A stretch of DNA of 24,185 nucleotides from Candidatus Shapirobacteria bacterium (GTDB taxonomy: Bacteria > Patescibacteriota > Microgenomatia > UBA12405). The translations under genes were made by a program, and so were the position numbers. Of this stretch, positions 1-24,185 are shown piece after piece. Within the stretch, counting starts at the first letter, position 1. Every line of letters starts with the position of its first letter. The notes under the pieces were generated by a model. The model searched no databases, was not told the DNA's origin, and worked only from the letters and a program-made list of their open reading frames with translations. The stretch spans positions 1 through 24,185 of the forward strand of contig JAGVHP010000034.1 of assembly GCA_020056515.1 (NCBI GenBank). Reading direction: 5' to 3'.

Positions 1-1307
1 GAGGCAAATTCCCGGCCATAAGCTAAATTAAATTTAATCGTATTGTTAAACATAATCGGCTCCTGGGGAACAACAGCCATGAGACTCCGAAGATAAGACT
101 TGGTCAGGCGACAGATATCAACTCCATCGAATTCGATAATACCGGCAGTAGCGTCGTAAAATCGGAGAAGTAATTTAATCAGAGTGGTTTTACCGGCACC
201 GGAGCGGCCGACAAAGGCCACTTTTTCACCCGAGGCGATGGTTAAATTAATATCATCAAGAACCTTGTCCGGTGAACCGGGATAAGCAAAAGCCACAGAA
301 CGAAAAGTTAGAGCTCCAACCGGGTGCTTGATGGTAACAGGCATAGCCGGATCTTTGACAATAATGTCGTTGTCAAGAATACCAAAATATTTTTCCAGAT
401 CGGTGAGGTTTTTGGCAATATCACGAATCCGGAAAAATAAATTAAAAAATTGATAATAAAAACCGGTAATGAAACCGGAAACCATAACCAGATCTCCCAA
501 AGTGAAAGATGGCCCGAGTTTGGTGAGGGATAGGTAGAGAATAAAAAGCATTCCTAAACCGGCAGAAGTACCGATACCAACATCCATTAAACGGAAAGAA
601 TTGCTGAAACCCCAAAATTTTTTTGTCCAATCAATAAAGCTGTGGTCGAGACGACGGGATTCTTTGGTCTCGGCGGCAAAAAATTTTACGGTCTCAAAAT
701 TAATAATGGAATCAGTGATAATGCCGGAAATATCATCGTCGGCGTCATTAAAACGACTACGGTGAATAAGATTTACTTTGACCAGCCAAAGGATTAGAAG
801 GAGGTTACCGATAAATAAAAGTAAGAGGGCAAGGGCTAAATCAGGTGAAGTGCGATATAAAAAAGTGAGAGTGACCAAAAGGGCAATTAAGATCCGATAT
901 AATTCATGAAAGAGACTGACGAAGACGGCGTAGATAGCAGAGTCACCACGGCGGAAAGCGCTAATGAGTGAACCGGTACTTTTGTTGACATGATAGGCAA
1001 AATCAAGTTCCAGCATTTTTTCATAGACTGTCTGACGAATACGGCGGGCCATGGGGATCATAACTCCATCACCCCAATAATAGGACCAGGCGGAAATTAA
1101 ATTACCGCCTATAGTGGAAAGGCCGAAGAGAAGAAGGTAAGGGAAAACTCCGGAAAGATGGGTGATAGTGATATTATCTAAAATCATTTTTAACCAATAG
1201 GGACGAATAGTTTCCAAGGCCACAGCAACAGTAGACACGACCAGAAATACGGTCATGCGCCGTTTATACTTACCCAAAAATCGGAGAAAATGAAAAAAGA
1301 GTTTCAC
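1..1307 (-). CDS. ABC transporter, fused permease + ATP-binding domain (exporter type); runs off the left edge
   Basis: Not in the ORF track because it is truncated. Manual translation from GTG at 1307 gives MKLFFHFLRFLGKYKRR..., hydrophobic segments, Walker A GEKVAFVGRSGAGKTT (~181-240) and Q-loop VVPQEP. Codons 3-1307 are in one frame at all segments checked. Confidence 0.93.
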   Translation of the reverse strand, partial: MKLFFHFLRFLGKYKRRMTVFLVVSTVAVALETIRPYWLKMILDNITITHLSGVFPYLLLFGLSTIGGNLISAWSYYWGDGVMIPMARRIRQTVYEKMLELDFAYHVNKSTGSLISAFRRGDSAIYAVFVSLFHELYRILIALLVTLTFLYRTSPDLALALLLLFIGNLLLILWLVKVNLIHRSRFNDADDDISGIITDSIINFETVKFFAAETKESRRLDHSFIDWTKKFWGFSNSFRLMDVGIGTSAGLGMLFILYLSLTKLGPSFTLGDLVMVSGFITGFYYQFFNLFFRIRDIAKNLTDLEKYFGILDNDIIVKDPAMPVTIKHPVGALTFRSVAFAYPGSPDKVLDDINLTIASGEKVAFVGRSGAGKTTLIKLLLRFYDATAGIIEFDGVDICRLTKSYLRSLMAVVPQEPIMFNNTIKFNLAYGREFA

Positions 1308-1373
1308 GGTAGGATTATTTTACAAGAAAACATTGGGAAAAACAGGGAGAAAATGGCATGATATGATTTTTAT

Positions 1374-1835
1374 ATGAAAAATCACGGGGTGAACGTAACG
1401 GTTAGGTTGGTGGTAATCAAAAATAATAAATTGTTAACCGAATATACTAAAGAGAAGGATTTCTTCTTTTATATTGGTGGCCACATGGAACACAATGAAA
1501 CAATGCTGGAAGCGTGCCTGCGAGAAACAAGGGAAGAATGCGGAGAGGAAGTGGAATTCAAGTTTCAAAAAGTTTTGTATATCCGTGATTTTATTTGGAC
1601 GGAGGGCGATGATCACTGTGTGGAAATTTTTGTTTTGGGGGATATTAATAAATTTGAGGAAATTGAACACCGGTTTGACCTGGAAAAAGAACCGGGAACC
1701 CATTGGTTGACATGGCTGCCAATAGACAAATTACCGGAAAATTTATTACCACATTCACTGACCCAAAAACTGGTGGTTGATTACAGGGCCGGTTTTCCCA
1801 AAGAAGGAGAATATGTGGGGAAAATGGATAAATAA
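1374..1835 (+). CDS. NUDIX hydrolase
   Basis: Nudix box GGHMEHNETMLEACLRETREECG (GX5EX7REUXEEXG). Confidence 0.9.
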   Translation: MKNHGVNVTVRLVVIKNNKLLTEYTKEKDFFFYIGGHMEHNETMLEACLRETREECGEEVEFKFQKVLYIRDFIWTEGDDHCVEIFVLGDINKFEEIEHRFDLEKEPGTHWLTWLPIDKLPENLLPHSLTQKLVVDYRAGFPKEGEYVGKMDK

Positions 1836-1840
1836 CTAAA

Positions 1841-2603
1841 TTATTGACAATGTAGTTCGAGACGGTGAGTTTTGGACTTACCTAAGTTTAAATCAGTTTG
1901 ACGATTCATTAAGGATTGGCCGTCGAAAATAACGTCTTTATATTCGGAGGGAAGGGAAAACTGACGGCTAAAACCGACTGAAGTAAGAGTAACTGAACCC
2001 GGCGACAGGGAAACAGATAGAGGAAGAGTCGGGATAGAAAGAGTGTCACTACCACCACTGGCAATAGTCGAGTCGGGCAATTTTAGACCAGGGAGAGAGA
2101 CCGCCTTTTCGGTCAGGGGCGGAATGGGTCGACAACCAAAGTTGGAAATGGTAATTGAAGTAGTTTTGGTGTCTATTAATTTGACACCGACAACAACGAC
2201 GGCGGCAGCAACAGTAACTAAACCAAGCGGGCCTTTGAGGGTAGTTAAAATTTTGGCGGTACCGACAGCGGAAGTGGTTTGGAGGGCCTGAAGACGGCCA
2301 ATTTCCGATTTGAAATCTTTAAGATTGGTAATTAAAAGGAGGATTAATTTTTTTGCGGTGCTTTTGAGTTTTAGTTTGTTCGGGTAAGTTTTGAGCTGAC
2401 AGTTCAACAACGGCACCTTCGCTGATTTTGTTGATTTTGGCAATAATTTCGATACTGGAACTTAAGTATTTTTCGGCCTTAGGGCTAATACCTTTGACCA
2501 GAGATAGTGCTTTTTCGACTTTGACGAGGGTGGTGGAATCTTCGCAGAGAAGCTCAGCGGCTAATTTTAGATTGGCTTTTTGGAAGTCTGACAGTTTTTT
2601 CAT
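1841..2603 (-). pseudogene. Hypothetical membrane-anchored protein (~253 aa if repaired), interrupted by a +1 frameshift in an A7 run
   Basis: ORF 2319..2603 (MKKLSDFQ...KHRKK) and ORF 1841..2443 (KKLILLLITNLKD...) overlap at CGC-AAAAAAA-TTA (plus strand T7, 2348-2354). Removing one A joins them (762 nt). ATG 2603 has TAAAAT 6 nt upstream. Confidence 0.7.
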
Positions 2604-2646
2604 AAGAGTATTTTAGCGAAAAAAGATAGGAATGCTAGAATAGGCA

Positions 2647-3522
2647 ATGCTTTGGCAAACATATTTGTTGATTTCCTCGGTTTTGGGAATTGTCCGGGAC
2701 TCGTTTACTAAAAAAATCACCCAAAAGATTGATCCACTGGTAGCGCTTTTTTATTTCTATATAACAGCTATCGGGGCCGCGACCCTGATTGCTTTTTATC
2801 AGTATCATGTCAATCCATTTTTACTGGATACCACCCATGGGTTGGCGCGGTTGTTTGGAGTGAGTTTTGGAATCGGAGTGTACGGCATGTTTAGCGCCAT
2901 AAAAATTAGCCTAACTAAAACCCAAACTTTTGCCAATTATCGGAATTTAATATCGATTATTTTGGCATATCTGGTGCTGGGTGAAATTCGTCAAGTGAAC
3001 GTTTATACGATATTGTCTCTGGTTATTTTTGTTTTGTCTTTGGTGTTGCCAAGTGTGTTCAACAAACAAAATGTGGAGGAAAAAAAGACCTCAAAAGAAT
3101 GGACATTGTGGATGATATTAAATATCGTGTTTATTGGTTCGGGATTATTTTTCGTCAAATTATTTACCAAAACGCTTTTACCAATTGACGTTTTGGTCAA
3201 TCAATATTTAGGAAGTTTTACAATAATTACCCTGATTATCGTAGTACGAAAAATATCTATAAAGGTAGTAGATTTGGCAATTTTACGGCTGACTTTGGTT
3301 AACGGAGTGATTACGGCTTTTTCACTATTTTTTCTATACCAGGCGATTGCTATGAGTCAAGTGTCAGTGATTACCCAGGTGGATAATTTTGTCCGGACTA
3401 TTTTTATCGCTCCAATCGGACTATTGGTCTTTAAGGAACATAAGGCCATGAAAAAGATGGACTATATTTCGCTGATATTGGCTCTAATCGGGGCTTTTTT
3501 GTTGATGTTTTTGGTGAAGTAA
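2647..3522 (+). CDS. EamA/DMT-family membrane transporter
   Basis: 291 aa, about 10 hydrophobic segments in two repeats; ends of both repeats are DMT-like (ILAYLVLGE; IGLLVFKE). Confidence 0.8.
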   Translation: MLWQTYLLISSVLGIVRDSFTKKITQKIDPLVALFYFYITAIGAATLIAFYQYHVNPFLLDTTHGLARLFGVSFGIGVYGMFSAIKISLTKTQTFANYRNLISIILAYLVLGEIRQVNVYTILSLVIFVLSLVLPSVFNKQNVEEKKTSKEWTLWMILNIVFIGSGLFFVKLFTKTLLPIDVLVNQYLGSFTIITLIIVVRKISIKVVDLAILRLTLVNGVITAFSLFFLYQAIAMSQVSVITQVDNFVRTIFIAPIGLLVFKEHKAMKKMDYISLILALIGAFLLMFLVK

Positions 3523-3996
3523 TGAAATTGACTTGGCCCATTTTTGGGTAGCAATAACCTTGTTTTGGGTATCGGATTTTAGTGGTTCTAAAAAGTCGAT
3601 CTCTCCCAAAATGGTGTTGCCAATTAACTCTTTCCTCATGTTGTTTAGGGTCTGACCGGGATTACCGCCATGAGTGCAAAAAACGGCGACTTTTTTGTCA
3701 GTTATAGAGATTGTGGAAAAGAAAGAATTTAGCGGTGGGGTAAAATTCCAGGCCCAAACCGGAGTGCCGATAAAAATTAGGTCGTAGTTAGAAACTTTTT
3801 TTATAAAAGGAAGTAGGTTGGGTTTTTTCTTCATAATTACTTGTCCCCCACCCCATAAATATTTCATAAACCCGGATTTCATTATTTCTTTTTGGGGTTT
3901 TAATTCCAAAGTATCGGCTCCGATTTCTTTAGCGATAGTGTTGGCAATTAGGGCAGTATTTCCGGAAAGGGAATAGTAAACAACCAAAATCTTCAT
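3484..3996 (-). CDS. Flavodoxin-family protein
   Basis: MKILVVYYSLSGNTALIA FMN-phosphate loop, YDLIFIGTPVW and VAVFCTHGG; overlaps the end of the convergent EamA gene by 39 nt. Confidence 0.9.
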   Translation of the reverse strand: MKILVVYYSLSGNTALIANTIAKEIGADTLELKPQKEIMKSGFMKYLWGGGQVIMKKKPNLLPFIKKVSNYDLIFIGTPVWAWNFTPPLNSFFSTISITDKKVAVFCTHGGNPGQTLNNMRKELIGNTILGEIDFLEPLKSDTQNKVIATQKWAKSISLLHQKHQQKSPD

Positions 3997-4019
3997 ACCT
4001 ATATATTAACTCATTACAC

Positions 4020-5443
4020 CTAATGCAGCTGGTTTTCTATGGCTTCAAGGATGCAATCGGCTTCTTCCCGGGTCATATCGGCACAAGGGGCCAGCCGGAT
4101 GGAAATATCTCCGGCAGTCAGAAAAATAATATGTTCGTTTTCGATCATGCGTTTTTTGAAGGCATCTCGAGTCTCGGAATTTACAAAACTCCAGGCCAGA
4201 TAGCCGGCATCGGATCTCCCCCGGGCATTGGTTAAAAGATGAGGGTATTTCTTTACCATTTTTTGCATAGCGGCGAGAATATGTTGAGTAATATCAATGG
4301 CATTTTTATATAATTTTTTCTGCAATACGGTTTGAACAATGGCATATCCAGTGGCCATCTGACTGATGTGGCCAGTCCAGGTGCCACCAAGCCTTTTGGG
4401 GCCATGGGTATCAACCCAATTATTTTCAAAGCCACGATTGAGTTTGGTAAAGTCGCGAACCATAGTGCCATTGACGTGAAAAATCTTGCCAAAAGTGATG
4501 ATGTCGGCAAACTTCAATACCTCTTTCGCAAAGGGCGATACAAAATTACCATCTATTGTCCAGGCGCGGCCGCCCATTTGAACACAATCGGCTACCAGCA
4601 CCTTGCCATACTTTTGACACAAATCATGAAGATAAGAAAAAGTTTGCGGATTGATTATACGAGCCCCGCCTTCGGCCTGCATGGGACATTCGGATACTAT
4701 ATAGGCAAAATTGTCATTTTTCAATTTTTCCTCAACCTCTCTCACCGATTGCTCAAAAACTTCTTGGGTTTTTTTTCGTCAACGTTACCTGAAGTGTCGT
4801 ATTGTAAAATTGGGGCGGTAACATGGACAGTTCGGCCGGTATGTTTGTGACCTACTTTGTCAATATTAGCCGTACCTTCGGCACCATGGCCATAGCGTCC
4901 GTGAAAGGCGCCCTCGAAGGCAATTCCTTTTAATTCTCGAGGCTCCTTTTTTAATTTATCAGCGACTTGGCCAATGGCAATTTCCATGGCATCATCGGTA
5001 GCTAACCCGCCGGCGCTAACTGGTAAAATCTTGTGAGCATCCGACCAAAAACTTTTCATCATGTCTACAAAAGCGGCTTCGATTGACATTTTGTCTTCAG
5101 TGGGGGTGCGATCTTCCTGGGCCAATTTACCGATTAACTCCAAATAGGCAGGACTTCGTAATTGTTCGTGTTTTTCGGCGTCCAGAAGATCGGTCATCCA
5201 ACTAAAAGTGGCATCCAAATAAGTTCCCTTGGTGGTAAAAAGGTAAGGACCATGTGACTTAATAAGGTCGACGGCACCGATGTCATAGCGGCCGCTGGGG
5301 TGAGAAAAATGTTCAAGATAGTCGGGGTCGTCTCGGAGGAGAGCTTCCCCTTGGGTAAACATTTGGGACAATAATGGAGAGGGGGTTCCGGTTAACTGGG
5401 GGTAGGTGGCGGGCTTGAAGAGTGGTGTTATTGATTTGGTCAT
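4020..5443 (-). pseudogene. Class III PLP-dependent aminotransferase (lysine-6-/GABA-aminotransferase-like), split into ORFs 4742..5443 and 4020..4745 by a frameshift in an A8 run
   Basis: The N-half has AFEGAFHGR. The C-half has ECPMQAEGG, ADCVQMG (DEVQTG-like), PLP lysine in TFGK and RLGGTW. Real start ATG 5443 (MTKSITP); the longer track ORF runs through a tRNA. One extra A at 4769-4776 fuses the halves. Confidence 0.8.
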
Positions 5444-5552
5444 ATTTCTTACAATAATAATGGTGAGGAGATTATAAATCTTTTTATTTAATACAGCACC
5501 TTGTTGACCTTCTTTTTCAAAATATACACACAAATCAATTGAGAAGAATAAG

Positions 5553-5637
5553 CGGAGAAGGCGAGATTCGAACTCGCGAGGCCTTTTGGGCCGCAGACTT
5601 TCCAGGTCTGTGCAATGAACCACTATGCGACTTCTCC
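5553..5637 (-). tRNA. tRNA-Ser(GGA)
   Basis: Acceptor GGAGAAG/CTTCTCC, anticodon arm CAGAC-CT-GGA-AA-GTCTG, long variable arm, TTCGAAT T-loop, discriminator G; no encoded CCA. Confidence 0.96.
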
Positions 5638-5650
5638 AATTGAAATCTTC

Positions 5651-6088
5651 CTATTTTACCAAACTTGCTTCAAAACCAAGTTTTTTTATTATCACGGCAT
5701 TAAGCCGGAGAAAAGCTTCTTTGCTGACATAGCGGATTTTGCACGTTCCTAATGGGTTAGGTTTGTATTTCGAAGTTTTGGCTTTAAGGATGATTGTTTT
5801 ATGAAAATTTTCCGGAGAAATATTAGTGGTATTTGACCAAAATATTTTGAGTTTTTCCTTGTCCATATCCGGATATAAAAACAATTCACTTTTTAGTCTT
5901 TTCTCATCAATTTTTATGATTTTTCTTAAAAACTCCAAAAATAGTTTTACTAAAACAGGCTCTGAATTTGTAAACTCAATCGCATATAAAAAAGTATTTC
6001 CATTGGGATATCTTGTATCTTTTCGCAATTTAGTGCCTTCGCATTTGTATAGGACGGCACCTGCTAATTCCAAACCAGAAGTGTTCAT
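5651..6088 (-). CDS. LAGLIDADG-like (homing-endonuclease-fold) protein, single domain without N-terminal HTH
   Basis: LAGAVLYKCEG helix followed by IEFTNSEPVLVKLFL, FWS and GTCKIRY; aligns by eye over ~120 aa with 8882..9571. The fold call comes from motif recognition, not an HMM. Confidence 0.65.
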   Translation of the reverse strand: MNTSGLELAGAVLYKCEGTKLRKDTRYPNGNTFLYAIEFTNSEPVLVKLFLEFLRKIIKIDEKRLKSELFLYPDMDKEKLKIFWSNTTNISPENFHKTIILKAKTSKYKPNPLGTCKIRYVSKEAFLRLNAVIIKKLGFEASLVK

Positions 6089-6585
6089 CTCGATTTATTG
6101 GTTTTTAATAAAGAATTGAGTTTGGAGGTAGCCTTTTTTAAAAGAATTTTTTCAGAAGAATAGCTAAGTTTTTTTAAGGCTTCTTCGAGAGGTAGCCACT
6201 CACGCTTTAAAACAACTTCCCGATCAGAATAATTTAGGTCACTATCTTTTTGATATTCCATTAGGAAAAAGGTAACTTTTTTGATGATTTTGGAGCCGGA
6301 GTTTTTGTCCCAAAGAACATAGTCATTGGAACCAATTTTGGCAACGATTTTACCATTAACCCCCCCTTCTTCTTCGACTTCACGGAGAGCGGCAGGTTTA
6401 AGGGATTCATTGGAGAGGAGATGGCCTTTGGGAAATTTGTAGGCAGTTTTGTGGCCGACTCCACCAAGGCGGGAAAGAGATTTTTTGGTTAAAGTTTTAA
6501 TAAGCAGCCAACGGATTTGATTATCAATTAAGCGGTAAACAATACCGCCAGCGGAACGTTCGTCGTAGTTATTTTGGTCTTCCAT
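6085..6585 (-). CDS. NUDIX hydrolase (Ap4A-hydrolase-like)
   Basis: ERSAGGIVYR start, FPKGHLLSNESLKPAALREVEEEGG Nudix box and KKVTFFLM. Confidence 0.9.
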   Translation of the reverse strand: MEDQNNYDERSAGGIVYRLIDNQIRWLLIKTLTKKSLSRLGGVGHKTAYKFPKGHLLSNESLKPAALREVEEEGGVNGKIVAKIGSNDYVLWDKNSGSKIIKKVTFFLMEYQKDSDLNYSDREVVLKREWLPLEEALKKLSYSSEKILLKKATSKLNSLLKTNKSR

Positions 6586-6589
6586 ATAG

Positions 6590-6661
6590 TGTTCCCGGCG
6601 GGAGTCGAACCCGCATCGCTCCCTTCGGAGGGGAGAATCCTATCCATTTGACGACGGAAAC
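6590..6661 (-). tRNA. tRNA-Arg(CCG)
   Basis: Acceptor GTTTCCG/CGGGAAC, anticodon arm CTCCC-CT-CCG-AA-GGGAG, T arm GCGGG-TTCGACT-CCCGC; 72 nt. Confidence 0.96.
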
Positions 6662-6682
6662 GTATCTATATTATACGACGAC

Positions 6683-6696
6683 TGAAGTCGACTTCA
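6683..6696. promoter_or_regulatory. Perfect 14-bp palindrome TGAAGTCGACTTCA between divergent promoters; candidate operator
   Basis: Seen directly; lies between a minus-strand TATAAT (6670-6675) and a plus-strand TAAAAT (6720-6725). Function is inferred. Confidence 0.45.
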
Positions 6697-6731
6697 CTAG
6701 ATTTAGGCAAAATTTAGACTAAAATACGGTT

Positions 6732-7421
6732 ATGAAAACAGAAACTGATTTGCATCCGGTTCAGTTTGAGATACTAAAATTCCTGTTGTTTAAACGTGCC
6801 AGTCAATTTTCACAACTAAATACTTTGGATTTGCCAACAGATCATTTTAATTTCCACCTAAAAGCTCTGGTGACAAAAGGGTTGGTTGATAAAAGGGGTA
6901 CTAAATATGATCTAACAACCAAAGGAAAAGAATTTGGTAACAGGTTGGATACTGATGGAGTCGGAATTGAAAGACAGGCTAAGGTAACAACTTTGATAGT
7001 CTGTATAGACAAAGACAAATATTTGATTCAACAGCGATTAAAGCAACCCTATTTTGGATATTATGGATTTTTCGGCGGGAAAATAAAATATGGGGATACG
7101 CCACTGGAAACGGTGATAAGAGAATTAAAAGATGAGACGGGGTTAACGGCTAAGAAGATGACGTTGGTGGTCTTGAAACACAAGATGGACTATTCGAAAA
7201 CAGGAGAACTTTTAGAAGATAAATACTTTTTTATTTTTAGGGCTGAAGGAATAAAAAGAAAGTTAATTAAAGAGTTTGAGGGAGGTAAAAACCTGTGGTT
7301 AACCAAAGAGGAAATATTAAAATTACCAAATTTGTTTGATGGGGTGGATACAACTCTGGCGACTATCGGTCAAAAACAGTTTAATTATATTGAGAAAAAA
7401 TATAAAGTTTTGGGATTTTGA
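6732..7421 (+). CDS. Winged-HTH + NUDIX fusion protein (probable regulator)
   Basis: N-terminal ArsR-like wHTH (HFNFHLKALVTKGLVDK...YDLTTKG); C-terminal degenerate Nudix box GGKIKYGDTPLETVIRELKDETG. Confidence 0.8.
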   Translation: MKTETDLHPVQFEILKFLLFKRASQFSQLNTLDLPTDHFNFHLKALVTKGLVDKRGTKYDLTTKGKEFGNRLDTDGVGIERQAKVTTLIVCIDKDKYLIQQRLKQPYFGYYGFFGGKIKYGDTPLETVIRELKDETGLTAKKMTLVVLKHKMDYSKTGELLEDKYFFIFRAEGIKRKLIKEFEGGKNLWLTKEEILKLPNLFDGVDTTLATIGQKQFNYIEKKYKVLGF

Positions 7422-7428
7422 GATGATT

Positions 7429-8109
7429 CTAAAACTTGCCGGTACCAAAAATGAGACAGGTGGCTAATCCATTGACCCCGACTCCGACATAATTCCACCG
7501 GGAGTTTAGTTGATTATCATTGTGGGGTTTGTCACCGGCGTACATCCATTCAATCAGGTGGACTCCGATTAGTTTATATCCGTAACTAATGTTTTCTCCC
7601 AAGGTATTGAAACCGAGTTTATTGAAACCATCCTGATTTAGGACAAAATCATTAAAGCCCTGATGTTGATCGACAGTTTTTTTACTATTTATATAAACGG
7701 CCCTTGATTGAGCATAATTAGTCAGTTTTTCATCCAAGATTAAAATTTGCGACCCATGAACCTGACGGTATTCATTGAGAGCTTTAAGAATTTCTTCGGG
7801 GGTGGCCATGGTGGCATCTTGGTTGAGCCGGATAGTCCAAGTATGATCGCCGATTTGTTTTGATACTCCCCATGGGCCGGAATCGGCGAGTGTGGGGATG
7901 GAAATGCGGGTTGGGATAGGACTGATCCGATTGATAATCTTGATAGTGGGGGTAACTTGATGGAGGGTTGGTGCCGGGGGTGAAGGTACTAAACTAATGA
8001 GGGGAGAAATGGGGGTGGGGGCGGACGGAGGATTATTTGGTTTGGGAAAAAATACGCCGGATAGCCAGGAGGATATAAAGACGATAATTAATGAAAGATA
8101 TTTAACCAC
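7429..8109 (-). CDS. Secreted CAP/SCP-domain protein with Pro/Thr-rich linker
   Basis: N-terminal hydrophobic signal/anchor, PT-rich stalk, LNEYRQVHG, GENI, HNDNQL and VGVGV. Confidence 0.85.
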   Translation of the reverse strand: MVKYLSLIIVFISSWLSGVFFPKPNNPPSAPTPISPLISLVPSPPAPTLHQVTPTIKIINRISPIPTRISIPTLADSGPWGVSKQIGDHTWTIRLNQDATMATPEEILKALNEYRQVHGSQILILDEKLTNYAQSRAVYINSKKTVDQHQGFNDFVLNQDGFNKLGFNTLGENISYGYKLIGVHLIEWMYAGDKPHNDNQLNSRWNYVGVGVNGLATCLIFGTGKF

Positions 8110-8183
8110 TTACATATTTTAATGGATAGCAGCTGAAGAAATGGGGCAATTTTGGTTAATTAGTTGATATACTAGCCTGTATT

Positions 8184-8269
8184 GGAAGGGTGCGGCGAAT
8201 GGTAAGCCACGGGTTTGCTAAACCCGCGTCAGAAATGGCATGAGGGTTCGACTCCCTCCCCTTCCGCCA
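8184..8269 (+). tRNA. tRNA-Ser(GCT)
   Basis: Acceptor GGAAGGG/CCCTTCC, anticodon arm CGGGT-TT-GCT-AA-ACCCG, long variable arm, encoded GCCA end. Confidence 0.94.
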
Positions 8270-8296
8270 ATTGATAAAACTTGCTAAGATGAAGTA

Positions 8297-8818
8297 ATGC
8301 CACAAGAGGAAATAGAAGATTTACGGGAAGAAAAAATACTGTTTGAATGGACGGCGCCGGAGAGAGCATTTCAGAGACGGGATCGGGATTTTTGGATTAC
8401 GGCGGTGGCAATTTTGGTGCTGGTAGGAGTGATATTAATATTTATTAAAGAATTTTTCTTAATTATCGCCTTGGGTTCAATACTGTTTTTGTACTATGTG
8501 ATGTCAACAGTAGAACCAGCTAATATTAAAAATAAATTAACCAATCGGGGAGTGTATTTTGGTGAAGCTAGATATGAATGGATTGATTTACGGCGTTTTT
8601 GGTTTAAAAAAAGTTTATCGAGCCAAATGCTGGCGATTGAGACCAATTTGCGGTTTCCCAGACAAATAGCACTGGTAATAAAAAGTGAGGATCAGGAAAA
8701 AATAAAAGGGATAGTAATTAAAAGAATTCCATTGTTGGAAGAGTCACCGACTTTTGTGGATAGATTGGCCAAGAGAATGGCGACGATGTTGCCACTGGAA
8801 GACAGGAAAAAAAATTGA
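8297..8818 (+). CDS. Conserved hypothetical membrane protein (two TM helices + soluble C-terminal domain)
   Basis: 173-aa ORF with LFEWTAPER motif, a hydrophobic hairpin and a leaderless-type TGcTAAGAT promoter. Confidence 0.75.
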   Translation: MPQEEIEDLREEKILFEWTAPERAFQRRDRDFWITAVAILVLVGVILIFIKEFFLIIALGSILFLYYVMSTVEPANIKNKLTNRGVYFGEARYEWIDLRRFWFKKSLSSQMLAIETNLRFPRQIALVIKSEDQEKIKGIVIKRIPLLEESPTFVDRLAKRMATMLPLEDRKKN

Positions 8819-8843
8819 CATAGATTGGTATTTGGACTAAAGT
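8815..8843 (+). promoter_or_regulatory. Sigma70-type promoter TTGACA-N17-TAAAGT upstream of the HTH-LAGLIDADG ORF and tRNA pair
   Basis: Consensus -35 at 8815-8820, 17-nt spacer, -10 at 8838-8843. Confidence 0.6.
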
Positions 8844-8881
8844 ATAGTTACTACACCTGATACTCTGGGGTTTGAATAAAT

Positions 8882-9571
8882 ATGTACTCAAAAGATATTA
8901 GAGAAAAATCTAGAAAAATGCGGGTTGAAGGATTTAGCTTGGGAAATATTTCCAAAAAATTAGTAATTCCTAAAAGTACTCTTTCTTTGTGGTTGAAAGA
9001 TATTCCTAAGCCCAAGAATTTATATTATACGAATCAAAAAGAATGGTTGGTTAAAATACGGATTTTAGCGGCTGATGCTAATAAAAAGAAGCGACAAGAA
9101 GTGATTGAAAAGATATCTGACGAGGTAAGAAAAGATGTAGAAATATGGGATCTTTCATCTCCACAGATTCAAAAAGCGATATTGGCAACTTTGTATTGGG
9201 CAGAAGGAACCAAAGGCAGAGATGTGCTTCAGTTTGCAAACACTGATCCACGTCTAATACTGCTGTTTGTAACCATGCTACGGAATAATTTTGAACTAGA
9301 TCAATCGAAATTCAGGGTCAGATTACATTTACACTTTTACCATCGGGAAAAGGAAGTAAAAAAATTCTGGTCACAACTTCTTAATATTCCGGAAAGTCAG
9401 TTTAACAAAACCTACCGTAAACACAGAAGCAAAGAAAGAACATTTCGCAGAAATATTGGCGGAATATGTTTTATTAAGTATAATAGCGTGTATCTGCAAG
9501 AAAGATTGATGAGTTACGCCCACTTACTTGCGGAGAAATTGACAGGCAAAATTAAGGTTCCCGTAGTTTAA
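8882..9571 (+). CDS. HTH + LAGLIDADG-like protein
   Basis: N-terminal HTH (GFSLGNISKKLVIPKSTLSLWLKD), then LATLYWAEG, QFANTDPRLILLF, FWSQLLNIP and GICFIKY; the last 5 codons lie inside tRNA-Arg(GCG). Confidence 0.7.
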   Translation: MYSKDIREKSRKMRVEGFSLGNISKKLVIPKSTLSLWLKDIPKPKNLYYTNQKEWLVKIRILAADANKKKRQEVIEKISDEVRKDVEIWDLSSPQIQKAILATLYWAEGTKGRDVLQFANTDPRLILLFVTMLRNNFELDQSKFRVRLHLHFYHREKEVKKFWSQLLNIPESQFNKTYRKHRSKERTFRRNIGGICFIKYNSVYLQERLMSYAHLLAEKLTGKIKVPVV

Positions 9572-9628
9572 CGGATAGAACATTGCCCTGCGGAGGCAAG
9601 GATGTGAGTTCAATTCTCACCGGGAACA
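9557..9628 (+). tRNA. tRNA-Arg(GCG)
   Basis: Acceptor GTTCCCG/CGGGAAC, anticodon arm TTGCC-CT-GCG-GA-GGCAA, T arm GTGAG-TTCAATT-CTCAC. Confidence 0.95.
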
Positions 9629-9633
9629 CACTT

Positions 9634-9720
9634 GGAGGGTTGGCCGAGTGGTTTATGGCGCACGCCTCGAAAGCGTGTGGGTGAAAACCCGCAGAGGTTC
9701 AAATCCTCTACCCTCCGCCA
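9634..9720 (+). tRNA. tRNA-Ser(CGA)
   Basis: Acceptor GGAGGGT/ACCCTCC, anticodon arm CACGC-CT-CGA-AA-GCGTG, long variable arm, encoded GCCA. Confidence 0.96.
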
Positions 9721-9740
9721 AAAATCGTTATAATGACTTT

Positions 9741-10064
9741 ATGAAAAATATACTGGTTTTCCTTAAACCAAACAAGAAAAAAGTAGTGGTGGCATTTATT
9801 TTAGTTTTAATGGTTCTACTTTGGAAACTTTTTCTTTTCCTTTTTTCAATTGGACTTCCTGGATGTTTCTCGTGCCCTGATGGCACTGTTAGATATGGTG
9901 CTTGTGATGCCGCAAAAGAAAATTGGTGTGCTCACTGGATTGTCGTTTATTCAAGAGTGGTTGTTGACTATGTCTTACTTATTGGTATCCCATATCTTAT
10001 ATCCTGTTTTTTGGATGTAATGGTCGTATTTCTCAAACATGGGGGTGGCAAAAGTAAATTATAA
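9741..10064 (+). CDS. Small hypothetical membrane protein with a Cys-rich loop
   Basis: Start moved to ATG 9741 (TATAAT 6 nt upstream) because the track's GTG 9648 is inside tRNA-Ser. Two hydrophobic segments flank GCFSCPDG...GAC...WC. Confidence 0.65.
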   Translation: MKNILVFLKPNKKKVVVAFILVLMVLLWKLFLFLFSIGLPGCFSCPDGTVRYGACDAAKENWCAHWIVVYSRVVVDYVLLIGIPYLISCFLDVMVVFLKHGGGKSKL

Positions 10065-10072
10065 ATAAAAAG

Positions 10073-10558
10073 ATGGCTAAACAAAACATAAAGCCAACCG
10101 GGTGCTGCCAACCGTTTGATCCAAAACCCTGGCAGGAAAAAGAAATTACCTGGAAAAATAAAAGATTTTTAAAAGATCATGTGACCAGTTTTTTGCATAT
10201 ACCTCTTAATATGGGAAAAATTGTGACCAAGAACATGGCGTTGATTGAGAAAGCAAAGGCACAGGCACCAATACAGTTGATGCTAACTGATGAAAAATCT
10301 TTATGGGGGGCGGATATTTATATCGATGTGGCCAGAGACGTTGCCTGTGCCCAAATGACAACGCTGTCAGGAAAATATCTTTCGAAAGTATTTGAAGGGC
10401 CATATCAAAAAGCGGGTCAATGGGCGCAGGAGATGAAAGAATATGTGAAAAATAAAGATAAGAAACTAAAAAAGCTATATTTTTCCTATACCACCTGTCC
10501 AAAATGCGCCAAGGTGTACGGCAAAAATTATGTGGTACTTTTTGCTCAAATAGATTGA
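10073..10558 (+). CDS. Conserved hypothetical protein, probable GyrI-like fold, with N-terminal CC and C-terminal CPKC motifs
   Basis: GCCQPFDP, SKVFEGPY and YTTCPKCAKVYGKNYVVLFAQ; family recognised from memory, function unknown. Confidence 0.6.
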   Translation: MAKQNIKPTGCCQPFDPKPWQEKEITWKNKRFLKDHVTSFLHIPLNMGKIVTKNMALIEKAKAQAPIQLMLTDEKSLWGADIYIDVARDVACAQMTTLSGKYLSKVFEGPYQKAGQWAQEMKEYVKNKDKKLKKLYFSYTTCPKCAKVYGKNYVVLFAQID

Positions 10559-10559
10559 G

Positions 10560-11216
10560 ATGAAAATTCTTATTATTTCGGACTTACATTTGACCACCAG
10601 ATTTGATGAGAAGAAGTGTGAATTTTTGGAAAAATTAATTAACAGGGCTGATAAGGTAATAATTAACGGTGATTTTTGGAGTTATTACTCATGCACTTTT
10701 GACGAGTTTGTAAAATCGAAGTGGAATAGACTGTTTCCACTGCTTCGGGAAAAACAGGCGGTGTATATATATGGTAACCATGATTATAGAAAATGGACGG
10801 ACAAAAGAGTGCACCTATTTTCAGTCAGACAGGCGGAAAAATATGAGTATAGATATGGAAAAAACAATATAGTGATTGAGCATGGACATCAACCATTACG
10901 CGGAGGGAACCTGGAGAATGAGAGAATTTTGCGTTTCTTTAGACTGATTCGTTTCGATGACCTGATTAGATATCCACTGCAAAGTTTATTACCAAAGGTT
11001 GGTGTTTTTAAGTTAATTTGGGGATTTTCTTTCCGACATCGCCGGGTGCAAAAAAAGATAAATAAAGGGGAGGTATACATAATTTACGGCCATACCCACG
11101 TGGCTAAATTTTCACCGGAGAAAAACTACATTAACAGCGGCTTTATCAACTATGGAGTAGCCAGCTATGTCTGGATCAAAAACGGAGTGCCGAGACTGGT
11201 GACAACCCGGTATTAG
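10560..11216 (+). CDS. Calcineurin-like metallophosphoesterase
   Basis: All five motifs present: SDLH, GDFW, GNHD, HGH and GHTH. Confidence 0.92.
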   Translation: MKILIISDLHLTTRFDEKKCEFLEKLINRADKVIINGDFWSYYSCTFDEFVKSKWNRLFPLLREKQAVYIYGNHDYRKWTDKRVHLFSVRQAEKYEYRYGKNNIVIEHGHQPLRGGNLENERILRFFRLIRFDDLIRYPLQSLLPKVGVFKLIWGFSFRHRRVQKKINKGEVYIIYGHTHVAKFSPEKNYINSGFINYGVASYVWIKNGVPRLVTTRY

Positions 11217-11632
11217 AGTTGACCTAAAAACTTGGGATCAAGCTCGATGGATGAGGCGGTAACACTACCATCGGTATTGACAGCCCCAAAAACAGCGATT
11301 TTACCACCGACTTTTAGATCACTTTTGGTGGCAGCAGCGGTTTTATTAACCATCATGGAATCGGATAATAAGATAATTTTAGAACTACCATCGGCCATTT
11401 TAATAGTAAGAGATTTGTCATCCAGAGAGGTAATGTCGCCGGCGATCTGATTTCGACCCATGCCGGGACGAAGAGCACCGCCCTGACCCATTTTTGAGCC
11501 GACAAAATTATTAAAACGGGATCCAAGGACAGTTTTGTTTCTAAGCTGGCCAACTTTGTATCCAATTCCAAAGGAGCCGCCAATGGTTAACAGAGAAACG
11601 AGAACGATAAGAAGAATATTGGTTGTTTTCAT
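11213..11632 (-). CDS. Membrane-anchored exported protein (DUF5666-like OB-type domain) associated with the efflux operon
   Basis: N-terminal TM helix, Gly-rich linker, GDITSLDDKSLTIK...DLKVGGKIAVFG. Confidence 0.65.
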   Translation of the reverse strand: MKTTNILLIVLVSLLTIGGSFGIGYKVGQLRNKTVLGSRFNNFVGSKMGQGGALRPGMGRNQIAGDITSLDDKSLTIKMADGSSKIILLSDSMMVNKTAAATKSDLKVGGKIAVFGAVNTDGSVTASSIELDPKFLGQL

Positions 11633-11696
11633 TTGTTTATCTTTAAAAATTAATTAATATAGTATCCAACCTGATCCTGAAAGGCGGCTGAAGAAT

Positions 11697-12920
11697 TTAC
11701 TCCCAACGCAGGGCTTCGATGGGTTGAAGGCGGGCAGCGCGCTGGGCCGGATACCAGCCAAAAATTATGCCGATTAATCCGGAGACTCCCATGGCCAAGA
11801 TAATGGAGACGAGAGAGAGGGCGGAGGGGAAACTAAGAATTTTTGACAATAAGAGTGAAATCCCGATGCCAAAGAGCATGCCAATGATGCCACCGACAAA
11901 GGTGAGGATGACAGATTCAACTAAAAATTGGGTGATAATTGTAAATTTTTTGGCTCCAAGGGCTTTACGAAGCCCTATTTCTCTGGTCCGTTCGGTAACG
12001 GTAACTAACATAATATTCATAATGCCAATACCACCAACGAGGAGGGAAATAGCAGTAATACCGCCCAAGAGGGTGGTAAAGGTGCCGATAACTTGAGAAA
12101 CGGTATTTAAAATGTCACTCTGAGACATGATAGTAAAGTCGGCCTTGGCGGGATCAGTGATTTTATGACGCCCTAAAAGAAAATAACCAATTTCATTTTG
12201 GGCGTCGGTCATAACATCGGGCGATTTGGCTTCAACAGCGATCGAGGAGACATAATCAACCCCGGCTAATTGCTTTTGCATAGTAGAAAGAGGAATGTAG
12301 ATGGTGTCATCGGGGTTATTAAAACCGCTGCCACCCTTAGCTTTAGTAACACCAATAATCCGGAAAGATTGTTTGTTGATTTTGATAGTCTGGCCAATGA
12401 CGGCAGCACCTTCGCCAAAAAGATTAGTGACGGTGGTGGGCCCCAGAACGGCCACCCGCCCCAAAGAGTCAACATCACGGAGGGTGATAAAAGAACCACT
12501 GTCAATAGTAATTTTGTGAATGGTGGCATACTCCGGATAAACTCCGGTTATTTGAGTATTGGAATTGTTCCCTCCGGCGATGACCTGAAAACGTCGGCTG
12601 AACTCCGGAGAAACACTATTGATGGTGGTAATAGTGGTGGAGTTTTTTATACTCATGGCGTCGGCTAGAGTCAGAGTAGTGTTGCTGCCCGGAGCTTCAC
12701 GAACACCGGCACTACGAACGGCACCGGGATTAATGGTTAAGAGATTGGCTCCCAAAGATTGAATTTGGGTTTCAATAGCAAATTGGCTCCCCTGGCCAAT
12801 GGAAATCAGGGCAATGACTGAGCCGATACCAATAATAATACCTAGGGCAGCTAAACCGGTTCGCATTTTATTGAGGCGAAGAGTAATAAAACTTTCCTTA
12901 ACAATTTCTAATAATTTCAT
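11697..12920 (-). CDS. MacB/FtsX-family ABC transporter permease
   Basis: LGIIIGIGSVI, LLVGGIGIMNIMLVTVTERTREIGLRKALGA and PIEALR motifs. Confidence 0.95.
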   Translation of the reverse strand: MKLLEIVKESFITLRLNKMRTGLAALGIIIGIGSVIALISIGQGSQFAIETQIQSLGANLLTINPGAVRSAGVREAPGSNTTLTLADAMSIKNSTTITTINSVSPEFSRRFQVIAGGNNSNTQITGVYPEYATIHKITIDSGSFITLRDVDSLGRVAVLGPTTVTNLFGEGAAVIGQTIKINKQSFRIIGVTKAKGGSGFNNPDDTIYIPLSTMQKQLAGVDYVSSIAVEAKSPDVMTDAQNEIGYFLLGRHKITDPAKADFTIMSQSDILNTVSQVIGTFTTLLGGITAISLLVGGIGIMNIMLVTVTERTREIGLRKALGAKKFTIITQFLVESVILTFVGGIIGMLFGIGISLLLSKILSFPSALSLVSIILAMGVSGLIGIIFGWYPAQRAARLQPIEALRWE

Positions 12921-13591
12921 AGTTTTTTATCTTCAGTAATTAAACCGTCGCGAATAACAATAACTCTTTTGGCATGGCGGGCAATATCTTCCTCGTGAGT
13001 GATCATGATGATAGTCCGGCCCTGGCGATGGAGTTTAGAAAAAATCTCCATAATTTCCTTGGCTTGGGTGGTGGCAATATTACCGGTGGGTTCGTCAGCC
13101 AGAATGATTTTGGGATCCATGGACAGAGCCCGGGCAATAGCTACGCGTTGCTGTTGACCACCGGAAAGTTGATTGCTTAAATGCTCTGTCCGGTCAGATA
13201 ATCCGACTTCATCCAAAAGTTGTAAAGCTTTGGCTCTTCTTTCTCCTTCACTAATTCCGGCATAAGCCATAGGGAGCATGACGTTTTTGAGAGCAGTGGT
13301 ACGGGGTAAAAGATTAAAGGATTGAAAAACAAAGCCGATTTTTTGATTTCGGATATCAGCCAGTTGGTCGTCATCTAATTTGGAAATATCCTCATTGTCA
13401 AGAAAATATTGACCGGAAGTGGGAGTATCAAGAGCGCCTAAGATATGCATTAGGGTGGATTTGCCGGAACCTGACGGACCCATAATGGCCACAAACTCAC
13501 CTGAAGAAACTTCAAAGGAAACATCTTTAAGGGCGACGGTTTTAACCCCATCTTGGGCATAAGTTTTACCAATATGGCGCATTTTTATCAT
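12917..13591 (-). CDS. ABC transporter ATP-binding protein (MacB/LolD-type)
   Basis: GPSGSGKST, LSGGQQQRVAIARA, ILADEPTG and ITHE. Start set at ATG 13591 (MIKMRHIGKTY), just after the adaptor stop at 13596. Confidence 0.95.
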   Translation of the reverse strand: MIKMRHIGKTYAQDGVKTVALKDVSFEVSSGEFVAIMGPSGSGKSTLMHILGALDTPTSGQYFLDNEDISKLDDDQLADIRNQKIGFVFQSFNLLPRTTALKNVMLPMAYAGISEGERRAKALQLLDEVGLSDRTEHLSNQLSGGQQQRVAIARALSMDPKIILADEPTGNIATTQAKEIMEIFSKLHRQGRTIIMITHEEDIARHAKRVIVIRDGLITEDKKL

Positions 13592-13595
13592 GTGA

Positions 13596-14576
13596 TTAGC
13601 GACCGACAAATCTGGTACCACCACCCATACCGCCAAAAATAGATTGGGTAGAGTTAGTGGTGGTTTTAGTGGCGGCCGTAGAAACGGCGGTGACAACCTC
13701 ATCACCTGCGGCGATGCCGGTAACAATTTCGGTTTGAGTGTCATTGTTGATACCGGTTTCAACAGTAACAGTTTCGATTTGTTTATTTTTTAAAATCCGG
13801 ACAGAGGTAGTACCATCAGTGGCCGATTGGACAGCGGCGTTCGGAACCATGACAACAGAATCCTTAAAATAGGTTAAAATATTGGCGGTGGCCGACATAT
13901 TAGGCAGAAGGCCGTCAACAGCGGAGTCGAGCTGAATAGTAACAGGATAATTGACTACTCCGGAACTGACAGTACCGGTAATGGGGGCATAAACAATCGG
14001 ACCGGCGGCCTGATAGGATAATCTTGAGGACTCTAATGAAGTTTGGGATTGCTTGATTTGATTTTGTAAATTATCGTAGGCCTCTTGAGCAGTTAAAAGA
14101 GTGTTGTGTTTTTGAATATAGGTGGGATCATCGGGCGATTGCATTGACCACTGATTAACATAAACATTTTTAGCGGATACTAAATCTGACTCTAAACTGT
14201 AAAATTTGTCCTGAGCAGTTTTTAAACTATTTTTAGCACTTTGATAACTGGCATAGGCCGACTGATATTTTTGAAGACCGTTTAAATCAAGATCAATCTG
14301 TAAAAGCGGAGTGCCGGTATTTACTTTTTGACCTTTCTTAACATAAATTTTTTTAACGACGCCGGAGGCAGTGGTGGTGACGGTACGACTATTGTTGCTG
14401 CTCACCGAACCGGAGGCGGAAAGAGAAACAACCAAGGTGCCTTTTTCGGCAATAGCGGTGGTGTATTGGGGAACAGAGGCTTTATTTTTTTTAATAACAC
14501 TAAATCCGATGATACATAGAATAATTACTCCCAAAACTACGGCAATAATCTTTTTCTTTTTCCAAATTTTGTCCAT
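13596..14576 (-). CDS. Efflux periplasmic adaptor (MacA/HlyD-family), probably with an in-frame internal deletion
   Basis: TM anchor, ASGVVKKIYVKKGQKV lipoyl half, coiled-coil hairpin, LLPNMSATANI and VVMVPNAAV; the second lipoyl half and most of the beta-barrel appear absent. Confidence 0.85.
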   Translation of the reverse strand: MDKIWKKKKIIAVVLGVIILCIIGFSVIKKNKASVPQYTTAIAEKGTLVVSLSASGSVSSNNSRTVTTTASGVVKKIYVKKGQKVNTGTPLLQIDLDLNGLQKYQSAYASYQSAKNSLKTAQDKFYSLESDLVSAKNVYVNQWSMQSPDDPTYIQKHNTLLTAQEAYDNLQNQIKQSQTSLESSRLSYQAAGPIVYAPITGTVSSGVVNYPVTIQLDSAVDGLLPNMSATANILTYFKDSVVMVPNAAVQSATDGTTSVRILKNKQIETVTVETGINNDTQTEIVTGIAAGDEVVTAVSTAATKTTTNSTQSIFGGMGGGTRFVGR

Positions 14577-14598
14577 GGGGGAATATTATATACCAATT

Positions 14599-14615
14599 CT
14601 GATGATTAGCTGAAA
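14599..14615 (-). promoter_or_regulatory. Candidate response-regulator box TTTCAGCTAATCATCAG upstream of the efflux operon
   Basis: TCAG repeated at 11-bp period, 8 nt upstream of TATAAT (14585-14590); 15/17 identical to the box at 16319-16335. Confidence 0.65.
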
Positions 14616-15583
14616 AGAGGCAGGGTGACTTTAAACTCACTACCCTGCCCTAATTTACTTTTGACTTCGATTTTACCTTTATGTTCTTCAATAATTTTTT
14701 GGGCGATAGAAAGTCCGAGACCAAAGCCGTCTTCGTTGTTTTTACTCCGGGTGATGTCGGCCCGATAAAATCTTTCAAAAATATGGGGAAGGTCTGAAGA
14801 AGAGATACCGGCACCACGATCAGAGACTTTAATAAGAGCGGTATTCTTGATAGTTTGGGCACTGATATTTATCCGGGAACCGGAGGGACTATATTTGAGA
14901 GCGTTATCGAGAAGAATTAAGAGAGCTTCGGCCAGTTTTTCCCGGTTGCCAAATACTTTGGTACCATTGGTGCGGGGAATAATGGAAATTTTTTTGGTTT
15001 GGGCGCGGAGAGTAATTTGTTTGAGGCAATCAGCGACAAGATCTTTGACAAAAAGCTTTTCTTTGGCAAGTTTTTTGGCGGCACCATCAAGGCGGGCCAG
15101 TTCAAGTAAAGAGTTGGAAAGGAGGGTTAATTTATCCGCTTCTTCTAAACTGTCCCTAATAACTGATTTGGCCTCTTTTAGGGTTATTCTTTTGTCACGA
15201 AGACTGACTTCCAACATGGACTTAAGGGCAGTTAAGGGGGTACGTAATTCGTGGGAAGCGTCACCGACAAAGCGTTTTTGTTCCTCGACAATTTTTTGAA
15301 TAGGGGAAAGGGTTTTGCCGGCTAAAAAATAGCCAAGAGAACCGGCGATTAGAAGAATTAAGCCGTTAATTTCTAACAGAGAAAGCAAAACCCGGTGTCT
15401 GGCTTCGATTACTAAGTCTTCATTAAAGAGAAAATTTTCTTCAACACGGAAACGGGGAGCCCGGGCAAAGCGGTTGATTTCCCGGGAAATCATTTGAAAA
15501 ATCAGACCGGAAAAAGACAGGGAGATAAACATAATAATTAATAGATACCAGGCGGTAAGTTTGAGACGGGCGGCTTTAAACAT
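14606..15583 (-). CDS. Sensor histidine kinase (HisKA + HATPase_c)
   Basis: Two TM helices, H-box DASHELRTP, N-box LLDNALKY, DRGAGI, F-box FERFYR and GFGLGLSI. Confidence 0.96.
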   Translation of the reverse strand: MFKAARLKLTAWYLLIIMFISLSFSGLIFQMISREINRFARAPRFRVEENFLFNEDLVIEARHRVLLSLLEINGLILLIAGSLGYFLAGKTLSPIQKIVEEQKRFVGDASHELRTPLTALKSMLEVSLRDKRITLKEAKSVIRDSLEEADKLTLLSNSLLELARLDGAAKKLAKEKLFVKDLVADCLKQITLRAQTKKISIIPRTNGTKVFGNREKLAEALLILLDNALKYSPSGSRINISAQTIKNTALIKVSDRGAGISSSDLPHIFERFYRADITRSKNNEDGFGLGLSIAQKIIEEHKGKIEVKSKLGQGSEFKVTLPLFS

Positions 15584-15622
15584 GAATTAGATAAGAAGAT
15601 AAATAGATAAATAGTAAAAAAA

Positions 15623-16297
15623 TCATAGTGATTTGCTAATCTTGTAGCCAAAACCCCGAACCGTGTGAATGAGGGGAAACTTAAAAGGATCATCAATTTT
15701 GCGGCGGAGATTTTTGATATAGACTTCGACAGTATTAGGAAGAACATCAGCTTCGTAATCCCAGACATGGTTGCTAATTTGATCTTTGGTTAAAATTTGA
15801 TTGGGGTGGCGAAGAAGCATCTCCAGTAGAGAAAATTCCTTATTGGTTAGTTTTATTTCCTGACCAGCACGTTTGACGACAAAGGTCTGGAGATTGAGGC
15901 TAAGATCCCCTAAAGACAGGACAGTATCATTAATAGTATGGGGGCGGCGGGTGAGGGCGCGGATGCGGGCCAAAAGCTCTTCAAAAGCAAAGGGTTTAGT
16001 GAGGTAGTCATCAGCCCCCTTGTTTAAACCTTCAACTTTATTATCGAGGCGATCTCTGGCAGTAAGAATCAAAATGGGGGTGTGATTTTTATTCTGACGG
16101 AGGCGGGAACAGAGATCGAGGCCATTGAGACCCGGAAGCATCAGATCTAAAACGATTAAATCGTAATTATTATCGACGGCCAAATCATAACCTCCGATGC
16201 CGTCAAAGGCCAGATCAACAACCATTCTTTCCTGCCCTAAACCTTTTTTAATGGATTGGGCAATGTGGTGATCGTCTTCGACAACCAGAATCTTCAT
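15623..16297 (-). CDS. OmpR/PhoB-family response regulator
   Basis: VVEDD, phosphoacceptor VLDLMLP, ILTA, YLTKPF and C-terminal wHTH ending HTVRGFGY. Confidence 0.97.
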   Translation of the reverse strand: MKILVVEDDHHIAQSIKKGLGQERMVVDLAFDGIGGYDLAVDNNYDLIVLDLMLPGLNGLDLCSRLRQNKNHTPILILTARDRLDNKVEGLNKGADDYLTKPFAFEELLARIRALTRRPHTINDTVLSLGDLSLNLQTFVVKRAGQEIKLTNKEFSLLEMLLRHPNQILTKDQISNHVWDYEADVLPNTVEVYIKNLRRKIDDPFKFPLIHTVRGFGYKISKSL

Positions 16298-16318
16298 GCT
16301 TTAATTATAAAACGAAAG

Positions 16319-16335
16319 CTGAAGTTTAGCTGAAA
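16319..16335 (-). promoter_or_regulatory. Candidate response-regulator box TTTCAGCTAAACTTCAG upstream of the response regulator
   Basis: TCAG repeated at 11-bp period, 9 nt upstream of TATAAT (16304-16309). Confidence 0.65.
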
Positions 16336-16350
16336 TGGTATCCTTAAAAA

Positions 16351-16638
16351 GTGAGAAGGGTAATAATTCTGATGCTGTTTTTGACAAACTTTTTAGGGGA
16401 AGTGGGACAGGTTTGGGCAAAGTCGTATCAAATAAGTGAGGTAAATATTGAGGCAGTAGCGGAAAAAAACGGGGCGATGCAGGTGAGTGAAAAACGGACT
16501 TATAGATTTGATGGTAGCTACACCTTTGCCTACCGGGAAATATTAAAAACAGCCAGCGGGACAGGGAGTAGTGGTGGGTTTTCGGGAGGAGGAGGTGGCG
16601 GCGGCGGAGGCGGCGGAGGCGGAGGCGGGGCGGGGTAA
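16351..16638 (+). pseudogene. DUF2207-family gene remnant: N-terminus fused in frame to the poly-Gly C-terminal tail
   Basis: Signal peptide + KSYQISEVNIEA...MQVSEKRTYRFDG (DUF2207 N-terminus) followed immediately by SSGGFSGGGG...GAG; only 95 aa. Confidence 0.75.
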
Positions 16639-16640
16639 AA

Positions 16641-16707
16641 TCAATTATTAATTATCAATTAAGTTCACAGGATTTCGCAAGGCTCAAAATTACGAATTTC
16701 AAATTTT
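16641..16707 (+). repeat. Degenerate tandem heptamer repeats
   Basis: TCAATTA-TTAATTA-TCAATTA (16641-16661) and AAATTAC-GAATTTC-AAATTTT (16687-16707). Confidence 0.45.
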
Positions 16708-16721
16708 TTTTAATTATTGCT

Positions 16722-18179
16722 TTGCTTGTTTTTGCCGGGACGAAGACTGTAGGAGCGACGGAAAAGGTGGCAACACTGGTCAACCCGGTGAGAGGGAGAG
16801 AACTGTGGCGGGATAAAAGCCTAAAACCAATCAGGGACCAGTACCGGGTGATCCGAGAAAATGATTTTGGGGCGACCTGGCTACTTCAAGACGAGGTGAC
16901 AGATGACAGTGAGCTGGTAGCGGAAATTAAAAGCTTTAATGAGAAACAAGAGCTGGGGGTATTTTTGGAGGTGACCAAAAAATTGGCGTTAAAAGCGAGA
17001 GTCTATTTTGACGAAGAGCGGCCCAGTTACGATCCGGGAGTGATCTTTTTGTCCGGTTATGAGCGGGAAGAGAGAGTCAAAATCATTGATAAGATAATGG
17101 ATGATTTTAAAACTACTTTTAGCTATTTTCCTAAATCGGCGGGAGCATGGTGGATTGACTCATATTCTCTAAATTACCTAGAAAAGAAGTATGGGATTAA
17201 GGCGGCGCTGATAGTGGCCGACCAAACAACTACCGATAACTACGGTGTCTGGGGGCAATGGTGGGGATTCCCCTACTTCCCGGATAAAACGAATATTTTG
17301 ATACCGGGAAACTCAAAGGTTTTGGTGATGCAGTGGGCGCAAAGAGATCCGGAAACAGCCTATTTTGGTCAAGGACCGGAGGTGTCAAATCACTCACTTC
17401 AGGCGAATGACTACATCAGCTTGGGACTAGATACTGAGTATTTCAAAAAAATAGCCGGTATCTATTTTGACCAAAGAAATAAGCTGGGTCAAATTACTGT
17501 GGGTCTGGAAACCGGAATGGAAAGTGTGCCCTTTCAAAAAGAATACGAAAAGCAATTGGCGTGGATAAAAAAAGAAAAAATAACCGACTTGACTATGGGC
17601 CAGATGGCAGATAAATATCAGCAAACTTATGGAAAAAACCCGAATGAAATCTGGATTGAAAACTGGAGACTGACACCGGAAATGAGAGAAAATTTAAAAT
17701 TTGGCGAGAAGACGGAATACATCAAAGGAATGGCATTTAATGACTATTTTGAGAAAGACACGGCGCTATTTCTAAACCGGATATATAATAAAAATAATTT
17801 AATTAAAGTACCAATAATACCAACCGATTGGTGGTGGCAAATAGGATTGATAGTGACAGGGATGTTGGTGGCAATAAAATTGCCCGAAGTAAAATGGGTG
17901 GGGGTAGCGGGGGTATTGGGAATAGTGATTTTGGGGATGATACATGCCCGATACACGGTGGTTAACGGAGAAAAAATGATGGGATTTTTGGTAGATAATT
18001 TGCGATTTGTGGGGATAAATTTAAAACACGGCTGGGTAAACACTGATCTAAGTAATTTGGTGGCCAAGTCAATGTTAAAAATTAGGGTGGAGCAAATAAG
18101 TTATGTTTATTGGTTATCATTGGGATTAGTGGTTGGAAAAATATATGGAAAATTTAACCAGACAAGAAAAGATAAATAA
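16722..18179 (+). CDS. Exported glycoside hydrolase/deacetylase-superfamily protein (DUF3863-like) with C-terminal TM helices; start uncertain
   Basis: ATWLL, ELGVFLEV, FSYFPKSAGAWWIDSYSL and DQTTTDNYGVWGQWWGFPYFP; the frame is open upstream of the TTG. Confidence 0.6.
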   Translation: MLVFAGTKTVGATEKVATLVNPVRGRELWRDKSLKPIRDQYRVIRENDFGATWLLQDEVTDDSELVAEIKSFNEKQELGVFLEVTKKLALKARVYFDEERPSYDPGVIFLSGYEREERVKIIDKIMDDFKTTFSYFPKSAGAWWIDSYSLNYLEKKYGIKAALIVADQTTTDNYGVWGQWWGFPYFPDKTNILIPGNSKVLVMQWAQRDPETAYFGQGPEVSNHSLQANDYISLGLDTEYFKKIAGIYFDQRNKLGQITVGLETGMESVPFQKEYEKQLAWIKKEKITDLTMGQMADKYQQTYGKNPNEIWIENWRLTPEMRENLKFGEKTEYIKGMAFNDYFEKDTALFLNRIYNKNNLIKVPIIPTDWWWQIGLIVTGMLVAIKLPEVKWVGVAGVLGIVILGMIHARYTVVNGEKMMGFLVDNLRFVGINLKHGWVNTDLSNLVAKSMLKIRVEQISYVYWLSLGLVVGKIYGKFNQTRKDK

Positions 18180-18654
18180 AATGATGGCGGCACGACATCA
18201 GGGAATAGTAGTGCTGGAAGACATCCATGATCCGCATAACGCGGCGGCGGTGTGGAGATCGGCTGATGCATTTGGATTTGGAAAAATATATTTAATTTTT
18301 GAACAAGAGGCTAAATTTAATCCCAAAAAGGTGGGAAAGGAAACGTCGGGGTCAGCCAATAAATGGTTAGATTTTGAAATATTTAGTAGTGCAGAGGAAT
18401 GCTTCCAAAAACTAAAAGAACAGGGTTATAAAATTTATGCGACAGTTTTGGATAGAGAGGCTAAGATTTTAAACGAAATAAAATTTGAAAATAAAACGGC
18501 CATAGTTTTGGGAAATGAGCATCGGGGGTTGTCGGAAGAAGCCATAAAGATGGCGGATGAAAAAATATATATTCCAATGCTGGGGATGGTGCAGAGTTTG
18601 AATTTGTCAGTGACGGCGGGGATTTGCATGTGGGAGTATACTCAATCCCTCTAA
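18145..18654 (+). CDS. trmH: SpoU/TrmH-family RNA 2'-O-methyltransferase (tRNA Gm18-like)
   Basis: VLEDIHDPHNAAAVWRSADAFG, LGNEHRGLS and IPMLGMVQSLNLSV SPOUT motifs; ATG 18145 preferred over TTG 18133. Confidence 0.85.
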   Translation: MENLTRQEKINKMMAARHQGIVVLEDIHDPHNAAAVWRSADAFGFGKIYLIFEQEAKFNPKKVGKETSGSANKWLDFEIFSSAEECFQKLKEQGYKIYATVLDREAKILNEIKFENKTAIVLGNEHRGLSEEAIKMADEKIYIPMLGMVQSLNLSVTAGICMWEYTQSL

Positions 18655-18696
18655 ATGGGCGGCGGGACATTGGTTTGTTGCGGACAAGCGATGATA

Positions 18697-20136
18697 TTAA
18701 CGACCTAAATCATCAACTATTTTAGATAATTTGGCAATTATATTCCGAGTGATTTGGGGAGCATAACCGGTGTAAGTTTCAGGGCTGATCTGACTAAGCT
18801 TTTTTTTGGTAGAGGAATTTGAGGATGACTGTTTGATCCAGGACTGAACATCGGTTTGGTTCAGATTTTGACCACGGGAAAGATTTTTTAGTTGTTCATA
18901 GGCATCGGCTTGACCGGAAACCCGAAGCTGAGACTGAAGACCTTCAGAAATAATGGACCAATCAGTAGTTAATTCCGACTTTATCCTGTCGCGATTAGCT
19001 TCAATTCGATTTAAGCCTTTAATAAGGGAAATAAGTGAGATGAGAGAATAGCCAAAGGGCAGACCAAGATTACGGTGGATAGTTTTGTCGACCAAATCAC
19101 GTTGGAGCCAGGAAATAGGTAATTGTCTGATCAGGCCCTCAAAAATCCAACTTGATAAAAGGGAATTGCCTTGAGAGTTTTCAAAATCAATTGGATTGAC
19201 TTTTTGGGGCATGGCTGAAGAACCATATTCGGTTTTGACGGTTTTGAGTTTGAGCCAATTTAGACCGATCATCAGCCTTAGATCCTGACAAAAATCAATT
19301 GAAATAGTGTTGATCTGATGAAAGAGAGAGTAGAGCTGAACCTGGTGATCACGGGGTTCGATTTGGGTGGTGTAGAGATTGGGTTCTAAACCAAGAGATT
19401 TAATAAAAGAAGCACTGAAATTGAGCCAATTGGTTTTGGGAAAGGCAGCAAAATGAGCCGCCAGATTACCAATGGCTCCGGTCAGTTTACCGTAAGACCG
19501 GAAAGATTTAATTGTCTCAAATGTTTGAGCCAATCTAATACCAAAAAGGGCCAGTTCTTTGCCTAAAATGGTGGGAGCAGCGGGTTGAAGATGGGTTTTG
19601 CCGGGAATGACGACATCGATATTTTCCGAAGAGAGTCTGATTATTTCATTTAATAATTTAATGGCTATGGGAATGTATTCCTGTTTAACAAAAGAATCGG
19701 TTAAAAGAGCCCGGGCGGTGTCATCAATATCATTGGTGGTTAAACCCCAGTGAATCCAGCCGTGGTTGACTAAATCAAGAAGGGTGCTGTTTGATAAAAG
19801 AACTTTAAAGATGTTATTGGCGGCAATCAGATCATGTCTGGTTTCAGCTTCTATACTCCTGATTTGCTGATAAACCGATGAGTTTATTTGGGTATAAAGA
19901 TTAAGAAGGGTGTTTTTTTCGACAGAACTTAGTGGTCTGATAATCTTAGATTCGGAGAGAGCGATAAGATACCGGGATTCGAGTCCAATCCGACTACGGA
20001 CCATGGCTTCGTCGCTGAAATAACGACCAATGGTGGCTCCAACTTCCTGCCAAAGCCGGCCGTCAAGATTGGAAATAGCAGTCCCCTCCCGAAGGGTGAT
20101 ATCGGCGGGGTCGAGTTGAAATTGGGGTTTGACCAT
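18697..20136 (-). CDS. purB: Adenylosuccinate lyase
   Basis: ETRHD, GKTHLQPA (catalytic His), signature SSAMPQKVNPIDFEN and LQRDL; directly downstream of purA. Confidence 0.92.
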   Translation of the reverse strand: MVKPQFQLDPADITLREGTAISNLDGRLWQEVGATIGRYFSDEAMVRSRIGLESRYLIALSESKIIRPLSSVEKNTLLNLYTQINSSVYQQIRSIEAETRHDLIAANNIFKVLLSNSTLLDLVNHGWIHWGLTTNDIDDTARALLTDSFVKQEYIPIAIKLLNEIIRLSSENIDVVIPGKTHLQPAAPTILGKELALFGIRLAQTFETIKSFRSYGKLTGAIGNLAAHFAAFPKTNWLNFSASFIKSLGLEPNLYTTQIEPRDHQVQLYSLFHQINTISIDFCQDLRLMIGLNWLKLKTVKTEYGSSAMPQKVNPIDFENSQGNSLLSSWIFEGLIRQLPISWLQRDLVDKTIHRNLGLPFGYSLISLISLIKGLNRIEANRDRIKSELTTDWSIISEGLQSQLRVSGQADAYEQLKNLSRGQNLNQTDVQSWIKQSSSNSSTKKKLSQISPETYTGYAPQITRNIIAKLSKIVDDLGR

Positions 20137-20137
20137 A

Positions 20138-21484
20138 TTATCTTAAAAGAACAGCATTTTGGTGTTGGCCAACGCCGATAAAAGTAATATTCCGTCCAAG
20201 TTGTTTTTCAACAAAAAGAACGTATTTTTGGGCATTAACCGGTAAATCTTTGAAATTCCGGATACTACTGATGTCTTCTTTCCAGCCGGGCAGGTGGTGA
20301 TAAACAGCCTTTACCTGAAATAATGTTTGAGCATCAGGATGGGGAATAGTAGAATATTTTTTGCCCTGGAACTGATAAGCAGTACAAAGAGGAATGGTGT
20401 CAAAACCCGAAAGAACATCAAGTTTGGTCAGGGCGATTTCGTCAGACAGATCAACTCCGGCAACATTGAGTCCGTAACGGATCAGAGGAAGATCAATGGG
20501 TCCACAATGCCGGGGGCGGCCGGATCTGGCGCCCATTTCACCGCCTTTTTGTCTTAGCAGGTTTCCAAAAGTTTCACTGTCTTCGGTGGGCATGGGACCA
20601 CCACCTACCCGGGTTTGATAGGCCTTGGTAGCTACCAAAATCCGTTTAAGACTACGGACGGCCTTGCCTCCAAAAGAACGATAGATGGCTCCGAGGGCAA
20701 CATTGACACCGGTGGTGTAAGGCCACGATCCATGGCTGATATCCAACATGGCTCCGTGAGAATCTTCAAAAACAATTTTTTTATCGGAATCGATGGCTTT
20801 CCAAATATAGGCGATAGTGTCCTGAAGATATGGTTTAAAAAATTGTCTGTAATCCTGGTAATCTTTAATGATTTGTTTTGAATCCAATTGTTGATCAACA
20901 TGACTAGTTTGGCCGGTTTTTCGCTTGACTTCCTGAGCCATTTGTTTGATTAGGACTTCCTGATTAGTCAGCTCATTGAGAAGTTTTTTCTGCCATTGAC
21001 GGTCATATAAATCAAGAAGGCGGAGTCCGCAGCGGTTGACCCGGTCGCTATAGGTCCAACCAACCCCAAGATGAAGTGAGCCAATGGCTAGATGACCTTT
21101 GGCTTCTTCAGAAAGGGCATCTCTGATTTTATGCCAAGGCATAATTAAATGAGAATTAGGGTCGAGAATAAAAGTGGCCGGAGAGATTTTAAAACCCTGA
21201 TGGTTGAGAGTTTCGATTTCATTTTTAAGGAAAGTTAAATTAACAACAACTTCCGGCCCGATAAGATTGATGGTTTTGGGGTTGGTGACGGTGCTGGGAA
21301 TATAGCCGAGAGAAAATTTACCTTGGTCGGTAACTATGGTATGACCGGCATTGTTGCCGCCAATGATCTTGGCGCCGATATCAGCCTGAAGATAGCTGAC
21401 ACATTTACCTTTGCCACTATCGCCCCAACCAACATCAGTTAAAAGGACCGAACCCTTGGACCAGTTTTTGAAAATTGATTTCAT
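20138..21484 (-). CDS. purA: Adenylosuccinate synthetase family protein, divergent
   Basis: WGDSGKGK, GGNNAGHT, KAYQTRVGGGP, GRPR and TKLDVL; several substrate-pocket residues differ from canonical PurA. Confidence 0.85.
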   Translation of the reverse strand: MKSIFKNWSKGSVLLTDVGWGDSGKGKCVSYLQADIGAKIIGGNNAGHTIVTDQGKFSLGYIPSTVTNPKTINLIGPEVVVNLTFLKNEIETLNHQGFKISPATFILDPNSHLIMPWHKIRDALSEEAKGHLAIGSLHLGVGWTYSDRVNRCGLRLLDLYDRQWQKKLLNELTNQEVLIKQMAQEVKRKTGQTSHVDQQLDSKQIIKDYQDYRQFFKPYLQDTIAYIWKAIDSDKKIVFEDSHGAMLDISHGSWPYTTGVNVALGAIYRSFGGKAVRSLKRILVATKAYQTRVGGGPMPTEDSETFGNLLRQKGGEMGARSGRPRHCGPIDLPLIRYGLNVAGVDLSDEIALTKLDVLSGFDTIPLCTAYQFQGKKYSTIPHPDAQTLFQVKAVYHHLPGWKEDISSIRNFKDLPVNAQKYVLFVEKQLGRNITFIGVGQHQNAVLLR

Positions 21485-21496
21485 GTAAAATAGCTT

Positions 21497-22021
21497 GTGT
21501 TAAAAATTAACGCACCCAACTATCTTTACTGTCCTTTTTGTAAAAGTCAACTGGCACAAAGGGAAGATGAAGAAATAATAAGAAAGTATTGCCCTAAGTG
21601 CCTTTGGGTTTATTATCCCCAAGCTTTTGACTCGGTGGCGGCAGTTATTATCAGAAACGGAAAAATGTTGATGGTTAAAAGGAAAAGAGAGCCATATAAA
21701 GACAGCTGGATGTTTCCCGGTGGTTTTATTGAATTTGGAGAACACCCTGAAGATACACTTAAACGAGAGGTGAAAGAAGAATGTGGTTTGAAGATATTAC
21801 AAAGTAAATTGATAGAGGTGGTACAGACTAGTGATGATTTCCGGGCGCCGGGGAATTTGGTATTTTTTTATAAAGTAAAAACAGCGGGAAAAAAGGTAAA
21901 AACTGATAGTGGGGAGAATAGTGATATCCGGTGGTTTTGGATTAAAAAGGCGCCGAAAATTGGCTGGAAATCGCAGAAATATATTTTAAAAAAATTTTTC
22001 CTTGACAGTAAAGAGGAATAA
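21497..22021 (+). CDS. NUDIX hydrolase with N-terminal zinc ribbon
   Basis: CPFC...CPKC and an intact Nudix box GGFIEFGEHPEDTLKREVKEECG. Confidence 0.9.
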   Translation: MLKINAPNYLYCPFCKSQLAQREDEEIIRKYCPKCLWVYYPQAFDSVAAVIIRNGKMLMVKRKREPYKDSWMFPGGFIEFGEHPEDTLKREVKEECGLKILQSKLIEVVQTSDDFRAPGNLVFFYKVKTAGKKVKTDSGENSDIRWFWIKKAPKIGWKSQKYILKKFFLDSKEE

Positions 22022-22036
22022 GGATAATGTTTACAA

Positions 22037-23422
22037 GTGAGTTTTAAAAAGTACGACGGAGTGATAATTGGAGCCGGACCGGCGGGTATCTTCACAGCTT
22101 TAGAACTGGTTAAAAGCAATCAAAAAATATTATTGTTGGACAAAGGTAAAAGCCTTGAAGACAGGGTAAAACAAGGGGTGAGGGATGCAGGGAGCGGTTG
22201 GGGGGGGAGTGGGGCATATTCGGACGGAAAACTAAACATTTCCACTACAGCAATCGGAGTAAAAATTACCGATTACATGAAAGAGGAAGACTTTGTCAGA
22301 CTAGTGTTAAAAGCCGATCAGATCTGGGTGGAGTACGGAGCACCGAAGAAGTTGTACGGCACGGATCAAAAGAAAATAGCCATGATTGAAAAAGCATTAA
22401 AAAAAACCCGATTAGAAATCAAAGTCAGCCCTATCCGCCACATCGGGACCGGAAGAACATTTGAGGTGTTGGGAAAGATGTATGACTATTTAAAGCAAAA
22501 TACGGAAATCAAATTTGAAGCGGAGGTGGAAGAAATATTGGTGGATGAGCAAAAAAAAGTAAGAGGGGTGCGGTTGAGTGGAGGAAAAGAAATTTTGGCA
22601 TCATGGGTAGTGGTAGCCCCGGGCAGATGCGGAAGTGGTTGGTTTACAGGGGAAGTGGGAAAAATGGGTTTAAAGAAAATTGTCCACCCGGTGGAAATCG
22701 GGGTAAGGGTGGAAGTACCGGCTAAAGTAATGAAAAAAGTAACCGATGTATTATATGAAGCAAAAATTTCGTATCGAACAAAAACTTTTGATGATTTTGT
22801 GAGAACTTTTTGTATGTGCCCGAATGGTTTTGTAACTGACGAAGTGGTAGGAGTTAATGGTCATCCGGTAATAAGTGTTAACGGTCATACCTTCAGTGAC
22901 CGTAAATCAAATAACACGAATTTCGCCCTGCTGGTAAAAAATTCTTTTACTCAACCGTTTAACCAACCAAATTTATACGGGTCCTATGTTACCGGACTGG
23001 CCAATTTACTATCGGGAGGTGTCTTGGTCCAAAGGTTGGGTGATTTATTGGCCGGGAGAAGATCAACGATAGAGAGAATAAAAAGCGGCCGAGTAAAACC
23101 CAGTCTGAATACGGCGGTGCCGGGTGATTTGGCCTTTTCGCTACCATACCGCCACCTAAGCAACCTCCTGGAAATGCTAAAAGAAATGGATAAATTAGCA
23201 CCGGGAATATTTTCATTTGATACACTACTGTACGGGAATGAAGTTAAATTTTTCTCGGCCGGGCCATCTTTAAGTCCATGTTTGGAAACTGAAATAAAAA
23301 ATTTATTTGCCTGCGGTGATGGAGCAGGGGTAAGTGCCAATTTGCTTCACGCGGCAGTAACCGGACTTAAGGTAGGAGAAGAAATAAATAAAAGGTTTTA
23401 TGAAAAAAACTTGGAAACTTGA
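22037..23422 (+). CDS. NAD(P)/FAD-dependent oxidoreductase (COG2509-like, uncharacterised)
   Basis: IIGAGPAG dinucleotide fold, GSGAYSDGKL, RTFCMCPNG and FACGDGAG. Confidence 0.88.
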   Translation: MSFKKYDGVIIGAGPAGIFTALELVKSNQKILLLDKGKSLEDRVKQGVRDAGSGWGGSGAYSDGKLNISTTAIGVKITDYMKEEDFVRLVLKADQIWVEYGAPKKLYGTDQKKIAMIEKALKKTRLEIKVSPIRHIGTGRTFEVLGKMYDYLKQNTEIKFEAEVEEILVDEQKKVRGVRLSGGKEILASWVVVAPGRCGSGWFTGEVGKMGLKKIVHPVEIGVRVEVPAKVMKKVTDVLYEAKISYRTKTFDDFVRTFCMCPNGFVTDEVVGVNGHPVISVNGHTFSDRKSNNTNFALLVKNSFTQPFNQPNLYGSYVTGLANLLSGGVLVQRLGDLLAGRRSTIERIKSGRVKPSLNTAVPGDLAFSLPYRHLSNLLEMLKEMDKLAPGIFSFDTLLYGNEVKFFSAGPSLSPCLETEIKNLFACGDGAGVSANLLHAAVTGLKVGEEINKRFYEKNLET

Positions 23423-24185
23423 TGATATTTTACCGATAGGTCAATTTGGTGATTTGTATAGGGAAATTGAAAAAGATTTGGAAAAAATGAGGAAATATGT
23501 CGGTGAGTTAAAACCTGATATTTCTAAAGAAAAGTTTAAAGAGATTCTGGAATTTTCAGAAGAAGAGGAAGAAAAAATGGCAAGACTCGGCGGTTTGCCG
23601 GGACTAATGGAGGCGGTTAACCAAATAGACCCGGAGGCAAAGTTATTAAAATCAAAGGTAGAAAATTTGGCCCTAAGGTGGAGCGAGGTGGGAATAATTA
23701 TGTCTTTGTGGATTAAAGGTAAAAGAGACCCAAAATTAGACGATAAAAATGCTAAAAGAATTTTTGGGGTGATAACTGATCTTCAATACAGACTAAAACG
23801 AAGCCGAGAATTGGCTAAATACAGCCTGCTGGAACGGGAGGAAAACATAATTGTTAATAAGGATGTCAATGGTCTGGGGGTGCTGGAGGAACTAAGGGAA
23901 ATGATATCGGCGGAAATGGAATATGAGATAGAAATAGACGGAAAAAAGATGCTAATAAAGACCCAGTCAGAATTACTGGCTCTGGTTTATGACCCAAGGG
24001 ATGAAGTAAGAAGGGCAGCCTATAGGGCACTGCTTTTAAAACAAAAAGAAAACCTACCTAAGTTCTTTGCTATATATTCCGCCGTAGTTAAGGATTGGAA
24101 TTATGAGATGAAACTCCGGGGTTACAAAAGTGCGATAACAGTAAGAAACCTAGCCAATGACATACCGGATGAGGCGGTGGAAGAA
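23400..24185 (+). CDS. Oligoendopeptidase F (peptidase M3B) N-terminal part; runs off the right edge
   Basis: Not in the ORF track. Manual translation from ATG 23400 gives MKKTWKLDDIL...LLEREENII...DPRDEVRRAAY...LRGYKSAITVRNLANDIPDEAVE. The HEXXH site is not reached within the window. Confidence 0.78.
   Translation, partial: MKKTWKLDDILPIGQFGDLYREIEKDLEKMRKYVGELKPDISKEKFKEILEFSEEEEEKMARLGGLPGLMEAVNQIDPEAKLLKSKVENLALRWSEVGIIMSLWIKGKRDPKLDDKNAKRIFGVITDLQYRLKRSRELAKYSLLEREENIIVNKDVNGLGVLEELREMISAEMEYEIEIDGKKMLIKTQSELLALVYDPRDEVRRAAYRALLLKQKENLPKFFAIYSAVVKDWNYEMKLRGYKSAITVRNLANDIPDEAVEE

Follow-up and report, generated by a model that had tools for sequence, protein, structure and literature searches.

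A LAGLIDADG-fold gene ending inside tRNA-Arg(GCG) in a Shapirobacteria genome, probably a homing-type element of the pre-tRNA leader

Introduction

Why should a protein-coding gene end inside a tRNA gene, and does the arrangement do anything? The question is raised by an open reading frame (ORF) of 229 amino acids, combining a helix-turn-helix (HTH) with a LAGLIDADG fold, at 8882-9571 on the forward strand of the window—the 24,185-nt stretch analysed here, which is contig C72 of G000, the 577-kb, 82% complete genome of an uncultured, ultra-small Candidatus Shapirobacteria bacterium (Patescibacteria). The ORF ends GTT CCC GTA GTT TAA (V-P-V-V-stop). According to translation and ARAGORN, these last five codons—the final four sense codons and TAA, at 9557-9571 on the forward strand—are positions 1-15 of tRNA-Arg(GCG) (9557-9629, forward strand), read in frame from tRNA position 1. 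ARAGORN finds the tRNA uninterrupted and intact; 4 nt 3′ of it lies tRNA-Ser(CGA) (9634-9720, forward strand; ARAGORN), which is also present at alleles lacking the gene and is probably co-transcribed with tRNA-Arg(GCG).

An earlier note on this DNA, which placed the stop codon correctly within the tRNA, proposed that RNase P cleavage at tRNA position +1 strips the stop from the message, so that each transcript yields either tRNA or complete protein: a built-in limiter on a potentially toxic nuclease. It also took the overlap as a footprint of insertion at the tRNA 5′ edge.

Homing endonuclease genes persist where host RNA or protein processing removes them, as in introns and inteins. SegB, a free-standing GIY-YIG homing endonuclease in a tRNA cluster of phage T4, spreads with neighbouring tRNA genes (PMC2330249, PMC13096335). 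Removal of a stop codon by RNA processing is known from arfA, where RNase III cuts at an internal stem-loop and the product goes to tmRNA, in a functional feedback loop (PMC10107115). No paper on the present family was found in the literature searched, the coverage of which was incomplete.

Results

In the closest empty relative (G018), the DUF5673 family gene is 95% identical and the tRNA is identical at 71/73 positions, without a cassette between them: the sequence follows the window as far as 8811 and rejoins it at 9557. There, 44 nt comprising the end of DUF5673, a ggTATAAT box and the tRNA leader correspond to 745 nt in the window. This mobile cassette (8812-9556, forward strand), delimited by blastn against L143 and by a contig joint in the independent groundwater run X3, carries a putative promoter, an operator-like repeat and the gene body. 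The X3 contig joins 8811 directly to 9557, and other X3 contigs carry the gene. Among the sequencing runs listed as containing this DNA, none was an RNA library. Fourteen empty alleles in the same genus share one layout—DUF5673 stop, ggTATAAT-like box, 9-16 nt, tRNA-Arg(GCG), with a gap of mostly 18-39 nt—and it recurs in most of the ~60 empty alleles of the host family. The cassette stands where the host had its tRNA promoter and leader, and these empty alleles bear out an insertion footprint at the 5′ edge of the tRNA.

The cassette ends are interlocked with host genes at both sides, because the −35 box contains the stop of DUF5673 and the gene end overlaps the tRNA. DUF5673 (8297-8818, forward strand) is the conserved upstream neighbour of tRNA-Arg(GCG), and the cassette takes in its final codons together with the stop (TGA, 8816-8818). 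Close relatives differ in the presence of the cassette at this allelic site, as expected of a SegB-like element. No self-splicing intron or intein houses the gene, which sits 5′ of an intact tRNA in a 745-nt cassette too small to include a ribozyme as well.

Some empty alleles have leader insertions, of ~100 nt at L178, L183, L234, L240 and L244; at L158:311-424 (G008) the 5′ start of the tRNA is duplicated and the leader has gained a short palindromic repeat. Upstream, tRNA-Ser(GCT) (8184-8269) is on the same strand as DUF5673 in the window and on the opposite strand in same-genus relatives where seen, a local inversion; at L160 a GIY-YIG gene stands in place of tRNA-Ser(GCT).

The encoded protein has an HTH (residues 3-45), a long helix of 36 residues (52-87) and a single LAGLIDADG-fold domain (92-221) with the motif LYWAEGTK. 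AlphaFold/AF2 models (pLDDT 92 and 91) show the HTH, the 36-residue helix and an alpha-beta domain. In the structure search VIA, the top six matches and nine of the top 11 were LAGLIDADG proteins, at middling Z-scores (<8); the best was I-DmoI (Z 6.9, rmsd 2.6, 82 aligned), with WhiA at Z 6.8. The HTH-LAGLIDADG identity given in the earlier note thus holds by sequence for the HTH and by fold, at middling Z and without a sequence profile match, for LAGLIDADG. Pfam and PDB profile searches returned the HTH only, a LAGLIDADG Pfam is absent from the 25 families listed for 60 members, Foldseek found no match in PDB at E ≤ 0.001, and the ESM Atlas returned hypothetical-protein clusters only.

All homologues (72/72) keep E108, the acidic residue of LYWAEGTK with which the motif helix ends. 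If the helix has no gaps, the range offset (92 to 5) aligns E108 with the catalytic D21 of I-DmoI. Homodimer prediction scored 0.80, against 0.00 for the best control, with 91% of contacts shared between runs and pLDDT 81-82; the mark was reached by 20/30 solved homodimers and 1/23 monomers, and resemblance to LAGLIDADG dimers of known structure may account for the score. The predicted interface runs through the motif helix, including residues 95-108, and fold and interface extend to residue 221. Purifying selection (dN/dS 0.04-0.16 in pairs with unsaturated synonymous sites) implies that the protein is made and matters.

The tRNA-Arg(GCG) of the window (9557-9629) is a cassette-linked variant with C31, C32 and G39 in its anticodon arm. 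When the host family is arranged on a DUF5673 tree, the filled alleles occupy five separate positions, each with the anticodon core CCCTGCGRAGG, while the core is GTTTGCGRAAC in 55/59 empty alleles. The remaining 4/59 empties have the cassette-type tRNA and are sisters of filled alleles, the pattern that loss of the gene with retention of the tRNA would leave. A single clade for hosts with cassette-type tRNA was rejected (AU test, p = 0.005) on this tree, which is built on the neighbouring gene DUF5673, itself possibly co-transferred. The tRNA probably travels between species with the gene, given that the four empties with the variant are sisters of filled alleles. Co-transfer of a flanking marker is likewise a property of SegB-like elements; here the variant is common to five scattered host lineages, and the marker is the neighbouring gene.

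The core of the empties occurs in 0/72 filled alleles; yet G283 (filled) and G408 (no strong hit), of one genus outside the host family, have an identical anticodon arm, so the arm is not a universal resistance determinant. C32 was counted by hand in 29/72 filled alleles against ~6/~105 other class genomes. The variant may be resistant to cutting, or merely hitch-hiking.

The ORF's subfamily occurs in 7/400 other genomes of the class (~2%), and some member of the family in 163/401 (~40%). Each subfamily adjoins its own tRNA (Arg-GCG, Trp, Gln, Ala, Val, Gly, Thr/Asn; also Ser), and nearly all of ~150 homologous loci examined adjoin a same-strand tRNA. The named homologues and ESM Atlas clusters of the protein point to Patescibacteria; two loci with non-CPR genome labels (L001, L002) are probably mis-binned contigs and were excluded as evidence of inter-phylum transfer. 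Distant members (21-38% identity; L083-L098) are found on large viral contigs among clustered tRNA genes, and several of them terminate at a tRNA or within one; such contigs are a possible vehicle or origin of the family.

A putative cassette promoter, TTGACA-17-TAAAGT (8815-8843, forward strand), matches the sigma-70-type pattern at 10/12 positions, a match not above chance in this region; a second −10-like box, TATAGT (8843-8848), follows it. L160, L163 and L165 have the same promoter layout. Inside the gene, 72 nt before the tRNA, TTGGCG-17-TATAAT (9456-9484, forward strand; 10/12) resembles a sigma-70 site, is largely dictated by conserved codons and is a possible separate promoter for the tRNA in G000. 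Across the family, the internal TATAAT finds no support as a selected tRNA promoter, with no excess of TAT codons at Y200 (52/71 against a 75% background).

Around the putative cassette promoter lie operator-like inverted half-sites (8830-8877): GGAC at 8834-8837, a 32-nt spacer and GTTTGAAT at 8870-8877. The family consensus, ATYGAAC ... GTTCRAT, is the tRNA T-loop motif and is degenerate in G000. Of 71 upstream regions, 20 contain the pattern GRAC-N27..34-GTYC, where shuffled sequences give 1.2 ± 1.0; a comparable pair, spaced ~27 nt, is found within the tRNA gene. SegB recognises the same T-loop motif (PMC2330249), given as RAWTSGAAC (PMC13096335). I-TevI represses itself through an operator that resembles its target and overlaps the endonuclease's own promoter (PMC2988022). 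By analogy, the upstream repeat may be an operator mimicking the target. The likeness to I-TevI lies in a target-like operator at the endonuclease's own promoter, the target here being presumed; the nuclease family is a different one, and operator binding is predicted here from a sequence motif.

Stop positions were compared among 72 distinct intact homologues at tRNA-Arg(GCG), with genome G192 excluded from the counts. Fifty stop inside or beyond the tRNA and 22 (31%) at or before +1, between −53 and 0. A one-off stop-loss read-through, with homologues normally stopping before the tRNA, had been the earlier note's foil, and is ruled out by these 50. Stops fall mainly at +10, +15 and +22, with extremes to +117. 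Entry is in frame 1 in 30 of the 50, frame 2 in 17—which mostly stop at U8-A9-G10—and frame 3 in three; the exact codon-boundary entry seen in the window is real, and special meaning for this one-in-three event is ruled out, all three frames being found. A frame-1 tRNA-derived tail is present in ~79 of the 120 best protein homologues (regex count). As a control, the overlap occurs in 0/~60 empty alleles, where DUF5673 stops at least 18 nt before the tRNA.

On the homologue protein tree, the state (stop inside or before the tRNA) changes at least 12 times, and sister genes differ: L008 stops at −3, L009 at +23 and L010 at +10. The overlap is a frequent, labile state and no requirement of the family. 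In one clade (L049, L063, L065, L069, L077, L080) the frame runs through the entire tRNA to a stop at +111 to +117, making the whole tRNA gene coding. In L007, L014, L016, L017 and L035 the stop lies 5-38 nt before the tRNA and a TATAAT/TAAAAT box ~10 nt before it, which would fit a tRNA that has reacquired a promoter.

Has the overlap been selected as a limiter, with RNase P stripping the stop codon to leave a nonstop nuclease mRNA whose SsrA-tagged product is degraded, much as for arfA mRNA? We consider this unlikely. The share of homologues stopping in or beyond the tRNA (69%) speaks for it, as does the clade around the ORF, which keeps the same frame and an xPV(V/A) tail down to ~50% identity. 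If the protein must reach residue 221, however, a median of three free codons separates it from the tRNA and 17/72 upstream stops are expected by chance, against the 22 observed. With the limit at residue 217 or 213 the expectation rises to 34 or 44, so there may be some selection against stops upstream of the tRNA. From residue 217, linker stops are fewer in frame (22) than off frame (38 and 28); this deficit, which would suit a limiter, is explained by a C-terminal helix that runs to residue 221 and is part of the predicted dimer interface.

Unrelated genes also overlap tRNAs: 4/25 tRNAs of G000 contain the end of a gene. Besides the ORF, lgt (L260:194-823, contig C21, reverse strand) ends ~21-23 nt inside tRNA-Glu and an ASCH-like gene (L259:312-764, contig C9, forward strand) ~21-23 nt inside tRNA-Tyr, each with a −10-like box in its coding sequence ~10 nt before the tRNA. 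The third, a GIY-YIG gene of 85 amino acids (L261:322-579, contig C7), ends at +10 of tRNA-Cys, before which no obvious −10 box was seen; it is possibly a second nuclease family in the same niche.

The machinery that the limiter needs is present in the genus, in the form of RNase P RNA, RnpA, tmRNA and SmpB. In G000 itself, RNase P RNA scores 89 bits, below the Rfam cut-off, and RnpA is present. tmRNA occurs in 5/5 relatives of the genus and SmpB in 54/61; neither was found in the 82% complete G000. Lon and FtsH were found in genus genomes. ClpP, which in model bacteria is the chief protease for SsrA-tagged proteins, was found in none of five (G000, G001, G018, G019, G020), which counts against the limiter. 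Likely tmRNA tags in the genus end ...VGAVC and ...LALVV, the usual end being LAA. Tagging and decay of the product from a cut mRNA are plausible, since tmRNA and SmpB are general in the genus and Lon and FtsH are at hand. The alternative of 'either tRNA or complete protein' is too strong: ribosomes may arrive at the stop codon ahead of tRNA folding and cleavage, and the site at 9456-9484 could supply the tRNA separately. Folding of 9500-9730 (z −0.88) gave no informative structure.

The limiter has its precedent in arfA (PMC10107115), with a processing cut that removes the stop codon and, as proposed here, a product handed to tmRNA. In arfA the cut is by RNase III at an internal stem-loop, whereas here it would be by RNase P at a tRNA; and a stop downstream of the processing site is not a family-wide feature, as 31% of homologues lack the overlap and the state has changed 12 times. 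The built-in, selected limiter of the earlier note is not supported, because of the 22 genes that stop before the tRNA, these repeated changes, the use of three frames, and lgt and other genes that overlap tRNAs; the operator-like repeat would offer another means of control. Any limiting effect is probably a by-product of the overlap and not a built-in safety switch.

Discussion

The observations are best accommodated by a free-standing, homing-endonuclease-type element lodged in the 5′ leader of pre-tRNA-Arg(GCG) and rendered harmless by RNase P, a reading that we hold to be probable, with cleavage predicted. Replacement of promoter and leader, patchy occurrence, linkage to a tRNA variant, purifying selection and retention of the acidic motif residue are the observed part. 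The cassette promoter would drive one transcript of gene, tRNA-Arg and tRNA-Ser; RNase P, cutting at tRNA +1 whatever the length of the leader, would let both tRNAs mature normally. Insertion would then be nearly silent and of low cost, because RNase P removes the gene as an oversized leader, in the role that splicing has for intron-borne endonucleases. A dimer would recognise the tRNA gene, probably with its pair of HTHs on T-loop-like half-sites, and cut the empty allele, and repair would copy in the cassette with the donor's tRNA. The half-sites around its own promoter would provide autorepression.

Pinned against the tRNA, the 3′ end of the gene would often lose its own stop codon and use the first stop in the tRNA. 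From overlapping copies, the ORF at 8882-9571 included, RNase P would leave a nonstop mRNA ending in codon 225, which tmRNA would tag; this damping of expression would be a side effect, dispensable to the family. Two points weigh against homing: it requires a second allele to enter the cell of a bacterial chromosome, and no vehicle was found for the ORF's subfamily, the viral matches being to distant subfamilies. More tentatively, and with the balance of our judgement against it, the cassette might belong to a hitherto undescribed kind of homing element in chromosomes, one that hides in pre-tRNA 5′ leaders and is excised from them by RNase P, targets tRNA genes via T-loop-like half-sites, replaces the host tRNA allele and in most copies is throttled via tmRNA.

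The protein could instead be a nuclease-dead or domesticated regulator of the tRNA promoter, DNA-binding like WhiA, or a factor acting on tRNA, spread by ordinary recombination. WhiA is a vertically inherited, nuclease-dead transcription factor with two LAGLIDADG domains and a C-terminal HTH. It shares the LAGLIDADG fold and an HTH with the present protein and ties with I-DmoI in the fold search; an HTH with an operator-like repeat at a putative promoter driving two tRNAs, under strong purifying selection, would suit a regulator. Here, by contrast, the HTH is N-terminal, the domain single and the Glu invariant, an acidic residue kept at the motif position. Occurrence is patchy (~2% of class genomes, with the nearest relatives lacking the gene), each tRNA has its separate subfamily, and repeated gain and loss has left the tRNA variant behind, which together make a regulator improbable. 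Plain genome compaction of a passenger gene, with no mechanistic meaning in the tRNA position, scarcely merits belief: the other gene ends inside G000 tRNAs and the use of all three frames would fit it, but it accounts for the stop codon and not for the position beside a same-strand tRNA at nearly all loci, nor for a tRNA variant that moves along with the gene, and it is weakened by the fidelity of each subfamily to its own tRNA.

As a homing-type element, the cassette has its nearest parallel in SegB, likewise a free-standing gene beside tRNA genes, spread with a tRNA and associated with the T-loop motif (here as half-sites upstream of the gene). SegB is a GIY-YIG protein of a phage, whereas the gene studied here encodes an HTH and a LAGLIDADG fold in a bacterial chromosome; each tRNA species has its own subfamily, and the gene sits within the pre-tRNA leader, in many cases running into the tRNA. 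Cleavage has been shown for SegB and is a prediction here. With LAGLIDADG enzymes—I-DmoI, E-DreI and I-Tsp061I, and the single-motif homodimers I-CreI, I-MsoI and I-CeuI—the protein shares the fold, an acidic residue closing the motif helix and a predicted dimer through that helix. It differs from them in having no Pfam or PDB sequence match, an additional HTH and long helix, and no intron or intein; RNase P, not splicing, would remove the element from host RNA.

If this reading is true, the pre-tRNA leader removed by RNase P is a further niche of the kind that introns and inteins provide, occupied by an unannotated family. If the tRNA travels with the gene, a selfish element swaps core translation genes between species of Patescibacteria, which bears on tRNA phylogenies, and homing-type transfer occurs in reduced genomes. 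Long-target, tRNA-specific nucleases might be obtained from the family, and the filled and empty alleles of G000, G018 and G014 are ready cleavage substrates. The stop-codon overlap is by itself of modest interest, though the limiter idea can be tested directly on sister genes that differ naturally in having it. New here are the count of stop positions, the co-transfer of the tRNA with post-loss alleles, and the T-loop-like operator.

Other family members and neighbouring genes

Searches in other families gave little: a tRNA pattern search in family f22 found little, and a PF18923 search in family f18 gave 2 hits. At L014, L016 and L268 a family member precedes a tRNA called as Ser(ACT), an anticodon unusual for bacteria. 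The window itself holds a second family member (5651-6088, reverse strand; E 8e-19), a LAGLIDADG domain alone, without HTH, that retains the acidic motif residue. Its stop codon lies 13 nt short of tRNA-Ser(GGA) and its final codons include a ggTAAAAT box; its start is overlapped by a NUDIX gene (6085-6585) that lies behind tRNA-Arg(CCG). The listed start of the ORF at 4742-5623 (reverse strand) falls inside tRNA-Ser(GGA), and its real start is probably downstream.
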